In this document: one piece after another, positions 1 through 44,682 of the stretch
How the letters are laid out: the number at the start of each line of letters is the position of its first letter
How positions within the stretch are numbered: position 1 is the stretch's first letter
Source of the DNA: a phage
Sequence record: PX123008.1
Reading direction: 5' to 3' (one strand)
DNA length: 44,682 nucleotides
The notes under the pieces: model-generated
Seen by the model: the letters and a program-made list of their open reading frames with translations, nothing else
Database searches by the model: none
What the model was told of the DNA's origin: nothing
Made by a program: the position numbers and the translations under genes

Positions 1-20
1 TGCACAAAAGGGCTTATATC

Positions 21-572
21 ATGGCAGAAATTAAAGTTAAAGGCCGTCGCGCTAAACTGGACGGACGAGTAGCAGTTACCCCGCGCCGTAAACCAGGCGA
101 GCAAACCGAGCATACCAATCTCGGACCTGAAATCGAGTACGGAAAGCGCCGTAAAGGCGGCAAATGTGGACGCCCTACTGACTACCGATCCGTTTACTGC
201 GACCAGCTTCGCCGCTATTTTGCCGACGCCGACGCCTGGCAGGTTAACTACTCCGATAAAGGCGCTGCGCAAGTAATCCCCCGCAACAAAATGCCGACCT
301 TCGGTCGTTTTGCCGCAGAAATTGGCGTAGGCGTTGCCTGCCTGTACCGCTGGGCGCGCGCACATGAGGAGTTCGCCGAGGCGATGGCGGACGCTATGGA
401 GCTACAGAAAACGTTCCTGATGGAAGCTGGCGGCGTAACCATCGCGGCGGGCTTCGCTACGTTCCTGCTTAAAGCTAACCACGGCATCCGGGACGATGTA
501 CCGCTGGATGACGACGAAGATGATAACGGCGACGTCGTTGTGGAACCTACCGGCAAAGGTCAGGGTGATTAA
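21..572 (+). CDS. terminase small subunit
   Basis: 183-aa ORF immediately upstream of and overlapping TerL by 1 nt; central helical segment (IGVGVACLYRWARAHEEFAEAMADAMELQ...FLLKANHGIRDD) resembles the Terminase_2-type small subunit from memory; acidic C-terminus. Confidence 0.7.
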   Translation: MAEIKVKGRRAKLDGRVAVTPRRKPGEQTEHTNLGPEIEYGKRRKGGKCGRPTDYRSVYCDQLRRYFADADAWQVNYSDKGAAQVIPRNKMPTFGRFAAEIGVGVACLYRWARAHEEFAEAMADAMELQKTFLMEAGGVTIAAGFATFLLKANHGIRDDVPLDDDEDDNGDVVVEPTGKGQGD

Positions 573-1957
573 TGCGTAACTATGCGGCAGAACACCGCGC
601 ACTGGAACGCGCGATCGCAAAGCGCAACCGACCGCCACGCCCAACACGCGTTGCGCAGGCCGTCCGCCTTTACCAGCCGGATTGCTTGCCGCACCAGGTT
701 GAACTACTGCGCGACACGAAGACTAAAATCCTCGGCCTGTGTTCCGGCTTCGGTGGCGGTAAGTCATGGGTAGCGGCACGTAAGGTCATCCAGCTTCTCA
801 CACTTAACCCTGGTCATGATGGCATCGTGACAGAACCGACTATTCCACTTCTGGTTAAAATCATGTATCCGGAATTGGAAAAGGCGTTTGACGAGGCGGG
901 CTTCCGGTGGAAGTTCAATAAGCAGGACAAGATCTACAGCGTTCTGGTGAAAGGCAAATGGACCCGCGTAATCTGCGAGTCAATGGAGAACTACACACGT
1001 CTTATCGGGGTTAACGCCGCATGGATTGTTGCCGACGAGTTCGACACCACGAAGCAAGCCGTCGCGATGGCGGCATATCACAAATTGCTCGGTCGTCTGC
1101 GTGCGGGCTTTGTCCGCCAGTTCGTCATCGTGTCCACCCCGGAAGGCTACCGGGCGATGTACCAGATTTTCGAAGTGGAGAAGGATAGCCAGAAGCGTTT
1201 GATCCGGGCGAAGACTACCGATAACCACCACCTACCGGCAGACTTTATCGACACGCTGCGCAGCCAATACCCGGCTAACCTGATTGACGCGTACCTGAAC
1301 GGCCTGTTTGTTAACCTTACGTCGGGCGCGGTCTACAAGATGTTTAATCGTGAGGAGAACGCCAGCACCGAAGAAGTGCAACCCGACGACACGCTGATTA
1401 TCGGTATGGACTTTAACGTCACGAAAATGGCGGCGGTCGTGTACGTCAGACGGCAGCGCATCACCGAAAACAAGGAGTTCCGCGACGAGATTCACGCAGT
1501 GGATGAATTTGTGGACCTGTTTGACACCCCAGCTATGATTGAGGCGATCGAGGAGCGCTACCCCGATCATTGTGCTGCCGGTCGGGTCGTCGTTTACCCG
1601 GATAGCAGTGGTAAGTCGCGTAAGACTGTTAACGCATCGTCGTCAGATATCGCGCAACTGGAAGACGCGGGCTTCGAGGTGGAATACGACAGCGTTAACC
1701 CGCCTGTGAAAGACCGATTAATCGCGATGAATACGATGATGTGCAACTCGAAGGGTGTGCGCCAGTATTTTGTCAACCTGGATAAATGCCCTACACTAGC
1801 GAAATGCCTGGAACAGCAGGTTTACGACCTGAAGAAAGGCGAGCCGGATAAAACCGCTGGGGTGGACCACATGAACGATGCCGCGGGCTATCCAATTGCG
1901 CACCTGTTCCCAGTGATTCGTCCGATCGCCGTTGTTCCAACTGTAGACTTCTACTAA
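572..1957 (+). CDS. terminase large subunit
   Basis: 461 aa; P-loop-like GLCSGFGGGKSW near the N-terminus and acidic nuclease-like C-terminal half; canonical position between TerS and portal. Confidence 0.88.
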   Translation: MRNYAAEHRALERAIAKRNRPPRPTRVAQAVRLYQPDCLPHQVELLRDTKTKILGLCSGFGGGKSWVAARKVIQLLTLNPGHDGIVTEPTIPLLVKIMYPELEKAFDEAGFRWKFNKQDKIYSVLVKGKWTRVICESMENYTRLIGVNAAWIVADEFDTTKQAVAMAAYHKLLGRLRAGFVRQFVIVSTPEGYRAMYQIFEVEKDSQKRLIRAKTTDNHHLPADFIDTLRSQYPANLIDAYLNGLFVNLTSGAVYKMFNREENASTEEVQPDDTLIIGMDFNVTKMAAVVYVRRQRITENKEFRDEIHAVDEFVDLFDTPAMIEAIEERYPDHCAAGRVVVYPDSSGKSRKTVNASSSDIAQLEDAGFEVEYDSVNPPVKDRLIAMNTMMCNSKGVRQYFVNLDKCPTLAKCLEQQVYDLKKGEPDKTAGVDHMNDAAGYPIAHLFPVIRPIAVVPTVDFY

Positions 1958-1968
1958 GGAAAACGACC

Positions 1969-3489
1969 ATGACCGTTAACGTTGACAACCAGCACCCACT
2001 TTATGCGCGCATCGCGCCAGAGTGGAAAATGATCCGTGATTGTGTAGCAGGGGAGCGCGCCGTGAAGGCGTGCGGCCCTTTGTACCTGCCTCATCCCGCC
2101 AGTGGCGACAATACTGACCCGAAAGCACGGGCGCGGTATAAGGCGTACAAGCAACGCGCTGTATTCCTGAACGCCACCGCCCGCACACTTAACGCGCTGT
2201 TAGGCGTCGCCTTTGCTAAACCGGTAAGTCTGGACCTTTCCGGGGCGATGGCTGACCTGATTGACGACGTTGACGGCAGCGGTATGCCTCTGCCGCAACT
2301 CCTGCGCGGTGCAATGTCGGAAGTTCTGCAATCGGGCCGCGCAGGCTTTATGGTGGACTACGACCGCCAGGCCCACTTTGATGAACTGGGTAATGTAGTG
2401 CCGCAGACCGCCGCCGAGATGGCTACACACCGCCCGCTTATCCGCCTGTATACGGCAGAGCAGATCATCAACTGGCGGCAGACCCACGGTGTTGACACGC
2501 TAATCGTGCTGAAGGAAACGGACGAAATCAGCACCGAAGACCCGGACGACTTCGCAAACCACGAAGTAACCATCTGGACCGAGCTTCGCATGATTAACGG
2601 TGCGGCACACGCCCGCCGCTGGTTTTATAACGCCGACACGTCCGAGGTGCAAATGGACTTGCCGCGTGGATTTACCCGCACCGACCTTGTGCCGCTGGTG
2701 GATGCTGCCGGTAAAGCGCTGACACAGCTTCCGTTTTGCTGGTGTGGCGCGGTGGACAACAACGCAACGCCTGACGCCGCTCCGCTGGCGGATATTGCGT
2801 CCATCAACATTAAGCACTACAACGCCGAAGCGGACGTCGCCGAGATCGCGCACATCGTGGGCCAGCCTACCCTGGTTGCGACGGGCTTGACTCAATCATG
2901 GGCTGACAAGAACCTGAAGGGAGGCATTGCCCTCGGTGCGACTAAGGGCGTTATTCTGGGTCAGAACATGGACGCTAAACTGATTCAGGCGGAGGAGCGC
3001 AACTTGTCGGTTGCACTGTGTGAGCGTCGCGAATTGCAAATGGCTAAACTGGGCGCGGCCCTGGTTGAGAAGGGGACTGCACCTAAGACGGCAACCGAAG
3101 CGGCCTACGATGCGCAGACTGATAACAGTATCCTGTCGCTTATTGCCGGTAACGTTGAGAAGGCTTTCAACCGTGCGCTGCAAATCGTCCAGCTATTCAC
3201 GGGCGACACCGCCGACCAGCGTGTGACGCTGAATAAGTTCTACACCGAAATCACGGTTGATGCGCAGCTTATGACCGCGATGATGTCGGGTGTGCAGACG
3301 GGTACGGTCCGACTGGCTGACTTTATCAAGTGGATGATGGCGCAGGGCGTCATCGACGACTCGCAAACCGTCGAGCAGGTGGAAGACGAATTGCGAAATC
3401 AGAATCCATTGCCTCAAATGTCCCCTGATGCGGTAGAATCTACCGAAGAAGACCCGGACAAGGTAGCGGACAATGGCGAAGACAATTAA
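1969..3489 (+). CDS. portal protein
   Basis: 506 aa directly after TerL with AAGGA RBS; acidic C-terminal tail; size and position typical of portal. Confidence 0.8.
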   Translation: MTVNVDNQHPLYARIAPEWKMIRDCVAGERAVKACGPLYLPHPASGDNTDPKARARYKAYKQRAVFLNATARTLNALLGVAFAKPVSLDLSGAMADLIDDVDGSGMPLPQLLRGAMSEVLQSGRAGFMVDYDRQAHFDELGNVVPQTAAEMATHRPLIRLYTAEQIINWRQTHGVDTLIVLKETDEISTEDPDDFANHEVTIWTELRMINGAAHARRWFYNADTSEVQMDLPRGFTRTDLVPLVDAAGKALTQLPFCWCGAVDNNATPDAAPLADIASINIKHYNAEADVAEIAHIVGQPTLVATGLTQSWADKNLKGGIALGATKGVILGQNMDAKLIQAEERNLSVALCERRELQMAKLGAALVEKGTAPKTATEAAYDAQTDNSILSLIAGNVEKAFNRALQIVQLFTGDTADQRVTLNKFYTEITVDAQLMTAMMSGVQTGTVRLADFIKWMMAQGVIDDSQTVEQVEDELRNQNPLPQMSPDAVESTEEDPDKVADNGEDN

Positions 3490-4576
3490 TCAATATATGG
3501 CGGATCGAATGATTCGCCGTCACATCTTCACCCAGCGCCTGAGCAATGACCAGGCGCGTAGGGTGCTGGCTATGTGGGAGAAGTTCCGGCCCACGTTACT
3601 GGGTAAGCTGACCGAGTTACTTGATGGCAGAAAGTCCATGAACAACAAGGCACTTACCACTCTGTTAACGCAACTCGACAAGACCGTTAAATCAGAACTG
3701 CGCACCGAGTTTAAGGCGCTGGCAGAAAGCCTTCAGGAGTTCGCCGACACGGAGGCTGATTATCTTGCTGACACACTAACGGCAGCGATCCAGCCCGCGG
3801 TCGCCGTACCTGCTGTTGAGGTGGTGGGCGTAGTGACCGGCGCGCAGATCGCAGCGACGGCTATGAAAAACCCGTTCCAGGGTAACACCATGATGCAGTG
3901 GCCCGATTCACTTTCCGAGTGGACCAGGACGCAGATCGGCAATCAGGTGCGCGCCGGATTCATCCAGGGCAAGCCGACGATGGAAATTATTGCGGACGTG
4001 AGGCGCGCGCTAGGCGGTCGTAGTGCGCAAGCAATATCAAGCGTTGTTAAGTCCGCGGTCAACCACTATGCGGCGACCGCCCGCGAATTAATGGTAAAAG
4101 CTAATGACGATATTCTCGAAGGTCGCCAATGGTTGGCTACATTGGACACGCATACTTCTCCCATGTGCCAGCTACGCGATCGCCTGTTTTATCCGGTTGA
4201 TGTTACTCCCGACACAAAAGGGAAGCGCGGCGGAAAAGTGGTGGCGGGATCACAATATGGCGCTGGTCCGGGCAAGCTGCATTATTGCTGCCGTTCGACG
4301 GAGACGTGGAAAGTCAAAGGTATGGAATATTGGCCCAGTGGTAAGCGTCCGGCACTGAAGGCTGACGCAGGCAGATTGCTGAGTGAGCAGGTCGACGCGC
4401 AGACTGATTTCTTCTCATGGGTGCAGCGCCAGCCGCGCCATATCCTGGAAGAATTATACGGGGTGCAACGAGCCGACCAGATTATGCGAGGCGTGAAAGT
4501 GCCGAAGATGTTCACCGATACGGGCGAACTAATGACTATTGCGCAGCTTAAAAACAGGGGGCTATGGCGTGATTAA
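3473..4576 (+). CDS. head morphogenesis protein (Mu gpF / SPP1 gp7-like minor head protein)
   Basis: 367 aa overlapping the portal 3' end; conserved position after portal; assignment from memory. Confidence 0.6.
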   Translation: MAKTINQYMADRMIRRHIFTQRLSNDQARRVLAMWEKFRPTLLGKLTELLDGRKSMNNKALTTLLTQLDKTVKSELRTEFKALAESLQEFADTEADYLADTLTAAIQPAVAVPAVEVVGVVTGAQIAATAMKNPFQGNTMMQWPDSLSEWTRTQIGNQVRAGFIQGKPTMEIIADVRRALGGRSAQAISSVVKSAVNHYAATARELMVKANDDILEGRQWLATLDTHTSPMCQLRDRLFYPVDVTPDTKGKRGGKVVAGSQYGAGPGKLHYCCRSTETWKVKGMEYWPSGKRPALKADAGRLLSEQVDAQTDFFSWVQRQPRHILEELYGVQRADQIMRGVKVPKMFTDTGELMTIAQLKNRGLWRD

Positions 4577-4877
4577 ATACGCGGCGATCGGATTGGTAAT
4601 AGGTCTGGCGGTTGGATTCTGGCAGGGTGATTCCTACCGCACTGGCGTTGAGGCGAGAGCGGCGCAAGAAGCGCAAGCGAAAGCCCAACGGCAGCAAACT
4701 AAGGTTGTCGAGGGGGCAGTGCAGGCCGAACAGGCCCGCGATGTGGAATACCGGACTATCACGAAAGAGGTTGTGAAATATGTTACGCGTCCTAACCGTC
4801 CTGATTGCAGTTTTGATGCTGAGCGCGTGCGGATCAAGCAAAGCGCCATTGATGCCGCTAACCGAGTCGGTCTATAG
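4569..4877 (+). CDS. i-spanin (Rz-like)
   Basis: GTG start with AGGGGG RBS; N-terminal TM segment (IKYAAIGLVIGLAVGFW) followed by a charged coiled-coil-like periplasmic domain; fully overlaps the o-spanin ORF in another frame. Confidence 0.55.
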   Translation: MIKYAAIGLVIGLAVGFWQGDSYRTGVEARAAQEAQAKAQRQQTKVVEGAVQAEQARDVEYRTITKEVVKYVTRPNRPDCSFDAERVRIKQSAIDAANRVGL

Positions 4878-5010
4878 ACCTCCTTGCACCTTTGAGAATG
4901 CCTCGGCAGATCCAGACGAAGACTTGCTGGTTGATGTTAAGAATATGGAGTGTGGTGCTAAGCTAAGGGCGCAAGTGCTGGAGTTGCAGAAAATAATTCG
5001 GGGGCTGTGA
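4780..5010 (+). CDS. o-spanin (Rz1-like outer-membrane lipoprotein)
   Basis: 76 aa; signal peptide with lipobox LSAC; proline-rich mature part; starts inside the i-spanin ORF in the +1 frame. Confidence 0.6.
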   Translation: MLRVLTVLIAVLMLSACGSSKAPLMPLTESVYRPPCTFENASADPDEDLLVDVKNMECGAKLRAQVLELQKIIRGL

Positions 5011-5025
5011 TGGCCCCCTTTTTTG
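5000..5025 (+). terminator. rho-independent terminator
   Basis: GGGGGC-tgtgatg-GCCCCC hairpin followed by TTTTTT; the o-spanin stop codon lies in the loop. Confidence 0.65.
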
Positions 5026-5295
5026 TTAGCGCGGAATGCCGCAAATCTCGTTTAACGTCTTCACGTCCAGCGCCACCGCCGTGGACTTCGGCTTGTCCGG
5101 GTAGGGAATGAACTGTTCCACTTCAGGCCACGCCTTGATCAGCTTCTTATCGGTATTGTGCAAATCCAGCACGCCGGTAACTGTTAGTTTGAACGCGTCA
5201 TACTTCGCACGCAAATCGCGGCGGGCCTTGTCGTTACGGTCCAGGCGCTTACAGAAGTCGTGGTCCGCCGGGTAGTCTATACGACCGCGTGGCAT
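5026..5295 (-). CDS. hypothetical protein; possibly the C-terminal part of the upstream ORF, see (AT)5 finding
   Basis: ORF MPRGRIDYPADHDF...; frame junction with ORF 5277..5792 coincides with an (AT)5 tract. Confidence 0.4.
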   Translation of the reverse strand: MPRGRIDYPADHDFCKRLDRNDKARRDLRAKYDAFKLTVTGVLDLHNTDKKLIKAWPEVEQFIPYPDKPKSTAVALDVKTLNEICGIPR

Positions 5296-5792
5296 ATATA
5301 TATCGGCAGCGCTTTCCCGTCGTCGTCGACTTCGCACACTGACGCTAACAAAATTTCCTCATACCCTGGCACAATATCGCCGAGATCGGGAGACAGTTTA
5401 TTCATGTATTTATACTCCCAGTATCCGCGATGTGCTCGGAATCGGTGTCCGTCTCCGCTCAATGACACGGTACGGACGTTTCCGCCTGCGTTGATTTCGA
5501 AAGTGGCGTCGTAAACGCTGCCTATACCATATGGGTTGTCGGCGTCATGTCTATACGTCGCCTTATTGGTGTACACACAGACGCCGTATATCTGCGACGG
5601 GTCATTGCCGATTGCATAAATGCGCTCACGTAGCTCGGCGAACGTATGAATGCCTTCCGGCATACAGTCCAGCGTAATGGCGTACGCCAGATTTCGAGAG
5701 TCCATCATGATTGATTTGGCTTCGGTCGCGATTTCGTGGTCGCGCAGGATGTTAGCCAGAATCTGGTTTTTAATGTCTTTCGTCAGTCTCAT
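5277..5792 (-). CDS. hypothetical protein
   Basis: 171 aa, ATG with GAGGA RBS 8 nt upstream; no recognisable motif. Confidence 0.5.
   Translation of the reverse strand: MRLTKDIKNQILANILRDHEIATEAKSIMMDSRNLAYAITLDCMPEGIHTFAELRERIYAIGNDPSQIYGVCVYTNKATYRHDADNPYGIGSVYDATFEINAGGNVRTVSLSGDGHRFRAHRGYWEYKYMNKLSPDLGDIVPGYEEILLASVCEVDDDGKALPIYICHAVV
5294..5303. repeat. (AT)5 dinucleotide tract at the junction of two ORFs
   Basis: atatatatat read directly; removing one AT unit would fuse ORF 5277..5792 to ORF 5026..5295 in frame. Confidence 0.9.
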
Positions 5793-5874
5793 TTTTGTGT
5801 CCTCGTTGTTGGGGCTTTCGCCCCTGTTGGTTTAGTTAAACTTGATGTTGCCGCCAATAGGCTGCTTTTGTTAG

Positions 5875-6393
5875 CTACAAACGCATCGGCATGATAACAA
5901 GGAAGGCACCGCCTTTGAACAGCACACGTGTCGCCTTGTCTACTCCCTGAAATTCCAGTTTTAAGCTATCAAACTTACGGTCGAACAATTTAGCAATTTT
6001 GCAGGCGTCGGACAGGTATGCCCCGGCAAACCCTATAGCCTCCACTTTAGCGCTGTCAAAAGACGTAACTCTACGCCAGTCTGGGAATCGGCCGTCTATG
6101 ATCTCTACGGGTATGGTACCGATTAATACGTCTTTACTATCAAAGAACGCAGCGGAGGTGCCGTCTATGTTGCAATATTCGAATTTAGTAGGTAAGCGTC
6201 CTTTAATTGCTACTATTTTACTTTCACCTTCGGGAACAACCGCGGACCCGCAGAACAAGCGATGACCGTCGGTGGCCACAATGAATCCTTTCTCGTCGAA
6301 AAATACACCGTTCAGATAGTATCGCACGTCATTAGTTGCGGCGCACATCATAGCGGCTTTAAGATCAGCATAGTTAACTTTAATCATTGTCAT
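5875..6393 (-). CDS. truncated beta sliding clamp (DnaN domain II-III) homologue
   Basis: 173 aa from ATG with GAGGA RBS; motifs DVRYYLNGVFF, VATDGHRL, DGRFPDWRRV and C-terminal VIMPMRL match E. coli DnaN residues ~145-366 as recalled; no domain I. Confidence 0.7.
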   Translation of the reverse strand: MTMIKVNYADLKAAMMCAATNDVRYYLNGVFFDEKGFIVATDGHRLFCGSAVVPEGESKIVAIKGRLPTKFEYCNIDGTSAAFFDSKDVLIGTIPVEIIDGRFPDWRRVTSFDSAKVEAIGFAGAYLSDACKIAKLFDRKFDSLKLEFQGVDKATRVLFKGGAFLVIMPMRL

Positions 6394-6416
6394 TTCCTCG
6401 TTGTTGGAGTGCAACC

Positions 6417-6446
6417 AATATAGTGCAACCAATACGAGGATTGCAA
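6417..6446 (-). promoter_or_regulatory. sigma70-like promoter (TTGCAA-N18-TATATT) for the clamp-like gene, with ATTGGTTGCAC motif copies
   Basis: hexamers read directly on the minus strand; downstream leader GGTTGCACTCCAACAACGAGGA then ATG at 6393. Confidence 0.5.
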
Positions 6447-6453
6447 GCGAATT

Positions 6454-6481
6454 TTGCGATTATTTTTATCGCTGATAATAT
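6454..6481 (+). promoter_or_regulatory. putative sigma70-like promoter for the scaffold/capsid operon (TTGCGA-N16-TAATAT)
   Basis: hexamer matches read directly ~55 nt upstream of the scaffold start. Confidence 0.35.
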
Positions 6482-6536
6482 TAGAAGCGTGAAGTCGAGC
6501 GGGTGGCCTGCTCTGCCACAATCCCAGGGGGATAGC

Positions 6537-7241
6537 ATGAAACTTACTAAAGCAGAATATGACGCGTTGCCGGAAGGTATGAAGGCGCTTTTTGTTGCCG
6601 ATGGCGACGGGTATAAATCAACTTTCATGACCGCAGAAGAAGTACAGGCGGAAATCAAGGGTCTGAAAGACAACAACGCGAAGCTGGTGAGCGAGAAGAA
6701 AGCAGAAGCTGAACGCCGCGCCGAAGCCGAGCGACTTGCGAAAGAGAAAGAGGAAGCCGCTGCGCGCAAAAATGGCGACCTCGAAGCGATCGACAAGTCC
6801 TGGAAAGATAAGTTTGCTAAACACGAAGCAGACACATCGGGAAAAATCGAAGCCTACCGCAAGCAGATCCACGATCTCACCATCGGCAGCGCTGCCAAAG
6901 ACCTGGCATCGAAGCTGTTCGGTAAGAATGCTGGGATCATGCAACGTCACGTAATGGACCGCCTGACGCTGGAAGACGGCGAAGACGGCAGCTTGAAAGT
7001 GCGTGTCTTGCAGGATGGCAAACCGTCCGCGCTGACTATGGAAGAGCTTGAGAAAGAGTTCCGTAATAACGCCGATTTTGCATCCGTCCTGGCTGGCACG
7101 CCAGCCGGTGGCGCGCCTAGCAAACCGACGCAGGTTGTCGAAGATGTGAAGTCGAAAATCACTATGGGCCACAGCTTCGGTATCACTGACCTTACGAAAC
7201 AGGCAGGTGAAATCATCGCTAAGATGGGCGACGACGAGTAA
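6537..7241 (+). CDS. scaffolding protein
   Basis: 234 aa from ATG with GGGGGA RBS; highly charged, alanine/lysine/glutamate-rich coiled-coil-like protein directly upstream of the major capsid gene. Confidence 0.6.
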   Translation: MKLTKAEYDALPEGMKALFVADGDGYKSTFMTAEEVQAEIKGLKDNNAKLVSEKKAEAERRAEAERLAKEKEEAAARKNGDLEAIDKSWKDKFAKHEADTSGKIEAYRKQIHDLTIGSAAKDLASKLFGKNAGIMQRHVMDRLTLEDGEDGSLKVRVLQDGKPSALTMEELEKEFRNNADFASVLAGTPAGGAPSKPTQVVEDVKSKITMGHSFGITDLTKQAGEIIAKMGDDE

Positions 7242-7338
7242 GCAGATTGCCCGCGAAAGCGGGCAATTTTGCGAGCGCGTAAATCTAAGGTAACATTAAC
7301 GTCACTGGGCGAATGCTCACAACTCAAAGGATTTCGAT

Positions 7339-8439
7339 ATGTCTTTAACAGTGTTCCAGCGTAAACTCGTTACCGCGGTTACGCAAATGATCCCCGACAA
7401 CCTGAACGTTTTCAACGCCGCCGCCAATGGCGCTGTTGTTCTCGGTACTGGTGAAGTGCTGAAGGATGTTATTGAGAAAATGTCCGTAGGCTTGATCGCC
7501 AACCTCGTTACCGACCGTAACGCCTACGCCCCTGTCGGCACTCCGGCAACCGCGAAAGTGCTGGCGCGTATGCTGACCAACTCGGTTAACCTTTCCGCTA
7601 AAGTAGGTCCGGTAGCAATCACGAAGGCCATGATGGCTAAGATCGAAACCAACGTTAACAGCGTTGCGGCTGAGATTGCGGCACAGGCGACTCAAGCGAT
7701 TATGCTGCATTACCTGAAAGCGGGTATCGGTGCGGGTAAAGCGGCGATCGAGAGCAACAACAACGCGGTATACACCCAACCGGCGCGCGTTGACGGCGTT
7801 GGCGGTCGTACCTTCCCGACCCTGGCTGACTTCCCTCTGGCGGCTTCTAAGTTCGGCGATCAGGCGTCTTTGATTAAGTCCTGGTTTATGGACGGCGTTA
7901 CCTGGGCAAACTTCATCGCGTACCAGGCGCTCCCTTCCGCTGAACAGGTATTCGCAATTGGCGATCTTCAGGTAATGGGTGATGGCCTGGGCCGTCGTTT
8001 CATTATCTCCGATGCCGCTGCCGATGCTATGGGTGCTGGTAAAATGCTTGGTCTGGTACCGGGTGCGGTTGCAGTTACCACCAACGGCCTCGATATGCTG
8101 GCGCAGGAAAAAGGCGGCAACGAGAACATCGAACGCTGGTGGCAGGGCGAGTTCGACTTCAACGTGGCGGTTAAAGGCTACCGTCTGAAGGCGTCCGCTC
8201 GTACCCCGATCGAAGGCATTCGCTCGTTCAAGCTGTCAGATATCACCACTAAGGACAACTGGGAGCTTGACCAGGGCCAGGTAGACAACGCACCGGCAAC
8301 CGTGCAGGACGTGGGCGCTGTTGGTGATGGCGATACTAAAGGCCGTCGTAAGACCCAGGCCGCACAGGAAGTGCCGACCCGTCACATCAAGGAAACGGCG
8401 GGCGTACTGGTTACGCTGACTGCGACCAAAGCGTCCTGA
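7339..8439 (+). CDS. major capsid protein
   Basis: 366 aa after the scaffold gene with AAGGA RBS; followed by a strong terminator; position and size typical. Confidence 0.75.
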   Translation: MSLTVFQRKLVTAVTQMIPDNLNVFNAAANGAVVLGTGEVLKDVIEKMSVGLIANLVTDRNAYAPVGTPATAKVLARMLTNSVNLSAKVGPVAITKAMMAKIETNVNSVAAEIAAQATQAIMLHYLKAGIGAGKAAIESNNNAVYTQPARVDGVGGRTFPTLADFPLAASKFGDQASLIKSWFMDGVTWANFIAYQALPSAEQVFAIGDLQVMGDGLGRRFIISDAAADAMGAGKMLGLVPGAVAVTTNGLDMLAQEKGGNENIERWWQGEFDFNVAVKGYRLKASARTPIEGIRSFKLSDITTKDNWELDQGQVDNAPATVQDVGAVGDGDTKGRRKTQAAQEVPTRHIKETAGVLVTLTATKAS

Positions 8440-8458
8440 TCTACGCACATCCCAAATG

Positions 8459-8482
8459 GGCGGGCTTATGCCCGCCTTTTTT
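8459..8482 (+). terminator. rho-independent terminator after the capsid gene
   Basis: GGCGGGC-ttat-GCCCGCC hairpin followed by TTTTTT. Confidence 0.65.
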
Positions 8483-8497
8483 ATAGGAGTGAATACA

Positions 8498-8998
8498 ATG
8501 TATGGCGACCCGCAAACCTTTGTCGATTATGCCGCTGCGCGAGGCGTTGAAATTACGCTGGGCGATGCGACGCGACACCTTACCATCGTTAATGACTTCC
8601 TTAACGGCATCAACTGGATCGGCGAACAGGCGGACCAGACAGGAATAGACGCATGGCCCCGCATCAACTACCCATCGGACGGGAAGCCGGTGCGCGACAC
8701 GCTAACCGAAGTCGTGGCGGTAGTGCCTGTCGGGCAAATCGTAGACTTTGCATCAATCCCCGTTGCCGTTGAGCAAGCCGTTTACCGGCTGGCGATGTTG
8801 GTGGCAGACGAGATCGATATTTCTCCGGTCGGCGATGGTAAAGAGACTATCCGCGAAACGGTCGGCCCGATCACGATGGAATACGACCCGGCGTCGATTG
8901 GTAGCGGGGTGTCGTTTCCGTGGTGGGATGGCTTGTTAGGGCACTGGGTTGATTCTGGCGGCAACGCCGCAGGCAATTTCGACGTATTCAGGGGGTAA
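8498..8998 (+). CDS. head-tail connector / head completion protein (tentative)
   Basis: 167 aa from ATG with AGGAG RBS; first gene after the capsid terminator; no specific motif recognised. Confidence 0.45.
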   Translation: MYGDPQTFVDYAAARGVEITLGDATRHLTIVNDFLNGINWIGEQADQTGIDAWPRINYPSDGKPVRDTLTEVVAVVPVGQIVDFASIPVAVEQAVYRLAMLVADEIDISPVGDGKETIRETVGPITMEYDPASIGSGVSFPWWDGLLGHWVDSGGNAAGNFDVFRG

Positions 8999-8999
8999 T

Positions 9000-9119
9000 A
9001 TGAATCCTGCATTACTCGCGGCGATTATCGCCGCCAACACTAAACGGCAACCAGAACAACCGGAGCCAGAACCAGTACCACCGGCACGGGAGAGTGAAGA
9101 AGATGGCGGGCTTTAATTA
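9000..9119 (+). CDS. small Pro/Glu-rich ORF (39 aa), doubtful
   Basis: ATG preceded by GGGGG; MNPALLAAIIAANTKRQPEQPEPEPVPPARESEEDGGL; overlaps the start of the next gene. Confidence 0.25.
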
Positions 9120-9456
9120 CGCAGGATTAAAGCGGAAAGTGAATCCGCTGATTAAAAAATTCGGCATGACCGTTACGGTTACGCGTCCGGGATCGGTTGA
9201 CCGCGTAGACGGCGAAGAAGTTGTCATCCCACCGACCTCGTTTGACGTCATCGGTCTTCGCGAGGAGTACAAGCCGAGCGAGATCGACGGAACGCGTATC
9301 GTTGCCGGTGATGTGAAGTTTTTATGTTGGGCGGTTGAGCAATTGCGGGTGGGCGACCTGGTTAACCTGAACGGTGCAGACTACCGGGTCGTCAATCCTA
9401 ACCCACTGCAACCGGCAGGCACGACCATGCTGTTTCAACTACAGCTAAGGGGCTAA
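9103..9456 (+). CDS. head-tail joining protein (tentative)
   Basis: 118 aa; position in the neck module. Confidence 0.45.
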   Translation: MAGFNYAGLKRKVNPLIKKFGMTVTVTRPGSVDRVDGEEVVIPPTSFDVIGLREEYKPSEIDGTRIVAGDVKFLCWAVEQLRVGDLVNLNGADYRVVNPNPLQPAGTTMLFQLQLRG

Positions 9457-9457
9457 C

Positions 9458-10051
9458 GTGGCTGAGGTCTACTCATTCGCCGCCACCATTGCTACGTGGG
9501 TGGATAAGACGAAGGAGAACAACGATAAGGCGGTGCGGGCGTACGGTATGCAAATACTAGGACGCCTGATCGAGATCTCCCCGGTAGGCGATCCCCGCCG
9601 GTGGAAGATTAACAAGGCTTACGCGCTTGCACGCGAACACGCGAACAAGGTGAACGCCGCACAGCGCCGCAAGAATGGCGGCAAACTGAAGCGTGGGCAG
9701 AAGAAGCACGCCAGTGTGCTCGTCTCATTCAAGACTAAAAACGGCAACGTCACGTTCCGCCAGCGTGGCTGGGCTGCGAAGAATTACACCGGCGGACGCT
9801 TCCGGGGAAACTGGCAGGTTACGTTCGACCGCCCGGCTGTAGGCGCTATCGACCGCGTGGACAAGGCCGGAACGGCAACATTAGCCGCAGGGCGTGAAGT
9901 GCTGGCACATTACGATTCAGGTGAATACAGGTCGATCTGGTTTACTAACAATGTGCCGTATGCGCAGCGACTTGAGTATGGTTGGAGTAAACAAGCGCCC
10001 GCGGGGATTGTTCGCGTCGTAGCGGCAGAAATTAATTCGAAGGTGAAATAA
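9458..10051 (+). CDS. neck / tail completion protein (HK97 gp10-like, tentative)
   Basis: GTG start with AAGGGG RBS; 197 aa; position between head-tail joining and tail tube genes. Confidence 0.45.
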   Translation: MAEVYSFAATIATWVDKTKENNDKAVRAYGMQILGRLIEISPVGDPRRWKINKAYALAREHANKVNAAQRRKNGGKLKRGQKKHASVLVSFKTKNGNVTFRQRGWAAKNYTGGRFRGNWQVTFDRPAVGAIDRVDKAGTATLAAGREVLAHYDSGEYRSIWFTNNVPYAQRLEYGWSKQAPAGIVRVVAAEINSKVK

Positions 10052-10473
10052 TGAGCAATACTCTAATCCGCAAGGCGCTTAACCGCGTTGTCGAAGAATT
10101 ATCGGTAAGCCTGAGCACTAACCCGCGCCCGATAAAGGTTAACTGGGAGAACGTGAGCGGCGACCACGCAAACGGCAGCGGTGTCTACCTAGAACCATAT
10201 CTGCTTCCGGCCCCTACCCAGTTTGTGGGCTTCCAGCAGAAGGGCCGGATCTATGCAGGCGTGTATCAGATTGCCGTGGTATTTCCTGCGGGCACGGGCA
10301 CACAGTATGCGAGCGAACTGGCGGACGCCATTGCGACGTCAGACAAGTGGCAGGCCGTAAGGCTTACCGGCGCTGCATTCCAGCTTCAGGACGCGCCATA
10401 CACCAGTTCAGTGATTGAGGATGTTGACCGCGCCCGCATCGTGGTTACAGTGCCCTATTCCTGTTGTGCCTGA
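10051..10473 (+). CDS. tail terminator / tail completion protein (tentative)
   Basis: 140 aa, start overlaps the previous stop (ATGA); immediately upstream of the major tail protein gene. Confidence 0.45.
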   Translation: MSNTLIRKALNRVVEELSVSLSTNPRPIKVNWENVSGDHANGSGVYLEPYLLPAPTQFVGFQQKGRIYAGVYQIAVVFPAGTGTQYASELADAIATSDKWQAVRLTGAAFQLQDAPYTSSVIEDVDRARIVVTVPYSCCA

Positions 10474-10534
10474 TTTGGCGCAATTCTGCGCGTGCTGTAT
10501 CATTAAACCGTATATCTAAACAGGAGCGTTCATT

Positions 10535-11260
10535 ATGGGTTATCAACTTCCTAACGGGTCCAGCGTCCAGATTGGGTCCGTACTGGGCAGCGGCATCGCT
10601 GTTACGGCAGCTACCAACGCCGCCGCGTCGATCTCCGACCTTACGCAAGGTTGCGTAATTACCTGTGCGGCTTCGCATGGCCTGGTTGTTGGCGACGTTG
10701 TTATGTTCACTAAAACCCCGTGGGTCCGAGCGCTTAACCGCGCATTCATCGTGGGTAAAGTGGACACCAACGACGTTACGCTGGCGCGCTTCGACACCGA
10801 AGACGTCACAAAATACCCGACCGGCGCTTTCAGCGTAGGCACTCCGGGCGAAGTGGTGAAGGTGTCGGGCTTTATCGACTTCCCTTTCATTACTAACGTT
10901 GCCGTGTCTGGTGGCGACCAGCAGACGACTACCTTCCAGCCGTTGCAGGTGAACACCGCAATCAGTCTGAACACCACGAAAAACCCGTTGGTACAGACTT
11001 ACACTTTCACCCACGACGAAGAAGACCCGATCCGCCCAATCCTGGAAGACCTGGACGACACACAGAAAACCACTGTGATTAAGTTCACTAACCCAGCGGC
11101 AGCAAGCGGCAAAGGTGAGATCCGTATCTACCCGGCAAAGGTATCTTTCCAGAAGATTCCTTCCGCTGAAGTAAACAACGTGGAAACGGTACAGTCTACT
11201 CTGACCATGCAGTCTGATATGGTTATCTACCGTAAGGATCTGGTCGAGGCATTGTCTTGA
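10535..11260 (+). CDS. major tail (tube) protein
   Basis: 241 aa with CAGGAG RBS; followed by a terminator and then the chaperone and tape measure genes, the conserved siphovirus order. Confidence 0.7.
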   Translation: MGYQLPNGSSVQIGSVLGSGIAVTAATNAAASISDLTQGCVITCAASHGLVVGDVVMFTKTPWVRALNRAFIVGKVDTNDVTLARFDTEDVTKYPTGAFSVGTPGEVVKVSGFIDFPFITNVAVSGGDQQTTTFQPLQVNTAISLNTTKNPLVQTYTFTHDEEDPIRPILEDLDDTQKTTVIKFTNPAAASGKGEIRIYPAKVSFQKIPSAEVNNVETVQSTLTMQSDMVIYRKDLVEALS

Positions 11261-11290
11261 TTTGGTCGCTTAAATAGCGAGTGTTAATAT

Positions 11291-11314
11291 GGGGCCCGCA
11301 CGGCCCCTTTTTTA
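11291..11314 (+). terminator. rho-independent terminator after the major tail gene
   Basis: GGGGCC-cgcac-GGCCCC hairpin followed by TTTTTTATT. Confidence 0.6.
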
Positions 11315-11329
11315 TTGGAGAATACTACA

Positions 11330-11692
11330 ATGGCTAAAGCACCACTCTTCACACTTGACCCTAAACCAACCTTTAAGCTGCCGATTGAGATCCCGCGCCC
11401 TGGTGAGAACGAACCCGGCAAGATGACGTTTACCGTACGCCACCGCCCGATCGACGAATTTTCGCAGACCATGCAGGACACTGAGCGCAAGCTATCGGAA
11501 TATGACGACAATGACCCGGACGGCTTTAACGTTATGGTCGAGGCCATCATGCACGTCGCTGAAGGCTGGAACCTGCCGGACGAATTTAACGCGGAGAACG
11601 TCCGCCGCCTGGTGGTCAACTATCCACGTGCGTTCGGTGTGTTCCACACGTCGTACTATCTCGAACTGATGGGATTGCGTGAAAAAAACTAA
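11330..11692 (+). CDS. tail assembly chaperone (lambda gpG-like)
   Basis: 120 aa, acidic, directly upstream of the tape measure gene; ends with slippery heptamer A_AAA_AAC 3 nt before the stop. Confidence 0.65.
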   Translation: MAKAPLFTLDPKPTFKLPIEIPRPGENEPGKMTFTVRHRPIDEFSQTMQDTERKLSEYDDNDPDGFNVMVEAIMHVAEGWNLPDEFNAENVRRLVVNYPRAFGVFHTSYYLELMGLREKN

Positions 11693-12006
11693 TTGAGGCG
11701 GCGCGACGCTTTTATGGCCCGCCGCCACCCTCTGAAGATTTAGCCGCAAGTTTATGGGGTGCGGCCCCCGAAGATGTTTGTCCGCCTGTTGCGCTATGGC
11801 CCGACAACGCGAAGGTAGTCGCAGTCTTCACAGATTGCTCCACGCAATGGCGCACCGGATTTGGTGGCGCATACGGCATCGACTACGGCGTGCTGGAGTG
11901 GTTATTTAAGATGCACGGTATCGAAAACGCGCAACGTGCGTTTAAAGATATCAAGCTAATGGAACGCGTTGCGCTGGATGAAATGGCGCGGCAGAACCCC
12001 GCATAA
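11330..12006 (+). CDS. tail assembly chaperone, -1 frameshift extension product (lambda gpGT-like)
   Basis: slippery A_AAA_AAC at 11683..11689 in the 0 frame; the -1 frame is open from 11689 to the TAA at 12004..12006, about 105 codons. Confidence 0.55.
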
Positions 12007-12010
12007 CGGA

Positions 12011-12327
12011 GCGGGACAGGCGGGACGTCCCGTTTTGTCCCGCACCTCTAAAACTGCATATTTACCCACTTACATTGCATAGATTAAAAGCGGGACAGGG
12101 GTGCTGTCCCGATCTGTCCCACCCCCGAAATGTGAATGTCTATTCAGTTTTCGTGCATAAAACAAACGGGACAGAAAGCGGGACAGAATGAGGCGGGACA
12201 AAGCGGGACAGCACCCCTGTCCCCGCCAGTGCTGCCGCGGGTTTTTAGCCGATCGGGACAGGCGGGACAAGCCCAGTCTTTCAGACTAGACGGGGGTCAT
12301 TGGCCCCCCTCGTCTGAGACTGAATAA
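12011..12327. repeat. iteron cluster A: ~8 direct and 4 inverted GCGGGACA copies plus a conserved ~60-bp terminal hairpin
   Basis: GGGACA at 12013, 12092, 12168, 12180, 12195, 12205, 12255, 12264; TGTCCC at 12036, 12105, 12115, 12218; terminal segment nearly identical to 39366..39430. Confidence 0.85.
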
Positions 12328-12390
12328 GGTTTGTTTTAAATTCGCTGATACAATGACCAACGGCAACTGCATAAAAAGGGGGACTGCATA

Positions 12391-15033
12391 ATGGCAGATC
12401 AGGCAGCGGGCATCACGCTCAAGGCGGACGTCGCGCAAATTAAAACGGCTAATACTGTGCTGGACACATTTGCGCAGAAATCCGAGAACACAGAACAGAA
12501 AGTAAAAAAATTAAACGACACCCTCGGCAAGTCGAAAAAGGTTACTGGCGACGCTGCGGGCGGAATGGAAAAGTTAGCGACTGAATCGCAGCGTGCCGCC
12601 GATGGCATGACGAAACAAGAGCGACTCGCCAGCCGATTAGGCATGTCGACCAAAAACCTGGGATTCGCATCGCGGAACGCCGCATTCCAGTTACAGGATA
12701 TCGCGGTTACGCTTGAGATGGGTATGCCGGTGCACCGCGTTATGCTTCAGCAGCTACCACAGCTTACTGGGGCGTTTGGCGGGTTGGGTAACACACTGCG
12801 TTATGTCGTCGGCACCCTCGGCCCGTTAGGTATCGGCATCGCGGCCTTGACGGCAACGCTTGGCGTAGGGGTGGCAATTACGACCCGCGCAGAGAACCAA
12901 GTGGCGGCGCTTAATAAGACGCTGGCGCTGTCCGGTAATATTTCGGGCCTCACAGCTAACCAGATCCTTGTGCTGTCCGAGAACGCTGAGCGCATGGGCG
13001 GGTCATTTCGCAAGACGCGCGACACAATCCAGGCGCTGGCGGCGGCGGGTGTGAAAGCGGGTGGTGACTTCGGCGCATTGGCTAAGGTAGTTAATGACTT
13101 TGCGAAGGTGTCCAGCCAGCCGATCGAGGATGTGGTAGCGGCGGTGGCGAAGCTGTCAACCGACCCCGTTGGCGGACTGCGTGCGCTGGCGGATAAGTAT
13201 CACGTCGTAAACGAAGCGCAGATCCAGCAGGTACAGTCGCTCGTTGATGCGGGTCGTGAGACAGACGCAGTTGCGTTGGCTAACAAAACAGCCGCTGCGT
13301 CGTTCACCAGCATGACCAATGAGATCAAGGCGAACATGGGTACGCTTGAGCGGTCGATGAACGTCGTCACATCGGCAGCCAAATCGATGTGGGACGCTAT
13401 CCTGGATGTGGGTCGCGCGCAGTCCTCCAATGAATCCGAGATGAAAGCGCGCGAATCACTGCAGCGGCTGACCACGGCTTACTATGCCGAGATGAAAGCG
13501 GTAAACGCTGCCGGTGGGGTAATGACTGAAGCGCAGAAAGCACGTATTAACATGCTTTACAGCGAACTGGTCGCCCAGGAAAAAGTGGTGGCGTCGCTCA
13601 CCCTGCGTAACCGTGCCGAGCGGGACAACGCCAGCGCCGCGGAAGAAGCAGCAAAGGCGAACGAGGAGGCCAACCGCACCGCCCGCGACCGCGCCGCGTT
13701 TGAGAAGGAGTACGCAACCAACGCGAAGCGGCGCGCCGACGAGATCGCCCGCCTCAATTTGCTGAATAAGCGTGGCGTTATTGACGAGAAAGAGCTTGCT
13801 GAGGCGGTGAAGCAGGTCAACGAGCGCTACAAAGACCCGGCACCGAAGAAGGCCGCGGCTGTTCGCGTGGATGCAGGGATGAAAATGCTGGAAGTCGCGC
13901 GCAGCGAACTGGCACAGCTTCGAGAATCAGGCAAGCAGATCGAAGCCAACGCGTCGACGCAGACCCGCACGCAACGCGCTCAAGCGGCCCTAAACAAGCT
14001 GATCGCGGATAATGAGCAGTTAATCGCAGCAAGCAAAGAAAGGGCACTAACGGCAGCAGAAAAGCAGCAGATTGCAGAATTCGGACGCGTGAAGGAAGTA
14101 CGCGAGCAGATCGTCGAAGAAGCCAAATTGCTGGACGCGAAAGAGAAGCAGGTCAAGGCGCACGCGCAGATCGACGCCTTCGTTAAGAACCAGAACGCCG
14201 AGCTAAAAGCCACCGCGGCGGGCTATGCGCTTTCCACTCGCGAAGCGGCAAACCTGCGTGAAGAATTGCAGCTAATTGACCGCCTGAAGCGGGTTGGAGC
14301 TAACGATACTGATATTGATCTGGCGGTATCTAAGCTGCGCGAAGTGCAGGAAGCACAGACCGGTGCTAACGCCTCGCTATGGGATGGCTTCAGCCGCGGG
14401 CTTAAGGATAGCGTGGATGAAATGGGTAACGGCTATACGCAGATGACGTCACTCACAAAATTCACGTTCGGCGCTATGCAGGACACGATGAACGAGTTTT
14501 TTGAGACGGGCAAGCTGAACGCAAAGGATATGGTTAAATCCATCCTGAGCGAATTAATAAAGCTGGCTACCTCGCAGGCATTCAAGTCCATCGTTAGCGC
14601 TTTCGGTGGCGACGGCGGAAAAAACGGATTGTTCGGCGCTATCTTCTCGGGCCTCACTAAGAATGCGGACGGCGGAGCGTACGCAGGAGGCAATCTCGCG
14701 GCATATTCGGGGAAAGTGGTAAGCCAGCCTACCTTTTTCAGTTATGGCGTTCAGGCGTTCGCTAAGGGCGCGGGATTGATGGGCGAGGCTGGACCCGAGG
14801 CCATCATGCCACTGAAGCGCGGGCCGGACGGGAAACTGGGTGTTGCCGCGTCTGGCGCAGGCGGTGGTATGGTCGTGACGACTAACGTTTACACGGGGTC
14901 CGGTAAAACAGATACCAGTGTCAGCGGGCCGGACCCCCGTACCGCGCAGGCGTTCGGCAAGCAAATCACCGAAGCGGTGAAGGCCGAGATCGTGAAAGCG
15001 ACGAAACCGGGTGGTGTACTTTACAAACGATGA
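12391..15033 (+). CDS. tail tape measure protein
   Basis: 880 aa, alanine-rich coiled-coil-like with a glycine-rich C-terminal region; follows the G/GT-like chaperone. Confidence 0.85.
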   Translation: MADQAAGITLKADVAQIKTANTVLDTFAQKSENTEQKVKKLNDTLGKSKKVTGDAAGGMEKLATESQRAADGMTKQERLASRLGMSTKNLGFASRNAAFQLQDIAVTLEMGMPVHRVMLQQLPQLTGAFGGLGNTLRYVVGTLGPLGIGIAALTATLGVGVAITTRAENQVAALNKTLALSGNISGLTANQILVLSENAERMGGSFRKTRDTIQALAAAGVKAGGDFGALAKVVNDFAKVSSQPIEDVVAAVAKLSTDPVGGLRALADKYHVVNEAQIQQVQSLVDAGRETDAVALANKTAAASFTSMTNEIKANMGTLERSMNVVTSAAKSMWDAILDVGRAQSSNESEMKARESLQRLTTAYYAEMKAVNAAGGVMTEAQKARINMLYSELVAQEKVVASLTLRNRAERDNASAAEEAAKANEEANRTARDRAAFEKEYATNAKRRADEIARLNLLNKRGVIDEKELAEAVKQVNERYKDPAPKKAAAVRVDAGMKMLEVARSELAQLRESGKQIEANASTQTRTQRAQAALNKLIADNEQLIAASKERALTAAEKQQIAEFGRVKEVREQIVEEAKLLDAKEKQVKAHAQIDAFVKNQNAELKATAAGYALSTREAANLREELQLIDRLKRVGANDTDIDLAVSKLREVQEAQTGANASLWDGFSRGLKDSVDEMGNGYTQMTSLTKFTFGAMQDTMNEFFETGKLNAKDMVKSILSELIKLATSQAFKSIVSAFGGDGGKNGLFGAIFSGLTKNADGGAYAGGNLAAYSGKVVSQPTFFSYGVQAFAKGAGLMGEAGPEAIMPLKRGPDGKLGVAASGAGGGMVVTTNVYTGSGKTDTSVSGPDPRTAQAFGKQITEAVKAEIVKATKPGGVLYKR

Positions 15034-15039
15034 TAAAAT

Positions 15040-15069
15040 GGCCCTCACATCCATCGTGGGGGCTTTTTT
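15040..15069 (+). terminator. hairpin plus T6 immediately upstream of the gpM-like gene, possible attenuator
   Basis: imperfect hairpin GCCCTCAC...GTGGGGGC followed by TTTTTT abutting the ATG at 15070. Confidence 0.35.
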
Positions 15070-15669
15070 ATGTCACAAGGTACAATCACATTAACTAAGG
15101 GGAGTAAGACCGTTACGGGCGCGGGAACGGCGTTCCTTAGCGAGATCGGGAAGGTACGCGTATTCGCCCGCATCGACGGCAACGACTACACCGGCAAAAT
15201 TGCGGCATTCAACTCGAACACGGTCATTACACTGAAAGATAACTGGGCCGGTCCGACGAAATCCGGTGCGGCATATGAGCTAATCGAAGCACACGACCCA
15301 CGGTCAAACGAATGGCCCTATTACTGGCACATGCAATTGCAGGGCGGCGGCGACGTGCAGTTAGCTTTCCGGTCGGAGGAATTGCAATTCGGTAATGGCT
15401 ACGGACAGAACATCGCGGACGGACCGAACGCAGAAACGAAACAGTTCCCCGTGCAATTCGTCGGACTGACTACTGATAAGTGGTGCGACCCTAAACTGGT
15501 TTATAACTTTCTGCGCGGTCACTTCGTCAAGCCGTTTGTTGTCACCGCTCCGGATGGCGAAACGGGTTTATTCGTGGTCGAGCGTTCGAGCTTGTCGTAC
15601 ACTGACAACGGGCACAACACGGCAACGGTGTCCGCCACCCTTAAGACCGCTATTGGATTCGTAAGATGA
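15070..15669 (+). CDS. minor tail protein (lambda gpM-like)
   Basis: 199 aa; segment FGNGYGQNIADGPNA recalls lambda gpM; position after the tape measure gene. Confidence 0.6.
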   Translation: MSQGTITLTKGSKTVTGAGTAFLSEIGKVRVFARIDGNDYTGKIAAFNSNTVITLKDNWAGPTKSGAAYELIEAHDPRSNEWPYYWHMQLQGGGDVQLAFRSEELQFGNGYGQNIADGPNAETKQFPVQFVGLTTDKWCDPKLVYNFLRGHFVKPFVVTAPDGETGLFVVERSSLSYTDNGHNTATVSATLKTAIGFVR

Positions 15670-16454
15670 ATAAACTATATCGTGAGGCGACGCGCTTTGA
15701 CCCATCGGGACGCGTTCGCCTGATTCACATTGACGCGCAGGACGTGGAGCCTGGAGACGGCGCGATCGGCGCGGGTCATCACTATTTTCACTATTGCTTT
15801 ATTCCGCACACTGCCGAGGATATTGCCGCAGCAGGAGGTGACGAGGACAAGCTAAAACCTAAATCCATCTTCTTCGGCGGGCAGGAGTTCGAATTTTGGC
15901 CCTTCGATTTGTCCGGCCTTAACTTCTCCACATCAACGGCAGCAGAACCGCAGCTGACCATTGTCGATATTGGCGGCATTATCACCAGGCTGTCACTGAA
16001 TCATGACCAGCTACTGGGCGCGAAGGTTGAAATAATCGACACGTTTGCGAAGTTCCTGGATAACGGGTCGGATCCAGACCCGACGCAAAAACGTGTCCAG
16101 GAGTATTACATCGACTCACAGGTTGGGCGCAATCCGGGCAAGCAGATCACCTTCGCATTATCCTCACCTGCGGATATGGAGGGGCAAGTAGTTCCCCGCC
16201 GCCAGATCATGAACATGTGCGAATGGGCGCTCAATGGGAAGTACGCCAGCGGGGACGGCTGCACGTGGAACCTTGCGAAGCCTGGTATCAAGTATTACGA
16301 CGAGCGAGGTAATGAAGTCATCGCGATGAACATGGACCGATGCGGCGGCTGTTTGTCCGACTGTTATCTTCGATTTGGGCAAGGTCTTGCGGACCCTAAA
16401 GCGGCGGTGCTGGACTTCGGTGGCTTTCCTGGGTCCAGATTAATTAAGGGGTAG
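15666..16454 (+). CDS. minor tail protein (lambda gpL-like)
   Basis: 262 aa; C-terminal cysteine cluster (CTW...CGGCLSDC) and GGFPGSRL as in lambda gpL from memory. Confidence 0.75.
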   Translation: MNKLYREATRFDPSGRVRLIHIDAQDVEPGDGAIGAGHHYFHYCFIPHTAEDIAAAGGDEDKLKPKSIFFGGQEFEFWPFDLSGLNFSTSTAAEPQLTIVDIGGIITRLSLNHDQLLGAKVEIIDTFAKFLDNGSDPDPTQKRVQEYYIDSQVGRNPGKQITFALSSPADMEGQVVPRRQIMNMCEWALNGKYASGDGCTWNLAKPGIKYYDERGNEVIAMNMDRCGGCLSDCYLRFGQGLADPKAAVLDFGGFPGSRLIKG

Positions 16455-16456
16455 TC

Positions 16457-17252
16457 ATGTTAACGAAGAAGGTTAAAAGCGATATCGCCGCACACGTCGC
16501 GGCATGTCTGCCGGAAGAAGCCTGCGGCCTGGTTGTCATGGTGGGCCGCAAACAAGTTTTTATCCCGTGCGTTAACGTATTCGAAGACCCTACCGGTGCG
16601 CGCTCGCGTAAGGACGCGTTTACAATCAGTGATACGGCCTGGATGGATGCGGAGGAGCTCGCGTAAGGACGCGTTTACAATCAGTGATACGGCCTGGATG
16701 GATGCGGAGGATATGGGAGACGTCGTTCGCGTAGTCCACTCACACCCAGGTCAGCGCGAGTTAACCCCGTCATTGGGTGACGTCAACGGCTGCAACGGCA
16801 GCGGCGTCGTCTGGACCATCACTAACGAATATGGCGACTTCATCGAGATCGACCCGGAAGACCCGCCGCTGGTAGGCCGCCGATTTGTTCTCGGAATTAC
16901 GGATTGCTATGGCCTCGTAATGGACTGGCACAAAAAGCAGGGCGTGATTCTTCCGGACTTCCGCGTGCCGTACAACTGGTGGGAGGCAGGCGAAAACCTG
17001 TATATGGACAATTGGTATGGAGCTGGCTTCCGGGAGTGTGCGGAGAATACGCCTGGGGCGATGGTCATCATGCAGATTAGCGCGCCAGTGCCTAACCATG
17101 CCGGAATCTACCTTCCGGGCAACCAACTCCTACACCATATCTACGGCAGCTTGTCGAGCGTCGTCCCCTTCCGGGCAGGATTTTTCCGCGACAATGTGGT
17201 TAAATGGGTGCGTCACAAAGACTTACCGTGGGATATCACAGAATGGCAATGA
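16457..17252 (+). pseudogene. tail assembly protein gpK-like (MPN/JAMM + NlpC/P60) split by a 55-bp tandem duplication
   Basis: N-terminal ORF 16457..16666 (EACGL...PCVN) stops inside the repeat; the rest (VVHSHPG...TDCYG...) continues in a frame shifted by +1; removing one repeat copy restores one 247-codon ORF. Confidence 0.7.
16602..16711. repeat. perfect 55-bp tandem duplication (2 copies)
   Basis: 16602..16656 is identical to 16657..16711, read directly. Confidence 0.95.
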
Positions 17253-17860
17253 CCACATTTAAATTATACGGCGTCTTAGGGCGTCGTTTTGGTAAAGTGC
17301 ACAAGCTGGATTGCTTCACCCCGGGCGAAGGTATCACAGGCCTATGCGTGAAGCTGCCTGGCTTACAGGACTTTCTAATGTCGGCCCACCTGGAAAATAT
17401 TATGTTCAAGGTGCGCAAAGGCAATCACACAATGACCGGATACGACGAGTTAGGAGAGTTCCACGGCGACCGCGTAGTTACCATCGCACCGGTTATGACC
17501 GGCGCAAAACGCGGACTAGGCCAATTACTGGCGGGCGTAGCCATCGTGGTGGCGTCGTTCTACACCGGCGGGCTTGCTACTGCCGCTTTCGGAGCTTCAG
17601 CCGCGACCGCTGCCGCTATCGGTACGGCAACGTTTTCGTTCGGGATGTCGATGGCGCTGGGTGGCGTTATGCAATTGCTGTCACCGCAACCGAAAGGATT
17701 GCAGACACGGCAGGACGTGGATAACAAGGCGTCTTATGCGTTCGGCGGACCGGTAAACACGACCGCGCAAGGTACGGCACTTGGTGTATTATGGGGCGAG
17801 CGTGAGATCGGCGGCGCTATTATTTCCGCCGGAATCGTAACCGAGGACTTGAACGAATGA
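17243..17860 (+). CDS. tail assembly protein (lambda gpI-like)
   Basis: 206 aa; start overlaps the gpK-like stop; hydrophobic glycine/alanine-rich C-terminal half; position between the K-like and J-like genes. Confidence 0.6.
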   Translation: MAMTTFKLYGVLGRRFGKVHKLDCFTPGEGITGLCVKLPGLQDFLMSAHLENIMFKVRKGNHTMTGYDELGEFHGDRVVTIAPVMTGAKRGLGQLLAGVAIVVASFYTGGLATAAFGASAATAAAIGTATFSFGMSMALGGVMQLLSPQPKGLQTRQDVDNKASYAFGGPVNTTAQGTALGVLWGEREIGGAIISAGIVTEDLNE

Positions 17861-20800
17861 CGATTATCTACGACGTCACAGGCCATAAAGGCGGAGGCGG
17901 CAAACAGCACACCCCACAGGAGACGCCTGACAGCCTGCATTCGCTGGCTAAAATCCGCATCTTGCTCGCACTGGGCGAAGGTGAGTTCGAAGGCATTACC
18001 GACCCTAACGAATTACGGCAGCGCGTATACCTGGACGGAACACCGATCCAGAACGCCGACCGATCCGAAAACTTCCCCGGCGCGCGCGTGGAGTTCCGTC
18101 CAGGCACACAGCACCAGGATGTGATCCACGGATTTTCCGCAGTGGAAAGCGAGCAAACAGTTGGCGTAAAACTGGAAAACGGCACGCCGTGGGTGCGCCA
18201 GATTAACGACACCAGTTTGGACGCCGTGCGCATTCGAATCGGCATTCCGGCCCTGTACACTAACGAAGATAATGGCGACCTGGTGGGCGGGCGCATTGAC
18301 TATAAAATCGTGGTGTATACGGATAACGCGGATCCGCGCGAGTTCCGCTTCTCTGCCGTCGGTAAGACAATGTCGCTGTACGAGCGCGACCACCGCATTG
18401 AGTTACCGCCGAACGTGAATACCGGCTGGCGCGTGGAGGTGCACCGCACGACGGCAGACTCCACATCGGCGAAAGTGGTCAATGATATTCGGGTGCAATC
18501 CATTACTGAGATTATCGACGCCCGCCTGCGATACCCGCTAACCGCGCTGTTGTTCGTGGAGTTCGACGCTAAGGCTTTCCAGAACATCCCGCGCGTGTCC
18601 ATCAAGTGCAAAGGACGTAAAGTGCTGGTGCCGAACAACTATGACCCGATTAGGCATACCTATTCGGGAAACTGGGATGGCACGTTTAAACGCGCATGGA
18701 CGGATAACCCGGCGTGGCACTGGTACGATATTTGTATTACTGAGCGCTTCGGCCTCGGTCGGCGTATCAAACCGCAAATGTTAAACCGGTACGCGCTCTA
18801 CCAGATTGCGCAGCGCTGCGATCAGCTGGTCAGTGACGGCAACGGCGGACGGGAAATCCGATTTAAGAATGATATGTACATTCAGTCACAGACGGATGCC
18901 TGGACCGTGCTTAAGGATTTAGCCGCTATCTTTGCCGGTATGACCTGGTGGGGAAATCAGATGTTGAATATCGTCAGTGACCAGCCGGTCGCAGCGGTAT
19001 CGCACACCATCACCAACGCCTCGGTCATTGATGGTAGATTCGACTACGCGTCCGGTAGCCAGAAAACTCGGTATTCCACGTTCGCGGTAGCATACGGCAA
19101 CCCGAAGAACCACTATGAAGACGCCATTGCTACGGGGCAGCGTGTCGAACTGGTACGCCGCCATAAGATTAACCGTCTGGATATAACGGCGATCGGCTGT
19201 ACGCGTGAGTCAGAAGCGCAACGACGTGGGCACTGGGCGCTAATCTCCAACCAGCTTGACCAGCAAGTTAGCTTTAAGGTTGGCATGGAGGGACTTTTCT
19301 TTATTCCGGGTAGCGTAGTCGCGATCGCCGATACAAACATTTCTGGCGGCTTCGAGACACGCGGCGGTCGCCTGTTGTCAGATCCAGGCACGCGTACTGT
19401 ACTGAACACAGACAGCGAAATCACGTTCCGCCCAGGTGATAAATTCCTGGTACGCACCGATAGCGGTAGTGTGGAGACTCGCGAGATCGCCAGCGTCAAC
19501 GGCAACAAGGTTACGCTAAAAACCGCACTGGACGCCGACCCTATTCCAGACCAGCCGTTTTGCGTTGATGGCGACGATATCCAGTTGCAGAAATTCCGCA
19601 TCACCGACCTGGAATATGACGACTCTACCAGCACTTTTTCAGTGCGCGGGATCGAGTACAACGATAGCAAATATGATGCCGTTGATAATGGCGCTCGCCT
19701 TGACCCTGGTATTTTCACGCAAGTGCCAGACGGCGTAATGAAGGGGCCGGAGTCCGTGACCATCACCCCGTCGCAGATTTCATCGCAAGGCCAGCTAATC
19801 ACCAACGTGGATATTGTTTTCCCGCCGGTGAAAGATGCCGTGGTGTATGAAATACAGTGGCGACGTACCAGCTTGCAGAATATGGAAATCCAGTGGGGTA
19901 ACGACTGGGTGAACATCCCCCGCACGGCATCGAACGGTGCGCACATCCCGAACGTGTTTTCCGGTAACTATCAGGCACGCGTCCGCGCGATCGGTATGGG
20001 TGAGATTTCATCCCCGTGGGTGTCGTCTGCCATCACGCCGATCGAAGGTCGTCTCGGTGGGCTTAACGCGCCTATCATCACCAACGCGATTTCGGGCCTC
20101 CACCAAATTTTGTGGAAGTGGAACCACAACAACGCCGCGACGGATATTTCGTATACCGAGCTTGAGGTCCGCAAGCGGGGCGAAACGGAATGGAAGTTCT
20201 TGACCAACGTCCCATATCCGGGGTCGGACTATGCGCAAACGTCGCTGGAGTTCGGCATATACCAGCAGTTGCGCGCCCGCGTAGCGGATAAAATCGGCAA
20301 CCTGTCGGACTGGTCTGCCCCGTTTGAAGGCCAGGTGAGTGACAAAGTTGACGAGTACATGAAGGGGCTTGATGACGAGTTCTTGACTTCCGAGGATGGT
20401 AAACGCTTCCAGGAAGCGATCGACACCATGCCGCAAGGCATTTATGAGGCCATGCTCACCGACGCACAGCAGTTGTTTAACGCCCGCGCCGAGTATAAAG
20501 GGATTTATGCGGAAATAACGGTGGCATATAACGTGGCGGCGGACGCCCACAAGGCGGTCGCTCAACTGGAGACGTTGATCGGCACGCGCCTTGACGATGC
20601 TGAAGCGGCGATCCACACGTTGCAGACGGCGCAGAGTACGCAGGAACAAGCGTTCGCCCAGTACCAGCAAACTGTTGCCGCTAAGTTCGCGGAACAGGAA
20701 GCTGCCATCCAGCAGGTACAAACGGCAACGGCAGACGTAGCGGGCGCGCTGGCGGAGTACAAGACCCATGTAGCGGCGCAGTTCGACCAACAGTCCGCAG

Positions 20801-21279
20801 CTATTGAGCAGAAGATGACGTCTTCGTTTAACCATGCTGGCGGTAGTGCCACATACAGCCTTAAGGCTGGCGTGACGTATAACGGGACTTACTACGATGC
20901 CGGTATGCAGCTTTCGGTCGTGGCGGAAGGTGGCGCGGTTAAATCCCGCATCGCGTTCAAGGCTGACCAGTTCTACATCATGCACCCATCTAACGGGTCG
21001 CTTTCGTCTGCGTTTATTGTAGACGGCGGGGCGGTGTACATCGACACGGCACGCATCAAGGACGCGACTATCAACTTCGCGCAGATCACGGACACGCTGC
21101 AATCTAATAACTACGACGGCAGCACGCGAGGCTGGCGCTTAGGGAAAGATGGGACGTTTATCAACCTGGGAACCGGTAGCGGTGGCGGGGCGATGAAAAT
21201 GACGAATGACACAATCAGCGTAAAGGATTCTAACGGGGTTTTGCGGGTCCAGATTGGTAAAATCACGGGGGGTTGGTGA
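17857..21279 (+). CDS. central tail fibre / host specificity protein (lambda gpJ-like)
   Basis: 1140 aa; N-terminus HKGGGGKQHTPQE parallels lambda J GKGSSKGHTPRE; size and position after the I-like gene. Confidence 0.88.
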   Translation: MTIIYDVTGHKGGGGKQHTPQETPDSLHSLAKIRILLALGEGEFEGITDPNELRQRVYLDGTPIQNADRSENFPGARVEFRPGTQHQDVIHGFSAVESEQTVGVKLENGTPWVRQINDTSLDAVRIRIGIPALYTNEDNGDLVGGRIDYKIVVYTDNADPREFRFSAVGKTMSLYERDHRIELPPNVNTGWRVEVHRTTADSTSAKVVNDIRVQSITEIIDARLRYPLTALLFVEFDAKAFQNIPRVSIKCKGRKVLVPNNYDPIRHTYSGNWDGTFKRAWTDNPAWHWYDICITERFGLGRRIKPQMLNRYALYQIAQRCDQLVSDGNGGREIRFKNDMYIQSQTDAWTVLKDLAAIFAGMTWWGNQMLNIVSDQPVAAVSHTITNASVIDGRFDYASGSQKTRYSTFAVAYGNPKNHYEDAIATGQRVELVRRHKINRLDITAIGCTRESEAQRRGHWALISNQLDQQVSFKVGMEGLFFIPGSVVAIADTNISGGFETRGGRLLSDPGTRTVLNTDSEITFRPGDKFLVRTDSGSVETREIASVNGNKVTLKTALDADPIPDQPFCVDGDDIQLQKFRITDLEYDDSTSTFSVRGIEYNDSKYDAVDNGARLDPGIFTQVPDGVMKGPESVTITPSQISSQGQLITNVDIVFPPVKDAVVYEIQWRRTSLQNMEIQWGNDWVNIPRTASNGAHIPNVFSGNYQARVRAIGMGEISSPWVSSAITPIEGRLGGLNAPIITNAISGLHQILWKWNHNNAATDISYTELEVRKRGETEWKFLTNVPYPGSDYAQTSLEFGIYQQLRARVADKIGNLSDWSAPFEGQVSDKVDEYMKGLDDEFLTSEDGKRFQEAIDTMPQGIYEAMLTDAQQLFNARAEYKGIYAEITVAYNVAADAHKAVAQLETLIGTRLDDAEAAIHTLQTAQSTQEQAFAQYQQTVAAKFAEQEAAIQQVQTATADVAGALAEYKTHVAAQFDQQSAAIEQKMTSSFNHAGGSATYSLKAGVTYNGTYYDAGMQLSVVAEGGAVKSRIAFKADQFYIMHPSNGSLSSAFIVDGGAVYIDTARIKDATINFAQITDTLQSNNYDGSTRGWRLGKDGTFINLGTGSGGGAMKMTNDTISVKDSNGVLRVQIGKITGGW

Positions 21280-21282
21280 TAT

Positions 21283-21300
21283 AGGGGCTTCGGCCCCTTC
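21283..21300. terminator. bidirectional hairpin between convergent genes
   Basis: GGGGC-ttcg-GCCCC between the J-like stop and the minus-strand gene at 21303. Confidence 0.45.
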
Positions 21301-21302
21301 TA

Positions 21303-21917
21303 TCAATCGTATTTAGCCGCATCTATTGCGAGTATGGATGGTGAATAATAAACGCCGAGCGGCCCTGGTGTGTGGGCTACTTGCTTAGATATCGAATAAA
21401 TGCCTGTTCCGGATGCGCCGGATTGTGATTCATAAATCGCGTGCCCACCAATCTGAGGGGTGGGAACCGAGTTTATTGCCGTTTGTTGTGGCGATACGGC
21501 ACATGTATACCCCAGATTAACATCAAAAGACAGACCATTTATCGGTATTTGGTGGGCCTCCAGCGGCAGCATTTTCCCGTGGTACACCATATTCCCCGCA
21601 GAATTATAGAATGCGATCCCGTAGTCTCCTGGCGGGGTAACCATATCACTAAAAGCATAAACCTTAATCCATCCTGGATTGTCAGTTTTGTCTAGCCGGA
21701 GCGCATGATAACCACCATTATTTATGTGGGTGAATGCCGTGTATGCACGCCCTCCCATCCTTACAAAGAAAAAGCACACGCGATCGAATGGTATTGGCGT
21801 TGTAAAAACAGAACCGCTATACACCCCCATATCACCGCGACTTATCAAATTAACAGGCGTAAAATCCGGGCTTAACCAAATGGACCCATCCGGCTTTGTG
21901 ATCTGCATTCCGTACAT
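21303..21917 (-). CDS. hypothetical protein
   Basis: 204 aa, ATG with GGGGG RBS; possible own promoter TTTAAC-N17-TATATA upstream. Confidence 0.5.
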   Translation of the reverse strand: MYGMQITKPDGSIWLSPDFTPVNLISRGDMGVYSGSVFTTPIPFDRVCFFFVRMGGRAYTAFTHINNGGYHALRLDKTDNPGWIKVYAFSDMVTPPGDYGIAFYNSAGNMVYHGKMLPLEAHQIPINGLSFDVNLGYTCAVSPQQTAINSVPTPQIGGHAIYESQSGASGTGIYSISKQVAHTPGPLGVYYSPSILAIDAAKYD

Positions 21918-21918
21918 G

Positions 21919-22200
21919 CTACCCCCAATACGTATATATAAATCTTGATTCGCCAGCGTTAAAGCCGCTCCAGGAGACAGTGTTGTCGCTTACGGATATC
22001 GATGGCGCACCCCATGATGTGCCGCTCCAGGTATGCGTACCAACGTAACCTGCCTTTAAACTTTTCCCCGGCGGACGGTTGTGATACGTCTTGCTCCCGG
22101 ATGGTTGTGTGAATTTGTCAAGAAAAAAAACCGGCGTTAACAGGCCGGTGACGTCACGGCCATGTTCGTCATAAATCGCGTACCCATAGTTACTCACTTT
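21919..22200 (-). CDS. hypothetical ORF, doubtful (contains a terminator)
   Basis: open frame with only GTG/TTG starts; a hairpin plus T8 terminator lies inside it. Confidence 0.2.
   Translation of the reverse strand, partial: KVSNYGYAIYDEHGRDVTGLLTPVFFLDKFTQPSGSKTYHNRPPGKSLKAGYVGTHTWSGTSWGAPSISVSDNTVSWSGFNAGESRFIYTYWG
22105..22134 (-). terminator. rho-independent terminator downstream of the lipoprotein gene
   Basis: minus-strand ACCGGC-ctgttaac-GCCGGT followed by TTTTTTTT. Confidence 0.6.
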
Positions 22201-22459
22201 TACACTCCACAATTTCAAATTTATCTTCGCTTTGCCATCTGTGAACGAAAGTTACAAATTTCTGTGATGGGGCTACCCGGTATTGTTTTTCGCCAAATCG
22301 GTTTTCACGCACCGCGTTTAGTTTAACAGGGTAGCTATCGTTTACGGGGAATGTTTTAACTACATATTGGCCTGTGCAATTAATGGCCTTGTAGTTGCCG
22401 TCTGGTGACGCGGAGCAACCGGACAAAAGAACCGCACAAATCATAATTAAAGTTTTCAT
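22190..22459 (-). CDS. small lipoprotein, candidate Cor/Llp-like superinfection-exclusion protein
   Basis: 89 aa, AGGAG RBS; signal peptide with lipobox LSGC; two further cysteines; sits between the J-like and tail-fibre genes. Confidence 0.55.
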   Translation of the reverse strand: MKTLIMICAVLLSGCSASPDGNYKAINCTGQYVVKTFPVNDSYPVKLNAVRENRFGEKQYRVAPSQKFVTFVHRWQSEDKFEIVECKSE

Positions 22460-22539
22460 GGTATCATCTCCTATATTTGGTTGAGTTTTAGTATTACACC
22501 GCTCGATCAAGAATGCAACCAATTTACGAGGATTTAGCT

Positions 22540-23925
22540 ATGGCGGCGGGAACATTATCCGTAACGAATAACAGCAAGGCAGTTGCAGGGGTTGACACGA
22601 CGTTCACCGCGTTTAAAGCTGGCGACTTCTTAACTCTGGTGGTGGGGCAAGTGCCTTACACCGTGGCAATCGCATCCATCGAAAGCGACACCGCGCTTAC
22701 GCTTGTGCTGCCGTTCGACGGACCCACGGCAACCGGCCTCGCGTGGGATGGCGTTAAGCGCGATACCATGTCACTGGCAACGATGGGCGTTACCGTACAG
22801 GCGCAGAAAGCACTGCGCTTGATGATTGCGGACGAAAACAACTGGCGTGCAATCTTCGGAGACGAAGAAGAAATCACGGTAACGCTGCCGAACGGGCAAG
22901 TTATGCAGGGTATGTCGTGGGGATACCTGTCGCAATTGCTGAAGGAAGTTGACCCCGTTGAAATGCGCAACCTGCAACAACAAGCCGCGGCATCTGAAGC
23001 AGCAGCGCAAGGATTTCGCGATCAGGCCAATGCTGCGAAGTTAGACGCACAAGCCGCGCGCGACGCGGCAAAGACCTCCGAGACTAACGCCGAGCAATGG
23101 GCGCAAAGCGTGAACGCCAACAACCTGCTAACAAAATCCGGCAACCTGCTAACAAAATCCGGCAACCTGGCGGGCATTACGGATTCGGCGGAGGCTCGTA
23201 ACAATCTTGGTCTGGGTCCTTTGTCTACAGCAAATGTGGTACCGGTAGAAAACGGTGGTACGGGAGTAACCAGGGCCGAGGATCTATGGCCTGTAGTTCG
23301 ACCTGTCGACGTGTTCGGAAACGTAGGTCACCTTATAGGTATTCCTAACGGTATTACACGAAATCATATCTGGCTGTGGAACACCGCAGATACACCACCT
23401 GCCGGTTGGGTTAACTACATGGAGGGGGGTTGGTTTAATGGTGTATGGCGTTTAGGTGGGGTTCGTGGCGGTAACGAGAACTTATCACATGCGCAGATTA
23501 CCGTTAATAGCGGTCAGGGTTCGGAAGCTCACTTCATGTTTTATCCTGATGGTTCCGCGCTCGCCGCAAACTGGGTGTCAACATCTGACCCACGTGTCAA
23601 GTCTCTGGTTGAGGTTATACCGGACCCTCTTGATTTGATGCGCAGTATCCGGGGTTATTCGTGGTACTACGAGCATACTGGTAGTAAGGGCTTCGGGTTC
23701 CTGTCTTCCGAGGTGAAGGTTAACTTCCGCGGGGCTGTTAAGACATTCGGTGATGCTGAGTTGCCCGATGGCACCGTAGTCCATGATGTAGAAGGTGTTG
23801 ATGTATCTGGTGTATCTGCCGCCCTCCACCATGAAGCCATTCTTGCTTTGATGGATAAAATGGAGGATATGCAGAAGGAACTGGAGGAGTTGAAAACTGC
23901 CGTAGCGGCCAAGACTAAAGCATAA
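22540..23925 (+). CDS. tail fibre protein
   Basis: ATG with GAGGA RBS 8 nt upstream (the track start at 22513 has no RBS); contains an in-frame NLLTKSG x2 repeat; 3' end duplicated. Confidence 0.65.
   Translation: MAAGTLSVTNNSKAVAGVDTTFTAFKAGDFLTLVVGQVPYTVAIASIESDTALTLVLPFDGPTATGLAWDGVKRDTMSLATMGVTVQAQKALRLMIADENNWRAIFGDEEEITVTLPNGQVMQGMSWGYLSQLLKEVDPVEMRNLQQQAAASEAAAQGFRDQANAAKLDAQAARDAAKTSETNAEQWAQSVNANNLLTKSGNLLTKSGNLAGITDSAEARNNLGLGPLSTANVVPVENGGTGVTRAEDLWPVVRPVDVFGNVGHLIGIPNGITRNHIWLWNTADTPPAGWVNYMEGGWFNGVWRLGGVRGGNENLSHAQITVNSGQGSEAHFMFYPDGSALAANWVSTSDPRVKSLVEVIPDPLDLMRSIRGYSWYYEHTGSKGFGFLSSEVKVNFRGAVKTFGDAELPDGTVVHDVEGVDVSGVSAALHHEAILALMDKMEDMQKELEELKTAVAAKTKA
23121..23162. repeat. 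21-bp in-frame tandem repeat inside the tail fibre gene
   Basis: caacctgctaacaaaatccgg twice, encoding NLLTKSG twice. Confidence 0.9.
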
Positions 23926-23981
23926 GGAGAAAGGGCCATACGGCCCAGACTAAAGCATAAGGAGAAAGGGCCATACGGCCC
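23912..23981. repeat. 35-bp tandem duplication covering the tail fibre stop codon and terminator hairpin
   Basis: agactaaagcataaggagaaagggccatacggccc twice; only the second copy is followed by T9. Confidence 0.9.
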
Positions 23982-23990
23982 TTTTTTTTT
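23966..23990 (+). terminator. rho-independent terminator after the tail fibre gene
   Basis: GGGCC-atac-GGCCC hairpin followed by T9. Confidence 0.6.
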
Positions 23991-24564
23991 AGTTTGAGTT
24001 TTCCCAATCCATTTTGCGCCTCACCAGCGGGCTTTCGTAGTATTCCTTACCTTCAACTTCCACTAAAGGCCAATCGTTCACGATCACGTATGGCTCTGCT
24101 ATATCCTCAATCACACCGCTGGCGCTATGTTGTCCGAACGACACACCGACCAGAATAACACCGGCAACTCGACGAGCAAGATACTCGCGAGCGCAACGTG
24201 CCTCGACCAGTCCTCGACGGATGCCGCTGGTGGCTTTGACCTCATAGGTCCAGACGGCATCAATCATATGTTCGCGGAAGTCAGGGCCGGATTTTACCTT
24301 GCGCTTGCCAACCATGATAATATCGCCGCGGTCGATAGTGTTAGCGCTAAACAGGCCGGTACGCATTAGCAAACCTTGCGGGATACAGCTACGCCCGCCC
24401 GCCTGCCCTTCGAGGTACATGCCCGCAAACATTTCGCCCAGCACACCGACGAGTCTGCTTTGCTTGCACGCGTCGGACTTTAAGCGCCACTGATCAAACT
24501 CGATGCTTGCAATCATTGCCGCCAGGTGGAATTGTTTACCGGTTATTTCATACTCGCCGTACAT
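23989..24564 (-). CDS. hypothetical protein, possible PD-(D/E)xK-type nuclease
   Basis: 191 aa, GAGGG RBS; weak D...EVK pattern (IDAVWTYEVK); last gene of the minus-strand early block. Confidence 0.4.
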   Translation of the reverse strand: MYGEYEITGKQFHLAAMIASIEFDQWRLKSDACKQSRLVGVLGEMFAGMYLEGQAGGRSCIPQGLLMRTGLFSANTIDRGDIIMVGKRKVKSGPDFREHMIDAVWTYEVKATSGIRRGLVEARCAREYLARRVAGVILVGVSFGQHSASGVIEDIAEPYVIVNDWPLVEVEGKEYYESPLVRRKMDWENSN

Positions 24565-24606
24565 TGTGAATCCCTCATTGATGCGGGCCGAAGCCCGCTA
24601 TTAGCA

Positions 24607-25104
24607 TTATTTAAGAGCGCCAGTCACCAGTGTTTTTTCCATGTTGCGGAAATCTTCCGGCGTCATGAGGATTTTAGATCCATCCTCGCCGGTTAGCACG
24701 ACCATAGGCTGCGCATCTTGTGCCTCGACAGCCTTAACAGTCTTGCCTGGGGTTAATGCGCCGCCTGTTTTGACGGGCCAACCTTTGAGGCTTTCAAACT
24801 GTTCTGCCGTTGTATCGATCTGGATCTCGTCATGCACGGTCATGTAAGACTCGCCCAGCAGGGCGGCATACGCTACCAGGTCCACGATGTTATCGTCCCG
24901 GTGCTTACGGATCTGGCGCACCAGCTTCAGGCAGATCAGGAAGGTCCAGGCCTCCTGCTCGGTAAGGTCGCGACCGGTAAGCGCGTTAAACACGGCCGCA
25001 ATCTGTTTGGCGATGCGTTCTTCTTTCTCGTTGCCATAGCCGTTTTCTTTCCCGCGCTGTTCCATAGTGGTGGCGGCGTTTTTGCAGTATTCGTATGCTT
25101 TCAC
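24607..25104 (-). CDS. hypothetical protein
   Basis: start placed at GTG 25104 downstream of the promoter at 25151..25180; the track start at 25152 would lie upstream of the predicted transcription start. Confidence 0.4.
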   Translation of the reverse strand: MKAYEYCKNAATTMEQRGKENGYGNEKEERIAKQIAAVFNALTGRDLTEQEAWTFLICLKLVRQIRKHRDDNIVDLVAYAALLGESYMTVHDEIQIDTTAEQFESLKGWPVKTGGALTPGKTVKAVEAQDAQPMVVLTGEDGSKILMTPEDFRNMEKTLVTGALK

Positions 25105-25150
25105 AGTATTACCCTTTTTAGCGAGGGGGCTGTATTGCCCCGACACGTTC

Positions 25151-25180
25151 ACTATAGTGCAACCAACCTATTGGTTGCAA
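25151..25180 (-). promoter_or_regulatory. sigma70-like promoter (TTGCAA-N18-TATAGT) overlapping a palindromic TGCAACCAA-N4-TTGGTTGCA site
   Basis: hexamers and the inverted repeat at 25158..25179 read directly. Confidence 0.5.
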
Positions 25181-25638
25181 GTGAATTTTGCAACGTTTAT
25201 CGCGTAAATTTTCGGGACCAAATCACCACACGCCCGACGAATTGCCGCGATGTTCTTCTCGCAATCTTCAATGATGACCAGTTCCGACACGTCTGCATAG
25301 CAAACCATTTTGAACACGGCGCACGCCTTAAACTCTGGCGGCGGGGTGTCGTCCAGCATGTGGCGCATAAACAACCGGCCTGTCGGGAATACTTCCAGTT
25401 GTTCGGCGGTGGTTTCCCAGCATTCTCGCTGCCGGTTTGTCAGATACGCGATCTCGAAGCCTTGCTCTTTGTACATGCGCAACAGCGGCAGCATATCCAT
25501 GTTCAGGTCTTCGCGTACATGCGCTTTGTGCCACTTTGCCCAAAAGGTTGATTTCGTTTTTATACCCGGCACCAGGTCGGCACGCGCGTCGCTTGAACCG
25601 TTAATAACGCCATCCAGATCACAAATCAGTAGTTTCAT
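25168..25638 (-). CDS. HAD-superfamily phosphatase-like protein
   Basis: 156 aa, GAGGAG RBS; N-terminal motif ICDLDGVI (DxDG). Confidence 0.55.
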   Translation of the reverse strand: MKLLICDLDGVINGSSDARADLVPGIKTKSTFWAKWHKAHVREDLNMDMLPLLRMYKEQGFEIAYLTNRQRECWETTAEQLEVFPTGRLFMRHMLDDTPPPEFKACAVFKMVCYADVSELVIIEDCEKNIAAIRRACGDLVPKIYAINVAKFTCNQ

Positions 25639-25859
25639 TTCAACTCCTCGATAAGATTCGTACGAACAATACGGGCGGAAAACGTGTCACACACAAGATG
25701 CCAGCGGGCCGTCATTACAAGCCAGCCGGTAAGGTCCAGGCCGAGCAATTGCTCCGGGCGGCTGACCCGCCGTACTTTGTTCTCCCTCGGGTTAATTTGG
25801 TAGCGTTTAACAATTTCGTCCACGACGCGCATACTGCGGTCAACGATTAAGATATTCAT
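25635..25859 (-). CDS. hypothetical protein
   Basis: 74 aa from ATG; the track start at 25868 is GTG. Confidence 0.4.
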   Translation of the reverse strand: MNILIVDRSMRVVDEIVKRYQINPRENKVRRVSRPEQLLGLDLTGWLVMTARWHLVCDTFSARIVRTNLIEELK

Positions 25860-26325
25860 GTAACTCACTCTCGCTCATTATTTCAATTTGTGCGCTGCCG
25901 ATTGGTGGCGCTTCGTCAAAGATTATCAATTGCTGGCACTTGTTATTGCTCGGCCCGACTTCACCGGTGACGGCGTGAATGAATCTAATCCGCCAGTCCA
26001 GAAGAATTATCAGGTTTGCAGTCTTCCGGGCCAGCTTCGCCCACTTCGTCGACGTGTCCTGATTCAGTAGCATGACAGTCCGGCGACCGTGCGCTGCGCA
26101 TTCCACCCACGGCAGCGGATCGGAATACGGCGGATTGCACCACTTCCACCCTTTCAACTCTGACCAGTCCGCATCGAGCGCGCTGTGCTCTGCCGTGAAG
26201 TAACGCGGTAGAAGGTGGTTGTCATCGCTCGCCGCCATGTCATAACGGAATCGGAACTTCCGGCGCAGCGGTTTAAATAAAGCTGGCGGCGTGCGCCAGC
26301 TATCTTTTTGCTCACTCTTCTGCAT
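25840..26325 (-). CDS. DNA N6-adenine methyltransferase (phage Dam family)
   Basis: 161 aa with WRTPPALF near the N-terminus and the catalytic NPPYS motif. Confidence 0.75.
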   Translation of the reverse strand: MQKSEQKDSWRTPPALFKPLRRKFRFRYDMAASDDNHLLPRYFTAEHSALDADWSELKGWKWCNPPYSDPLPWVECAAHGRRTVMLLNQDTSTKWAKLARKTANLIILLDWRIRFIHAVTGEVGPSNNKCQQLIIFDEAPPIGSAQIEIMSESELHEYLNR

Positions 26326-26776
26326 GGTCGGTGTCTATCGCATACAGGGCGATTTTATTGCCGGTTTTGAGAATGCGTTGCACGCGCTTTGTCTCCTCAG
26401 CACTAAGCGGGCGCGCGTCCGGGTAGAAGCTGCCATTTGTAGGGTTGCGCCACGCCATAAGCACCAAATCTTTACGGTCAACCTTAGACTGGCGACACTT
26501 CGGTCGCACGTACTCCTCGGCCCGTTTGCAATGCTCACGCAGCCCGTCGGCAGTGATGCGGTTTAGTGCAACGCTGGTGGTGTATCCGGTGCGCTGCATA
26601 ATCCCCATCAATTCGAATAGCAGTTCGAAGCGCTCCTCTAGCTCCTGGCGCACTTTCTTCTCTCCTTCATATAGCGCCTTGTTGGTGTCCGCCAACGCGT
26701 TCGCGCGTTCGGCCTGTTCGCGGGCTTCGAGGCATTGCGCGGCCCAGTAGTTTTTCTCTTCTTGTAAAATTTTCAT
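26312..26776 (-). CDS. hypothetical protein
   Basis: 154 aa, GGAG RBS; downstream of the promoter at 26824..26852. Confidence 0.5.
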   Translation of the reverse strand: MKILQEEKNYWAAQCLEAREQAERANALADTNKALYEGEKKVRQELEERFELLFELMGIMQRTGYTTSVALNRITADGLREHCKRAEEYVRPKCRQSKVDRKDLVLMAWRNPTNGSFYPDARPLSAEETKRVQRILKTGNKIALYAIDTDHAEE

Positions 26777-26795
26777 CGTGTTGTCTCCAGGTATT

Positions 26796-26821
26796 AAAAA
26801 GGGCGTCCAAACCGGACACCC
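26796..26821 (-). terminator. hairpin plus U-tract overlapping the start region of the promoter at 26824..26852
   Basis: minus-strand GGGTGTCC-ggttt-GGACGCCC followed by TTTTT. Confidence 0.4.
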
Positions 26822-26823
26822 TC

Positions 26824-26852
26824 AATATAATGCAACCAATATGATTATGCAA
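26824..26852 (-). promoter_or_regulatory. sigma70-like promoter (TTGCAT-N17-TATATT) with two ATTGGTTGCAT copies
   Basis: hexamers read directly; motif copies at 26831..26840 and 26848..26857. Confidence 0.5.
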
Positions 26853-26857
26853 CCAAT

Positions 26858-27181
26858 TTACGCATAAAAGTTAGGGTCGCGCGCAACGTCCACCAAATAA
26901 AGATTGCTGATCCGGTTGCCGTAGTGGCCTGGTGTGCGCTGGCGACACACAACGGCGAAGCCTGGAGGGATTGTATTGCCCGTCTCTATAATCCACGCCA
27001 CGCGTGCGCCAGACAGCGTCTTGCCGTTGCACTCGATACGTGTTCCGCCGTCGGCAGTGTTAAGGTTGCCAATCTTGCAGCCTGTGGACTTCAGACGGAT
27101 GACGCCGGTCTTGCTGTCGTAGGAAAAAAGCTGATTGGTCATTGCCACTGAAAAGTCGATGGCGTCGAATGCAGTATTCAT
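26858..27181 (-). CDS. hypothetical protein
   Basis: 107 aa, GAGGA RBS; a loose HNH_3-like pattern (GNRISNLYLV) lacks the catalytic histidines, so left unassigned. Confidence 0.45.
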   Translation of the reverse strand: MNTAFDAIDFSVAMTNQLFSYDSKTGVIRLKSTGCKIGNLNTADGGTRIECNGKTLSGARVAWIIETGNTIPPGFAVVCRQRTPGHYGNRISNLYLVDVARDPNFYA

Positions 27182-27873
27182 TTTAAATTTTCCTCGTTAA
27201 CCGCTATCGCGAAGCCGCGCGGGGTGAGCGACCTGATTAATTTGGTGCGGGCGGATTTGCCTCCGAGGCGACTATACTGCTTCGAGTACCCTTTTTCAAC
27301 GAAAACAGGTTTCTTCTCTGGCATACGGAAGCCGTTGCCGGTCCATAAGCAGGTCAGCTTCGGATATGAATCGCGGGCGTTGATGTATTCTGGGAAGAGC
27401 GGGTGTACGTCATCCTCCGGCAGATATCCGCCATACTCCCACGGGTCAAACGAGTGGTCCGGCTTACGCCATTGATTTGATAGCACGCTGCGCGGATTCT
27501 CAATCATATACGGCACTTCAAAGAAATCACCCAGGTAAGCGGCGATCTTCGCGGTGCGCACCGCCTTAAGCTGGAAGGCTGGGTCGCGGGCGCGTTTGCG
27601 CGGGAAAGCTGGCGCACCGCTAACCGCCAGATCCGTGCACGGCGGGAATGCGTATATGATATCCGGCGTACCGAAATCACCATTCATCGCACGGTCTACA
27701 AAGTCCAGATCGATAAACTCATTGCGATACCGGATTCCGCGACCATAAATCCGGTAGTCAAGGTACGACCCGTGATCGGCTTCGGAGTAGTTAAAACAGT
27801 AGCACTTATGCCCCATCTCGGCAGCACGCTCAATCATCAAGCCGCTGCCGTCAAACAATGACCAGATTATCAT
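27178..27873 (-). CDS. DNA cytosine-5 methyltransferase-like protein (short)
   Basis: 231 aa; motif I-like LFDGSG, motif IV-like FPPCTDLAVSG and motif VI-like MIENP in the canonical order; no obvious target-recognition domain. Confidence 0.5.
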   Translation of the reverse strand: MIIWSLFDGSGLMIERAAEMGHKCYCFNYSEADHGSYLDYRIYGRGIRYRNEFIDLDFVDRAMNGDFGTPDIIYAFPPCTDLAVSGAPAFPRKRARDPAFQLKAVRTAKIAAYLGDFFEVPYMIENPRSVLSNQWRKPDHSFDPWEYGGYLPEDDVHPLFPEYINARDSYPKLTCLWTGNGFRMPEKKPVFVEKGYSKQYSRLGGKSARTKLIRSLTPRGFAIAVNEENLK

Positions 27874-29294
27874 TTGCGCGCCTTTTTAGCTTTCATGTAT
27901 TCCATCAAGTCGTCCTGGATATCTCGCTTACTGTCGCGACGCTCGGCGACCAATTCATCCAGTGTCCCACGCGCCTGGATAATGTAGACGAATACCGGAC
28001 GGGGGTGTCCTGCTTGCATCTGGCGAACCGGCCCGATACGTTCAACGATCTGCGAAAAGTGCTCAAAGTTCCAGGTATCGGAGAAGATTGCCAGGTGATG
28101 ACCGCCGTCCTGCAAGTTAAGGCCGTGGCCCGCCGATGCCGGGTGCGCAAACATGATGGGGATCTCGCCTCTGTTCCACGCTTCCATATCCTTATTGCCC
28201 TGCTTACCTTTACCCAGCGCAACGCCGTGCGGAAATTTCTTCTTGAGACGTGCCAGGTCATGTTTGTATTGGTACGCAACGAGCAACGGCGCTCCGTTCA
28301 ACTCCTCCACGATACTTTCCAGCGCGTCCAGCTTCGCGTCGTGAATCTTCACCCACTCGTCGGTCCGTTCGCCGTCTTCGTCCACCTTATACACCGCGCC
28401 GGAAGCAAGCTGAAGGCACTTAATTGTCTTCGCCGCGGCGTTCGCCGCTTCCACTGTTCCGCTTTCCAGTTCGGCAAATAGCTCGCTTTCAAACTGGTCG
28501 TAAATCTTGCGGGCTTTCTTCGGCAGGTCCACAACAACCGGCGTATAGATTGGCTTGTCGCATCCGAAGTATTCAGCCGCGTCAACGGTTAGTGATACGT
28601 CAGACAGGCGTTGTTGTATTTCTTTCTCGGAGTTCTTTAGCGGGGCGTGCTGCATCGTGAAGCTGCCAGGCTTAACAGGCTTGCTAATGAACCAGCGATC
28701 GGTGAATGCCTTATAACTACTGCCGAGTCGTTCACCACCGTCGACAAACCACGTCTGCCCCCACAGGTCTTTCAAGCCGTTTGGCGCTGGTGTGCCGGTC
28801 AGGTTAATCCAGCGCTTGACGTGTTTATGCGCAATCGCTGCCAGTGCGCGTGCGCGCTTACTGCCTTGCTTGCTTCGGTAGCCTTTCAGCTTAGTGGATT
28901 CATCGGCAACAACGACCGTAAATGGCCACGCATCGCCGTAATAGTCAACCAGCCACTCAACCACATCATAGTTAACACAAACCACGTTAGCGTCGCTCTC
29001 AAGCGCGGCTATGCGGTCTTTTTCGGATCCTGTGCCGTCTACCACCAGCAAGGCGGGGAATCGCCATTTTTCTTGCTCCGGGGGCCACGTACCGGACGCA
29101 ACGCGCAGCGGGGCCAGCACCAGTACGCGGTCCTCCAGGCTGGACAGGATACCAGTCTGGAACATTTTATTCAGCGCCCACATTGTCGCGCCGGTTTTCC
29201 CTGATCCCATTGTCGCCCAGATATTACATCGCTTATGCTTGAGGATGAACGCGGTTATCAACTTCTGATATTCGCGGCGTCGGAATCGTGCCAT
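27870..29294 (-). CDS. SNF2-family ATP-dependent helicase
   Basis: 475 aa from ATG 29294; Walker A ATMGSGKTG, motif II VVADEST, motif III LTGTPAPNGLKDLW. Confidence 0.75.
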   Translation of the reverse strand: MARFRRREYQKLITAFILKHKRCNIWATMGSGKTGATMWALNKMFQTGILSSLEDRVLVLAPLRVASGTWPPEQEKWRFPALLVVDGTGSEKDRIAALESDANVVCVNYDVVEWLVDYYGDAWPFTVVVADESTKLKGYRSKQGSKRARALAAIAHKHVKRWINLTGTPAPNGLKDLWGQTWFVDGGERLGSSYKAFTDRWFISKPVKPGSFTMQHAPLKNSEKEIQQRLSDVSLTVDAAEYFGCDKPIYTPVVVDLPKKARKIYDQFESELFAELESGTVEAANAAAKTIKCLQLASGAVYKVDEDGERTDEWVKIHDAKLDALESIVEELNGAPLLVAYQYKHDLARLKKKFPHGVALGKGKQGNKDMEAWNRGEIPIMFAHPASAGHGLNLQDGGHHLAIFSDTWNFEHFSQIVERIGPVRQMQAGHPRPVFVYIIQARGTLDELVAERRDSKRDIQDDLMEYMKAKKARK

Positions 29295-29298
29295 CTCT

Positions 29299-29517
29299 TT
29301 ATTCCGCCTTTTTCCAGACTTCGGTTTCACTGTTCCAGTTCCTTTTTGTAGCGTCGTAGTTGGTGGCGTGTCCGATGTGCACACCGGTAGCCCGGAAGCT
29401 CTTAAATTTTTGCCAGCACACCGTCAACGGCAGCGGATCATTCATGCCCGCGATAAACCATACGCGATCGCCCGGTTTACATTCGCCCAGCTTGGTGAGT
29501 CGGTAATGTTCTTTCAT
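29299..29517 (-). CDS. hypothetical protein
   Basis: 72 aa from ATG with GGGAG RBS. Confidence 0.4.
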   Translation of the reverse strand: MKEHYRLTKLGECKPGDRVWFIAGMNDPLPLTVCWQKFKSFRATGVHIGHATNYDATKRNWNSETEVWKKAE

Positions 29518-29532
29518 CGTCATGTCTCCCAA

Positions 29533-29557
29533 AAATGGCGGGACAAGCCCGCCGTAT
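29533..29557 (-). terminator. hairpin plus U-tract
   Basis: minus-strand GGCGGGC-ttgt-CCCGCC followed by ATTTTT; contains a GGGACA unit. Confidence 0.4.
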
Positions 29558-29560
29558 TAA

Positions 29561-29734
29561 TTATTTTTGTTCTGCACGGTAGCGGCGCTGCCGTTCGCGC
29601 TCTTTCTTATTGCGGCACGATTTGCACTCTGCCCGATACCCGTCTGGACTGCGCGCAGTCTTACCGGTGTATTTGTGGAACTGGGATAGCGGCTTTACAC
29701 AGCCGCAATTACTACAACGTTTTTCTTCAATCAT
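29561..29734 (-). CDS. small zinc-ribbon protein
   Basis: 57 aa from ATG with GAGGA RBS; CxxC...C...CxxC (CSNCGC...ECKSC); promoter-like TTGCTG-N17-TATAGT with motif copies upstream. Confidence 0.4.
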   Translation of the reverse strand: MIEEKRCSNCGCVKPLSQFHKYTGKTARSPDGYRAECKSCRNKKERERQRRYRAEQK

Positions 29735-29774
29735 CTCTAAAATCCTCGATATGGCTAACCGGCACACTATACCG

Positions 29775-30053
29775 CTATGCGACCAATTCAGCAACCAATA
29801 AATCGCAGTCGGCTATGTTGTCGATAACGCGAACGTCAGCACCGCGGCGGGCCATTCGCTCATGTTCACGTACCTGGTGCGGCTTCGGTTTTCCGCCTGG
29901 GCGCTTCACTTCGACGAACACTATTATGCCGTTGATGATAATAATCAGGTCGGGCGCACCTGCGCGCCCCTCCCATGCCAGTTTTCGGCAGAATCCGCCA
30001 ACCTCTTTAACCCGTTTCATAAGGTGACGCTGCACCTTGCCTTCTGGTGTCAT
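29775..30053 (-). CDS. VRR-NUC domain nuclease
   Basis: 92 aa, start overlaps the polymerase stop; PDLIII...VEVKRPGGK PD-(D/E)xK-like core. Confidence 0.6.
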   Translation of the reverse strand: MTPEGKVQRHLMKRVKEVGGFCRKLAWEGRAGAPDLIIIINGIIVFVEVKRPGGKPKPHQVREHERMARRGADVRVIDNIADCDLLVAELVA

Positions 30054-32344
30054 TATTTTCTGTACCTGTACATAATGTCGCCTTCGGCGGCAAGTGGGAA
30101 GCCTTTCGCCCAAATAGGCAGGTCGCACATCAGCGCGCAAAGCTCCTCTGTCGTGTAGTCGTCGGTGTCCGGCACTTCTGTGACCAATTCATCATGCACC
30201 GATAGAACGATTTCATAGCCCGCGGCTTCAACGCCAGGCATTGACCAGGCGAGAATATCACGGCATAACGCCTGTACGATGTTCTCCGTCAGTTTGCCGC
30301 CGTAGGTATACTGGAATCCCCACTGGCGCGTCGTCTGATTCTCGCCCTGGTATTTGATGCGGGTGCTGGTGCGCTTCTTGCCGGTGTCTTCGTCGATCTC
30401 TGTAGTGACAGACAGCGCGATGCCGGGGTAGCTCATGATGCGCCCCGACGGCAACTCAATTTTCAACCACCACCCCGCGGCGTTCGGGTCGTCGCGCTCC
30501 TCGTCAAAGGTTGGGTCGTGCTTCGCCTTCGTACGGACAATCTTGAGCGCTTTTCTGCCGTCCGGGCGAACGGTAGCGCCAGCCCAGTATGCTTTGCCCG
30601 GATTGCGTATTGCACACAACACCGCGTCCTCAAGCTCGGCCCAAAAGGCTACAGTCTTCGGGTGAGCCTCACGCCACATACGTTTGATCGCGTCACAGGT
30701 TAGCCACACGTTTTTAGGCAGTATGTATGTTGGGCGCTCGTCCTTCTTGCCTGGCTTCGGCGGGCGTTTCGCTTCGTTAATGCGGGCGTACTCATAGCCG
30801 CGTTTCGCCGCCGCCCAAATGTGATCCGGGAACGTGCCTTTCATCACGTCAGCCATAGTGTAAAGGTCGAGGCCCAGGTTTTTAGCGAACTGCAAGAACG
30901 CCGCGACGCCGCCACCATAGCCCAGTCCCAATTCGCACGCCTTACCGATCTGGCGTAAGTCCTTGCGGTTGGCTTTAATGTAGTCTGGGTCTAAGCCGAA
31001 CATCTTACCGGCAGTCTCGCAATAGATATCGCGCCCGGCCTTAAACACCATTAGCGCGGTTTTCTCGCCTGCTATCCAGGCAAGGCCGCGCCCCTCCACG
31101 TTGGAGTAGTCAGCTACAACAAACTTCTTACCCTTAGCCGGGATAATGCAGCTGCGTACGGTAGATGCTGTCAGCTTCGATATGTCGTACGCCCAGTGTG
31201 CGGTCCCGCGTAATAGGGAATTGATGCCGTTGGTGAGCATGTGCGACCGGACCCAAAACGACACGTCGCTTTCACCATCACGGCGCTTGATCTTGCCTTC
31301 GTGGTCGTCGCTGTACTCGCCACGCGCCAGGTTTTGAGGCTGAAAACCTTTACCGGCCCAACGCAGTGTACGCTTTGCCCCACCATACTGAATGCAACCA
31401 CGGCGGCGTCCATCGGCAGACAGGCCGTTGACGAGCGGATTGTACTTAGTCGATGCCGTTGATGACGCACCGAGACGCATCTCAATCAGCGCTTTGCCCT
31501 CGTCGGGGAAGTCCGGATCTTCCAGTAGGTCGTTTAGCGTGGATTTCTGCGCGTTGTGGATCGTGAACGCCGGGGCGATATCACGCAGGATTGGCAGGAA
31601 GTCATTGCCTGTCAGTTTACCGCCAAATCGCTCCCAGGCTTCCTCCTTCAATTCTTCCTTATGCGCCTGCACCGCTTTGATCGCGGCGTTCGCCAGGTCA
31701 ACGTCCACATAGAAGCCGCGGTCGTTGATCAACTGGTCGATAAGCAGGATTTCATCTTCCTTCGGAGTATTACCCCAGTCCGGTATGCGCCAGTAGACCT
31801 CACGCATCGCGATAATATCCAGCGCGGCATATCGCAGAAATTTGGCCCATTCTTCAGGGTGAGTCTCGCGCGTGTAGCGGCGTATTTTGTAGGTCTTAGG
31901 GGTAGGCTTACAGAATCGTTTGATCAGCGCCTTGCCTGCCTTATCCTTCGCGTGCTCTGCGTCAACGCCCAGCACCTGACACTGCATATCGAGGCTACCC
32001 GGCAGCGCGTGCCGAAAGGCCATAATCATGGTATCTTCGATCTGGCTTACCGGCAGGTCGATTCCCCACTTCTCACGGATAACCAGGCGGTCAAACAGGA
32101 GGCCGTTAGCCATCACGATTTTTGCTTTCTTGCGGGATACCTGACGGAGCGCCTTGCGCAGTTCACGCGGCATTGTTGGGGGTTCAGTGGCATCCCATGT
32201 CTGCACGCGGCCTTCGTCGATGGCGTAGGTGCAAATCATAATCTCGGTGGTTGGGTGCTCTGCGTAGGCGTACGCCCCTACTTTCTTCAGGTCCACCCCG
32301 CTAAATGTCTCGGTGTCGAGAAACAGACGTTCGAAGTCTTTCAT
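30053..32344 (-). CDS. DNA polymerase, family A, with 3'-5' exonuclease domain
   Basis: 763 aa, GAGGA RBS; exo motif FLDTETFSG; polymerase motif A ADYSNVEGRGLAWIAGE and motif C LSVHDELVTEV. Confidence 0.85.
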   Translation of the reverse strand: MKDFERLFLDTETFSGVDLKKVGAYAYAEHPTTEIMICTYAIDEGRVQTWDATEPPTMPRELRKALRQVSRKKAKIVMANGLLFDRLVIREKWGIDLPVSQIEDTMIMAFRHALPGSLDMQCQVLGVDAEHAKDKAGKALIKRFCKPTPKTYKIRRYTRETHPEEWAKFLRYAALDIIAMREVYWRIPDWGNTPKEDEILLIDQLINDRGFYVDVDLANAAIKAVQAHKEELKEEAWERFGGKLTGNDFLPILRDIAPAFTIHNAQKSTLNDLLEDPDFPDEGKALIEMRLGASSTASTKYNPLVNGLSADGRRRGCIQYGGAKRTLRWAGKGFQPQNLARGEYSDDHEGKIKRRDGESDVSFWVRSHMLTNGINSLLRGTAHWAYDISKLTASTVRSCIIPAKGKKFVVADYSNVEGRGLAWIAGEKTALMVFKAGRDIYCETAGKMFGLDPDYIKANRKDLRQIGKACELGLGYGGGVAAFLQFAKNLGLDLYTMADVMKGTFPDHIWAAAKRGYEYARINEAKRPPKPGKKDERPTYILPKNVWLTCDAIKRMWREAHPKTVAFWAELEDAVLCAIRNPGKAYWAGATVRPDGRKALKIVRTKAKHDPTFDEERDDPNAAGWWLKIELPSGRIMSYPGIALSVTTEIDEDTGKKRTSTRIKYQGENQTTRQWGFQYTYGGKLTENIVQALCRDILAWSMPGVEAAGYEIVLSVHDELVTEVPDTDDYTTEELCALMCDLPIWAKGFPLAAEGDIMYRYRK

Positions 32345-32511
32345 TGCTTTATCCTCACTACGGCGTCAGCGCTGCCGATCATGGAGAAGATGCCGTCTGA
32401 CAGGGCGATCTCTTCGCCGTTGTTGCGAATCTCGGCAACTGTGAAATATTCCCCCAGTAGCTTGGACCATACTTGCATTCCGACTTTTACTTCGCTGGCT
32501 TTAATACGCAT
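32341..32511 (-). CDS. small ORF (56 aa), doubtful
   Basis: ATG with AGGA upstream; stop overlaps the polymerase start codon; not in the supplied track. Confidence 0.3.
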   Translation of the reverse strand: MRIKASEVKVGMQVWSKLLGEYFTVAEIRNNGEEIALSDGIFSMIGSADAVVRIKQ

Positions 32512-32526
32512 TTTTCATTGTCCTAT

Positions 32527-32552
32527 TAAAAAGCCCGCATTAAGCGGGCTTG
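32527..32552 (-). terminator. rho-independent terminator after the SSB gene
   Basis: minus-strand AGCCCGC-ttaat-GCGGGCT followed by TTTTT. Confidence 0.55.
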
Positions 32553-32569
32553 AATAGTGGGCTTTGCCC

Positions 32570-33355
32570 TTAACGGCGGCGACGTTTACGTGGTGCTTCG
32601 TCTTCGTCGTCTTCGTCCTCATCTTCGTCATCGCGGGACTTGCGGCGTTTGCGAGGTTTTTCATCTTCCTCATCGTCGTCGTCATCGCGGCGCTTTGACT
32701 TTTTGGACTTACGCGGCTTGTCGTCTTCGTCATCGTCATCACGACGTTTTGACTTTTTGGACTTGCGCGGGCTTTCGTCTTCGTCATCGTTGTCCAGGTC
32801 TTCGTCGGAACATGAAGACCCGCCACCTCCGAAGGCTTCGCCGTCTTCACGGAAGCGTAAACCCAGCAAGCCAGCACCGAGTCCCTTGCCGTTGGTGTTG
32901 TTCCACGCCCAAATATCAAGGGACACGTTGCAATAACAACCGGAGTAGATCTCCTGGCCTTCAATCTCGTCGCCGTCGATGGTCAGACCTTGTTCAGTCT
33001 GCTTCTCGCCGAGTGACGTTTGAATGATAGGCTGTTTGAACGATTTGGCGTTGATATACAACATGCCTTCGAATTCTTCGGTCACTTCGTCGCGCTCGTC
33101 ACCGTCGCGGACTGCGCATTCCTTCGAATCCTGGGCGTAGTGGCGGTCCATCCACTTATCGGCATTCTTCTCGGATTTCAGCTTGTCGGTGAGCACTGCG
33201 CGTGCTGCCGCTTCCACTTTGTCCACCTGCGGATCTTCTTTATCCAGAAGAATCACGGCACGGTATGCCGGTTTTTGTCCATCCTGTTTAGGGGTGTCAC
33301 GTTCCCAGATTTTCAGGAAGCATACGCGCACATTTTTCAGGTTGACTTTAGCCAT
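32570..33355 (-). CDS. single-stranded DNA-binding protein (T7 gp2.5-like), with a repetitive charged C-terminal tail
   Basis: 261 aa from ATG 33355; N-terminal MAKVNLKNVRVCFLK recalls gp2.5-type SSBs; sits between the Cas4-like nuclease and the polymerase; tail of three ~20-aa K/R-D/E repeats ending APRKRRRR. Confidence 0.5.
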   Translation of the reverse strand: MAKVNLKNVRVCFLKIWERDTPKQDGQKPAYRAVILLDKEDPQVDKVEAAARAVLTDKLKSEKNADKWMDRHYAQDSKECAVRDGDERDEVTEEFEGMLYINAKSFKQPIIQTSLGEKQTEQGLTIDGDEIEGQEIYSGCYCNVSLDIWAWNNTNGKGLGAGLLGLRFREDGEAFGGGGSSCSDEDLDNDDEDESPRKSKKSKRRDDDDEDDKPRKSKKSKRRDDDDDEEDEKPRKRRKSRDDEDEDEDDEDEAPRKRRRR

Positions 33356-33420
33356 TTTCCAATTCCTCATTTTCACATGTATCGGGGTTATTGGAAGCCA
33401 CCCCGTTCGGCTTGGTTGCC

Positions 33421-33449
33421 AATTTACTTGGTTGCGCCTGAGCGGTCAA
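33421..33449 (-). promoter_or_regulatory. sigma70-like promoter (TTGACC-N17-TAAATT) for the SSB gene, flanked by GCAACCAAG copies
   Basis: hexamers read directly; motif copies at 33412..33420 and 33428..33436. Confidence 0.45.
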
Positions 33450-33688
33450 GCATTTTCATTAAAAAGATTTCTGGTCACGTAGTTGGTAGCGTTCTCGATC
33501 CAGCTTAATGGCGGGCGGTCGCCATGTCTCGCGATCCACGCCACGGCAATGGTGCTGTAACCATCGTCCAGCCATTGGGTTGGATGGCGAATCATCCAGG
33601 CCACCATTAACACGCCTTGCACACAATGCAGGATAAAGCCCAGCGCGCCGAGCAAAAACATCAATAAGATCGCAAATACTTTATTCAT
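33446..33688 (-). CDS. small membrane protein
   Basis: 80 aa, GAGGA RBS; two hydrophobic segments. Confidence 0.45.
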   Translation of the reverse strand: MNKVFAILLMFLLGALGFILHCVQGVLMVAWMIRHPTQWLDDGYSTIAVAWIARHGDRPPLSWIENATNYVTRNLFNENA

Positions 33689-35111
33689 TGCTTAAGTCCT
33701 CGTCAGTAGCTACAGACCACGCAGGGCGCGGGTCGTCGATGGGTGCTAATACCGGTTTAGCGGGTGCGCGCGTGATTTTATCACATAGCTTCGCCCATAC
33801 TTTCGGTTTCTCGTCCTTCAGTACCTTCTCGGCATCCGTAGGACTGAGTAATGTTTCTTTGTACATCACATCACGCTTGATCCGGGCCTTCGTGAAGATT
33901 TCAATCACTTCGCTCTCGTCCGCCCACTTACGGATTCCTTCCTTACCGGCAACCATCTTGAGGCCCAGCGATTCGCCATCGCCCGCCATTACGGCCTTGA
34001 ATACTGCGGACTCGATAGCCTTGATGTGCTGGCGCATTGCGTCTAGACCTTCATATGCCTTGCGCAGTTCCGCGGCGGTCATAGCGCCGGGGGCCGCTTC
34101 TTTCTTACCACGCTTCTCACGTCGTGCCGCTTTGCGGGCTTCGCGGGCCATATTGCGGTCGTGATTGGCGCATTCTTCCTCTGTCGCAATACTCACGTCG
34201 TCGCCCAGGTCTTCGTCTGTTGCCGTTGGTTGGGTCATCGTGTCGATTGCAGCCTTAGCGCGGGCGCTACACTGATCCGCAAATCGGCACCACTGACACG
34301 CATCAACGCTCGGACGGAAGTCGGCGCGGGTGAGTCCCTTTTTGCCTCGGGCGTACGCTTCCAGGGCGGCGATAGCACGCTTGGACGCAAACTTAGCGAA
34401 TATCTCCAGGGCTTCTACCGAAATATCCCACTCCGACGCCCCGCCGCAATACGGCTGGAAGATAACCAGGCGCACGGTAGTAATGTCGTACATAGTTTTC
34501 AGCTTGCGCAGCAGGCCGAGCGCGTACAACATAAGCTGTTTGTTTTCTTTCGCCTCGACCTTATGCCGTCCCGTCTTCAGGTCGCCAACAATCAGCATGT
34601 ACGTGCCGTCGGTCTTCTTCATGACCATGACCATATCGGCAGTGCCGAACGTCTTAACCCTGTTGCCGTCGATCTCGAAGCCAGAGTGTAGGACACGGGT
34701 TAGATCGGCGCGCATCTCAAGCTGGACAAACTCCGCAACTTCGAGGAGCGGTCGCCAGTGGTCGATGTACGCGTCGCACTGTTTCACCATATCGTCGTTG
34801 ACCAGTATGCCGCCTTTCGGTGCTTTCGGGTGCGACTTTACCGGCCCCTTACCTTCGTTCTCGACGTAGCACCCTTTGTAAGTCTTCGCGGTTATCAGCT
34901 TCCCCCCGGCGATAATGCGGTTGAGCACGACTTCCGATACGGTGTGCATACTCGTACCGTTAATTGCCGCTTGCCCGGATTCGTTCGGGATCCCTTGTTC
35001 TACCACCAGGGCGGCGGGGCAACCCATCCATTTTTTAGCACCGGATGGGCCGAGTAATGAGTGTTCCGTGTTGCTACCGGATTGCGTTTTACGTTTTGGT
35101 TTAATCGCCAT
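33681..35111 (-). CDS. Cas4-like PD-(D/E)xK exonuclease with C-terminal Cys cluster
   Basis: 476 aa; cysteine cluster YCGG...CQWCRFADQC; charged lysine-rich C-terminal region; commonly next to gp2.5-like SSB and PolA in phage replication modules (memory). Confidence 0.6.
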   Translation of the reverse strand: MAIKPKRKTQSGSNTEHSLLGPSGAKKWMGCPAALVVEQGIPNESGQAAINGTSMHTVSEVVLNRIIAGGKLITAKTYKGCYVENEGKGPVKSHPKAPKGGILVNDDMVKQCDAYIDHWRPLLEVAEFVQLEMRADLTRVLHSGFEIDGNRVKTFGTADMVMVMKKTDGTYMLIVGDLKTGRHKVEAKENKQLMLYALGLLRKLKTMYDITTVRLVIFQPYCGGASEWDISVEALEIFAKFASKRAIAALEAYARGKKGLTRADFRPSVDACQWCRFADQCSARAKAAIDTMTQPTATDEDLGDDVSIATEEECANHDRNMAREARKAARREKRGKKEAAPGAMTAAELRKAYEGLDAMRQHIKAIESAVFKAVMAGDGESLGLKMVAGKEGIRKWADESEVIEIFTKARIKRDVMYKETLLSPTDAEKVLKDEKPKVWAKLCDKITRAPAKPVLAPIDDPRPAWSVATDEDLSNE

Positions 35112-35290
35112 TATTCCACCCGTGTAAACTGGACAATTACATATTTCACATTAGCCATGCCCGCTTTTTCGACGCGGCGCTTAACTTCATTTTGTGCGTC
35201 CACAAAGCAATTGCTTGCGTTGGTGTTTTCAACAATAAAAGAGCAATGGTCGTCTAATTCGTGGCATGTTGCCAGGACGAAGAATTTCAT
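35111..35290 (-). CDS. hypothetical small protein
   Basis: 59 aa from ATG with GGGAG RBS; cysteine-containing (CHELDDHC). Confidence 0.35.
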   Translation of the reverse strand: MKFFVLATCHELDDHCSFIVENTNASNCFVDAQNEVKRRVEKAGMANVKYVIVQFTRVE

Positions 35291-35541
35291 TATTGTGTCT
35301 CCCAGCGGTCGATTGTTTTTGCTTCGGATGCAACAGCGAAGCGAACAAATTCCAGATTGGAATCCGCCCAAATATAAAAGTCGGGATTAATAAAGGTGGT
35401 GCGCTTAATTTGCGCGGGGGTGTTGCGGCGTTTGTCTATTACGGCAACGCGTGACTGAAAATTGCCGATGCGTTCGAATAGCCAATAATATGGGCGTTGG
35501 TCGCGGGAGTCCACCGCCTCGATTAGCGTGAAGCGTGCCAT
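35290..35541 (-). CDS. hypothetical protein
   Basis: 83 aa, ATG preceded by a terminator and a weak RBS. Confidence 0.4.
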   Translation of the reverse strand: MARFTLIEAVDSRDQRPYYWLFERIGNFQSRVAVIDKRRNTPAQIKRTTFINPDFYIWADSNLEFVRFAVASEAKTIDRWETQ

Positions 35542-35556
35542 TGTCTCGTCCTCTAA

Positions 35557-35583
35557 AAAGAGGCCCGCTAATCTGCGGGCCGG
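35557..35583 (-). terminator. rho-independent terminator
   Basis: minus-strand GGCCCGC-agattag-CGGGCC followed by TCTTTTT. Confidence 0.5.
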
Positions 35584-35589
35584 AATATA

Positions 35590-36102
35590 TTAATCTTCCA
35601 GTTCGAAATAGGTTTCGACGATTTCTTTTAACTCGGTGTGGAAGTCTTCGACGTCGTCATCTTCCAGCTTGGCGATTGATTTGATCTCGAACGATTCCAG
35701 CAGGTCGTCGAATTCGTCGTTCGCGTCGTCGTCATCACCACCGGCAATAATCGCGGCATACTGTTTGATTTCGTCGCGCATCTCCGCCAGCGGATCGGCA
35801 TCTTTCTTACCTTTGCCTTTCGCCGGTGCTTTCTTAGCCTTAGCCGGTTTTTCGTCTTCGGCGTCTTCGTCGTCGTCATCTTCTACGACTTCTTTTTTGG
35901 ACTTACCTTTCGCCGGTGCTTTTTTAGTTTTCGCAGGTGCTTCGTCTTCAGCGTCGTCATCTTCGACAACTTCCTTTTTGGCCTTAGACGGCTTCTTGTC
36001 TTCCTGCTTACCAACTGCAGCGCCAACGGTTTCATAATGCTTTGCAATGGTTTCCAGTGCTACGACGCCGCGAGTGATCAGGTTTACGATTTGTTCGAAC
36101 AT
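35590..36102 (-). CDS. acidic tandem-repeat protein, first gene of the leftward early operon
   Basis: 170 aa from ATG 36102 with GGAGATATACC RBS; two ~30-aa repeats (KKEVVEDDDAEDE...APAKGK) and a strongly acidic C-terminus; an in-frame ATG at 36282 has a weak RBS. Confidence 0.5.
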   Translation of the reverse strand: MFEQIVNLITRGVVALETIAKHYETVGAAVGKQEDKKPSKAKKEVVEDDDAEDEAPAKTKKAPAKGKSKKEVVEDDDDEDAEDEKPAKAKKAPAKGKGKKDADPLAEMRDEIKQYAAIIAGGDDDDANDEFDDLLESFEIKSIAKLEDDDVEDFHTELKEIVETYFELED

Positions 36103-36338
36103 GGTATATCTCCGATTGGTTAAGTTTAGGTGTCGGCAGTTAACTTCGTCGGTGGCCTTAACATATTGCCAGGTTACGCGTTCTCCCGTTCGGGTAGTGG
36201 ACCTGGTTATATAATCACGGTTGGGAATCCTGACACTTCGATCCGGCCCCTGCGTTGCCCCTCTCCAGTTTGCGTCCTGCATCCTGTCGACGGAGTGAAT
36301 GATAGATTGGTTGCAGGATGGGTGTCAACAACTAATTT

Positions 36339-36400
36339 CAAAAAAAAGCGCCGAGGCAAAATGCGACGGCGCTAACCAATAAGAGACAATGAGACGAGAA
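36339..36400 (-). ncRNA. candidate small RNA (~60 nt) with its own promoter and terminator
   Basis: minus-strand TTGAAA-N16-TAATAA promoter at 36402..36431; terminator AGCGCCG-loop-CGGCGCT plus T8 at 36339..36373; no ORF. Confidence 0.3.
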
Positions 36401-36443
36401 TTATTATTACACGCGTGCGCGCCCGTTTCAATATCCAAAGGAT

Positions 36444-36472
36444 TTGACACCGTGCGGTTTTGGGTGTAGTTT
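36444..36472 (+). promoter_or_regulatory. sigma70-like promoter (TTGACA-N17-TAGTTT) for the HTH gene
   Basis: hexamers read directly ~30 nt upstream of the GAGGA RBS. Confidence 0.45.
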
Positions 36473-36503
36473 CGTTGGTCATTAACCAACTGAGGACAGA
36501 GCA

Positions 36504-36833
36504 ATGAATGTAAACGACGCAATCGAAATGTTAACGAAGACTGTTTGCAGTGAGACAAGCCGGTCATGGGCTTACACCGATGCCGTGGGGGCGGTGTTAT
36601 TTGAAATCGAACGACTGCGGCTTGCCGAAAAAGAATTGCGCGCCAGGCTGGAACTACTCAATGGTACGGCAGCCAGCAAGCTGCAAAAGCACAATGAAGA
36701 AATGGAAGAATACAAAAAACAGGTTATTCGTTTGCGCGATGAGGGGAAGTCATGGGCGATGATCGCCGAGCTAACCGGAATTAATCAGAGCACCGTGCGA
36801 TCCTGGGTACGCAATAATAAAACCTCTAAGTAA
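36504..36833 (+). CDS. helix-turn-helix DNA-binding protein
   Basis: 109 aa, GAGGA RBS; C-terminal HTH-like segment GKSWAMIAELTGINQSTVRSWVRN preceded by a coiled-coil; directly upstream of the primase-helicase gene. Confidence 0.55.
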   Translation: MNVNDAIEMLTKTVCSETSRSWAYTDAVGAVLFEIERLRLAEKELRARLELLNGTAASKLQKHNEEMEEYKKQVIRLRDEGKSWAMIAELTGINQSTVRSWVRNNKTSK

Positions 36834-36843
36834 GGCAACGGCA

Positions 36844-39108
36844 ATGAGCTTAATTAAATTCGCAGTAACACGACCCGCTAAAAAAGGCGAAAAAGCCAGG
36901 GCGGAAAACTTCCAGATGACCACCGATGAGTTTTTCGAATTTATCAAAGATGCGAAAGAAATCTCCTCGGTGCATATCAACAAGACGGAAGATAAAGCCG
37001 AGTATGCGCGCCGCAAGCGTAAGGCCGATGGCATCGTGGCGTATACCAGTGACGGATTGCGTCGTAAGACCAGTGCGGTGGACCGCTCGATCCTGTTCTT
37101 TGATATTGACCGCACAGACACCCGCACCCTGCGCCGCTGCCGTAAGGCGTTCATCGACGCGGGTCTGGAACACGTATTTCACACCACCACCGGCGATCGC
37201 CACCCGCTGAAGGGCGGCACGCGTTGCGCCCGTTTCCTGGTGCTCACTGACAAGCCTGTACCGGCTGAAGACCTGGGCCGCGTCCAGTATGCACTATTAC
37301 ACCAACTCGGCCTGTCAGATGTGGACTTCGATGATTGCACGAAAGACACAAACCGCCTTATGTACCTGCCTCACCAGCAATCGGTTGTTAAGTGTCACTA
37401 CGGCAAACGTGCCCGCGTCCGTCGTCTGCTTCGCCTGGCGGATAAGCTGGGAGTGAAAAAAGAGGAAGTACGCCGCGAATTAACCCAGGGCGATGACGGC
37501 GTGGCGGACGGCATTCTGGATTGGTGCTTCCAGGCAGGATTCGAACCGCTGTCGTCCGGTCGTGGTTATGAAGTGCCGTGCCCTAACGAACACCTGCACA
37601 GCGGCGAAGGGTCCACCGCTATCATGGTTAAGGATGGCGAGATCCGTTTCAAGTGTATGCACACCGGCAACGAGTGTTGCTCGGAACTGAATAGACACCA
37701 GCACCTGGCGCTACGTCTTATCGGGATCCCGGACCACCTGAACGTCGAACCGCACAACATGTCCCGCAAGCAAATCGCCGCCATCCTTCCGGGACTGGAC
37801 GACGAGGAAGTGGAATCGTGCTATGAACATATCGTTGATGCTGTTGGCGACGGCGAAGAATACGGCGTGTGCACCGATGCGGATCTGGATAACGAGCCGG
37901 TAGCGCTGTTTAGCAAGCACGACCCGATCATCGAGGGGCTGATTAACTTTAAATCGACCTGGTATCTTGCCGGTGAGTCGAACATCGGTAAGTCGTTCTA
38001 TGTGCTGGGCCAGATGGCGTCCGTATCTGCCGGTATCCCGTTTGGCGGTGCGAAGGTCGTCCAGTGCCATAACTTCTATTTCGACGCGGAAGGTGGTGAA
38101 GCCTCCAACCAGCGTAAGGAAGCATTGCAGATCAAATATGAGCACGACCTGGACAAGCTGCACATTATCGATCTGCAATCACGCGGCTGGGATATCACCA
38201 GCAAATCCGGCTTGCGTGAAGTTATCAGCTTCATCAACCGCACCGCTAACGGCGAACCGGTTGGCCTGGTGGCGTTCGACTCACTCAACCAGACTGTTGC
38301 GCTGCGGTCCGCCGATGCGAAGCCGTTCGACGAGAACAACGCCAGCGATATGGGCGAAGTGGTCAAAGCGCTGAAGGCCATCGCGGAAAATACAGGCGGC
38401 AGTGCGGGCGTCATCCACCACCCGGCGAAAGGTGCAAACGGCAGCAGAACGCCACGCGGGTCCGGCGCGCTTCATGGTGCTGTCGATTCTGCGTTCTTCC
38501 TGGAGCAACCGGACGACAATCAGCCCGGCCAATTGAACCTGTATCACGAGAAGGCACGTAACGGCATCAAGCAAGCGCCGCGCGGCTTCGTCCTGCTCAA
38601 GTGCAAGGTTAAGGTGGATCTCCGCAAGTCCGAAGCGTTCGAAGCCCACCAGTCCGCCAGCACCGGGCCGGACTTCGGCGATGTGGTTGCCGGTTGGGAC
38701 GTCAAGCCAATCGCATCCACGCCACGCGACGAGACTCTTTACCTCGTACCGGTCGCCCTGGCACCGTTCGCTATCGAACAGGCAAAGGCCGCTGGCAAAG
38801 CAGCAGTTAAGGAAGAGAACGCCGCAGGACCGCGCAACGAAAAAGAGAAAGTGCTTTATGCGGCGCTGGAAAAACTGATGGAAGATAACCCGGACCATAC
38901 CGGATTCAGTAAGTCGGCAATTGTCCGCCAGGCTGGACTGGCGAAAGGCGGCACATCGACGAAGGCAATCGACGATATGGTCGAGCGCGGCGTACTCGGT
39001 TTTTATACAGATCCGCACACCGGGGCCATCTATGGGTCGTCTAATATCGTCATAAAAACGAATATACCCATCACGCTTTCGGCGACCGATGACGACCTGA
39101 AAGATTAA
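36844..39108 (+). CDS. primase-helicase (AEP-type primase-polymerase domain + P-loop helicase domain)
   Basis: 754 aa; N-terminal ILFFDIDRTD acidic motif; central Walker A LAGESNIGKS and Walker B-like VAFDSL. Confidence 0.75.
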   Translation: MSLIKFAVTRPAKKGEKARAENFQMTTDEFFEFIKDAKEISSVHINKTEDKAEYARRKRKADGIVAYTSDGLRRKTSAVDRSILFFDIDRTDTRTLRRCRKAFIDAGLEHVFHTTTGDRHPLKGGTRCARFLVLTDKPVPAEDLGRVQYALLHQLGLSDVDFDDCTKDTNRLMYLPHQQSVVKCHYGKRARVRRLLRLADKLGVKKEEVRRELTQGDDGVADGILDWCFQAGFEPLSSGRGYEVPCPNEHLHSGEGSTAIMVKDGEIRFKCMHTGNECCSELNRHQHLALRLIGIPDHLNVEPHNMSRKQIAAILPGLDDEEVESCYEHIVDAVGDGEEYGVCTDADLDNEPVALFSKHDPIIEGLINFKSTWYLAGESNIGKSFYVLGQMASVSAGIPFGGAKVVQCHNFYFDAEGGEASNQRKEALQIKYEHDLDKLHIIDLQSRGWDITSKSGLREVISFINRTANGEPVGLVAFDSLNQTVALRSADAKPFDENNASDMGEVVKALKAIAENTGGSAGVIHHPAKGANGSRTPRGSGALHGAVDSAFFLEQPDDNQPGQLNLYHEKARNGIKQAPRGFVLLKCKVKVDLRKSEAFEAHQSASTGPDFGDVVAGWDVKPIASTPRDETLYLVPVALAPFAIEQAKAAGKAAVKEENAAGPRNEKEKVLYAALEKLMEDNPDHTGFSKSAIVRQAGLAKGGTSTKAIDDMVERGVLGFYTDPHTGAIYGSSNIVIKTNIPITLSATDDDLKD

Positions 39109-39183
39109 ATTTTGCGCGCGTTGGTTGCCGATATGGGAATTCCCATATCGCTAAAAGATTAATTTGTGCGCGCGTTGGTTGCC
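39101..39183. repeat. imperfect ~29-bp direct repeats bracketing a perfect 22-bp palindrome
   Basis: aagattaaattttgcgcgcgttggttgcc (39101..39129) and aagattaatttgtgcgcgcgttggttgcc (39155..39183) flank cgatatgggaattcccatatcg (39129..39150); the first repeat includes the primase stop codon. Confidence 0.85.
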
Positions 39184-39250
39184 ATTTTGAGTGTTTTTAG
39201 TTGGTCGCATTGGTTGCCGTGTAGTGTGAATATAATGAATAGTTATGCAA

Positions 39251-39430
39251 TAAAACTGCATAAACTAAGCGGGACAGAAAGCGGGACAAACAAGGGGCGG
39301 GACAAAGCGGGACAGCACCCCCTGTCCCGCCCGGATGGCGCGGCCTGGAGAGGAGCGGGACAAGCGGGACAAAGCCCAGTCTTTCAGACTAGACGGGGGT
39401 CAACGGCCCCCCTCGTCTGAGACTGAATAA
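39251..39430. repeat. iteron cluster B: 6 direct and 1 inverted GCGGGACA copies plus the conserved ~60-bp terminal hairpin
   Basis: GGGACA at 39271, 39283, 39299, 39309, 39357, 39366; TGTCCC at 39323; 39366..39430 nearly identical to 12264..12327. Confidence 0.85.
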
Positions 39431-39585
39431 AATCCGGAGATTGCAAAATACACGGCAGCATGATGCGAAGTGCGGTCGCGGATGAACTAGGCAACCAATG
39501 CTAGTTGCATTATGCGGAGTGGAAAACGCAGTTTGCAGTTACAGCAGATAGCGATCAACTTTTTCATGCGCGTGATTAATATTGG

Positions 39586-39614
39586 TTGCATTCACCCCGG
39601 CACCCTGCTATATT
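39586..39614 (+). promoter_or_regulatory. sigma70-like promoter (TTGCAT-N17-TATATT) with ATTGGTTGCA copies and a conserved leader
   Basis: hexamers read directly; leader GGTTGCACACCAACATGAGGA then ATG at 39643. Confidence 0.55.
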
Positions 39615-39642
39615 GGTTGCACACCAACATGAGGACTGAACA

Positions 39643-39840
39643 ATGGAACACGAAGACCTGGTCGACGAATTGCTTGAGCTGATTGAGGCTGAGAACAAAG
39701 CCGATTTGCAAGCACGCGCAGCATACATGGTCGGCAACATTAAGAAATCGCGCCACTACGCCGGATTGCGTGTAAAGGCGCAAGAGGCATTGCTGCAATT
39801 CCTGGACAGCGTAACCATCACGAAGAGGACTGAACGATGA
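39643..39840 (+). CDS. hypothetical early protein
   Basis: 65 aa, GAGGA RBS, first gene after the consensus-like promoter. Confidence 0.5.
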   Translation: MEHEDLVDELLELIEAENKADLQARAAYMVGNIKKSRHYAGLRVKAQEALLQFLDSVTITKRTER

Positions 39841-40142
39841 GAGCATTAATATGGAATTACACAATGGCTGTGGCGAAGCTGTATGAAGCAAAACACACTA
39901 ACGGCAACGCAGACGACGCGCGCCAGGCTGTCATCCTGGCCCAGCAGGGAATCATGAACGCGTTCGACGATATGTTTGCCAGCCTGGACGAACTGGAACC
40001 GCTGCGCGTGGCAATCTGCGAATATGCGATGGCATTTGCCCGTGAACGCCTGGCGTATCGCTTCGGGATCGGCGAGACGGCAGTGACAAACGTCGCCCGG
40101 ATTAAAGCCCAGCGCGAACTATTCGCCCAGCTTGCGAAATAA
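39837..40142 (+). CDS. hypothetical early protein
   Basis: 101 aa, ATGA overlap with the upstream gene. Confidence 0.45.
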   Translation: MRALIWNYTMAVAKLYEAKHTNGNADDARQAVILAQQGIMNAFDDMFASLDELEPLRVAICEYAMAFARERLAYRFGIGETAVTNVARIKAQRELFAQLAK

Positions 40143-40421
40143 GTGGTAAAAATGGGCCGTAGACGAGCAAAACAGCTTTCGTGGCATATTCCACTGCATT
40201 GCATACGAATATGGGCTAAGAATGCGAATGCGGGGGATTCTGTATTCTGGTGCTATCGCGATGACGTAAAGCCGTTGACGCAGATTCGCTACCTGCACCA
40301 GTTCGCAGCGCAACACGATTTCAGGGTGCGGACCTCCTTGCAACCAATGGGGATTCGTATTACATTACGCCGGAAGCCCGCCGTTGAGCGGGTAGGAAAA
40401 CACTGGAGACTGAGCAAATGA
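40143..40421 (+). CDS. hypothetical early protein
   Basis: 92 aa; start uncertain (GTG 40143 or ATG 40152, both with weak RBS). Confidence 0.35.
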   Translation: MVKMGRRRAKQLSWHIPLHCIRIWAKNANAGDSVFWCYRDDVKPLTQIRYLHQFAAQHDFRVRTSLQPMGIRITLRRKPAVERVGKHWRLSK

Positions 40422-40570
40422 CACCAATGCAAAGAGCACTAATGGCGGGATTCTCGCAGAAGTTTATTTCAGTAGACGCCTGCATAGCTGATTATGAGAT
40501 GGACGGCATCGCTACGGTATGCGATGGCGACTATAAGACTGTTGACGAGATTGAGGAGACTGAGCAATGA
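40418..40570 (+). CDS. small ORF (50 aa), not in the supplied track
   Basis: ATG preceded by GGAGACTGAGCAA, the same context that precedes the next gene; ATGA overlaps on both sides. Confidence 0.4.
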   Translation: MTPMQRALMAGFSQKFISVDACIADYEMDGIATVCDGDYKTVDEIEETEQ

Positions 40571-41094
40571 GATTACTATTCCGCCGCAAATCAGACGGTC
40601 GCATACTGAAGCCGATCCAGACCCTGGATTCCTACGTCCGCTTGCACCGCGCGGCAAGCGATCGGGTATTCCGCGCATCGAAGGGCACATTGCCGCAGTT
40701 CTTCGAAGTCCTCACACACGATATTGAGCGCGGCGATGTGTTGCGTGATATTCGCGACGGGCAATTGTGGGTCGTCGAGTATGTCGGTCTTCATGGCCTG
40801 CGTATGCAATCCCGCAAGGATGGCGTAGCTGGTATGACGTACTTCGGGCTAATCCACTACGTGCGCGTGGGTCGCAAGTACAGCCTTCGCGACCGCCAGC
40901 CGCATGAGCGCGCTACTTACGACGCGACCCAGGTGCAATCTAAAATTCGCCGTGCCGCGCACGAAATCGTCAATCGCTTTGATGCCGTGACGAATGCGCA
41001 GCGCCAGGCACGGGAATACGGCGTCGGGTTTATCCGTGTCGAACCAGACGGCAGCATGAAGGCCATCGACCCGCGCTCGGTGATTCTGAAATGA
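40567..41094 (+). CDS. hypothetical protein
   Basis: 175 aa, GGAG RBS. Confidence 0.5.
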   Translation: MRLLFRRKSDGRILKPIQTLDSYVRLHRAASDRVFRASKGTLPQFFEVLTHDIERGDVLRDIRDGQLWVVEYVGLHGLRMQSRKDGVAGMTYFGLIHYVRVGRKYSLRDRQPHERATYDATQVQSKIRRAAHEIVNRFDAVTNAQRQAREYGVGFIRVEPDGSMKAIDPRSVILK

Positions 41095-41231
41095 GTGCGA
41101 CGATCCGTGATATGCTGATGCACAACCGCTTTGAGATAGGCGGTCGTGTGTTCCGCAATTACTTCGTGGCGCGAGCCTGGGCGCGCCATATTGGCAAACC
41201 AGAGGGGGCAATACGATGCTACACGATTTGA
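41091..41231 (+). CDS. small ORF (46 aa), doubtful
   Basis: ATGA overlap with the upstream stop; overlaps the next gene start. Confidence 0.3.
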   Translation: MSATIRDMLMHNRFEIGGRVFRNYFVARAWARHIGKPEGAIRCYTI

Positions 41232-41503
41232 TTTATTGGTTTGGATTGGGGTGCGCGACACTCTTTGTTACTGTGCTGGCGCTGTTGGTATGGGTGTTCC
41301 TGATTTGGCCCGCGGTGGAAGCCGCCAGCATTACCCGCATGACGTTTCAGATATACAAGCGCCGTGGCATCACTGAGCACCCTACCAGGTTGCGCATGTG
41401 GTGGCTATGGTATCGGGATATGATAGGGGGCAGGATGTTCGAGGCCGTCCGATCGGAAGGGTGGGAGTGGAAAGGCGTCGGCAAGTGGTCCATTTTCGAT
41501 TAA
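41216..41503 (+). CDS. small membrane protein
   Basis: 95 aa, GAGGGGG RBS; N-terminal TM segment (YWFGLGCATLFVTVLALLVWVFLIW). Confidence 0.45.
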   Translation: MLHDLIYWFGLGCATLFVTVLALLVWVFLIWPAVEAASITRMTFQIYKRRGITEHPTRLRMWWLWYRDMIGGRMFEAVRSEGWEWKGVGKWSIFD

Positions 41504-41520
41504 ATACGCAAGCGTGATAT

Positions 41521-41555
41521 AGTCCCAGTGAGATAAAACTTACTGGGACTTTTTT
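41521..41555 (+). terminator. hairpin plus T6 immediately upstream of the holin start
   Basis: AGTCCCAGT-gagataaaactt-ACTGGGACT followed by TTTTTT, then ATG at 41556. Confidence 0.5.
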
Positions 41556-41846
41556 ATGGATAAGCTAAACGAGTGGTTATTTGCCATCGCATGTCTGGCT
41601 GGCGGCTTCGTAGGCGCACGCATTCATGGCGAGGCAACGAAAGGGCCGTTGAACTTCGTTTTATATATCGTGGTTGGCTTCCTGTGTGCCATATTTGGTG
41701 CGCCAGCTATCGCCGAGTGGTCTGGTTTGTCCGGCGAGCGCACTGTCGCCGGTTTGGGCTTCGTAACTGCCATCTTCTGGATGCCAATCGCCGATCGGAT
41801 CAGGGAGACTATTGCGTCGTTCCGACTTCCGGGGGGTGCAAAATGA
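41556..41846 (+). CDS. holin (class I-like, three predicted TM segments)
   Basis: 96 aa with three hydrophobic segments and a charged C-terminus; first gene of the lysis cassette. Confidence 0.6.
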   Translation: MDKLNEWLFAIACLAGGFVGARIHGEATKGPLNFVLYIVVGFLCAIFGAPAIAEWSGLSGERTVAGLGFVTAIFWMPIADRIRETIASFRLPGGAK

Positions 41847-42088
41847 TTATCACCGTCCTGTTGTTTGTTATCATAGGGGCTTCGTCCCTGTTTAACGTGT
41901 ATGCGCCGTCCGTTCAGGATGGCATTTTAGGCCGGGTGTTATATCTGCTAACGGCGATGATCTGCGTTATCGGATTGTTGCAAACAGGAGACGTATCTGA
42001 CACCACCTGGACCGCGTTAATCTGGCTGTTTGCATTGCGCACGCTGCGTAATGCTGTTTTAAATGGGGTAAAACATGCGATTCAGTGA
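41843..42088 (+). CDS. second holin-like membrane protein (holin/antiholin or pinholin candidate)
   Basis: 81 aa, GGGGGG RBS, two hydrophobic segments; ATGA overlap with the holin and overlap with the endolysin start. Confidence 0.5.
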   Translation: MIITVLLFVIIGASSLFNVYAPSVQDGILGRVLYLLTAMICVIGLLQTGDVSDTTWTALIWLFALRTLRNAVLNGVKHAIQ

Positions 42089-42566
42089 CAACGGTCTAAG
42101 ATTTACGGCAGCATGGGAGACTTTCAGCCCAGTGCCGTATTTCGCGACTAAGAAAGAGCAGGCCCGCGGCCTGTACACCTGGGGATATGGTCACACCGGC
42201 ACTAACCCGCCTCGAAGCATTACCCGCGCGGAAGCGCTGGAGCTACTTAAGCGCGATGTGGCGTATGCTGAGGACTGGGTGAATAAATACGCACATCCCA
42301 GCATCAACCAGGCGCAATTCGACGCGCTGGTGGACCTGGTAATCAATGCAGGTCCGGGTCCGATTGTACCGGATAACGTTGCCAATGACTTCGATGATGC
42401 GGTGCGCCTGGGTGACTGGGCGAAGGTCCGTGCTACTCTGCCACAGTTCCGCAAGCAAGGTGGGGAAGTGCTGAAGGGGTTAGTCCGTCGAGCAATCGGC
42501 AGGCAGGCGCTATTCGATGGTAAGCAGTGGGACGTTGCCGAGAAGATCGGACGTAACGCAGCATAA
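42075..42566 (+). CDS. endolysin, GH24 lysozyme family
   Basis: 163 aa; FSDNGLRF...WETFSPVPY...YTWGYGHTG and QAQFDALVDLVINAG match the phage lysozyme pattern from memory. Confidence 0.85.
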   Translation: MRFSDNGLRFTAAWETFSPVPYFATKKEQARGLYTWGYGHTGTNPPRSITRAEALELLKRDVAYAEDWVNKYAHPSINQAQFDALVDLVINAGPGPIVPDNVANDFDDAVRLGDWAKVRATLPQFRKQGGEVLKGLVRRAIGRQALFDGKQWDVAEKIGRNAA

Positions 42567-42582
42567 TACGGGGTAACACAGT

Positions 42583-42996
42583 ATGTTAAAAAGTATTCTT
42601 GATCATAACGCCGACGCGCTCGCCGCGCTGGCTAAAACCAAAGACCCAGGCGCACGCGCTATTGTAGCGGATACGATCAGCCATGCGGGGGTCTTCGACG
42701 CGAAGTTACCCAGCCCGCCGGAAAGTAAGCCGGTGACAAGTGCAACCGTAACTATCACACCGGAATCCGCCGCAGTTGGTGCGAAGGCCACCGCTTCGGT
42801 TGCGGTACAGCCATCCGACGCAACTAACAAGGCCGGGTCGTGGGTGTCGTCGAATCCTGCCTGCGCGGCAATCGATCAGACTACCGGAGAAATCACAGCC
42901 CAAACGGAAGGTAGCGCCCACATCTTTTGGGTGGCATCCGACGGCAGCGGGGTGCTAGCGTCCGCCATCTTCACCGTAACGGGGGCAGAAGAATAA
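42583..42996 (+). CDS. bacterial Ig-like (Big_2-type) domain protein
   Basis: 137 aa; C-terminal ~80 aa resemble a Big_2 fold (TVTITPESAAVGAKATASVAV...SWVSSNPACAAIDQTTGEITAQTEGSAHI). Confidence 0.55.
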   Translation: MLKSILDHNADALAALAKTKDPGARAIVADTISHAGVFDAKLPSPPESKPVTSATVTITPESAAVGAKATASVAVQPSDATNKAGSWVSSNPACAAIDQTTGEITAQTEGSAHIFWVASDGSGVLASAIFTVTGAEE

Positions 42997-43003
42997 AACC
43001 ACA

Positions 43004-43028
43004 AGCCCGGTTAATTCCGGGCTTTTTA
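43004..43028 (+). terminator. rho-independent terminator after the Ig-like gene
   Basis: AGCCCGG-ttaatt-CCGGGCT followed by TTTTT. Confidence 0.65.
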
Positions 43029-43032
43029 TTGC

Positions 43033-43061
43033 TTGACTTGCAACCAATTAATAGCTCATAC
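43033..43061 (+). promoter_or_regulatory. putative promoter (TTGACT-N17-TCATAC) containing TGCAACCAAT
   Basis: good -35, weak -10; followed by leader GCGACCAATCAACGAGAGGAG and a 26-codon ORF. Confidence 0.35.
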
Positions 43062-43093
43062 TGCGACCAATCAACGAGAGGAGTGGTAAACTA

Positions 43094-43174
43094 TGGCACG
43101 TAATGATATTTGGGTATTGGCGATCTGGTCAGCCGCAGCATTTATCGGTATGGTTATTTGCGAATTGCTATAAC
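43094..43174 (+). CDS. small hydrophobic peptide ORF (26 aa), doubtful
   Basis: ATG 9 nt after GAGAGGAG; MARNDIWVLAIWSAAAFIGMVICELL. Confidence 0.3.
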
Positions 43175-43234
43175 CCGCCACAATAGGGACCGTGGTATAT
43201 TGTCCTCGGTCCCATAATCAGGAAGTGGATTAAT

Positions 43235-44377
43235 ATGCACCCGCAAACTAAAATCACCGACGAGCAATTGATTGCTGAATTACAATCCGGCGCTACATCG
43301 AAAGAGATTTCTAAGAAGTACGGTTTATCCCTACGAAACGTCTACATGCGCAAAGCACGCCTGTCGAAAAAGGGGATCGGGCACGGTAATGATGCCGTAA
43401 TCCGTAAGCGCGTTGCCGATGGCTTCGGCGTTAAGCGCGTATCCGCCCTGGTGCGCGGCAATGGTGAAGAGGTCATGTCGTGGGTCATCACCGAGCAGGA
43501 CAAGGAGCGCCAGCTTGAAGCAATGCGCGCCGTTGTCGAGGGCATGAACAGCGAAATCACACCGGCAGCACCCGTAAGCGCCCCGCCTATCCCGATCCAG
43601 GCACTTGACCTACTCAACCTGTACACCGTGTCAGACTTCCACCTGGGCATGTTGGCCTGGGGCGAGGAGACTGGCGAAGACTGGGATATGGCGATTGCCG
43701 AAGACCTGTTCTACCGCTGGTTTGTCGAAGCCTTCGCACGCGCACCGGACGCAGGCACTGCCGTAATTAATATTCTCGGTGATATGGCGCACTTTGATAG
43801 CCTCGATGCCGTCACCCCAGCCAGCGGGCACGTACTGGACGCGGATACTCGCTACCAGAAGCTGGTCCGCTACATGATTCGCATGGTGCGCAACGTGGTA
43901 GACCTGGCGCTGCAAAAACACCACAAAGTCAAACTGCTAATCGTCCAGGGTAATCATGACGAATCGGGTATGATTTGGCTTGCTGAGATGTTCAATACTC
44001 TGTACGAGAACGAGCCGCGCGTCGAGGTGGACACATCCCCGGATGTGTACAAAATGGTGCAGCACGGTAAAACAACGCTGTTCTTCCACCACGGGCACAA
44101 AGCACGTTTTGACGCTATTGAAACCGTCATGATTTCCAAATTCAGACAGGCTTTCGGGGCCAGCGAGTACAGCTACGCGCATGTAGGCCACTTGCACCAC
44201 CAGAAGATTGTAGAATCCCGCAACATGATTGTTGAACAACACCGGACCCTCGCAGCGAAGGACGCCTATGCCAGCCGCGGCGGTTGGATGTCCGGTCGTA
44301 GCGCCAACGTCATCACCTATAGCGCCAACTACGGCGAAGTAGCGCGCTTAACCATTAGCCCGGAAATGTTGAAATGA
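43235..44377 (+). CDS. metallophosphoesterase (calcineurin-like) with N-terminal HTH-like segment
   Basis: 380 aa, AGGAAG RBS; motifs SDFHLG, GDMAHFD, QGNHDE, HHGH, GHLHH; N-terminal SKEISKKYGLSLRNVYMRKARL. Confidence 0.6.
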   Translation: MHPQTKITDEQLIAELQSGATSKEISKKYGLSLRNVYMRKARLSKKGIGHGNDAVIRKRVADGFGVKRVSALVRGNGEEVMSWVITEQDKERQLEAMRAVVEGMNSEITPAAPVSAPPIPIQALDLLNLYTVSDFHLGMLAWGEETGEDWDMAIAEDLFYRWFVEAFARAPDAGTAVINILGDMAHFDSLDAVTPASGHVLDADTRYQKLVRYMIRMVRNVVDLALQKHHKVKLLIVQGNHDESGMIWLAEMFNTLYENEPRVEVDTSPDVYKMVQHGKTTLFFHHGHKARFDAIETVMISKFRQAFGASEYSYAHVGHLHHQKIVESRNMIVEQHRTLAAKDAYASRGGWMSGRSANVITYSANYGEVARLTISPEMLK

Positions 44378-44586
44378 TTAGACAAGTATTCATGAGCACG
44401 CAGGCGGACCGCCTGAAGGAACTACGCAAGCAACTCGAAGGCTTGCGCCGATTCGAACGAACGGCAGCGGCGATAGGCATGTCTATCAGCGAGAGGATCG
44501 AGATACTGACTCAAATACGCTACACAGAAGGCGCCATAAGCGAAGTAGAAAGCATGTTAACCCGATACTACGGGCGCGCCGTTTAA
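44374..44586 (+). CDS. hypothetical protein
   Basis: 70 aa, ATGA overlap; followed by a terminator. Confidence 0.45.
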   Translation: MIRQVFMSTQADRLKELRKQLEGLRRFERTAAAIGMSISERIEILTQIRYTEGAISEVESMLTRYYGRAV

Positions 44587-44593
44587 CCCTCCT

Positions 44594-44619
44594 AGCCCAC
44601 CGATTTGGTGGGCTTTTTT
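44594..44619 (+). terminator. rho-independent terminator
   Basis: GCCCACC-gattt-GGTGGGC followed by TTTTTT. Confidence 0.65.
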
Positions 44620-44682
44620 GTGCCTGTTATAATCCCCTTAGATGGCAGGGCCGTCTCTTATGTTGCCGATGGTCGGCGCATA

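Follow-up and report, generated by a model that had tools for sequence, protein, structure and literature searches.

The minus strand of the phage genome PX123008.1 (44,682 nucleotides, referred to here as the window) carries a small lipoprotein gene whose product is probably the superinfection-exclusion partner of a BtuB-specific receptor-binding gene cassette, acting by jamming BtuB, with BtuB binding read from the genomic context. Because the lipoprotein is co-inherited with BtuB-type receptor-binding genes, it most likely switches off BtuB after infection. The window is a PTXU06-like Dhillonvirus: this region shares 97% identity with PTXU06 and Zar3M, both Dhillonviruses, and 92% with BEK2-2. 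In the public genome of PTXU06, itself 97% identical, the lipoprotein gene is labelled hypothetical. Coordinates of the features discussed are collected in Table 1.

Table 1. Features of the window that bear on the lipoprotein gene and its neighbours
Feature	Position	Strand	Remarks
Rz/Rz1-type spanin pair	4539..4877, 4780..5010		PHROG E 4.5e-35, 2e-25
J-like gene	17857..21279	+	
J-like gene, last ~33 codons, co-varying with the cassette	21181..21279	+	homology starts at 21187 (KarlJaspers) or 21181 (prophage)
Exchangeable cassette versus other Dhillonviruses (204-aa gene, 92-aa gene, mature-lipoprotein codons)	21300..22415	.	DNA homology limits
204-aa gene	21303..21917	-	ATG at 21917, one base past the TAG stop of the 92-aa gene
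92-aa gene	21919..22197	-	GTG start; GGAG 7 nt 5'; 8-nt overlap with the lipoprotein gene stop
Terminator-like hairpin ACCGGC-N8-GCCGGT plus T-run	22121..22149	-	scan match; inside the 92-aa gene
Lipoprotein precursor gene	22190..22459	-	89 aa plus stop; open reading frame and translation; candidate BtuB-directed superinfection-exclusion factor
Mature lipoprotein, 75 aa	22193..22417	-	Cys15 (acylated N-terminus, +2 Ser) and Cys28/Cys86 pair
Signal peptide, residues 1-14	22418..22459	-	ends in lipobox LSG ahead of Cys15
Shine-Dalgarno AGGAG	22468..22472	-	8 nt 5' of the lipoprotein ATG; read from sequence
Candidate sigma-70 promoter TTGCAT-N17-(TGt)AATACT, extended -10	22490..22518	-	sequence only
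Tail-fibre gene	22513..23925	+	

The lipoprotein gene runs from an ATG at 22459 to a TAA at 22192..22190, and its 89-residue product reads MKTLIMICAVLLSGCSASPDG...VECKSE. An earlier note on this DNA had described a minus-strand protein of 89 aa with a signal peptide, a lipobox (LSGC) and two more cysteines, and this description is borne out by the open reading frame, the Shine-Dalgarno sequence and the relatives described below. The N-terminus, MKTLIMICAVLLSGC followed by SASPDG..., has a lysine at position 2, a hydrophobic core and the lipobox L12-S13-G14-C15. As residue +2 is serine, the sorting rule for E. coli lipoproteins predicts an outer-membrane location. Of the remaining cysteines, C28 and C86 both lie in the mature domain and are invariant in an alignment of 28 family sequences, as is the lipobox cysteine, and a fourth cysteine, C8, is situated within the signal peptide. 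Full-length relatives were found by tblastn in more than 130 phage records, indicating that the gene is real. The family comprises at least 28 distinct sequences, and the protein is kept at full length down to about 28% identity in at least four phage lineages. When the mature domain was searched with HMMER against 1.84 billion representatives, only five proteins were returned, one of them a spurious repeat protein, with no link to Cor or Llp; the family is small. No significant Pfam match was obtained for this protein or for the 92-aa and 204-aa proteins encoded next to it. A six-frame regular-expression scan of the window found one other good lipoprotein start, that of the Rz1-type spanin.

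The position of the gene between the J-like and tail-fibre genes is as previously described, but it does not adjoin the J-like gene, as two other minus-strand genes, encoding proteins of 92 and 204 aa, intervene. The 92-aa gene is a homologue of T1 gp32 and N15 gp22 (phrog_557, E 1.5e-18), and by this homology its product is taken to be a tail-tip protein of the receptor-binding locus; its start is confirmed by a prophage copy of the locus, in which the GTG at 22197 is replaced by ATG. The 204-aa gene, a homologue of T1 gp31 and N15 gp23 (phrog_425, E 2.4e-47), stops at 21303, leaving 24 nt to the 3' end of the J-like gene, which is on the opposite strand. The lipoprotein gene is thus the first of three in an operon (lipoprotein, 92 aa, 204 aa) convergent with the J-like gene, and not the self-contained unit with its own terminator that had been proposed. 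The same three-gene order is repeated in KarlJaspers, phiE31-2, FritzSarasin, two IMG/VR contigs and one E. coli prophage.

The intrinsic terminator assigned to the lipoprotein gene by the earlier note corresponds to a hairpin at 22149..22130 (6-bp stem, 8-nt loop) with a T-run extending to approximately 22121, all of which is internal to the 92-aa gene, where it encodes VTGLLTPVFFLD. Its folding energy is ordinary (-10.9 kcal/mol, z = -0.82), with 36 of 200 shuffled sequences folding equally well, and the five terminator-like sites in the region compare with 3.4 +/- 1.8 in shuffled sequence and therefore represent no excess. The stem is mismatched in KarlJaspers and in the prophage copy. A conserved peptide is encoded here, and its Thr-Gly (ACN GGN) and Pro-Val (CCN GTN) codons make up the two arms, so that the stem is in part codon-forced. 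We therefore rejected this intragenic, non-conserved element as a gene boundary; it may have a partial attenuating effect.

The promoter fared better. As first described, TTGCAT-N16-TAATAC matches the consensus at only three of six bases in each hexamer, which is what chance would give, the window having about 69 such sites per kb per strand. Shifted by one base it reads as TTGCAT-N17-(TGt)AATACT with an extended -10, a quality found at only about 0.5 sites per kb per strand. The element itself exists, although at 22518..22491 rather than 22478..22505, some 13 nt from where it had been placed. Its -35 hexamer overlaps the start codon of the tail-fibre gene on the opposite strand, and transcripts are predicted to begin about 7 nt downstream of 22490. 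Oekolampad and GeorgBuechner retain both hexamers and all sequence past the -10, and the spacer varies. A consensus promoter scan of the region did not call this candidate. A start site in its vicinity is, however, logically required, because the neighbouring gene on the right runs in the opposite direction, and a hairpin resembling a terminator at 23933..23991, which scored on either strand, would be expected to halt minus-strand transcripts coming from further right.

Four unrelated families of receptor-binding protein, specific for FhuA, BtuB, LptD or YncD, have been described at this locus, each accompanied by one or two "accessory proteins" (bioRxiv 10.64898/2026.04.02.716166). In that study the BtuB allele is defined by more than 30% identity over more than 99% coverage to the receptor-binding-family protein of a BtuB-dependent phage, for a gene directly downstream of gpJ (bioRxiv 10.64898/2026.04.02.716166), and the 204-aa protein falls within this allele. 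For KarlJaspers (Bas06) and FritzSarasin (Bas04), BtuB has been established by experiment as the terminal receptor (S5 Table, PMC8594841), and in both of these BASEL small siphoviruses the cassette is present with its three genes in the order seen here. Identities for the lipoprotein, the 92-aa protein and the 204-aa protein are 81%, 82% and 84%, respectively, between the window and KarlJaspers, and 56%, 72% and 62% between the window and FritzSarasin, the 204-aa matches being full length in both cases. The 204-aa protein is therefore the probable BtuB-binding receptor-binding protein, and its 84% identity to that of Bas06 suggests that this phage, too, depends on BtuB. The 204-aa/92-aa pair, and not the body of J, is the probable receptor-binding partner of the lipoprotein. 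We found no phenotype data on receptor use for this phage or PTXU06 in the literature searched. A Cor-like protein was noted in BtuB-dependent Tempevirinae in the 2026 KanT1 paper. Taken together with its neighbours, the genomic context of the lipoprotein points to BtuB, not FhuA, as the target.

The limits of DNA homology define which parts of the locus travel together. Homology to other Dhillonviruses stops at 21299 in comparison with the FhuA-type phages jat and GeorgBuechner, or at 21148 in comparison with the LptD-type phage Oekolampad, and restarts at 22411..22416, the lipobox codons. Homology to the BtuB-type Hanrivervirus KarlJaspers is the exact complement, extending over 21187..22420 at 76% identity. 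An E. coli chromosomal prophage located beside abgABT has a J protein only 30% identical, yet shares 21181..22391 at 78%. These limits delineate a cassette of about 1.1 kb (approximately 21181/21300..22415) and indicate that the mobile unit consists of the last ~33 codons of J, the 204-aa and 92-aa genes, and only the mature part of the lipoprotein. Judged by the same alignments, the signal peptide and the DNA upstream of it belong to the Dhillonvirus backbone and not to the cassette. The cassette is also present in a Hanrivervirus, a Warwickvirus and the E. coli prophage. A scan of IMG/VR added only three further loci, and none of 5,426 complete E. coli genomes matched the cassette by blastn, the prophage copy being known from a draft assembly.

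Co-variation of the lipoprotein with the C-terminal domain of J had been suggested as a check, and it holds for part of the protein. The J tail of ~33 codons and the two tail-tip genes diverge together with the mature lipoprotein, but the bulk of J does not, being 94-100% identical among Dhillonviruses regardless of the cassette that they carry. The C-terminal motif of J tracks the cassette subtype and subclade, and this tail is probably a docking site for the receptor-binding proteins. The lipoprotein and the 204-aa protein have correlated pairwise identities (r = 0.98), a value that depends on two subclades only.

In FhuA-type Dhillonviruses the same slot is filled by a 72-aa Cor-type protein annotated as a super-infection exclusion protein. 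The likeness between the lipoprotein of the window and Cor (of T1, phi80, N15, HK022 and the FhuA-type Dhillonviruses) is considerable, in that each is a small outer-membrane lipoprotein with a lipobox (LSGC in the window protein) and an outer-membrane sorting signal, each has a pair of cysteines in parallel spacing that brackets the mature domain, and each is encoded beside gp22/gp23-like tail-tip genes directly downstream of J. With the Dhillonvirus Cor proteins the resemblance extends to an identical slot, a shared signal peptide and a shared 53-bp stretch upstream. However, the mature domain is 75 aa as opposed to approximately 57-59 aa in Cor, the linkage is to BtuB-type genes rather than to FhuA, and, in comparison with the maps of T1 and jat, the gene leads the two tail-tip genes in one operon whereas cor is transcribed alone and opposite to them. 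For Cor and FhuA, a complex has been predicted with AlphaFold3 (PMC13164509).

Similarity in sequence to Cor or Llp, a further check that had been proposed, was not found for the mature domain at a significant level. The full-length lipoprotein matches the Cor family phrog_1119 (E 3.9e-8), but the mature lipoprotein alone has no phrog_1119 match at E <= 1, compared with 1e-20 for mature T1 Cor as a control, and retains only phrog_27799, a family of unknown function (E 1.5e-3). The NCBIfam Cor model NF047972 has no match at E <= 1 to either the precursor or the mature lipoprotein, and T1 Cor, used as the control, scores 55.8 bits against a cut-off of 31. Matches to Dhillonvirus Cor proteins by tblastn (37-39% identity, E ~1e-5) are concentrated in the common N-terminus. 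Alignment of the mature lipoprotein with Cor by hhalign covers 51 columns, from the first to the last conserved cysteine, with a probability of 29.7% and P 5.6e-4. The Cor annotation of the precursor thus comes from its signal peptide and was rejected as evidence of homology, and we do not assign the protein to the Cor family.

These comparisons bear on the possibility that the protein is an exclusion lipoprotein directed at a target other than BtuB, such as another outer-membrane protein, the TonB machinery or FhuA, and that its linkage to BtuB-type genes reflects co-transfer only. The full-length Cor PHROG match is in keeping with this, as is the resemblance of the C-terminal tail of J to that of FhuA-type phages, and the BtuB dependence of this phage is itself deduced from sequence identity. 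Nevertheless, the Cor match is lost without the signal peptide, and the curated Cor model does not recognise the protein. Furthermore, the mature domain is swapped together with BtuB-type genes in every backbone examined, and never with FhuA-type or LptD-type genes. Among the BASEL phages, both BtuB-dependent small siphoviruses have the lipoprotein, whereas the FhuA-dependent Dhillonviruses Bas15-17 have the 72-aa Cor-type protein and not a lipoprotein of the window type. We consider a non-BtuB target unlikely, and BtuB remains the preferred assignment.

A second exclusion factor is found in the same slot in the LptD-type phage Oekolampad, which has its own 73-aa exclusion lipoprotein ahead of a 321-aa receptor-binding protein. 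Rtp45, which is 35% identical to the Oekolampad lipoprotein, blocks LptD as determined by cryo-EM (bioRxiv 10.1101/2025.07.07.663478). As in the Rtp45/Oekolampad arrangement (PHROG 4281), the lipoprotein gene of the window leads the receptor-binding genes and converges on J, and Oekolampad belongs to the same genus. The first 16 residues of the two lipoproteins are identical at 15 positions (94%), corresponding to the signal peptide, and the DNA upstream is shared as well. The mature domains, however, are unrelated: mature Oekolampad protein matches phrog_4281 at 6e-27 and the window protein does not. Another difference is that LptD, the target of Rtp45 and Oekolampad, is not a TonB-dependent transporter, and Rtp45 acts by direct displacement of loop EL4 and not by plug-mediated allostery (bioRxiv 10.1101/2025.07.07.663478).

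Closer in mechanism may be Llp, the T5 lytic conversion lipoprotein (PDB 8A60 chain B), which blocks FhuA. Llp binds a non-native conformation of the FhuA plug, with EL7 and EL8 folding inward over the site of the receptor-binding protein, and the authors of that study propose the same jamming for other TonB-dependent transporters. Rtp45 and Llp are both structurally proven receptor blockers. There is no significant sequence similarity between the lipoprotein and Llp (hhalign P 0.078), and a PDB profile match to Llp (E 0.053) spans the signal peptide only. The BtuB-type exclusion lipoprotein of the T5-like phage TrudiRoth (bas30_0205) is likewise not significantly similar (hhalign P 0.08). It is of similar size (88 aa), has a comparable Cys ... 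Cys-x-A-Y ... Cys scaffold, is encoded beside a receptor-binding gene and is presumed to target BtuB, but it differs in phage family and in receptor-binding protein. BF23, a BtuB-dependent T5-like phage, reportedly also has a receptor-blocking lipoprotein. In sequence, then, the mature domain does not significantly resemble any of Cor, Llp, Rtp45/Oekolampad and the T5-like BtuB-type lipoprotein. The window protein, Cor, Llp and the TrudiRoth protein nonetheless share a scaffold in which an acylated Cys is followed by 8-12 linker residues, the motif Cys-x-[AG]-x-Tyr and a last Cys close to the C-terminus; the comparisons neither establish nor rule out common descent.

An AlphaFold2 model built from the 28-sequence alignment (mean pLDDT 82.9) is all-beta, with a long hairpin and three short strands, and the 75-aa mature domain is predicted to be a compact beta-barrel. 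Foldseek against the PDB returned nothing at E <= 0.001, and Llp was not found. Against BFVD the only matches were lipoproteins of the same family from Providencia and Proteus phages, with no Cor models among them. The fold match to Llp ranks amid many generic SH3/Tudor/BAH-like barrels of equal or higher Z, and the modelled fold is thus compatible with, but not specific for, an Llp-like fold. Overall, the Cor/Llp-type receptor-blocking role put forward in the earlier note is the best-supported one, by equivalence of slot with Cor and the Oekolampad lipoprotein and by context, but membership of the Cor family by sequence is not upheld. In the literature searched we found no experiment on this BtuB-type lipoprotein family, and no tested BtuB-directed blocking lipoprotein from small siphoviruses.

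Given that the lipoprotein gene is co-transcribed and translationally coupled with two genes of the receptor-binding locus, and that such neighbours have been called accessory proteins for host specificity (bioRxiv 10.64898/2026.04.02.716166), the protein might instead be a factor that assists host recognition or infection, for instance in DNA entry, envelope modification or maturation of the receptor-binding protein, with no part in exclusion. We regard this as very unlikely. A lipoprotein exported by Sec and Lol would be kept apart from virion assembly in the cytoplasm, and a protein made, as we assume, only after infection cannot aid the entry that preceded it. In addition, its positional equivalents Cor and Rtp45/Oekolampad are exclusion factors, and a homologue in Proteus phage P59 is encoded amid non-structural genes, apart from any receptor-binding gene. 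That the product is a lysis lipoprotein of the o-spanin or release-protein type, which its small size, outer-membrane location and conserved cysteines might recall, or a functionless hitch-hiking reading frame, is scarcely credible, as a complete Rz/Rz1-type spanin pair is present elsewhere in the window, the protein has no spanin family match, no partner i-spanin gene and no proline-rich character, and a functionless frame would be at odds with its full-length retention and invariant cysteines across lineages.

We therefore return to exclusion at BtuB as the probable function and propose the following course of events. Transcription would start from the promoter in the 53-bp gap before the tail-fibre gene, presumably once infection is under way, and translation of the lipoprotein would be coupled to that of the two downstream tail-tip receptor-binding genes. 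The precursor would be exported by Sec, acylated at Cys15 and, through the serine at +2, delivered by Lol to the outer membrane, where it would sit in the inner leaflet, with a Cys28-Cys86 disulphide probably tying together the ends of the mature barrel. By analogy with T5 Llp on FhuA, the lipoprotein would then bind the periplasmic face of the TonB-dependent transporter BtuB and lock it in a state in which the outer loops refuse the receptor-binding protein of the phage itself. The outcome would be that superinfection by BtuB-dependent phages is blocked and that progeny are not wasted on cell debris, and a prophage copy of the lipoprotein would also give lysogenic conversion.

A more specific proposal, which we offer tentatively and would sooner doubt than assert, is that the mature domain is an independent SH3-like beta-barrel that jams BtuB from the periplasm, and not a diverged Cor or Llp. 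In this proposal the conserved codons of the signal peptide and lipobox would also form a fixed right joint for recombination and the last ~33 codons of J the left joint, allowing the receptor-binding genes to be exchanged as one cassette with their matching blocker among unrelated backbones (Dhillonvirus, Drexlerviridae and a lambdoid prophage).

This type of locus, and the idea of a cognate exclusion lipoprotein within it, are already published (PMC8594841, PMC11990801, PMC13164509, bioRxiv 10.1101/2025.07.07.663478 and bioRxiv 10.64898/2026.04.02.716166). Here we add the tracing of the Cor label to the signal peptide, the precise joints of the cassette, one at the lipobox and one at the J tail, and the occurrence of the cassette in a fourth, temperate backbone. 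One consequence for annotation is that "Cor" assignments made with full-length profiles can reflect only the signal peptide. The clean limits of the cassette may also guide phage re-targeting, as receptor-binding genes and the matching blocker could be swapped as one unit. Receptor complexes have been solved for two phage blocking lipoproteins, FhuA with Llp and LptD with Rtp45. If BtuB is indeed jammed, the jammed TonB-dependent transporter mechanism would extend to a second transporter, providing a handle on B12 uptake and colicin E entry and helping to predict cross-exclusion in cocktails that combine BtuB-dependent phages. Should the more specific proposal of an independent jammer prove true, the lipoprotein would be a natural and specific inhibitor of BtuB that affects vitamin B12 uptake, E colicins and BtuB-dependent phages.

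The DNA at window 22411..22600, which comprises the signal-peptide codons of the lipoprotein gene, the 5' part of the lateral tail-fibre gene and the 53 bp that separate the two genes, is 90-95% conserved across Dhillonviruses, as judged from the equivalent DNA in approximately 90 Dhillonvirus records, and this conservation is independent of which receptor cassette is carried. Therefore, the joint of the cassette, composed of the J C-terminal tail, the 204-aa and 92-aa tail-tip genes and the mature lipoprotein codons, lies at the lipobox. On the other side of the tail-fibre gene, a terminator-like hairpin would keep minus-strand transcription that starts further upstream from reaching the lipoprotein operon. 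Other than 22190..22459, the only good lipoprotein gene in the window is the Rz1-type member of a spanin pair.

Features of the window and of phage TrudiRoth
Feature	Location	Strand	Remarks
Rz-type spanin gene	4539..4877	+	phrog_2536, E 4.5e-35
Rz1-type spanin gene	4780..5010	+	phrog_5672, E 2e-25; overlaps the Rz-type gene
Terminator-like hairpin	23933..23991		Scored on both strands; between the tail-fibre gene end and the minus-strand 191-aa gene
Annotated superinfection-exclusion lipoprotein	L017 8348..8614		BtuB-dependent T5-like phage TrudiRoth

The TrudiRoth exclusion lipoprotein has the same cysteine scaffold (C...FCKAY...GDC) as the window family; sequence similarity between the two is not significant. 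In Providencia phage PSTCR7 (L008 5998..7231), a homologue of the window lipoprotein that is 31% identical overlaps the end of a J-like gene and is followed downstream by a 321-aa protein, the N-terminus of which is similar to the 92-aa protein and which looks like both tail-tip proteins fused. Unlike in PSTCR7, the homologue in Proteus phage P59 (L009) is located among non-structural genes. A further match from the HMMER search of representative proteins, P0029 (728 aa), is a low-complexity tandem-repeat protein with nine matched stretches and was rejected as spurious.

Full-length homologues of the 204-aa protein (window 21303..21917, minus strand), at 42-44% identity, are encoded in approximately 100 Stx2-converting phage records, such as 933W (L0127), and likewise by Nonagvirus JenP1. 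Therefore, this receptor-binding-locus family is not confined to the small virulent siphoviruses, but extends well beyond them. The window's E. coli-type cassette is also present in five records of 49,946 bp labelled "Campylobacter phage" (MG065643, MG065649, MG065657, MG065680 and MG065681), with an identity of 78% in nucleotide sequence and 73% in amino-acid sequence. These records look like Drexlerviridae, and the label probably reflects host mis-attribution or contaminated samples.

The same cassette is carried by an E. coli prophage adjoined by the host genes abgA/abgB/abgT (L014/L015 6001..7169; contig DAILGH010000013.1 of GCA_024611435.1, and Logan contigs). Its lipoprotein, 92-aa and 204-aa genes show 66-83% amino-acid identity to those of the window, compared with only 30% for the J backbone. 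No copy of the cassette was detected by blastn in 5,426 complete RefSeq E. coli genomes. In a lysogen, the prophage lipoprotein could bring about lysogenic conversion.

Follow-up and report, generated by a model that had tools for sequence, protein, structure and literature searches.

Are the repeated sequences at the end of the tail fibre gene in PX123008.1 a genuine feature of the phage genome and, if so, how did they arise and what do they change? The DNA analysed, called the window below, is the whole 44,682-nt stretch of a Dhillonvirus-type E. coli siphophage. Our verdict is that the 35-bp and 21-bp repeats are probably genuine, very recent tandem duplications of an ordinary kind, confined to this lineage and produced by slippage or by exchange between short repeats. 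The gene carrying them is the (lateral) tail fibre gene of a Dhillonvirus, to judge by homologues whose records name them tail fiber, lateral tail fiber or tail tip protein. An ATG at 22513 would give an alternative product of 470 aa, and the start in Table 1 is favoured because GAGGA lies 7 nt upstream of it. The closest relative, contig L007, is 99.4% identical to the window from 23029 to about 24025 (6 mismatches in ~940 bp). It carries shaft repeats of 189 bp (63 aa) absent from the window at a junction (Table 1) where the near-identical receptor-binding module has its left boundary. Downstream, the stop codon of a convergent gene overlaps the T9/A9 tract; this gene is 96.9% identical to GeorgBuechner bas16_0029 and is found in all relatives.

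Table 1. Positions of the duplications and associated features in the window
Feature	Position	Strand	Content or basis
Lateral tail fibre gene, 461 aa	22540..23925	+	ORF list, start context, homologues
Junction at shaft repeats absent from the window	23015..23028	+	BLAST coordinates, DNA alignment, protein alignment
21-bp unit, copy 1 (CAACCTGCTAACAAAATCCGG)	23121..23141	+	Sequence, repeat searches
21-bp unit, copy 2	23142..23162	+	Repeat searches, relatives, Logan contig L013
CGGCC upstream short direct repeat (Ala-Ala codons)	23906..23910	+	Repeat searches, L007 alignment
35-bp unit, copy 1	23912..23946	+	Fibre ORF end (..K-T-K-A), functional TAA 23923-23925, hairpin 1
35-bp unit, copy 2	23947..23981	+	Untranslated last codons, second TAA 23958-23960, hairpin 2
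Predicted intact intrinsic terminator, extended A-rich/U-rich stem, 15 pairs, including T9	23958..23991	+	Terminator scan, fold
Two terminator-like elements in series, each hairpin then UUUCUCCUUAUGCUUU	23933..23981	-	Scan, fold
Convergent conserved hypothetical gene, 191 aa	23989..24564	-	ORF list and homology
Two perfect 55-bp copies in gpK-like (Prok-JAB + NlpC/P60) tail gene	16602..16711	+	Repeat searches, relatives
Truncated N-terminal gpK-like ORF, 69 aa	16457..16666	+	ORF and domain comparison
TA-dinucleotide run, +2 bp relative to relatives	5293..5303		Comparison with relatives

The preliminary description reported a 35-bp unit present twice at the end of the fibre gene, and the repeat searches bear this out. 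The copies are 100% identical and lie head to tail, with the junction reading CCATACGGCCC / AGACTAAAGC (the slash marks the boundary), and Tandem Repeats Finder reports 23906-23981 with a period of 35 and 2.2 copies. Chance is excluded: random DNA of 44.7 kb would be expected to hold about 44682 x 4^-35 perfect 35-bp tandem copies. The first copy had been said to hold the last four codons and the stop; the stop is indeed there, but the unit begins one base into the fourth codon from the end (AAG), taking in 2 nt of it and three complete codons. The contrast drawn between a first hairpin without a T-tract and a second with T9 is correct on the + strand: hairpin 1 (GGGCC-ATAC-GGCCC, 23933-23946) is followed by AGACTAAAG, and hairpin 2 (23968-23981) by T9 (23982-23990). 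By comparison, the fibre 3' ends of all 22 distinct relatives have one stop, one hairpin and one T-tract, and the four relatives aligned with the window are likewise single-copy.

The relatives also indicate the ancestral arrangement. In L007 the 35-bp interval is single-copy and bounded by CGGCCC on both sides, and in the window CGGCC recurs at 23941-23945 and 23976-23980, forming the 3' arm of each hairpin. The replication slippage or recombination proposed earlier, the latter by short homology, fits both fibre events because the single-copy ancestor carries flanking direct repeats, CGGCCC for the 35-bp interval and CAACCTG for the 21-bp interval. The recent age also proposed agrees with the data, the copies being perfect and absent from every relative examined. 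The route would be slipped-strand mispairing during replication, or an equivalent unequal exchange between short direct repeats. For the 35-bp event the substrate would be CGGCC(C), found both in the Ala-Ala-Gln/Lys codons and, 35 bp away, in the descending arm of the terminator stem, and the product would repeat the stem-loop together with the stop and the codons just before it. Upstream of the site most other relatives have GCGGCACTG, with only 4 bp common with the hairpin arm, which explains why the event arose in this lineage. The base ahead of copy 1 (23911) is A and that ahead of copy 2 is C, leaving the window's first repeat as CGGCCA compared with CGGCCC; either the event used a repeat of 5 bp with one mismatch, or a further mutation came later. 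The slippage mechanism is inferred, as are the termination behaviour and the neutrality discussed below.

The in-frame 21-bp duplication, which encodes NLLTKSG twice, stands as first described. Its copies are 100% identical, the junction reads AAATCCGG / CAACCTGCTAAC, and Tandem Repeats Finder reports 23121-23169 with a period of 21, 2.3 copies and 100% identity. The copies are followed by CAACCTG (23163-23169), a partial third copy; single-copy relatives already have this flanking direct repeat: L007 has a single unit with CAACCTG on both sides, PEC9 has a single copy with AACCTG, and all five relatives with the motif are single-copy. An event between the CAACCTG repeats would add one NLxxxxG unit (7 aa) to the linker that immediately precedes, on the N-terminal side, the conserved NLGLG motif and the receptor-binding half. 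A near-perfect 21-bp repeat of its own is found at the fibre 3' end of HK578, so that such events recur in this gene family.

Independent assemblies of public reads bear on whether these copies exist outside the record. In the Logan contigs (k=31) each 31-mer is held once and singleton k-mers are discarded. Contig L013 (SRR35160644) equals window positions 21303-23941 at 100.000%, includes both 21-bp copies and encodes the exact 461-aa fibre product. It ends at 23941 (=23911+30), the last 31-mer before the first 31-mer wholly within the 35-bp unit. This is where a de Bruijn graph must break at a 35-bp tandem repeat, so the end of L013 fits the 35-bp duplication; the junction itself lies beyond the contig, and the second 35-bp copy has indirect support from the contig end at 23941. 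The same end point could arise from a co-occurring strain that carries C where the window has A at 23911. Neither the 35-bp unit nor the 21-bp and 55-bp junctions gave an exact match in IMG/VR, the JGI metagenomes or the GTDB genomes; the receptor-binding module is rare, and these scans therefore say nothing on copy number. Likewise, a cluster look-up returned no match for a repaired gpK, the broken fragments or a single-copy fibre, and its negatives are uninformative because the collection also lacks the 461-aa fibre that is present on the Logan contig.

The 55-bp duplication in the gpK-like gene is a different and more suspect case than the 21-bp and 35-bp events. Tandem Repeats Finder reports 16602-16711 with a period of 55, 2.0 copies and 100% identity, and the junction reads GCGGAGGA / GCTCGCGTAAGG. 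Its junctions are blunt and without microhomology, and thus lack the flanking direct repeats of a slippage event. The duplication is out of frame and creates a premature TAA at 16664-16666, a frameshift missing from the preliminary description. The rest of the gene lies in another frame (16533/16659-17252), so that the domains are split, with JAB profile positions 2-63 in the 69-aa ORF and positions 59-103 plus NlpC/P60 in the other frame; the relatives have an intact 246-aa gene, whereas the window has no single ORF joining Prok-JAB and NlpC/P60. Neither the 55-bp junction nor its products turned up independently in the databases searched, and exact look-ups among Logan proteins gave no record of the tape measure protein, the 69-aa fragment or the 189-aa partial product. 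Exact look-ups with the gpL-like and gpM-like proteins gave only long contigs of other phages, and the search by exact protein for Logan contigs ending or starting at the 55-bp repeat was uninformative. In addition, the +2 bp in the TA run frameshifts the minus-strand homologue of bas16_0007 (about 5029-5792). Together, these two gene-breaking changes raise doubt about sequence quality or clonality; the other roughly 56 matched genes are intact.

These events had also been described as a cluster of recent tandem duplications at a host-range locus. Perfect tandem duplications with a period of at least 21 bp number three in the window and none in four complete relatives and a 21.5-kb contig. By our own estimate, however, three events within 7.4 kb of 44.7 kb correspond to roughly p = 0.08 and do not form a significant cluster; nor is gpK a host-range locus. 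An excess of slippage across the whole genome was considered and rejected, as perfect repeats with periods of 5-20 are equally frequent in the relatives (41-62) and the window (57). A 14-bp x1.9 repeat at 6408-6434 resembles a 14-bp x1.86 repeat at a similar map position in HK578; judged by that position, with the pair unaligned, it is probably not a recent duplication. It is very improbable that the +2, +21, +35 and +55 bp insertions reflect a trait of the lineage. One possibility would be an elevated tandem-duplication rate, e.g., via the phage's own family-A polymerase or single-strand-annealing/nuclease recombination genes; the DNA polymerase has five window-private residues, which are uninterpretable against only four relatives. 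Another possibility would be a helper-dependent defective genome, in which co-infecting relatives help and a split gpK-like protein is tolerated.

The 35-bp duplication would have little effect. The fibre protein is unchanged because translation ends at the first TAA, and the event can be regarded as neutral or nearly so, with protein and terminator essentially intact. The GGGGCC-loop-GGCCCC stem and T-tract are kept in 22 of the 22 distinct relatives, with variable loops, and the homologous element in PTXU06 is annotated as a terminator. On the + strand the scan predicts a terminator on copy 2 only, the stem-loop of copy 1 failing the U-tract criterion. Hairpin 1 would thus cause at most pausing of RNA polymerase and hairpin 2 with its T9 should terminate, making the late transcript merely 35 nt longer. 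The terminator is predicted to be bidirectional, lying between convergent genes, with a U-rich tail on both copies on the minus strand. There the scan reports a site at 23946-23933, and the 35-bp copies can pair with each other in a 17-bp stem, giving a predicted fold of -34.1 compared with -15.6 kcal/mol for the single-copy segment. A weak hairpin-plus-U-rich element facing the convergent gene would now be doubled. Known RNA families and tRNAs were rejected as an explanation of the region; there were no tRNAs and no Rfam match at the gathering score, with only sub-threshold noise locally.

The position of the 35-bp event within the fibre protein leads to the same view of its effect. Against Pfam PF13884 (Peptidase_S74) the fibre C-terminus scores 17 bits, below the gathering cutoff of 22, and the entire protein has no Pfam match at E<=0.01. 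The homologous proteins P0004 and P0007 score 44-51 bits for Peptidase_S74 and can be aligned with the C-terminus over its whole length, SDxRVK, GFGF and HHEAILALMD included; homology to Peptidase_S74-domain proteins with the Ser...Lys site motif is thus present, and the C-terminus of 6f45_A matches that of the window fibre (E=0.0015). On this homology we class the domain only as S74-like, not as a Peptidase_S74 member. The codons touched by the 35-bp event probably sit in this C-terminal chaperone-type domain or at or after its end. The 35-bp event does not act on host range: the protein is unaltered, and the event lies at or after the end of the probable domain.

Could the duplications, at least those of 35 and 55 bp, be assembly or consensus artefacts absent from the phage DNA? 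They might have come from contig joining with untrimmed overlaps, mis-polishing or wrong traversal of a graph loop. Such a reading would account for three perfect duplications in a genome whose relatives have none of this size, for a blunt 55-bp copy of exactly 2.0 units that destroys a probably essential gene and has left no independent record, and for a second frameshift in a TA run. A length of 55 is also a common assembler k value. The notion that the duplication lengths are assembler k values was nevertheless rejected, as no one k matches 21, 35 and 55, and an assembly at k=31 still has the 21-bp copy. A false duplication should be absent from an independent read assembly, yet L013 has the 21-bp duplication, and its end falls exactly at the break expected from the 35-bp repeat; a 6-bp CGGCCC overlap is, moreover, far below any practical k for producing the 35-bp junction from a strain mixture, and the many intact genes speak for the sequence in general. 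We therefore consider an artefact improbable. The assembly problems raised by the preliminary description are accordingly disfavoured for the 21-bp and 35-bp events, but the 55-bp event is without independent support.

Somewhat less improbable, though still unlikely, is that the duplications are real but sub-clonal. The record would then be a population consensus, with the 55-bp copy, and perhaps the 35-bp copy, carried by only some genomes and complemented by intact co-infecting phages. Lambda K is required for tail assembly, and a gpK-like gene broken by a frameshift should be lost from a pure stock of a virulent phage. The phage is seen in at least two runs as short contigs, and fibre duplications are documented to vary in copy number within phage populations (PMC6365445). 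No single-copy version of the exact fibre or repaired gpK was found, a negative that carries no weight because the collection searched is incomplete for these runs. An adaptive origin, in which the extra heptad-like unit alters fibre geometry and host range and the doubled hairpin is selected, either for stronger termination of minus-strand (early-gene) transcription that runs antisense into the fibre gene or for stabilising the 3' end of the fibre mRNA, appears very doubtful. In-frame tandem duplications in fibre genes can change infectivity, as for the T4 gp37 adhesin (Tetart et al. 1996, as cited in PMC8614997) and in Enterococcus phage EfV12-phi1, with its 1.8-kb in-frame fibre duplications (PMC6365445), and the minus-strand tails and long stem described above would suit an enhanced terminator. 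However, neither duplication is seen in any other lineage, giving no sign of recurrent selection; the 35-bp event alters no residue where an intact + strand terminator was already there; and clearly deleterious slips in the same genome fit unselected mutation better.

With recent, unselected slippage as the preferred reading, the locus serves mainly for quality control and as a small worked example. It suggests that a short repeat common to coding sequence and a terminator arm can seed duplication of a stop codon and hairpin while leaving the gene unharmed, and that the shaft and linker of Dhillonvirus fibres change length by repeat slippage, besides the exchange of whole receptor-binding modules. 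Anyone applying the genome to phage therapy or annotation should note the frameshifts in the gpK-like tail gene and in one accessory gene, and should end the fibre annotation at the first TAA.

Compared with known systems, the two fibre events resemble slippage duplications in their perfect head-to-tail copies, in the 5-7 bp ancestral direct repeats at both ends and in their restriction to one lineage; the 35-bp event departs from this pattern in that the first CGGCCC reads CGGCCA in the window, and the 55-bp copy in that it is without junction homology. False duplications from assembly share with these events the exact tandem repetition over lengths typical of assembler k, and one of the events here disrupts a gene; the differences are that an independent assembly contains the 21-bp copy and ends at the 35-bp one, that the lengths are unequal and that two junctions have biological microhomology. 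The GC-rich stem-loop flanked by an A-rich tract and a T-tract between convergent genes is typical of a bidirectional Rho-independent terminator, except that the stem-loop is present twice, with the + strand U-tract on the second only and a weaker minus-strand U-rich tail on both. As in T4 gp37 and EfV12-phi1, an in-frame tandem duplication lies upstream of the receptor-binding part in a fibre gene family with evident module exchange and repeat-length variation; unlike those cases, the addition here is 7 aa, and the 35-bp event spans the stop codon and leaves the protein unaltered.

The window spans the complete length of a virulent E. coli siphophage genome of the Dhillonvirus type (HK578/SO-1-like), and the nearest database records are ~91–93% identical to it. 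Its lateral tail fibre gene lies downstream of a gpJ-like tip protein gene and a small minus-strand cassette; GAGGA, 7 bases before the ATG at 22540, favours the 461-aa product, the same form as in an independent gene call. As the preliminary description had claimed, the 35-bp unit agactaaagcataaggagaaagggccatacggccc is read twice, at 23912–23946 (copy 1) and 23947–23981 (copy 2), the 21-bp repeat inside the fibre gene is a perfect array, and the T-tract follows the second copy only, copy 1 being followed by AGACTAAAG and copy 2 by nine T (23982–23990). It had also assigned the last four codons and the stop to copy 1; the stop (TAA 23923–23925) and hairpin are present, but the unit starts at the second base of AAG and so holds only three whole codons, its content being two bases of AAG, Thr-Lys-Ala, the stop and the stem-loop GGGCC-ATAC-GGCCC. 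A chance origin of the repeats is excluded by their lengths. By direct count, the window has three perfect tandem duplications with a period of at least 21 bp; four complete relatives and a 21.5-kb contig have none.

Tandem arrays and neighbouring genes in window coordinates
Feature	Position	Strand	Description	Source
35-bp array	23906–23981		period 35, 2.2 copies	Tandem Repeats Finder; second repeat search agrees
21-bp array	23121–23169		perfect, 2.3 copies	Tandem Repeats Finder; second repeat search agrees
55-bp array	16602–16711		perfect, 2.0 copies	Tandem Repeats Finder; second repeat search agrees
gpJ-like tip protein	17857–21279		domains FNIII-A_GpJ, Phage-tail_3, Phage_Tail_Tip
Conserved convergent gene, 191 aa	23989–24564	minus	stop codon overlaps T9/A9 tract

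The comparison with related phages that the preliminary description had called for found single copies in all relatives surveyed. Fibre 3' ends are single-copy in 22 of 22 distinct sequences (every Dhillonvirus locus fetched), with one stop, one hairpin and one T-tract apiece in Welsh, HK578, Henu5_1 and PC2 (alignment A1). Across these 22 ends the GGGGCC-loop-GGCCCC stem and the T-tract are kept while the loop and upstream codons vary, and the element is annotated as a terminator in PTXU06. The 21-bp unit occurs once in PEC9 and once in all five relatives having the motif, and the 55-bp unit once in SO-1 (alignment A2) and in all other relatives.

The closest fibre homologue, protein P0001 (alignment A3), is encoded on Logan contig L007, where the order is ...GCCGTAG-CGGCCC-AGACTAAAGCATAAGGAGAAAGGGCCATA-CGGCCC-TTTTTTTTT. 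A 6-bp direct repeat thus exactly flanks the duplicated interval, one CGGCCC stemming from the codons Ala-Ala-Gln and the other from the 3' arm of the terminator stem. The upstream site in most other relatives is GCGGCACTG, with just 4 bp in common with the hairpin arm, and this difference accounts for the slip having happened in the window's lineage. In the window itself the first of the two repeats is CGGCCA: A at 23911 makes the codon Lys, against Gln in close homologues. Either the slip used 5 bp of homology with a mismatch, or a point mutation came after the duplication. The 21-bp unit is likewise flanked in single-copy genomes by CAACCTG (AACCTG in PEC9). Short direct repeats flanking a unit are what slipped-strand mispairing, or unequal exchange at short homology, classically starts from and leaves behind, and from this established knowledge we infer such a mechanism for both events: pairing of the CGGCC(C) repeats by slippage or unequal exchange would yield the 35-bp tandem copy, and pairing of the CAACCTG repeats the 21-bp copy.

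Between ~23029 and ~24025 the window differs from L007 at 6 of ~940 positions (99.4% identity), whereas the flanks are 82–92% identical, which points to recent exchange of a receptor-binding module between lineages. The apparent module (window 23015–24025, L007 10665–11625) comprises the receptor-binding fibre half and the terminator, and reaches ~35 bp into the convergent gene. At its left edge (23015–23028) the fibre shaft has 189 bp (63 aa) of repeats fewer than L007. The 21-bp event brings the number of NLxxxxG/D units to three (NLLTKSG-NLLTKSG-NLAGITD), directly ahead of the conserved ARxNLGLG...GGTG motif, and at the 3' end of its own fibre gene HK578 has a near-perfect 21-bp repeat (23410–23450, 1.95 copies, AELKAAV twice). 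Together with the shaft deficit, these repeats mark length change by repeat slippage as recurrent in the fibre gene; the HK578 repeat means that heptad-sized duplications are recurrent in the gene family.

Public reads bear on whether the copies are genuine. The exact 461-aa fibre, two NLLTKSG units and C-terminal Lys included, is found on Logan contig SRR35160644_2474, which is 100.000% identical to window 21303–23941; such contigs are built from the reads of a single run (Cuttlefish2 unitigs and Minia3, k=31). In the 21-bp array the periodic tract spans 49 bp, and no 31-mer occurs in it twice, so the graph resolves copy number and the two 21-bp copies are read-supported. By comparison, the 35-bp tandem repeat holds five 31-mers present twice, the first being 23912–23942, and the contig ends at 23941, the final base before that 31-mer is needed; we estimate the probability of a random end there at ~10^-3 or less. 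Strain variation at 23911 (A/C) could also break the contig, but it leaves the origin of the junction in the window unexplained, since the 6-bp overlap is far under any practical k. In another run, SRR35159944, window 16984–21833 is matched at 100% identity. The 35-bp copy is thus very likely present in the phage DNA, and the 21-bp copy still more surely so; that both are genuine, private and recent slippage-type duplications is our favoured reading, held with good if somewhat lesser confidence.

Of the three copies, the 55-bp one is likeliest to be an artefact or to be sub-clonal. The preliminary description had not remarked that an insertion of 55 bp, not divisible by three, shifts the frame: the gpK-like tail gene (16457–17252) ends after 69 aa (TAA 16664–16666), its remainder lies in another frame, and the Prok-JAB profile is broken at the repeat into fragments covering positions 2–63 and 59–103. 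The junctions are blunt, without microhomology, and protein look-ups and a junction scan found no independent record of the junction or its products. Since lambda K is needed for tail assembly, such a lesion in a clonal virulent phage would be surprising. The gene is intact at 246 aa in all relatives except one Dhillonvirus contig (L030, ERR4565621, 4187–4621), where the call is 144 aa, has JAB only and leaves a gap to the next gene; broken copies are therefore not unique to the window. Against 64 GeorgBuechner CDS, just one other break was found: a TA run (5293–5303), 2 bp longer than in relatives, frameshifts the bas16_0007 homologue (~5029–5792, minus strand). At the matching position, several related Logan/ENA contigs carry a 254-aa gene with PF18757 Nmad5. 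In practice, the analysis provides a warning on the frameshifted gpK-like gene and evidence for recent receptor-binding module exchange.

The preliminary description had also proposed a cluster of recent tandem duplications. The sequence does hold three perfect duplications, but three in a 7.4-kb stretch of the 44.7 kb do not amount to a significant cluster (~0.08 by our simple estimate). Perfect repeats of 5–20 bp period are equally common in the window and its relatives. The window polymerase has five private substitutions in a comparison with four relatives. A special duplication mechanism or mutator finds no support and seems improbable. A perfect 14-bp repeat at 6408–6434 (1.9 copies) is probably a conserved feature and not a recent duplication, as HK578 has a 14-bp repeat (5514–5539, 1.86 copies) at a similar map position. 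Elsewhere, AGCGGGACAG-type arrays with small inverted repeats occupy 12008–12223 and 39267–39372, both matched by a small GeorgBuechner ORF; near the first of these arrays, 120 nt upstream of the tape-measure gene, many relatives' Logan contigs have one of their ends. Imperfect 54-bp and 90-bp direct repeats, TCGTC/TCATC-rich, lie within minus-strand genes (32586–32806, 35796–35973) and probably encode acidic low-complexity protein segments.

The 35-bp event duplicates the stop codon and terminator stem-loop, leaving the protein unchanged and the terminator retained. The second codon set and second TAA (23958–23960) are untranslated, so the duplication itself leaves the fibre protein unaffected, and the residues touched form the extreme C-terminus of an S74-like domain. 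Homologues that carry Peptidase_S74 (44–51 bits) align with this domain over its whole length, SDxRVK, GFGF and HHEAILALMD included; the window's domain is called S74-like, not an S74 member, because it scores 17 bits against the Pfam profile (cutoff 22). The fibre C-terminus also matches that of a solved long-tail-fibre distal subunit (6f45_A, E=0.0015). Peptidase_S74 is an endosialidase-type intramolecular chaperone, cleaved off in characterised S74 proteins; were the S74-like domain cleaved off, the last fibre codons would lie outside the mature fibre.

At the transcript level, the hairpin lies between two convergent genes, the fibre gene and the 191-aa minus-strand gene. A plus-strand terminator is predicted for copy 2 only (15 pairs, including an A-rich/U-rich extension), and for copy 1 the fold there shows just a GC hairpin of 5 bp. 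For the minus strand, a terminator scan reports a terminator-like site (hairpin and TTTCTCCTTA) on copy 1; copy 2 being identical in sequence, this element is wholly duplicated. The two copies can also pair together on that strand in a predicted 17-bp stem (−34.1 kcal/mol), because GUAU is self-complementary via G–U pairs. No Rfam family or tRNA explains the region. The 35-bp change thus appears neutral or almost neutral.

Fibre duplications altering infectivity have precedents in T4 (Tetart 1996, as cited in PMC8614997) and EfV12-phi1 (PMC6365445). The effect on infectivity belongs to those precedents; the 35-bp and 21-bp copies are sequence observations, further examples of a familiar type of mutation in a class of genes where it is expected.

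Follow-up and report, generated by a model that had tools for sequence, protein, structure and literature searches.

Phage PX123008.1 carries two DNA methyltransferase genes on the minus strand of its replication block, and we consider it likely that both encode stand-alone AdoMet-dependent enzymes consisting of little more than a catalytic domain: a Dam-type enzyme producing m6A at GATC and a C5-cytosine enzyme producing 5mC, probably at the inner C of CCWGG, which together would give the phage DNA full Dam/Dcm-type methylation. The stretch analysed, 44,682 nucleotides long and referred to below as the window, belongs to a Dhillonvirus-type coliphage with approximately 92–94% identity to Sodalis phage SO-1, KS_S9 and the BASEL phage PaulFeyerabend. 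Helicase, polymerase and nuclease genes adjoin the two methyltransferase genes. Both open reading frames had been proposed in a sequence-only reading of the window, and their positions were confirmed exactly, on the minus strand. The features discussed below are as follows.

25840..26325, minus strand: Dam-type N6-adenine DNA methyltransferase gene, catalytic domain only (161 aa; PF05869)
26125..26136, minus strand: codons of the Dam catalytic motif IV, N64-P65-P66-Y67 (read from the sequence)
26312..26776, minus strand: 154-aa ORF directly upstream of the Dam gene, overlapping it by 14 nt (phrog_10530, E=3.4e-97)
26794..26823, minus strand: intrinsic-terminator-like hairpin and U5 tract (10-bp stem followed by UUUUU in the centroid structure of the RNA fold)
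26858..27181, minus strand: HNH-like ORF between the two methyltransferase genes (107 aa; phrog_99, E=2.6e-16)
27178..27873, minus strand: minimal C5-cytosine DNA methyltransferase gene, 'Dcm-like' in related records (231 aa; phrog_757)
27493..27501, minus strand: motif VI codons, E125-N126-P127 (sequence and conservation)
27637..27648, minus strand: motif IV codons, F76-P77-P78-C79, with C79 as the putative catalytic nucleophile (sequence and conservation)
27841..27855, minus strand: motif I codons, F7-D8-G9-S10-G11, the AdoMet-binding loop after strand 1 (read from the sequence)
27870..29294, minus strand: SNF2-family helicase gene (474 aa when begun at the ATG that related records use; the ORF spans 27870..29384)

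The C5 gene follows directly on the SNF2 helicase gene, which was identified by both Pfam (SNF2-rel_dom, E=3.7e-11) and PHROGs (phrog_62, E=4e-157) and has a 1425-nt homologue in PaulFeyerabend. The TGA of the helicase gene and the ATG of the C5 gene overlap by 4 nt (ATGA, 27870..27873), and the stop codon of the C5 gene overlaps the ATG of the HNH-like ORF likewise (27178..27181); these overlaps suggest that translation of the C5 gene is coupled to that of the helicase gene. The match of the 107-aa HNH-like ORF to Pfam HNH_3 is sub-threshold (E=0.077) and covers the first 21 of 46 profile positions; its counterpart in PaulFeyerabend is labelled 'putative homing endonuclease'. The terminator-like hairpin sits in the 81-nt gap between this ORF and the 154-aa ORF, and may place the two methyltransferase genes in separate transcription units, although it is weak evidence for a terminator because a consensus terminator scan did not list it. 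The 'DNA ligase' label of phrog_10530, to which the 154-aa ORF belongs, received no backing from the Pfam scan. With two ORFs between the methyltransferase genes, the earlier description of the C5 gene as lying three genes upstream is right if the count is inclusive.

Neither gene is a chance ORF, since both have homologues or phage records in the thousands: phage records number 1511 for the C5 protein and 1358 for Dam, and a large protein database contains 2870 homologues of the former. About 150 Dhillonvirus records retain the two of them.

The Dam-type assignment of the 161-aa protein was borne out by profile, motif and fold. Residues 3–143 match Pfam PF05869 'Dam' (E=7.1e-37, 127.1 bits against a cut-off of 28.1; profile positions 5–152 of 169), the catalytic motif reads C-N-P-P-Y-S at residues 63–68, and the predicted structure fits N6-adenine methyltransferase folds, while a sequence search against solved structures gave no usable match to any chain. 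In homologues that include the Dam-like protein of the Drexlerviridae phage KarlJaspers, P66, Y67 and S68 do not vary, and N64 and P65 are almost invariant. The protein shares NPPY, small size and 148 of 169 profile positions with the phage Dam family defined by PF05869 and TIGR01712 (Stx-converting phages, HP1, T1-like); its identity is 37% with the Stx-phage Dam genes and 30% with the KarlJaspers protein. It forms a narrow Dhillonvirus-specific clade, for which only 16 word-sharing homologues were found, and scores 90.8 bits against NCBIfam TIGR01712, just under the equivalog cut-off of 97.05. E. coli Dam and T4 Dam (PF02086) differ from it in belonging to another family with another motif order and a dedicated recognition domain. 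PF05869 members from phages HP1, VT2/933W and T1 methylate GATC, and by analogy GATC is most likely the target of the window Dam as well.

The 231-aa protein carries the hallmarks of a C5-methyltransferase at its catalytic centre. Motifs I, IV and VI, which the sequence-only reading had picked out, are conserved throughout 117 close homologues: in motif I (S-L-F-D-G-S-G, residues 5–11) F7, S10 and G11 never vary, and 116 of the 117 have G9; in motif IV P77, P78 and C79 are invariant, and are also conserved in 107 representatives of 50% clusters; and in motif VI (I-E-N-P), where Pro replaces the Val of canonical ENV, E125, N126 and P127 are invariant in all 117 and across diverse representatives. 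Downstream of motif VI, no QxRxR is present in the motif VIII region, where invariant D168, Y170 and K172 precede strand 7 at what would be the equivalent place; a motif-IX-like segment (R214-S-L-T-P-R219-G-F-A) is invariant; and GN(A/S)V of motif X is absent, the protein ending after a C-terminal helix that carries R219.

The 231-aa protein matches phrog_757 over residues 1–229 (E=5.1e-82) and is 99% identical to the 'Dcm-like C5 cytosine methyltransferase' of PaulFeyerabend; its family comprises 2018 cluster representatives, nearly all of 200–260 aa, with the catalytic residues conserved over approximately 2000 of them. The protein itself has no Pfam match (none to PF00145 at E≤1) and no NCBIfam match. 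Of the 117 close homologues, 69 match PF00145 at E≤1; three of them score above the 22-bit cut-off, and these do so at profile positions 4–94 only (motifs I–IV). Profile comparison by hhalign paired the SLFDGSG of the family with the DLFAGLGG of an approximate M.HhaI query sequence over motifs I–IV only and at low probability. The motif IV PC was paired with the PC of both this query and E. coli Dcm, in the latter case over just 24 columns around motif IV and with a probability below 1%; motifs VIII–X of the family were not mapped onto either protein. Because only the motif IV segment aligns, the 'Dcm-like' label describes a presumed function and not a homologous recognition part. Sequence searches of solved structures with the protein and its family profile gave no usable match, and only the fold reveals how it is related to known enzymes.

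The AF2 model of the C5 protein (pLDDT 91.7, pTM 0.90) has a C5-methyltransferase fold whose seven strands all belong to the catalytic sheet. A separate target-recognition domain, which would lie between motifs VIII and IX, is missing, as had been suspected: strand 7 and the motif-IX-like RSLTPRGF are joined by approximately 34 residues (180–213) of coil and two short helices. Every solved DNA C5-methyltransferase matched has at least 273 aa. The closest solved structures are the catalytic domains of DNMT3A and DNMT3B (11–17% identity), which are eukaryotic, approximately 280 aa long, oligomeric and CpG-reading. Enzymes of the E. coli Dcm/M.EcoRII type (PF00145) resemble the C5 protein in their catalytic fold and in motifs I, IV and VI, and E. 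coli Dcm may also have the target CCWGG in common with it, judging by the study of phage K42 discussed below; E. coli Dcm, however, is a 472-aa protein that has an N-terminal extension and, unlike the C5 protein, a large recognition domain. A two-subunit enzyme of the M.AquI type was considered and rejected, as no neighbouring ORF family is common to the phage clades that carry the C5 gene. Only tentatively can one go further and see in the C5 protein and its approximately 2000 relatives a distinct architectural class, made of the catalytic domain alone and shorter than any solved enzyme, in which catalytic-domain loops or dimerisation would determine the choice of sequence, or in which that choice would be loose or depend on structure instead of being genuine recognition of CCWGG, with the 161-aa Dam as the parallel case for adenine.

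Evidence on activity comes from a homologue. Over its full length (231 of 236 aa) the C5 protein shares 53% identity with the 'Dcm' of KarlJaspers (Bas06; bas06_0055), whose length of 711 bp and residues C82, E128, K175 and K176 agree with the K42 Dcm of a study of retron Ec86; the KarlJaspers and K42 proteins are near-identical. The residue pairs between the C5 protein and K42 Dcm are C79/C82, E125/E128, K172/K175 and L173/K176. K42 Dcm is reported to raise 5mC on retron Ec86 msDNA, as measured by LC-MS, in a manner that needs the catalytic Cys and Glu, and to trigger Ec86 defence; mutating either C of the msDNA CCTGG abolished defence against K42 (bioRxiv 10.1101/2023.08.16.553469). That study assigned CCWGG from the analogy with E. 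coli Dcm together with mutations in the msDNA hairpin, rather than from a methylome (bioRxiv 10.1101/2023.08.16.553469). The two systems are alike in family, architecture, size (236 versus 231 aa), the Cys, Glu and Lys residues and the presence of a stand-alone gene in a small siphovirus; they differ in that K42/KarlJaspers is placed in Drexlerviridae, has other neighbour genes and has K176 where the window protein has Leu. The earlier suggestion that the C5 protein may be a non-canonical DNA-modifying enzyme rather than a methyltransferase is not supported, given the 5mC reported for a relative with the same Cys and Glu.

We also looked for traces of methylation in the DNA itself. The window contains 172 GATC and 153 CCWGG sites, neither of which is avoided (Markov ratios 0.82 and 0.97, respectively), which is compatible with, and not proof of, self-methylation. 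Pieces of 16 related IMG/VR genomes and PaulFeyerabend were aligned to the window, and C-to-T polymorphism was compared between sequence contexts, with codon and codon position as controls; the raw, uncontrolled comparison is misleading owing to CTG codon bias. The inner C of CCWGG showed no deamination excess but a slight deficit (59 changes observed versus 74.9 expected, z = −2.3), and an unbiased scan of 2- to 5-mer contexts found no convincing motif, the best being ATcGC (z = 4.7 in approximately 1800 tests). Host Vsr repair and selection can hide such a signal. No methylome data on Dhillonvirus or on the C5 family, and no biochemical data on any Dhillonvirus, came up in a literature search.

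The C5 protein could be an active C5-methyltransferase with a specificity other than CCWGG, namely a shorter motif or structured or single-stranded DNA such as hairpins. The model without a separate recognition domain fits this, as do the nearest solved folds, DNMT3A and DNMT3B, whose recognition loops are the smallest and whose only target is CpG; the recognition region of E. coli Dcm has no detectable similarity to the C5 protein, the sole substrate tested with a homologue is an msDNA hairpin, and the CCWGG deamination footprint is absent. The loss of Ec86 defence against K42 upon mutation of either C in CCTGG argues the other way, as does the failure of the C-to-T context scan to yield another convincing motif, and we consider a different specificity unlikely. 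A five-base-pair specificity read by approximately 55 loop residues would be unusual. Far less probable is the transfer of a group other than methyl, for instance carboxymethyl from carboxy-SAM in the manner of phage CmoX. E. coli does make carboxy-SAM via CmoA (PMC12783734), and the C5 family lacks the canonical motif X Asn and has an invariant Arg, R219, in the C-terminal helix. Yet the product found for the 53%-identical K42 protein is 5mC, and CmoX (PDB 8yf3), a DNA cytosine C5-carboxymethyltransferase that uses carboxy-SAM via an active-site Arg, is a protein of 333 aa rather than 231. Phage CmoX genes typically adjoin phage cmoA and ligase genes (PMC12783734); no such neighbours were detected with Pfam and PHROGs among the ten proteins scanned in the block (~23.99–30.14 kb). 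It is equally hard to believe that either or both of the proteins have lost catalytic activity and persist as remnants binding only DNA or SAM. The one hint in that direction is L173, whose K42 counterpart K176 belongs to the four residues co-mutated in the inactive control; position 173 varies naturally (K, T, L, E) next to an invariant K172, so that L173 was rejected as an inactivating change. The invariance of the catalytic residues in the 117 close homologues, their conservation across the wider family and the activity of a homologue of the same length also speak against dead remnants.

What the enzymes are for is a separate matter. They could be active with a main role other than anti-restriction, as a replication or packaging mark, in avoidance of MutH or Vsr, or in host gene expression, a reading that we hold to be rather improbable. 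Since Dam and Dcm are already present in E. coli K-12 hosts, the phage marks would add little against the host's own systems. According to the BASEL study, the methyltransferase genes of related Drexlerviridae have no simple link to restriction resistance, and Dhillonvirus phages are more restriction-sensitive than Queuovirinae (PMC8594841). The location of both genes in the replication block, by helicase, polymerase and nuclease genes, likewise fits a role outside restriction. Against this, to our knowledge none of the restriction systems considered from that study (EcoKI, EcoRI, type III) has sites overlapping GATC or CCWGG, and because of this the restriction data considered here are no test of such protection. 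Orphan phage methyltransferases are classically tied to restriction evasion, and protection of this phage is plausible.

Under the reading that we favour, two stand-alone methyltransferases of Dam and Dcm type, both enzymes would be made from the replication block of the Dhillonvirus phage. Dam would methylate adenine N6 via NPPY. In the C5 protein, a flipped-out cytosine would be attacked at C6 by Cys79 of motif IV and protonated at N3 by Glu125 of motif VI, and the methyl group would pass to C5; the target reported for the K42/KarlJaspers protein, the inner cytosine of CCWGG, would probably apply here too. Because there is no separate recognition domain, the sequence would have to be read by loops of the catalytic domain, at residues ~150–173 and 180–213, including the invariant D168, Y170, K172, R214 and R219. 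Fast-replicating phage DNA would then probably be fully methylated in the Dam/Dcm pattern, which would protect it only from restriction enzymes whose sites overlap GATC or CCWGG. The cost would be that the C5 enzyme can be sensed by retron Ec86/Eco1.

Both methyltransferases are already known: roughly 150 related phages have them annotated as Dam-like and Dcm-like, and a relative of the C5 protein has been tested; the finding is thus an ordinary one that adds little as it stands. Its interest lies in two directions. Both enzymes are pared down to the catalytic domain, and the means by which such small proteins choose their sites could serve enzyme engineering. For the phage itself, judging by K42, carriage of the C5 gene probably exposes it to sensing by retron Ec86/Eco1, which is relevant to the prediction of host range.

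Both methyltransferase ORFs lie on the minus strand where the sequence-only reading had placed them, and both carry the motifs it had named: C-N-P-P-Y-S at residues 63-68 of the 161-aa Dam-type protein, and SLFDGSG, FPPC and IENP (motifs I, IV and VI) in the 231-aa C5 protein. The base-composition skews reverse at about 24 kb and again at about 36 kb of the window, and since the minus-strand block between these points includes genes for DNA polymerase I, a VRR-NUC nuclease, an SNF2 helicase and a kinase/phosphatase, calling it an early/replication block is fair. The 5.2-kb stretch around both genes is matched by 161 phage records, 150 of which cover at least 80% of it, mostly at 90-95% identity. 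Among the matched phages are Escherichia phage KS_S9 and Sodalis phage SO-1, as well as PaulFeyerabend and Oekolampad from the BASEL collection, which all belong to Dhillonvirus or lie near it. The two genes and their neighbours are as follows.

25635..25859, minus strand: 74-aa ORF flanked by the Dam and phosphatase genes (phrog_10685, E=7.5e-46)
25840..26325, minus strand: 161-aa predicted N6-adenine methyltransferase (Dam)
26312..26776, minus strand: 154-aa ORF, 14-nt overlap with the Dam start (phrog_10530, E=3.4e-97, PHROGs label 'DNA ligase')
26858..27181, minus strand: 107-aa HNH-like ORF, adjoining the C5 gene with overlap (PHROG 'HNH endonuclease', E=2.6e-16)
27178..27873, minus strand: 231-aa predicted C5-cytosine methyltransferase (C5 protein)

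The helicase stop codon overlaps the ATG of the C5 gene (ATGA, 27870..27873), and the C5 stop overlaps the ATG of the 107-aa ORF in an ATGA-type junction likewise. Two ORFs separate the C5 and Dam genes. Because a hairpin with a U5 tract behind it lies in the 81 nt separating these ORFs, the two methyltransferase genes may belong to different transcription units, a case weakened by the absence of this site from the list of the consensus terminator scan. The 107-aa ORF has a sub-threshold match to Pfam HNH_3 that covers positions 1-21 of the 46-position profile, reads VVCRQRTPGHYGNRISNL at the place of the usual catalytic His and may be a degenerate homing endonuclease. The 'DNA ligase' label looks unreliable, since a ligase would be much larger than 154 aa and the ORF has no Pfam support. 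The 74-aa ORF agrees in size and position with the published description of Ksap1, the Dhillonvirus protein that the defence protein Avs2 of Klebsiella senses (PMC11564622); it resembles the sensed SECphi18 variant at L39 and F60 and differs from it at position 30, where it has R.

The adenine enzyme matches Pfam PF05869 (Dam; E=7e-37, 148 of 169 profile positions) and phrog_111 (E=7e-56), and scores 90.8 bits against the NCBIfam equivalog, narrowly under the cut-off of 97.05. A small clade of close relatives comprises 16 proteins, every one of them with PF05869. By tblastn the family is present in 1358 phage records, among them Stx-converting phages (37% identity) and T1-like phages (~30%). 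The invariant residues are D8, P66, Y67, S68, D90, T91, T93, W95, R112 and F115. In a fold comparison the best ten matches are all at least 243 aa long and the shortest chain among the matches listed has 164 aa; the adenine enzyme consists essentially of the catalytic domain alone. PF05869 members of phages HP1, VT2/933W and T1 methylate GATC, and it is from these family members that we infer GATC as the target.

The C5 protein has no Pfam or NCBIfam match, and is assigned to phrog_757 'DNA methyltransferase' (E=5e-82). A large protein database holds 2870 homologues, nearly all of 225-250 aa, and a profile search with the family returned 2018 representatives of 50%-identity clusters (mostly 200-260 aa), 908 of them below 1e-10. 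PF00145 is touched (E<=1) by 69 of 117 close homologues, and its cut-off is passed by three, over motifs I-IV only. The family occurs in 1511 records of very different phages: Dhillonvirus, Drexlerviridae, T-even relatives of the JSE kind (RB49-type, as we take them), Klebsiella siphoviruses and large myoviruses with genomes of ~135-150 kb, for example APECc02 and PVP-SE1. F7, S10, G11, P77, P78, C79, E125, N126 and P127 are invariant in the 117 sequences, and FPPC, ENP, DaY.K.T..W and Rs.tPrGfa.Av are kept across 107 diverse representatives, which vary in an insert at ~155-165.

The structural model of the C5 protein is confident (pLDDT 91.7, pTM 0.90) and retrieves DNMT3A/3B catalytic domains in Foldseek (E~5e-7). 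Its seven strands (2-6, 23-28, 47-51, 72-75, 122-126, 140-142 and 174-179) are exactly the class I methyltransferase sheet, which leaves none for a small domain; ~34 residues, in coil and two short helices, connect strand 7 to RSLTPRGF (214-221), which resembles motif IX. Neither a canonical motif VIII (QxRxR) nor a canonical motif X (GNxV) can be recognised. With no strands left over from the catalytic sheet, the model bears out the view that an obvious target-recognition domain is absent. We considered a separate specificity subunit, and no conserved neighbour gene is able to supply one. PaulFeyerabend is annotated with a 'Dam-like N6-adenine methyltransferase' and a 'Dcm-like C5 cytosine methyltransferase'; judged by profile comparison, the latter label is without homology support, because E. 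coli Dcm aligns with the family over the motif IV segment alone.

The sequence-only reading had also suggested a non-canonical DNA-modifying enzyme. Escape mutants of phage K42 (KarlJaspers strain) isolated against retron Ec86 all carry mutations in a 711-bp 'dcm' gene, whose expression with Ec86 was toxic and raised msDNA 5mC by LC-MS; a C82A/E128A/K175A/K176A mutant lacked these effects, and changing CCTGG in the msDNA stem abolished Ec86 defence (bioRxiv 10.1101/2023.08.16.553469, later published under the title 'DNA methylation activates retron Ec86 filaments for antiphage defense'). The KarlJaspers (Bas06) 'Dcm-like' gene is likewise 711 bp, with C, E, K and K at residues 82, 128, 175 and 176, and its product is 53% identical to the C5 protein over the full length. 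These residues correspond to C79, E125, K172 and L173 here; K172 is invariant in the 117 sequences and position 173 is variable (K 97, T 8, L 4, E 4). A same-sized homologue is thus an active 5mC methyltransferase, which speaks against the non-canonical alternative. The CCWGG specificity ascribed to K42 Dcm rests on analogy and hairpin mutagenesis rather than a methylome. A rival reading is carboxymethyl transfer of the CmoX kind. Phage CmoX (PDB 8yf3) has the C5-methyltransferase fold but uses carboxy-SAM via an active-site Arg, and its gene usually neighbours a phage cmoA and a ligase gene (PMC12783734). We regard this reading as very improbable for the C5 protein: the K42 product is 5mC, and neither neighbour was found when the ten proteins encoded in the methyltransferase block (~23.99-30.14 kb) were compared with Pfam and PHROGs.

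Neither GATC (172 sites) nor CCWGG (153 sites) is avoided in the window. We aligned 16 related IMG/VR genomes and PaulFeyerabend to it and counted C-to-T polymorphism by context. In the raw comparison the inner C of CCWGG seemed strongly depleted, which was largely codon bias (CTG to TTG); codon-matched, the deficit is mild, 59 changes observed against 74.9 expected (z -2.3), in exactly the context on which host Vsr repair works and could erase a deamination signal. No other motif stood out in an unbiased context scan. Separately, codon-matched counts across the 16 related genomes were mildly raised at CpG (whole window; ratio 1.21, z ~8) and at the inner C of CCGG (1.33-1.46), and lowered in CcAG and AATc; mutational context, codon-pair selection or repair could cause this pattern.

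The window also holds 12 copies of a 9-mer, TTGGTTGCA, against 0.41 expected, a number reached in 0 of 100 shuffles.

TTGGTTGCA, positions: 6410, 6424, 22514, 25158, 25171, 26831, 26848, 36307, 39582, 39613, 40339, 43039

The copies are often paired, 13-31 nt apart, in short A/T-rich contexts, several in gaps between called ORFs; the pair 25158/25171 is palindromic, and another pair is immediately upstream of the hairpin that lies between the methyltransferase units. The 9-mer probably serves the phage as a promoter or operator.

The BASEL study (PMC8594841) reports no simple link of Drexlerviridae methyltransferase genes to restriction resistance, and describes Dhillonvirus as more restriction-sensitive than deazaguanine-modified Queuovirinae. 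We read this as fitting narrow Dam/Dcm-type marks better than bulk modification; an anti-restriction role stays plausible only against enzymes that cut at sites overlapping GATC or CCWGG. Carrying the cytosine enzyme should also have a cost, to judge by the retron study, and by analogy the enzyme encoded here is likely an Ec86 (Eco1) trigger. Both genes are already known and annotated in related phages, and a homologue of the cytosine enzyme has been tested; the interest left lies in the way such minimal enzymes pick their sites.

Follow-up and report, generated by a model that had tools for sequence, protein, structure and literature searches.

The SSB gene and its OB-fold core

The window analysed here is the whole 44,682-nucleotide stretch of sequence record PX123008.1, from an E. 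coli phage of Dhillonvirus. Its SSB gene lies within an open frame on the minus strand that extends over 32570..33376 (Table 1). The ATG at 33355, giving a protein that begins with MAKVNL, is the likely start; a GAGGAA Shine-Dalgarno sequence is located 7 nt upstream, and the same MAKVNLK start is used in the annotation of phage SECphi4. Alternative starts are the upstream GTG at 33376, adopted in the ORF listing, and an ATG at 33370, used in RefSeq relatives. The order of the surrounding genes is DUF2800, an 80-aa ORF, SSB, a 56-aa ORF and PolA, such that the SSB sits in a replication module with a nuclease and a polymerase as neighbours, and this order is also found in distant relatives (L021-L023). 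A terminator hairpin lies 18 nt past the SSB stop codon; it is labelled 'terminator' in the records of three relatives (H61, H68 and H105) and is invariant in alignment A2. The SSB transcription unit ends at this hairpin, which is no part of the tail. It is not listed by a consensus terminator scan because the A-T extension of its stem consumes the T-run.

Table 1. Features at and around the SSB locus of PX123008.1 (positions in the window; aa, residues of the 261-aa protein).
Feature	Position	Strand	Basis or remark
DNA polymerase A	30053..32344		
Intrinsic-terminator hairpin, GCCCGC-TTAAT-GCGGGC then TTTTT	32529..32552	-	read from sequence
SSB gene, 261 aa + stop	32570..33355	-	ORF, Pfam, PHROG, SECphi4 annotation
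OB-fold core, aa 1-176	32828..33355	-	PF10991, AF2, Foldseek, alignment to 4jg2 and 4klk
Gly linker and proximal acidic motif, aa 177-194, GGGSSCSDEDLDNDDEDE	32774..32827	-	
Repeat unit 1, aa 195-212, SPRKSKKSKRR DDDDEDD	32720..32773	-	54 nt
Repeat unit 2, aa 213-232, KPRKSKKSKRR DDDDDEEDE	32660..32719	-	60 nt
Repeat unit 3, aa 233-253, KPRKRRKSR DDEDEDEDDEDE	32597..32659	-	63 nt
Arg-rich tip, aa 254-261, APRKRRRR	32573..32596	-	
Serine-rich antisense ORF, 98 aa, TTG start	32640..32936	+	judged non-gene
Promoter-like site, TTGACC-17-TAAATT	33421..33449	-	consensus match only; upstream of SSB
DUF2800 (PD-(D/E)XK exonuclease)	33681..35111		

The encoded protein scores 109.6 bits with the PF10991 profile (cut-off 26; E 1.8e-31), the match covering positions 2-173 of the 176 in the profile and residues 10-200 of the listed ORF (start GTG 33376). 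PF10991 is the sole Pfam match at E <= 0.01, with no match to the bacterial SSB family PF00436. The protein also matches PHROG 112, 'Gp2.5-like ssDNA binding and annealing protein' (E 1.2e-53), and its sequence matches in the PDB are 4jg2, 4klk and 5odj. A Foldseek search with the AF2 model returns 5odl_A (E 4e-12, TMt 0.77), 4klk (3e-12) and T7 gp2.5 (1je5; 6e-7), and matches to bacterial SSB structures are non-significant (E >0.1). From profile matches and the predicted fold, the protein is assigned as an Enc34/DUF2815-type, T7 gp2.5-like SSB; the strength of these family and fold matches speaks firmly against the ORF encoding something other than an SSB.

In the AF2 model, residues 1-170 have pLDDT values above 90, and strands 2-20 and 30-38 are followed by a long capping helix (H43-59). 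Such a helix directly after strand β2 is a hallmark of T7-type SSBs (PMC5686142). The YSGCY motif comprises residues Y137-Y141, and the pattern YSGCY..VS is kept in the alignment to 4jg2 and 4klk; Y141 and S145 of YSGCYCNVS align with YSGCYARVS of 4jg2, in an alignment and not a structural superposition. In SSBs of this type an aromatic stacking residue is located at the start of strand β4 (W150 in Enc34, Y136 in the B. cereus protein, Y158 in T7), with a polar residue at position +4 (PMC5686142). By this alignment, the YSGCY motif is assigned as carrying the ssDNA-stacking aromatic residue.

An alternating charged tail encoded by tandem repeats

The tail consists of residues 177-261 and is predicted to be disordered, with AF2 pLDDT values of around 50 from residue 178 onward. 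These last 85 residues read ...GGGSSCSDEDLDNDDEDE / SPRKSKKSKRRDDDDEDD / KPRKSKKSKRRDDDDDEEDE / KPRKRRKSRDDEDEDEDDEDE / APRKRRRR, followed by the stop. Three units of 18-21 residues can be distinguished, each consisting of a basic run starting with x-P-R-K and an acidic run, and the terminal APRKRRRR is a fourth unit truncated to its basic half. The Arg codons of this tip are all common ones (CGT or CGC). The residue preceding the proline in the basic blocks varies among S, K, A, R, Q and E over the units and their homologues. In the proximal acidic motif, D186 and D190 are conserved at 90% or more in a 53-sequence alignment, and the only helix that AF2 predicts in the tail is formed by residues 184-187 (DEDL). 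The model shows no docked or folded conformation of the tail and therefore offers no structural lead on its partners. An AT-hook or SPKK reading of the basic blocks was rejected, as they contain no RGRP and SPRK occurs in unit 1 only.

Along the tail, blocks of acidic residues (37 in all) alternate with blocks of basic ones (28). Of its residues 79% are charged, and the net charge per residue is -0.11. The sign of the charge switches 7 times along the tail, against 31.8 ± 4.0 times in 5000 shuffles, and the kappa-like charge segregation of ∼0.58 (z = 10.4) is reached by none of the 5000. The charge pattern is thus far beyond chance. In these terms the tail is a blocky, net-negative polyampholyte that is predicted to be intrinsically disordered. 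It differs from the canonical short and purely acidic SSB tail, and in place of a hydrophobic or aromatic tip (F, L, I, W or Y in the last two residues) it ends in APRKRRRR.

At the DNA level, TRF detects a repeat of period 54 at 32666..32790 (2.3 copies, 86% matches, score 185). A repeat search finds a four-copy family at the acid-to-PRK junctions, spaced by 63, 60 and 54 nt, the motif being 44 nt long and its copies 61-75% identical to the reference copy, as well as a 54-nt pair with 81% identity. Units 1 and 2 share 9 identical codons and differ by 5 synonymous and 4 non-synonymous changes, which may be taken as weak evidence for purifying selection. An independent viral contig (L001) encodes the same length of 261 aa, the 90% cluster P0001 (261 aa) contains 537 member sequences, and several GenBank phages match at 601 of 601 nt. 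Since independent genomes share both the length and the sequence, an assembly artefact is rejected as the source of the repeat count. The tail region is a genuine coding repeat. The preliminary description of this DNA had recognized an SSB-like protein, borne out by the PF10991, PHROG 112, Enc34 ORF6, 4klk, 4jg2 and 1je5 matches, and had correctly read a zwitterionic tail of about 85 residues with three repeats and the end APRKRRRR. It had also proposed DNA tandem repeats of ∼60 bp; the repeats are present, but their periods are 54, 60 and 63 nt instead of a uniform ∼60.

The same description had regarded the antisense ORF that overlaps the repeats as probably spurious. The ORF is indeed present, but has no PHROG match and its origin is driven by composition: it stays open because the reverse of the GAN-rich acidic codons (GTC/TTC/ATC, read as TCN) cannot yield stops. 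An alternative-frame ORF at 32515..32964 was likewise rejected as a gene for want of a PHROG match. Two database proteins, P0005 and P0008, read the tail in an alternative frame owing to a +2-nt and a -1-nt indel, respectively; these indels are probably sequencing errors, since the normal-frame tail DNA is intact downstream of each. For annotation, both of these ORFs, antisense and alternative-frame, are to be regarded as artefacts, as are the database entries with frameshifts.

Variation of the tail in Dhillonvirus and in the wider family

Among Dhillonvirus phages, the SSB tail contains one to four basic blocks, always in frame, in agreement with the earlier expectation that the array is prone to variation in repeat number. 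Phage welsh has a single basic block (202 aa) and no internal unit, while retaining the proximal acidic motif and the Arg tip; EP23 and P-GXEC-L2P5 have two blocks each, HK578 and SECphi4 three, and PX123008.1 and most other Dhillonvirus phages four. The four-block form is kept in ∼82% of the Dhillonvirus records in a spread sample. The breakpoints differ between the length versions, and the segments SDEDL..DDEDE and APRKRRRR are kept in all of them. No Dhillonvirus tail lacks the proximal acidic motif, not even the short tail of welsh, and APRKRRRR is identical in all complete Dhillonvirus tails examined. Short codon indels, with offsets of ±3 to 15 nt, are frequent in the acidic runs. As welsh lacks the internal units, these are dispensable for plaque formation, and they may contribute little.

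To place the tail in its family, 148 representatives retrieved with the OB core alone were surveyed. Their median tail is 26 aa long; 134 have no basic block, 127 have a hydrophobic tip and only 6 have a basic end. Going by these numbers, only a minority of the family has an alternating tail. Such a tail is nonetheless the usual form in a clade of ∼650-700 sequenced enterobacterial siphophages (phages of Salmonella, Escherichia, Klebsiella, Enterobacter and Serratia), where the tails end in an Arg-rich block or within a few residues after one. The comparison of homologous tails, advised in the preliminary description, thereby upholds its view of the tail as unusual for the family as a whole, but not for the phage's own clade, where alternation is the rule.

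In a set of 114 homologous tails, which over-represents tails of this kind because the retrieval query included the tail, each tail has 1-9 basic blocks, and the units comprise ∼6 basic followed by ∼8 acidic charges. Proline occupies the acid-to-base junction in 297 of 333 blocks, and the net charge is negative in 112 of the 114 tails (median -8.5). In the clade tails Arg accounts for 75% of the terminal block and for 39% of internal ones; the terminal block reaches to within one residue of the C-terminus in 75 of 105 tails. The architecture is kept down to ∼45% identity of the OB core. In other lineages the same charge pattern is encoded by DNA tandem repeats of their own (periods 42, 57 and 60 nt), and the nearest OB-core neighbours of these lineages have short canonical tails. 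Similar repeat tails thus appear to have arisen several times elsewhere. Fitch parsimony on an NJ tree gives 14 changes and a root without basic blocks, a rough estimate given the unbootstrapped tree, with part of the 14 changes reflecting the block-count threshold inside the enterobacterial clade. Literature searches for an acidic/basic SSB tail found no paper describing this tail.

Possible function of the tail

The C-terminal tails of SSBs act as a hub that recruits replication and repair proteins, and according to the textbook rule such a tail is acidic, with a hydrophobic last residue. E. coli SSB is built on a logic that the phage protein shares, with an OB fold, a linker that is disordered, of low complexity and variable in length, and, at the C-terminus, a short motif for docking. 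It differs, however, in belonging to another OB family, in its uncharged, Gly/Gln/Pro-rich linker and in its acidic and hydrophobic tip (DDDIPF); some PF10991 members also end in DDDIPF (P0117, P0221 and P0233). Alternating D/E and K/R tracts are known from disordered regions of eukaryotic nucleic-acid chaperones, such as the A/B tracts of NPM1 and the acidic tail of HMGB1, where they auto-inhibit DNA binding and drive self-association. The resemblance to these proteins is one of analogy only, as there is no homology and the kingdom and domain context are different.

Closer parallels are provided by Enc34 ORF6 and T7 gp2.5. The protein of the Enterobacter/Hafnia phage Enc34 belongs to the same PF10991 family, with the same fold and a conserved YSGCY region (5odj, 5odk, 5odl; Cernooka et al. 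2017, PMC5686142), is likewise encoded with polymerase A in a replication module and has a disordered C-terminal segment with acidic residues. Its tail is short, with D or E at 16 of the last 29 residues, no basic block and the end ...WDEDEDEV, whereas the SSB of PX123008.1, at ∼21% identity, has an 85-aa tail with four basic blocks and an end of four arginines. Upon removal of its C-terminus Enc34 ORF6 gains dsDNA binding, and therefore the acidic tail enforces ssDNA specificity (PMC5686142). T7 gp2.5 (1je5) has the same T7-type OB fold and long capping helix at ∼12-14% identity, and its acidic tail competes with ssDNA and binds the polymerase and the helicase; the SSB described here also has an acidic tail region. 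In contrast, the T7 tail is a long acidic run followed by an essential C-terminal Phe, without tandem units or an Arg tip; a single small patch, KASKPR, precedes its last acidic stretch.

The SSBs of SECphi4 and SECphi18 are orthologues: the OB cores are nearly identical, and the design of the tail and its tip are shared, the SECphi4 protein having three basic blocks instead of four. The SECphi4 SSB triggers Retron-Eco8, as does T7 gp2.5 (Stokar-Avihail et al., bioRxiv 10.1101/2022.08.27.505566), which lends indirect support to preferential ssDNA binding. In SECphi4 and SECphi18 phages that escape the retron, the change is T56P, in the OB core, or affects the promoter, one SECphi4 escape mutation being intergenic and upstream of the SSB gene; the authors leave out the 'flexible C-terminal residues' and report no tail mutation (bioRxiv 10.1101/2022.08.27.505566). 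Because the mutations map to the OB core or the promoter, the escape data are silent on the tail, and a search for defence-escape mutations in the tail found none among these Retron-Eco8 escapers. Other papers on Retron-Eco8, DARNA and Sir2-HerA either confine themselves to the tail of T7 or leave that of Dhillonvirus unmentioned.

The tail is probably this lineage's version of the regulatory and partner-docking tail of SSBs. It contains two fixed elements, the proximal acidic DEDL motif beside the OB fold and the Arg-rich tip xPR(K/R)RRR, the latter standing where canonical family members have a hydrophobic tip. These two elements are separated by 0-3 tandem units, each with an x-P-R/K basic part (∼6 charges) and an acidic part (∼8 charges), which may be gained and lost by in-frame recombination between the 54-63-nt DNA repeats. 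After the models of T7 gp2.5 and Enc34 ORF6, the acidic blocks could mimic ssDNA in the basic groove of the OB fold, such that binding would be auto-inhibited and ssDNA specificity kept, and might in addition bind replisome partners at their basic surfaces. The short motif of the Arg tip could dock onto nucleic acid or onto a phage partner with an acidic site, and the internal units could form a multivalent electrostatic spacer, tuning both cooperativity and self-association. A bolder proposal, which we consider rather unlikely, is that of a recurrently evolved SSB tail code, in which the Arg tip replaces the nearly universal acidic/hydrophobic tip as the replisome docking signal and the tandem units drive cooperative self-assembly or condensation on ssDNA, their number setting the efficiency of replication or annealing.

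Alternatively, slippage or unequal recombination in GAN/AAR/CGN-rich DNA might have expanded the internal repeats into selectively neutral, low-complexity sequence that the linker tolerates; of importance would then be the proximal acidic motif alone, perhaps together with the tip. The range of 0 to 3 internal units among plaque-forming phages, the frequent codon indels in the acidic runs and the differences between units 1 and 2, which lack a strong synonymous bias, are all in line with this explanation. It is disfavoured, because drift would not keep the block lengths and junction residues: the architecture persists to ∼45% OB-core identity, with Pro at 89% of the junctions and 112 of 114 tails net negative, the same pattern is built in separate lineages from different repeat units, and the four-block form prevails in the sampled Dhillonvirus records (∼82%). 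We therefore regard neutral expansion as having a limited chance of being correct. An improbable alternative is that the tail is mainly a self-coacervating polyampholyte, whose acidic and basic tracts, like the A/B tracts of NPM1, condense SSB with SSB or DNA into replication foci, the unit number setting the phase boundary. Blocky polyampholytes and the E. coli SSB linker do phase-separate, and a predicted disordered, multivalent tandem tail of variable unit number with such a high charge density and segregation (79% charged, kappa ∼0.58, z = 10.4) would suit such behaviour; yet welsh is viable with a single acidic-plus-basic pair, and the net negative charge and fixed terminal motif suggest docking or auto-inhibition over bulk coacervation.

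The four spaced copies of the 44-nt motif, at intervals of 54-63 nt within a replication gene, could also suggest that the repeats act as DNA, as origin iterons or a regulatory array, comparable to the lambda ori inside gene O. However, identity to the reference copy is only 61-75%, none of the internal copies is present in welsh and two are missing from EP23, the breakpoints differ between phages, and the DNA units of other lineages are unrelated, having only the encoded charge pattern in common. Better iteron-like candidates are the GCGGGACAGA clusters at 12011-12212 and 39269-39373. Given the natural deletions, a DNA-level role is largely refuted and highly improbable. For an array expanded during assembly, or an ORF that is not an SSB, only the general risk that repeats pose in assemblies can be adduced; against the agreement of L001, the 537 members of P0001 and the GenBank phages, and against the strong family and fold matches, the chance of either is negligible.

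With its blocky polyampholyte tail, a clade of ∼650-700 sequenced siphophages breaks the textbook rule for SSB tails. Many phages of this clade serve in phage therapy and in research on defence systems, such as SECphi4 and the BASEL Dhillonviruses. The tail is also relevant to work on SSB-sensing defence systems (Retron-Eco8, Sir2-HerA type III, Hachiman and AbpAB), in which it has so far been ignored. The natural series of deletions from four blocks to one, in near-identical phages, makes the role of the tail in DNA binding, recruitment, annealing and condensation directly testable.

Identity and genomic setting of the SSB

The protein has a single strong Pfam match, PF10991 ('Enc34_ssDNA-bd', DUF2815; 109.6 bits, threshold 26), and falls in PHROGs family 112, 'Gp2.5-like ssDNA binding protein and ssDNA annealing protein'. 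Among PDB sequences, phmmer retrieves 4jg2, 4klk and Enc34 ORF6 (5odj/5odk/5odl). In an AF2 model, for which 53 homologues were used as input, residues 1–170 have pLDDT > 90 and adopt a T7-type layout, with strands followed by a long capping helix (43–59); a Foldseek search with this model yields 4klk (E 3e-12), 5odl (E 4e-12, TMt 0.77) and T7 gp2.5 (1je5, E 6e-7). The aromatic and polar residues that contact ssDNA in Enc34 ORF6 and its relatives align with the YSGCY..S segment. The family and fold matches establish the protein as a member of the SSB family, as the preliminary description had proposed.

The window belongs to Dhillonvirus (HK578-like E. coli siphophages), and ∼150 GenBank phages match the SSB region with 88–96% nucleotide identity. 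Neither protein nor family is new, and experiments already make use of orthologues: the SSB of SECphi4, when expressed, triggers Retron-Eco8 like T7 gp2.5, its 'flexible C-terminal residues' being omitted from the figure (Stokar-Avihail et al., bioRxiv 10.1101/2022.08.27.505566). The 56-aa ORF next to the SSB gene encodes exactly the sequence of the 'SECphi4 56aa protein of unknown function'; a defence-escape mutant has this SECphi4 protein frameshifted at E21, and the protein was also cloned to be tried as a trigger (Table S2, bioRxiv 10.1101/2022.08.27.505566).

The tail is encoded by the 3' portion of ORF 32570..33376 (−) in the ORF listing of the window. Start annotation differs between relatives: GTG 33376 (the mechanical ORF), ATG 33370 (RefSeq PaulFeyerabend, 266 aa; RefSeq relatives start 5 codons upstream of ATG 33355) and ATG 33355 (SECphi4 and welsh, the 261-aa type). 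Of the three, only ATG 33355 follows a Shine-Dalgarno sequence, a good one (GAGGAA) located 7 nt before it. It is the first in-frame ATG of which this is true, gives a 261-aa SSB with N-terminus MAKVNLKNV and is identical to the start annotated for the SECphi4 orthologue. The gene has its own predicted promoter-like site, and a GC-rich hairpin with a T-run, labelled terminator in relatives' records, lies 18 nt past the stop codon.

Coordinates of the SSB tail elements, neighbouring genes and repeats in the window
Feature	Coordinates	Strand	Remarks
DUF2800 PD-(D/E)XK nuclease	33681..35111		upstream of SSB gene
80-aa ORF			upstream of SSB gene, with DUF2800 nuclease
Tail unit 1	32720..32773	−	54 nt
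Tail unit 2	32660..32719	−	60 nt
Tail unit 3	32597..32659	−	63 nt
Arg tip	32573..32596	−	APRKRRRR
Period-54 array	32666..32790		2.3 copies, 86% matches, score 185 (Tandem Repeats Finder)
56-aa ORF	32341..32511	−	between SSB and polymerase genes; phrog_10102
DNA polymerase A	30053..32344		downstream of SSB gene, with 56-aa ORF
GCGGGACAGA cluster	12011..12212		8 copies
GCGGGACAGA cluster	39269..39373		6 copies
Perfect tandem duplication	16602..16711		55 nt, 2.0 copies, 100% identity; within ORF 16533..17252 (+)
Near-perfect tandem repeat	23121..23169		21 nt × 2.3, 100%
Near-perfect tandem repeat	23906..23981		35 nt × 2.2, 97%

Tail architecture and its variation in Dhillonvirus

The 85-residue tail reads, in order, GGGSSCSDEDLDNDDEDE / SPRKSKKSKRRDDDDEDD / KPRKSKKSKRRDDDDDEEDE / KPRKRRKSRDDEDEDEDDEDE / APRKRRRR-stop. 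It is 79% charged, with a net charge of about −9, and is predicted to be disordered. The charge sign switches 7 times, versus 31.8 ± 4.0 in 5000 composition-preserving shuffles, and the charge-segregation statistic lies 10.4 SD above the shuffles; the pattern is therefore real and non-random. The charge architecture is conserved. A repeat search finds the acid-to-PRK junction in four copies spaced 63/60/54 nt, as well as a 54-nt pair with 81% identity. The repeat units, charge alternation and basic end described previously are thus confirmed, and so are the DNA repeats, but their uniform ∼60-bp period is not (54/60/63 nt). Of the 18 codons compared between units 1 and 2, 9 are unlike, 5 of these by synonymous changes; this favours, weakly but positively, a maintained amino-acid sequence. 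The tail region alone (32570..32800) also weakly matches a different PHROG, phrog_15004, likewise SSB-annotated (E 1.3e-4, C-terminal profile positions 301–392 of 421); this may reflect an unrelated phage SSB family with a similar charged tail, or be purely compositional.

No PHROG family matches were found for the serine-rich antisense ORF 32640..32936 (+), already suspected to be spurious, or for the alternative-frame ORF 32515..32964 (−). Codon composition produces both, and they were rejected as genes. Two homologues, P0005 (phage vB_EcoS-22664B1, MZ234008; locus L025) and P0008 (ERR1097471; L026), have M/T/K-rich alternative-frame 'tails' stemming from an insertion of 2 nt and a deletion of 1 nt. 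Since the normal-frame tail DNA and stop codon are intact downstream of both indels, these are probably sequencing errors carried into annotation.

Elsewhere in the window, the GCGGGACAGA motif (≤1 mismatch, both strands) has 15 matches versus 3.3 ± 2.0 expected by chance; its two clusters resemble iterons or operator arrays, perhaps serving as regulator or origin sites. The 55-nt duplication, a 110-nt array not divisible by three, may be of recent origin, the product of a frameshifting event or an artefact of assembly.

Dhillonvirus SSB genes were taken from 16 IMG/VR loci, 3 GenBank records and the SECphi4/SECphi18 supplementary table. Every complete gene recovered is in frame and ends in APRKRRRR, while the proteins have 1–4 basic blocks, in line with the repeat-number variation anticipated earlier. 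Four blocks are present in the window, locus L001 and most others (256–265 aa, Kente being slightly longer), three in HK578, EK99P-1, Sloth and SECphi4 (236–247 aa), two in EP23 and P-GXEC-L2P5 (224 aa), and one in phage welsh (202 aa), whose whole tail is ...SSCSDEDLDNDDEDE-APRKRRRR. Breakpoints vary among phages (SECphi4 joins KPRK to RRRR, locus L002 joins two basic blocks); the variants are therefore recurrent, independent products of in-frame recombination between the repeated DNA units. Of 56 Dhillonvirus records sampled at even spacing, ∼46 have an SSB region within 15 nt of its length in the window; it is one unit shorter in 8, and two and three units shorter in one each. Judged from these sequences, the series shows the proximal acidic DEDL motif and the Arg tip as the two fixed tail elements, with an expandable middle. 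The internal units are not needed for plaque formation, and the four-block form is the commonest. At locus L014 (IMGVR_UViG_3300045988_003101) the tail is cut at the contig end and runs on as AVSYTHLRAHE, presumably a translated Nextera adapter.

The tail across the PF10991 family

With the OB core alone as query, and hence no tail bias, 1760 relatives were obtained from 1.84 billion representative proteins. Among the best 148 tail-bearing relatives the median tail measures 26 aa; 134 lack a basic block and 14 have one, only 6 have a basic end, and 127 end in hydrophobic residues after acidic ones (...DDDIPF, ...DDLPF, ...DDDLI). The tail of Enc34 ORF6 is itself short and acidic (D/E at 16 of the last 29 residues), and without it ORF6 gained dsDNA binding (PMC5686142). 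By these statistics the tail type of the window is a minority variant in the family's sequences. The tail had been called unusual, which holds for the family but not among closer homologues: nearly all of 114 usable tails, from a set that was retrieved with the tail in the query and favours such tails, share the design. They contain 1–9 basic blocks (mode 3); a Pro marks the switch from acidic to basic in 297 of 333 blocks, and each unit has ∼6 basic followed by ∼8 acidic charges; net charge is negative in 112 of the 114.

The alternating-tail enterobacterial clade comprises ∼650–700 GenBank phages (tblastn), including ∼40-kb Salmonella siphophages (possibly Jersey-like), Dhillonvirus, Kagunavirus, Enterobacter phiEap-2, Klebsiella 37P2 and Serratia Tsm2. 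Its last basic block is 75% Arg, versus 39% Arg, 25% Lys and 18% Ser internally, and lies ≤1 residue from the C-terminus in 75 of 105 tails; the others add a few acidic residues past it (...RRRRNRDED, ...RRNYEDDEE).

Lineages beyond this clade have alternating tails of other units, e.g. DDDEDERPKRRSR ×6, RSSRRSRRSRDDEDED ×5 and DDDDRGSRSRSR, each with its own DNA tandem repeat (period 42, 57 or 60 nt), and usually keep a hydrophobic tip (DDDDDIPF, DDDDF, DDDLPF). Their closest OB-core neighbours have short canonical tails, and a rough NJ tree with Fitch parsimony gives a root state without basic block and many changes. A neighbourhood of Prim-Pol primase-helicase, DUF2800, SSB, polymerase and SNF2 helicase is common to both tail types. 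We infer that a charge-alternating repeat was repeatedly inserted between OB fold and tip, and that the enterobacterial clade additionally lost the hydrophobic tip. The PF10991 members P0117, P0221, P0233, P0239, P0213 and P0261 end in DDDIPF, DDIPF or DDDLPF, the E. coli SSB tip; this likeness suggests that some phage SSBs may mimic the host tip, recruiting host SSB-interacting proteins.

Possible roles of the alternating tail

On the model of T7 gp2.5 and Enc34 ORF6, the acidic blocks would act as ssDNA mimics that fill the basic OB groove, maintain ssDNA specificity and touch basic patches of partners. The Arg tip would be a short docking motif in place of the hydrophobic tip, with nucleic acid or an acidic site of some phage replisome protein as its target, and the internal units could provide multivalent electrostatic contacts tuning cooperativity, annealing or self-association. 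We regard this combination of mimicry, docking and multivalency as reasonably probable. A neutral, tolerated repeat expansion seems unlikely, and a tail serving mainly as a condensate-forming polyampholyte somewhat less likely still. That the repeats act at the DNA level as an iteron array is very improbable, being contradicted by the natural deletions, and the chance of an artefact or a non-SSB protein is negligible.

Our literature search found no paper describing or testing an alternating acidic/basic SSB tail. The finding is best filed as an undescribed PF10991/gp2.5-type SSB tail that breaks the acidic-tail/hydrophobic-tip rule. It is moderately surprising to the specialist and opens no long-standing question; the natural series from one to four blocks makes the tail easy to test experimentally.

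Follow-up and report, generated by a model that had tools for sequence, protein, structure and literature searches.

A conserved, previously unannotated small RNA gene predicted between the divergent early operons of Dhillonvirus phages

Our analysis of the DNA of an E. coli phage points to a real, unannotated phage small RNA (sRNA) gene, situated between two divergent early operons, whose mechanism we infer. The analysed DNA (hereafter the window; 44,682 nt, sequence record PX123008.1) comprises all or nearly all of the genome of a Dhillonvirus, one of the HK578-like virulent siphoviruses of E. coli, and a 2-kb piece of it spanning the RNA locus matched 176 phage records with a top identity of ~95-96%. 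Judged by its sequence and that of its relatives, the locus is likely to hold a functional RNA gene. The fuller reading, in which host sigma70 would transcribe an early RNA of ~56 nt that pairs with the TIRs of the flanking first genes, falls a little short of being probable. The gene is previously unannotated, in that we found no Rfam family, annotation or paper covering it, and literature searches on Dhillonvirus, HK578 and SECphi4 turned up no transcript mapping, no transcriptome of the genus and no description of an RNA at this position.

To place the locus in its genomic context, we transferred the annotation of phage welsh onto the window. In the resulting map, structural genes are on the plus strand as far as ~21 kb, genes for replication and recombination and methylase genes form a leftward block on the minus strand between 36102 and ~24.5 kb, and a rightward block on the plus strand, starting at 36504, encodes a 109-aa HTH protein, a helicase-primase, small genes and the lysis genes. 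The RNA locus lies inside the 400-nt divergent region between these two blocks, flanked by hyp33 (ATG at 36102, minus strand) and HTH34 (ATG at 36504, plus strand).

A promoter scan identified the promoter of the RNA gene, P1, on the minus strand, with the -35 hexamer TTGAAA at 36426..36431, a 17-nt spacer and the -10 hexamer AATAAT at 36408-36403. A TG two bases upstream, flagged by the same scan, makes this an extended -10 (TGT-AATAAT, 36403..36411), and the site scores 10/12. P1 coincides with the sigma70-like promoter that an earlier, sequence-only reading had proposed as TTGAAA-N16-TAATAA, which is the same site shifted by one base. Directly upstream of the predicted start, G 36395, lies a variable discriminator (36396..36402); the start itself was placed 8 nt past the -10 from its spacing to that element. 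From here a non-coding RNA of ~56 nt is predicted to extend along the minus strand (36340..36395; GUCUCAUUGUCUCUUAUUGGUU-AGCGCCGUCGCAUUUUGCCUCGGCGCU-U7), carrying AUUGGUUAGC and no AUG. Its first 22 nt (36374..36395) form a pyrimidine-rich 5' tail that is unpaired in both the MFE and the centroid fold and is a candidate seed. The tail is followed by a terminator hairpin (36347..36373), in which AGCGCCG (36373-36367) and CGGCGCU (36353-36347) form a 7-bp outer stem around a 13-nt loop that contains a 2x2 internal loop and a 3-bp inner helix, and by a U-run (36340..36347) of 8 residues in the window. Both the strong intrinsic terminator and the short ORF-less transcript predicted by the sequence-only reading are thus borne out at the sequence level, the lower bound it had given for the terminator, 36339, being one base too low.

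The fold energy of the RNA was -16.7 kcal/mol (z = -2.8), and only 1 in 200 shuffled sequences folded as well. A standard terminator scan had missed the hairpin only because it limited loops to 8 nt; the depositors of phages WF5505 and CS16 had annotated it as a terminator. On both strands of the whole 44.7-kb genome we counted only two hairpins (dG <= -10) that abut a T-run of at least 7, and only four sigma70-like sites scoring at least 10/12. A member of the promoter set and a member of the hairpin set share a strand here, the promoter ending 55 nt before the hairpin, an arrangement whose chance of arising by accident is about 0.01 by a hand estimate from these genome counts.

We next asked how widely the locus is distributed. 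The 62-nt stretch was found in 155 phage records at a coverage of at least 80%, 152 of them at an identity of at least 95%, and practically all Dhillonviruses carry the RNA gene. When IMG/VR and metagenomes were scanned with its core sequence, an invariant 18-mer, matches came only from Dhillonvirus-sized contigs. The same 18-mer gave five isolated matches in bacterial genomes of unrelated taxa, which we take as chance. Conservation in related phages, which the sequence-only reading had named as a check, is therefore extensive, with an invariant -10 and a near-invariant tail.

Column identities were calculated only from loci gathered without the core pattern, since loci retrieved with it are biased. 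In this set the -35 element reached 0.985-1.0, the -10 block, which is invariant in all relatives, 1.0 and the 22-23-nt tail 0.98, while the six bases between the -10 and the tail (36397-36402) averaged 0.68 and the adjacent HTH34 coding sequence reached 0.84, with 0.72 at third codon positions. The conserved block opens at the predicted +1, G 36395, as would be expected if the transcribed sequence matters. Among 27 distinct alleles, variation was confined to the pre-start bases, two loop positions, the length of the U-run (8-14), Opt212 and the Ioannina/LM40P1 clade. Within the tail, GTCTCATTGTCTCTTAT was invariant among the loci gathered without bias, the only exceptions nearby being a 5-nt duplication in Opt212 and, farther 3', a 1-nt deletion in the Ioannina clade. 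Together these values show, at the level of sequence, that promoter, terminator and tail are under stronger purifying selection than the neighbouring coding DNA. As separate observations, the Opt212 duplication is a tandem one (TTGTC) inside the otherwise invariant tail, and the terminator T-run varies from 8 to 14 across relatives in the manner of a slippage-prone homopolymer.

The hairpin itself also showed signs of maintained pairing. In the Ioannina/LM40P1 clade the stem AGCGCCG/CGGCGCU is replaced by AUCCCCG/CGGGGAU, amounting to two double compensatory changes, and one A-U pair of the inner helix has become G-U. In the hairpin alignment 100% of cells were paired, compared with 36-58% in slid controls, and two pairs had changed on both sides. 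Since only one clade contributes this covariation and the observed values were reached by 22 of 500 shuffles, we regard it as supportive and not decisive.

Two open reading frames can be read across the locus, a 26-codon frame on the plus strand (36389..36469) and a 36-aa frame on the minus strand (36372..36482), raising the alternative that the region encodes a small protein. The plus-strand ATG at 36389, offered as an alternative by the sequence-only reading, does exist and is preceded by the RBS-like AAGAGAC, and the minus-strand frame is annotated as a coding sequence in phage GeorgBuechner. In relatives, however, neither frame holds. The plus-strand frame is frameshifted (LLLHACAPVSIS versus YYYTRARPFQY), shortened to 4 or 19 codons or changed near its end, and the minus-strand frame is frameshifted, truncated to 7-15 aa or deprived of its start. 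Because indels of 1-2 nt are tolerated within both frames and both are frameshifted in relatives, the locus is non-coding, and a small protein here is barely credible. The GeorgBuechner entry bas16_0049 (window 36372..36482, minus strand; L003 1381..1491) places a 'hypothetical protein' across both the RNA gene and its promoter, and further GenBank records likewise list hypothetical proteins beneath this stretch. Recognition of the RNA gene therefore corrects existing annotation, in which spurious small proteins have been called over it in several records.

We also compared the window with the Rfam 15 covariance models. The whole window gave no match at the gathering threshold, and in E-value mode the region 36050-36550 yielded hits of 11-19 bits against thresholds of 43-72; this holds for the RNA gene as well as for a structured leader described below. 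A sub-threshold match to DUF2693-FD on the plus strand (36281-36319) was set aside as not meaningful.

Given the crowded arrangement of signals in the divergent region, the RNA could be a by-product of transcriptional architecture, with the terminator shielding the leftward operon and its promoter from upstream or antisense transcription, and P1 serving the rightward promoter as a decoy or as a partner coupled through supercoiling. These two promoters are indeed placed back to back, their -35 elements 12 bp apart, with the rightward promoter lying beyond P1 and firing away from the small RNA. P2, the promoter of the leftward early operon (36299..36328, minus strand; TTGACA-18-TATCAT, 11/12), which adjoins the RNA without belonging to it, begins 12 nt past the U-run of the small-RNA terminator. 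All three promoters were annotated by the depositors of the HK578 GenBank record. Moreover, Jilinvirus-type phages carry an intrinsic terminator equally far upstream of that same structured leader and have no small RNA unit. Against this explanation, nothing else in the region is as conserved as the 22 nt between promoter and hairpin, whereas the six pre-start bases vary, and insulation needs no specific sequence there. There is also no gene upstream on the minus strand, and therefore nothing else for the terminator to stop. That the RNA is such a by-product we consider improbable.

The location of the locus likewise suggested a link to DNA replication, in the form of a primer RNA or of transcription that activates an origin next to the helicase-primase gene, with the invariant block acting as a DNA or R-loop element. 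The cumulative GC skew has its minimum at ~35-36.5 kb, at the locus, and the replication genes begin 110 nt away; lambda oop RNA, too, was once proposed as an origin primer. The skew minimum coincides, however, with the point at which gene orientation switches. This accounts for the minimum just as well, so that the skew is uninformative as evidence for an origin. We saw no iterons and no AT-rich unwinding element here, the invariant block is single-copy, and the strong terminator with its 8-14 U speaks for RNA release. An origin-associated transcript is, in our estimation, quite improbable. The tail block being unique in the genome, it is also not a repeated operator.

Returning to a functional small RNA, we propose that the locus is a stand-alone gene, that P1 would be transcribed by host sigma70 and that the RNA would be made immediately on infection. 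It would then act through base pairing of its 22-nt unstructured tail; whether it is a base-pairing regulator we judge to be evenly balanced. The plus-strand complement of the tail consists of UAACCAAU-AAGAGAC-AAUG and so reads like a ribosome-binding site, which makes the tail an anti-TIR sequence. All three genomic copies of TAACCAAY fall within 375 nt at this locus: one lies 5 nt upstream of the hyp33 GGAG, one directly upstream of the HTH34 GAGGA, and the third lies opposite the RNA tail as its complement. Descent from a former gene start could explain why the anti-RNA strand resembles real TIRs.

The best candidate targets would be the TIRs of the first gene in each divergent early operon. 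At hyp33, the candidate target UAACCAAUCGGAGAUA (36107..36122, minus strand) covers the Shine-Dalgarno sequence of the gene. The predicted duplex with the tail has an energy of -17.2 kcal/mol and comprises 8+7 bp around a single C-U mismatch (15/16 nt); it stops 5 nt before the AUG and was equalled by only 1 of 1000 shuffled tails. At HTH34, the second candidate target, UUAACCAACUGAGGACAGAGCA (36482..36503, plus strand), offers about 11-13 nt of complementarity and a duplex of -16.7 kcal/mol, an energy reached by 33 of 1000 shuffled tails. The HTH34 duplex ranged from -15 to -20 kcal/mol in relatives, with -16.4 in the Ioannina clade, and complementarity to both flanking TIRs is kept in all clades. 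The suggestion of the sequence-only reading that the RNA pairs next to ribosome-binding sites of phage genes thus survives in altered form: the tail is complementary to UAACCAAY and the Shine-Dalgarno sequence of both flanking first genes, and it is not the GCAACCAAU elements that provide the match.

To rank these sites we used TIR-restricted and ungapped scans, as a sliding RNAduplex scan of the genome allowed long internal loops and proved too noisy. The mean duplex energy of the tail was -12.5 kcal/mol for annotated TIRs and -9.2 for genome windows. Across the 89,318 positions of the ungapped scan, the hyp33 site was among the top three non-self sites and the best of any TIR, with two non-TIR sites one point above it. 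By duplex energy, hyp33 ranked only 7th and HTH34 8th among 52 TIRs. The hyp33 target block UUAACCAAUCGGAGAUA is invariant in relatives and variable on both flanks; its sole substitution, a C to U in HK578, falls on the one base left unpaired in the duplex. The Opt212 duplication leaves 17 nt of pairing with hyp33 intact, and in the Ioannina clade a change of GGAGAUA to GGAGACA converts a G-U pair to G-C. The invariant 5'-most GUCUCA of the tail is left unexplained by the hyp33 duplex.

We additionally looked for compensatory co-variation between tail and targets in the divergent Ioannina clade and found none. The 1-nt deletion in this clade makes both duplexes 2-4 kcal/mol weaker, and although both partners have changed, pairing is not restored (-13.4 kcal/mol). 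The tail of the window in fact pairs with the TIRs of the Ioannina clade better than the clade's own tail does, so that the non-cognate combination exceeds the cognate one. Given this lack of restored pairing and the 7th rank among TIRs, the target model is plausible and specific, and it is one that we infer. That the TIRs of hyp33 (36122-36107) and of the HTH regulator (36482-36503) are the targets we consider somewhat unlikely.

If pairing does take place at these sites, it would cover the Shine-Dalgarno sequence and lower translation as the RNA accumulates, and the outcome might be a feedback or timer on the earliest phage proteins. In its most extended form, the proposal holds that one constitutive early sRNA would throttle the first cistrons of both divergent operons at once as an anti-ribosome-binding-site molecule, acting on the highly acidic protein to the left and on the HTH regulator to the right, and would form a genus-wide RNA timer of the early-to-middle switch beside the protein/operator circuit (GCAACCAAT); in this form we think it unlikely to be correct. 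Host mRNAs may be additional or alternative targets.

A real RNA could also be directed at the host, its CU-rich, anti-Shine-Dalgarno-like tail targeting host mRNAs or the molecule sponging a host sRNA or RNA-binding protein. Host-directed phage sRNAs share this architecture (bioRxiv 10.1101/2024.10.31.621285). Near-absolute invariance of the tail throughout the genus would fit a target that evolves independently of the phage, a host gene for instance, and the tail and the phage TIRs are without covariation. Conversely, a search of all complete E. coli genomes returned no long match, either as copy or complement, a result that by our estimate excludes only matches of roughly 20 nt or more, and conserved complementarity to the two flanking TIRs is already present. 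A host-directed function appears unlikely.

The sequence-only reading had very tentatively proposed a different pairing partner, namely a recurrent element of phage mRNA leaders, GCAACCAAU, to which the AUUGGUUAGC segment of the RNA would bind. A recurrent element does exist: AACCAAT occurs 17 times in the genome against 5.35 +/- 2.4 expected, and the consensus GCRACCAAB 26 times against 3.3 +/- 1.7. GCRACCAAB sites include 6411, 6425, 22515, 25159/25170, 26832, 26849, 29779, 29791, 33411, 33427 and 36306, with further sites at 39120-39217, 39491, 39581, 39612, 40340, 43040 and 43063. Almost all intergenic gaps contain copies, many of them paired or arranged as a palindrome (25159-25178). Both orientations relative to local genes occur, those at 26832, 26849 and 29791 lying on the plus strand inside the minus-strand block, and at three promoters, P2 (36306-36314), 25170 and 33427, the motif ends 0-1 nt ahead of the -10. 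The copy in the P2 spacer, GCAACCAAT (36306-36314), is fully conserved. Occurrence in both orientations together with placement in promoter spacers is the behaviour of a DNA operator and not of an RNA target; the sequence-only reading was right about the recurrence of the element and mostly wrong about the target. GCRACCAAB is probably the operator of a phage DNA-binding regulator, and the HTH_23 / sigma70-region-4-like protein encoded at 36504-36833 is a candidate for its binder.

For the pairing itself, AUUGGUUAGC and GCAACCAAU could form 7+2 bp with one bulge, and some sense-oriented copies of the motif are near Shine-Dalgarno sequences, as at 22515-22523. Apart from being independent of orientation and sitting in or next to promoter hexamers, however, the motif would face a seed whose GC is locked in the terminator stem. 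The Ioannina clade has lost one U within AUUGGUU yet retains GCAACCAAT at P2, and in the complementarity scan only one motif copy, 6427 (score 23), gets to the top. None of the 26 genomic matches to the GCRACCAAB consensus falls inside 36340-36431; the motif-like copy of the RNA gene itself, GCTAACCAAT on the plus strand (GCUAACCAAU, the strand opposite the RNA), is off consensus. Leader pairing between AUUGGUUAGC and GCAACCAAU is thus largely refuted by motif orientation, and we hold it to be highly improbable as the mechanism of the RNA. Seven of the motif copies lie in a gene-free region of 530 nt after the helicase-primase gene (39108..39640), which also contains a perfect 18-bp palindrome, ATATGGGAATTCCCATAT, at 39131..39148; this region could be a regulatory hub or an origin.

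The predicted RNA has the build of a minimal enterobacterial base-pairing sRNA, that is, an unstructured 5' tail, a Rho-independent hairpin and a U-tail of at least 8. The 3' binding module of Hfq is reportedly a GC-rich terminator hairpin followed by at least 6-7 U, as described by Otaka and Ishikawa et al. Several features of Hfq-type sRNAs were found here: a promoter of its own with a predicted discrete short transcript, at the sequence level; a GC-rich hairpin and U-run, with 8-14 U in all relatives; and a conserved single-stranded seed in the form of the unpaired tail. In contrast, the only opposite-strand ORF is not conserved, so that the small RNA is not cis-antisense and falls outside the class of OOP and Sar.

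The lambda OOP RNA is 77 nt long, is transcribed from the promoter pO, ends at an intrinsic terminator and, as a true cis-antisense RNA, overlaps the 3' end of cII. The RNA described here resembles it in being short, constitutive, non-coding and terminator-ended and in lying in the part of a siphovirus genome devoted to early regulation and replication, where OOP represses a neighbouring early gene by pairing. Unlike OOP, it overlaps no conserved gene or known opposite transcript, and its candidate targets would be reached in trans, over distances of 220-270 nt and about 90 nt. The two RNAs are dissimilar in sequence, no Rfam family matched, and the phage is virulent. P22 Sar, an RNA of ~69 nt antisense to the ant ribosome-binding site, is also a small phage RNA with its own sigma70 promoter and intrinsic terminator, and it occludes the RBS of an early gene, as is proposed here. 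Sar, however, is encoded opposite its target with perfect complementarity, whereas complementarity here is partial (15/16 and about 11-13 nt) and the loci are separate.

A closer architectural match is provided by lambda PreS, LPR2, StxS and VP882 VpdS, Hfq-dependent sRNAs of temperate phages with experimental support, which are trans-acting and terminator-ended and regulate host and/or phage mRNAs at TIRs in the lytic cycle, PreS acting on dnaN (bioRxiv 10.1101/2024.10.31.621285). Like PreS, StxS and VpdS, the RNA is phage-encoded and has the terminator-ended architecture of trans-acting Hfq-type sRNAs; unlike these and LPR2, it belongs to a virulent genus, is unrelated in sequence and is known here from comparative evidence only. 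To date, nearly all demonstrated regulatory sRNAs of phages come from temperate ones, such as those encoding PreS, StxS and VpdS, and the present locus is a clean, genus-wide candidate in a virulent group, the first well-defined sRNA candidate that we could find for Dhillonvirus. As its ends and seed are defined and two specific targets are predicted, it is directly testable, and its carriers include phages that are already laboratory models, namely the BASEL phages GeorgBuechner, PaulFeyerabend and KarlBarth, and SECphi4.

Finally, the divergent region contains a second RNA candidate. Between the P2 start (about 36292) and a point about 30 nt short of the ATG at 36102, the 5' leader of the leftward operon includes a putative structured RNA of ~160 nt (36291..36132, minus strand). 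It is missing from some Dhillonviruses and is shared with Warwickvirus and other Drexlerviridae, Jilinvirus and a Pseudomonas phage, in 172 phage records in total. In five other phages whose annotation we examined, it occupies a gene-free gap in the orientation of the flanking genes, and aligned copies have a -10-like hexamer 7-9 nt upstream. An alignment of 11 distinct sequences, which was hand-anchored and fitted to the structure, supported 38 pairs in 8 helices, with 97% of cells paired compared with 76 +/- 1.5% after shuffling (0/500) and 31-44% in slid controls; 19 pairs had changed on both sides (0/500 shuffles). Long invariant unpaired blocks (GGAGAGG, AACGCAGGGGC, AAGUGUCA, AGAACGC and ACCGACGAAG) suggest a ligand-binding, catalytic or protein-binding core. 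The genes downstream are not homologous to one another, and the leader is therefore not specific to one gene family. A possible role as a cis-antiterminator gained little support, a downstream terminator being present in only 3 of 8 lineages. Common to at least three unrelated phage groups and absent from Rfam, the structured leader may outrank the small RNA as a lead.

The leader also bears on the annotation of hyp33, for which a long form (230 aa, start at 36282) is used in some records, including GeorgBuechner bas16_0048. The short start, ATG 36102, has a conserved Shine-Dalgarno sequence. The extension (36103..36282) crosses the structured RNA, which is absent in some Dhillonviruses, and it is therefore almost certainly untranslated and an annotation artefact. 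The protein encoded by hyp33 (35590..36102, minus strand), the first early protein, is extremely acidic with lysine-rich repeats of the KKAPAKGK type and gave no Pfam match; a role as DNA mimic or in anti-defence is speculation. On the other side of the region, the 5' leader of the HTH gene contains an inverted repeat, GTTGGT-cattA-ACCAAC (36474..36490, plus strand), which overlaps the TAACCAAC copy and could be an operator or an RNA hairpin competing with small-RNA pairing. Right behind the first leftward gene or genes lies a further intrinsic terminator (35562..35581, minus strand; GGCCCGC-AGATTA-GCGGGCC followed by a T-run), so that the replication and recombination genes downstream need read-through or internal promoters.

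What the first reader, a model, noticed from the sequence alone, without database searches (positions are those of the whole stretch)
39101..39183. Direct repeats flanking a perfect 22-bp palindrome right after the primase-helicase gene
cgatatgggaattcccatatcg (39129..39150) is a perfect palindrome containing GAATTC. It is bracketed by two imperfect ~29-bp direct repeats (aagattaaattttgcgcgcgttggttgcc and aagattaatttgtgcgcgcgttggttgcc) that each contain the alternating gcgcgcg run and a TTGGTTGCC copy of the promoter-associated motif. Together with iteron element B ~70 bp downstream, this looks like a compound cis-acting region (origin, operator or recombination site).
Basis: seen in the sequence. 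Interest (0 to 1): 0.4.

Follow-up and report, generated by a model that had tools for sequence, protein, structure and literature searches.

The report
Captured KilA-N palindrome cassette in coliphage
The repeats and palindrome are an optional 54-bp cassette found in about half of related coliphages, and its 22-bp palindrome is identical to a DNA element conserved inside KilA-N/BstA-type anti-phage genes, so it may be a stolen "self" tag that lets the phage escape that defence.

Summary
A perfect 22-bp palindrome (39129-39150) lies between two 33-bp direct repeats (39097-39129 and 39151-39183, 30/33 identical), starting inside the stop-codon region of the primase-helicase gene of a Dhillonvirus (SO-1/HK578-like coliphage).

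It is not a fixed part of the origin. Palindrome plus one repeat form a clean 54-bp indel:
- present in about 81 of 159 database relatives;
- absent from SO-1;
- half-deleted in Kenya-K19 and LM40P1;
- doubled in PNS1;
- five units in Teewinot.

The same 22-mer occurs 80 times in bacterial genomes from distant phyla, against about 0.1 expected. Most copies lie inside KilA-N-domain genes, at one protein position but in two reading frames. Synonymous sites there are frozen, and relatives carry other palindromes with symmetric arm changes. This indicates DNA-level selection. The enterobacterial host genes have a BstA-type C-terminal domain and sit downstream of a CI-like repressor gene. BstA is known to be switched off by a short cognate DNA element (aba).

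Best reading, inferred rather than shown: the cassette is a captured aba-like protein-binding decoy. The repeats add extra GCRTTGGTTGCC boxes. Rivals are a functionless duplication, a recombination junction and an RNA hairpin.

The parts
36844..39108 (+). Primase-helicase gene (context). Its last 12 nt, CTGAAAGATTAA, form the 5' part of direct repeat 1.
   Evidence: ORF list. Pfam AAA_25, E=8.7e-20. Annotated as replicative helicase/primase in relatives.
39097..39129 (+). Direct repeat 1 (33 nt): gene end plus stop codon, a variable spacer, and box 1 TGCGCGCGTTGGTTGCC (39113-39129).
   Evidence: the repeat finder family D3; box search; box variability 0.039 among 12 carriers.
39129..39150 (.). 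Perfect 22-bp palindrome CGATATGGG-AATT-CCCATATCG, a free-standing copy of the KilA-N intragenic palindrome.
   Evidence: The exact 22-mer is found in 80 genome stretches and at least 120 viral contigs. Arm variability is 0.02-0.04 against 0.125 for the centre.
39151..39183 (+). Direct repeat 2 (33 nt): a decaying non-coding copy of the gene end (CTAAAAGATTAA), a spacer, and box 2 (39167-39183). Together with 39130-39150 it makes up the 54-bp indel.
   Evidence: Variability is 0.09 for the gene-end copy and 0.015 for the box.
39202..39218 (+). Box 3, TGGTCGCATTGGTTGCC. It is present in all relatives examined, including EP23, and forms the left arm of a 12-nt perfect inverted repeat that brackets the iteron block.
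   Evidence: (inverted repeat I1).
39267..39373 (+). Iteron block of 'region B': six direct and one inverted GCGGGACA. It is conserved in all relatives and is context, not part of the indel.
   Evidence: The SO-1 GenBank record annotates this stretch as 'region B'.
39490..39501 (-). GGCAACCAATGC, the inverted partner of box 3, on the far side of the iteron block and hairpin.
   Evidence: the repeat finder I1, 12/12 complementary, 271 nt apart.

Best explanation
The feature is an accessory, copy-number-variable 54-bp cassette inserted right after the primase-helicase gene and about 85 bp upstream of the iteron block (region B) of a virulent Dhillonvirus. It has two parts.

(1) One part is a duplicated GCRTTGGTTGCC box, a local variant of the genome-wide TTGGTTGC motif. 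Copies of this box bracket the iteron block.

(2) The other part is a 22-bp palindrome identical to a DNA element conserved inside KilA-N-domain genes. In enterobacterial prophages those genes encode KilA-N + BstA-C-terminal-domain proteins placed directly downstream of the CI-like repressor gene. That is the architecture of BstA abortive-infection proteins, which block replication of superinfecting phage DNA and are neutralised by a short cognate DNA element (aba) carried in their own locus.

Proposed mechanism (inferred, not shown): the palindrome is the dimer-binding DNA ligand of the KilA-N domain and acts as the 'self' tag of these defence genes. The phage acquired a copy, probably as filler at a tandem-duplication junction. 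It then keeps or amplifies the copy as a decoy or immunity tag on its replicating DNA, next to its replication module, so that KilA-N/BstA-like proteins of resident prophages do not abort its replication.

Shown: the indel, the sequence identity, the DNA-level constraint and covariation, the BstA-like nature of the host genes, and the existence of free-standing copies in phages that lack a KilA-N gene. Inferred: binding by KilA-N, and the anti-defence effect.
For: - Indel and copy number. The cassette is a clean 54-bp gap in 9 of 18 aligned relatives. About 81 of 159 phage-database records carry the palindrome. PNS1 has two units and Teewinot five. Kenya-K19 and LM40P1 have lost the right arm.
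- Constraint in carriers. Variability is 0.02-0.04 in the arms, 0.125 in the centre and 0.09-0.25 in the flanks.
- Spread of the 22-mer. There are 80 hits in 596 Gb of genomes against about 0.14 expected, across distant phyla. At least 44 of these lie in KilA-N ORFs, read as DMGIPIS in most and as RYGNSHIA in eight Saprospiraceae/Aureispira genes, at the same alignment position.
- Frozen synonymous sites. In 24 unique genes sampled without regard to codon choice, GAT, CCC, ATA and TCG never vary, while other degenerate codons differ in 40-70% of pairs.
- Covariation. Of 83 unique genes, 43 have a 9/9 and 60 have at least an 8/9 inverted repeat (9+4+9) at this site. Control regions gave 0 and 1 of 249. 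There are many symmetric arm variants and no G.U preference.
- BstA link. PADLOC BstA hits have E=2.7e-20 and 2e-18 over the C-terminal domain. Identity to BstA-BTP1 is 29%, E=5e-15. A Peptidase_S24 repressor gene lies immediately upstream.
- Precedent (PMC8585504). aba is a DNA element in the bstA locus. It is cognate to each BstA variant, works in cis or on multicopy DNA, and confers immunity when moved to another phage.
- Free-standing copies. 93 of 164 viral instances lie outside KilA-N ORFs, at about 25 distinct sites. They include lambdoid nin regions downstream of replication genes in prophages with no KilA-N gene. The window itself has no KilA-N gene.
Against: - No binding or phenotype data exist for this palindrome.
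- The only mapped aba (BTP1) is unlike it. It is 63 bp long, lies at the 5' end of the gene and has CCCGCC direct repeats. bstA-BTP1 has no internal palindrome.
- The palindrome also occurs in KilA-N genes with non-BstA C-termini, so its primary role may be autoregulation or something else.
- The cassette is lost or truncated in many viable relatives. Most of Teewinot's extra units lack the left arm, so selection on the palindrome is not universal.
- The KilA-N/BstA-like gene was found in only 139 of 5426 complete E. coli genomes at megablast sensitivity.
- The 33-bp flanking duplication is unique to Dhillonvirus and has no mechanistic explanation.
Confidence: 0.4

Rival explanations
1. Functionless by-product. 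A tandem duplication at the gene end trapped a short piece of prophage DNA as junction filler. The array then drifts by unequal crossing-over and the palindrome does nothing for the phage.
For: - The cassette is present or absent in viable relatives, and copy number ranges from 0 to 5.
- Teewinot units carry the native flank ATTTTGG in place of the left arm, and K19 and LM40P1 keep only 7 nt of it.
- Repeat 2 copies the gene's last codons, as a plain duplication would.
Against: - In carriers the arms are 2.5- to 5-fold less variable than adjacent non-coding positions, while the centre varies. This is the same pattern as in KilA-N genes.
- The captured piece ends exactly at both ends of the palindrome.
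- Many other phages carry free copies with the same exact boundaries at unrelated sites.
Confidence: 0.2
2. Recombination or module-junction site. The palindrome is a hotspot, or the site of a site-specific recombinase, at which phage modules are exchanged. Its position in the phage reflects past recombination.
For: - In E. coli prophages, homology between hokD cassettes stops exactly at the palindrome edge.
- Flanks of free copies are unrelated between classes.
- The 9-4-9 layout with a variable centre resembles recombinase or homing-endonuclease targets (my own knowledge, not tested).
Against: - No recombinase co-occurs with it.
- In KilA-N genes the site covaries in place over long evolutionary distances rather than marking breakpoints.
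- The Dhillonvirus array is explained by ordinary homologous unequal crossover between 33-bp repeats.
Confidence: 0.15
3. RNA hairpin. The transcribed palindrome forms a 9-bp stem with a 4-nt loop that stabilises or processes the 3' end of the primase-helicase mRNA, and regulates translation or stability inside KilA-N mRNAs.
For: - The hairpin is part of the predicted minimum-free-energy fold.
- It lies immediately after a stop codon.
- Compensatory changes keep pairing.
Against: - The region as a whole folds no better than shuffles (z = -0.99).
- There is no U-tract and no terminator call, and no Rfam match.
- Non-Watson-Crick pairs show no G.U excess on the sense strand: 6 GT/TG against 8 AC/CA.
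- The outer CG.TA positions are conserved in sequence, not only in pairing.
Confidence: 0.1
4. Operator for a Dhillonvirus-encoded regulator, or an auxiliary origin element. A phage protein, such as the small HTH protein encoded at 36504-36833, binds the palindrome and the boxes to control replication or rightward transcription.
For: - The cassette is adjacent to iterons and bracketed by TTGGTTGCC boxes.
- The HTH protein has a sigma-70 region-4-like fold match.
- The SO-1 record flags the intergenic region as a repeat region.
Against: - Half of the genus lacks the palindrome, and I did not check whether any phage gene tracks its presence or absence.
- The identical palindrome occurs in unrelated phages and bacteria without Dhillonvirus genes.
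- The boxes, not the palindrome, are the conserved part here.
Confidence: 0.1

Closest known systems
aba (anti-BstA) self-immunity DNA element of BstA abortive-infection loci (Owen et al. 2021, PMC8585504)
   Same: - Both are short DNA elements embedded in the coding region of a prophage gene with a KilA-N(-like) N-terminal domain and a BstA C-terminal domain, located downstream of the repressor gene.
- Both vary with the protein variant.
- aba works when moved to another phage, which is the behaviour proposed here for the free-standing copies.
   Different: - aba-BTP1 is 63 bp long, spans the start codon, has terminal CCCGCC direct repeats and is not palindromic.
- The palindrome sits about 170 nt inside the KilA-N coding part and is 22 bp with a 9-4-9 layout.
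- There is no sequence similarity, and bstA-BTP1 has no such palindrome.
- No functional test exists for the palindrome.
'Region B' repeat region annotated in Sodalis phage SO-1 (NC_013600.1, 40178-40657)
   Same: It is the same intergenic region after the primase-helicase gene, described there as containing direct, inverted and palindromic repeats and as being similar to region A. Both regions are present in the window.
   Different: SO-1 lacks the 54-bp cassette. It has one repeat and no 22-bp palindrome (loci L003 and L019). The annotation therefore refers to the iterons and hairpin, not to this feature.
Palindromic operators of dimeric DNA-binding proteins, and 22-bp (9-4-9) targets of homodimeric LAGLIDADG enzymes such as I-CreI
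   Same: Both have two identical half-sites, a poorly constrained 4-bp centre and a total length of 22 bp. Symmetric co-variation of both arms fits a dimer whose specificity drifts.
   Different: The resemblance to LAGLIDADG targets, and the fold relationship between KilA-N and LAGLIDADG domains (Iyer et al. 2002), are recalled from my own knowledge and were not tested. No nuclease activity is implied.
Tandem-repeat (minisatellite-like) arrays generated by unequal crossing-over
   Same: The unit number ranges from 0 to 5 between close relatives. Hybrid units occur, and repeat copies within a genome share variants.
   Different: The unit contains a sequence that is conserved across phyla and constrained within carriers.

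Membership tests
KilA-N intragenic palindrome family (defined here) | 22-bp inverted repeat with 9-bp arms, a 4-nt centre and outer CG.TA...TA.CG positions | tested here: met
   The window 22-mer equals the commonest allele, 22/22.
KilA-N intragenic palindrome family (defined here) | Located inside a KilA-N domain ORF at the conserved position between RLKxT and GGxxxQGTW | tested here: not met
   The window copy is intergenic, and the window has no KilA-N gene (tblastn, HMM). It belongs to the free-standing class, which makes up 93 of 164 viral instances.
aba anti-BstA element | Lies within or overlaps a bstA-family locus | tested here: not met
   The window copy is not in a bstA locus. The gene-internal copies are in genes with a BstA C-terminal domain that lie downstream of an S24 repressor gene.
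aba anti-BstA element | Sequence or architecture of the mapped aba-BTP1: 63 bp at the gene's 5' end with CCCGCC terminal direct repeats | tested here: not met
   The published aba sequence does not resemble the palindrome. bstA-BTP1 has no 9-4-9 palindrome, with a best score of 7/9.
aba anti-BstA element | Suppresses the cognate BstA as DNA, in cis or from multicopy DNA | not testable with these tools
   This requires plaque or replication assays.
aba anti-BstA element | Element differs between protein variants (cognate pairs) | tested here: inconclusive
   The palindrome sequence varies symmetrically among KilA-N relatives. Pairing of specific protein and site variants was not analysed.
Iteron-type replication origin (essential cis element) | Conserved in all replicating relatives | tested here: not met
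   The 54-bp unit is absent from about half of the relatives and EP23 lacks the repeat altogether. The iterons downstream are conserved.
Rho-independent terminator | GC-rich stem followed by a T-run | tested here: not met
   No terminator-like site was found in 38900-39800 on either strand. The palindrome is followed by CTAAAAG.
Sigma-70 promoter | -35 and -10 hexamers with 16-18 nt spacing | tested here: not met
   The scan found none in 38900-39800. By eye, the boxes are not in register with any -10 hexamer inside 39097-39183.
CRISPR-like mini-array (repeat-spacer-repeat) | Repeats matching a CRISPR family, with variable spacers derived from targets | tested here: not met
   There is no Rfam match. 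The 'spacer' is the same palindrome in all carriers and in all units of PNS1.
Transposon/MITE insertion | A short target-site duplication flanking every copy | tested here: not met
   The 33-bp duplication occurs only in Dhillonvirus. No flanking duplication was evident by eye in the ~15-nt flanks printed for the other free copies.

The most novel reading that the evidence does not exclude
KilA-N domains recognise a 9-4-9 palindrome that is written into their own coding sequence. It is kept in two reading frames and co-varies across phyla. This 'self tag' would be a general way for KilA-N-based systems, including BstA-like abortive infection, to tell own DNA from foreign DNA. Phages, both virulent and temperate, would copy the 22-bp tag into non-coding DNA near their replication genes to pass as self. 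The window's cassette would be the first recognised case in a virulent coliphage, with copy number tuned by unequal crossover.
Probability: 0.3. Interest if true: 0.85.

Novelty: new variant of a known kind. Interest (0 to 1): 0.7.

Why it matters
BstA is a widespread prophage defence, and two things about it remain open: its trigger and how aba neutralises it (PMC8585504, Discussion). KilA-N is one of the commonest phage and giant-virus DNA-binding domains, and I found no paper in the searched library that describes a target site for it.

This work supplies three things:
- a concrete candidate ligand, a defined 22-bp site under clear DNA-level selection inside the genes themselves;
- natural variant series of that site;
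- natural phage pairs with 0, 1, 2 and 5 copies.

Binding, self-immunity and decoy hypotheses therefore become directly testable with oligonucleotides and existing phage collections such as BASEL. If the reading is confirmed, it would show that virulent phages evade abortive infection by stealing a non-coding DNA 'password'. That class of counter-defence is invisible to protein-based anti-defence searches and is relevant to choosing therapeutic phages.

Tried and rejected
- **Intrinsic terminator or promoter.** Consensus scans found neither.
- **Known RNA family.** Rfam gave only sub-threshold chance hits. The region's fold is not better than shuffles.
- **Conserved protein motif (DMGIPIS) as the cause of the recurring 22-mer.** Rejected because the same nucleotides are read as RYGNSHIA in another KilA-N subfamily, because synonymous sites are frozen, and because the encoded residues vary freely while symmetry is kept.
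- **Decayed fragment of a KilA-N gene in the window.** No similarity extends beyond the 22 bp.
- **Operator of the neighbouring CI-like repressor.** At least three different S24 repressor types precede genes with the same palindrome.
- **Empty sites for the lambdoid free copies.** A search in the phage database found nothing informative. The E. coli search showed a homology breakpoint rather than a clean indel.
- **Providencia Redjac/Stilesk hits near a primase gene.** Only a 14-bp core matches, which is compatible with chance.
- **Literature.** No paper contains the palindrome sequence. No follow-up on the aba mechanism and no Dhillonvirus cis-element study was found.
- **GC skew.** It follows transcription direction and does not locate an origin.
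- **Origin of the left arm.** I could not decide whether Teewinot's hybrid units (native ATTTTGG in place of the left arm) are primordial or recombinant.
Full report
**1. What the window is.**
The 801 bp around the finding match 159 phage records at 76-94% identity, almost all of them Escherichia or Shigella phages of the genus Dhillonvirus (relatives of Sodalis phage SO-1). The gene order of a well-annotated relative, Bas84, matches. Structural genes are followed by a leftward block of replication and recombination genes. A rightward block starts near 36.3 kb with a small HTH protein (36504-36833) and the 754-aa primase-helicase (36844-39108; AAA_25). The finding lies in the 534-bp gap between that gene and the next ORF (39643).

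**2. The observation.**
It is correct.
- The palindrome at 39129-39150 is perfect, and it is the only palindrome over 14 bp in the genome. Dinucleotide shuffles reach 22 bp in 3 of 200 trials.
- The repeats are 33 nt long, at 39097-39129 and 39151-39183, with 30/33 identity and 54-bp spacing.
- Repeat 1 begins with the last four codons and the stop codon of the primase-helicase gene. Repeat 2 therefore carries a non-coding copy of the gene's end, which points to a DNA-level duplication.
- Each repeat ends in TGCGCGCGTTGGTTGCC. A degenerate third box lies at 39202-39218.
- TTGGTTGC occurs 21 times in the window against about 2 expected. Its orientation follows the direction of transcription.

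**3. The cassette is optional and varies in copy number.**
I aligned 18 relatives from the gene end onwards.
- Nine contain the repeat-palindrome-repeat structure.
- Eight lack exactly 54 bp and have a single repeat. SO-1 is among them.
- One, EP23, lacks the repeat as well.

In the phage database about 81 of 159 records carry the palindrome. Other states also exist:
- Kenya-K19 and LM40P1, the most divergent members, have two boxes separated by only 7 nt (ATGTTGG or AATATGG) followed directly by TTAA. The right arm and the copy of the gene end are missing.
- PNS1 has two full units.
- Teewinot has five units. One has the canonical palindrome. Three have the native downstream flank ATTTTGG in place of the left arm. 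One carries a 12-bp deletion.

Repeat copies within one genome tend to share variants. This fits unequal crossing-over or gene conversion.

**4. It is nevertheless constrained where it is present.**
Per-site variability among 12 distinct carriers is:

| Segment | Variability |
|---|---|
| Palindrome arms | 0.02-0.04 |
| 4-nt centre | 0.125 |
| Boxes | 0.015-0.04 |
| Non-coding copy of the gene end | 0.09 |
| Repeat spacers | 0.17-0.25 |
| Next 21 nt | 0.07 |

**5. The palindrome is not private to this phage.**
A scan of IMG/VR for RATATGGGRATYCCCATATY returned at least 120 contigs, and most are not Dhillonvirus. The exact 22-mer, allowing R/Y at the two inner centre positions, occurs in 80 stretches of 596 Gb of species-representative genomes. 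About 0.14 would be expected for equal base frequencies. The hosts include Nostocales, Saprospiraceae, Firmicutes, Spirochaetes, alpha-, beta- and gamma-proteobacteria and Dehalococcoidia.

At least 44 of the 80 lie in KilA-N-domain ORFs (PF04383), at one alignment position between RLKxT and GGxxxQGTW. The reading frame differs between groups. Most read xDMGIPIS. Eight Saprospiraceae/Aureispira genes read RYGNSHIA from the same nucleotides. A protein motif cannot explain this.

**6. DNA-level selection inside KilA-N genes.**
I used two samples drawn by degenerate back-translation of other parts of the protein. Both are therefore blind to codon choice at the palindrome.

(a) Enterobacterial viral contigs, 24 unique genes at 63-100% amino-acid identity:
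- Most degenerate codons differ in 40-70% of same-residue pairs.
- GAT, CCC, ATA and TCG of the palindrome never vary.
- The two centre codons are restricted to GGR and ATY.
- CCC and ATA are rare codons in E. coli (my own knowledge).

(b) Metagenome relatives of the frame-B family, 43-82% identity:
- The same position carries different palindromes with symmetric arm changes. Examples are CGTTATGGGAATTCCCATAACG, CGTTACGGGAATTCCCGTAACG, CGATATTCAGATGTGAATATCG, CGATATTCCAAATGGAATATCG, CGTTATCGGAAATCCGATAACG, CGTTACTGGGATTCCAGTAACG and CGTTCGGGGAATCCCCCGAACG.
- The encoded residues change freely (GNSH, SDVN, SKWN, WNSS, RKSD).

Over 83 unique genes, the best 9+4+9 inverted repeat in the homologous 75-nt region is 9/9 in 43 genes and at least 8/9 in 60. 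Three control regions of equal length never reach 9/9, and they reach 8/9 once in 249.

Among 35 distinct palindromes, non-Watson-Crick pairs show no G.U preference on the sense strand: 6 GT/TG, 8 AC/CA and 14 others. The outer CG.TA positions are almost invariant. This fits a double-stranded DNA site for a symmetric dimer better than an RNA hairpin, but it does not exclude the hairpin.

**7. What the host genes are.**
- The enterobacterial and alphaproteobacterial KilA-N proteins match the PADLOC BstA model over their C-terminal domain (E=2.7e-20 and 2e-18).
- They are 29% identical to BstA of Salmonella prophage BTP1 over 133 residues (E=5e-15).
- In at least 44 of 80 loci they lie just downstream of a Peptidase_S24 CI-like repressor gene. 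That is the arrangement Owen et al. describe for bstA.
- The KilA-N relatives checked from cyanobacteria (2) and Saprospiraceae (1) did not match the BstA model. The palindrome therefore tracks the KilA-N domain, not the BstA C-terminal domain.

**8. The precedent.**
Owen et al. 2021 (PMC8585504) established the following.
- BstA blocks replication of superinfecting phage DNA.
- The BstA-encoding prophage is spared by aba, a short element in the bstA locus. aba acts as DNA, in cis or from multicopy plasmids.
- aba is specific for its own BstA variant, and it makes P22 immune when transplanted.

The mapped aba of BTP1 is 63 bp long, lies at the gene's 5' end and has CCCGCC direct repeats. It does not resemble the palindrome. 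bstA-BTP1, whose N-domain is only 'KilA-N-like', has no 9-4-9 palindrome. The aba elements of the other tested variants were not mapped. I found no later mechanistic work and no paper containing the palindrome sequence.

**9. Free-standing copies elsewhere.**
Of 164 instances of the canonical or CGTTAY variant palindrome in viral contigs, 71 lie in KilA-N ORFs. The other 93 lie outside, at about 25 different sites. Only one free copy has a KilA-N gene in the same fetched locus. Two large classes lie in lambdoid prophage nin regions, downstream of the replication genes:
- One class sits between a gene end and an intrinsic terminator upstream of ninB.
- The other sits next to hokD/gef, where homology between hok cassettes stops exactly at the palindrome edge.

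A complete prophage of the second class has no KilA-N gene, and neither does the window. Similarity always ends at the 22 bp.

**10. Interpretation.**
*Robust:* the feature is an accessory cassette. Its palindrome belongs to a DNA element under strong, symmetric, frame-independent constraint inside KilA-N genes, including BstA-like defence genes of the phage's own host range.

*Inferred:* the KilA-N domain, a predicted DNA-binding domain, binds this palindrome as a dimer. Inside the gene the palindrome would serve as a self tag, as aba does or as an autoregulatory site. Free copies in phages without the gene would act as decoys that protect the replicating genome. Three features fit an arms-race accessory better than a core cis element: the position next to replication genes in three unrelated phage groups, the patchy distribution, and the copy-number changes.

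*The repeats:* they are best explained as the footprint of a tandem duplication, with the palindrome or its right 14 nt as junction filler. They add one more GCRTTGGTTGCC box. Boxes of this type bracket the iteron block as a perfect 12-nt inverted repeat (39207-39218 and 39490-39501). They are the part that even K19 and LM40P1 keep in duplicate.

**11. Uncertainties.**
- There are no binding or phenotype data.
- The palindrome differs from the one mapped aba.
- How the cassette first formed is unresolved (Teewinot hybrids; K19/LM40P1).
- The carrier sample for the constraint estimate is small, at 12 sequences.
- Free-standing copies were classified from loci of 14 kb or less.

Noticed in passing
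window 39244-39264: A small hairpin, TTATGCA-ATAAAAC-TGCATAA, has its 7-nt loop exactly inverted (GTTTTAT) in about a third of relatives while the arms stay the same. This is a flip-flop polymorphism between box 3 and the iterons.
   Followed up: no
window 12000-12330 and 39240-39430: Two homologous blocks of about 190 bp ('region A' and 'region B' in the SO-1 record) share GCGGGACA iterons and an identical long hairpin, CAGTCTTTCAGACTAGACGGGGG...CCCCCCTCGTCTGAGACTG. The window holds 17 iteron copies against about 2 expected. Region A lies in the tail-gene cluster, just upstream of the 880-aa ORF at 12391-15033 (tape-measure protein by analogy with Bas84).
   Followed up: partly
window, 21 sites (e.g. 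6411, 6425, 25159, 25171, 26832, 26849, 39582, 39613): The TTGGTTGC motif has two flavours. TTGGTTGCA often occurs in pairs at promoter-like sites, supplying a TTGCAx -35 hexamer or lying just upstream of or over a TATAxT -10. TTGGTTGCC occurs at 33412 and around region B. Motif strand follows gene direction.
   Followed up: partly
window 36504-36833 (+): The first gene of the rightward operon encodes a 109-aa protein whose C-terminal HTH matches HTH_23 and Sigma-70 region 4 (E=4e-7 and 4e-6). It is annotated as 'transposase' in Bas84. It is a candidate binder of the -35-like TTGGTTGC motif.
   Followed up: no
window 5277-5792 (-): A leftward gene between the spanin and scaffold genes encodes an Nmad5 (nucleotide modification associated domain 5) protein, E=4e-19.
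   Followed up: no
L304 2960-3330 vs L303 1460-1830 (E. coli prophages): Homology between hokD toxin cassettes of different prophages ends exactly at the left edge of the 22-bp palindrome. The version carrying the palindrome is present in 667 of 5426 complete E. coli genomes.
   Followed up: partly
L301 790-1070 (phage Teewinot): An array of five 53/54-bp units lies after the primase-helicase gene. Three are hybrid units in which the left palindrome arm is replaced by the native flank ATTTTGG, and one unit has a 12-bp deletion.
   Followed up: partly
window 39129-39150; L153, L131, L181, L174: The 22-mer has no stop codon in any of the six frames (DMGIPIS, RYGNSHI, IWEFPYR). In one search the longest open frame across it is also long in some non-KilA-N contexts: a 748-aa frame in Chthoniobacteraceae (L153; the N-terminus of the related frame in L131 looks primase-polymerase-like to me, not tested) and a 1988-aa frame in Azospirillum (L181). 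I did not check that these are real genes.
   Followed up: no
window 39166-39420 (+): An 84-aa GTG ORF runs through the iterons and is annotated as a hypothetical protein in some relatives, for example Bas84_0054. It is probably not a gene, because it is made of the repeat block.
   Followed up: no
L021 4796 and 10625: One 10.6-kb prophage contig carries both a KilA-N/BstA-like gene with the internal palindrome and a free-standing hok-type copy 5.8 kb away. It is the only such case among 93 free copies.
   Followed up: no
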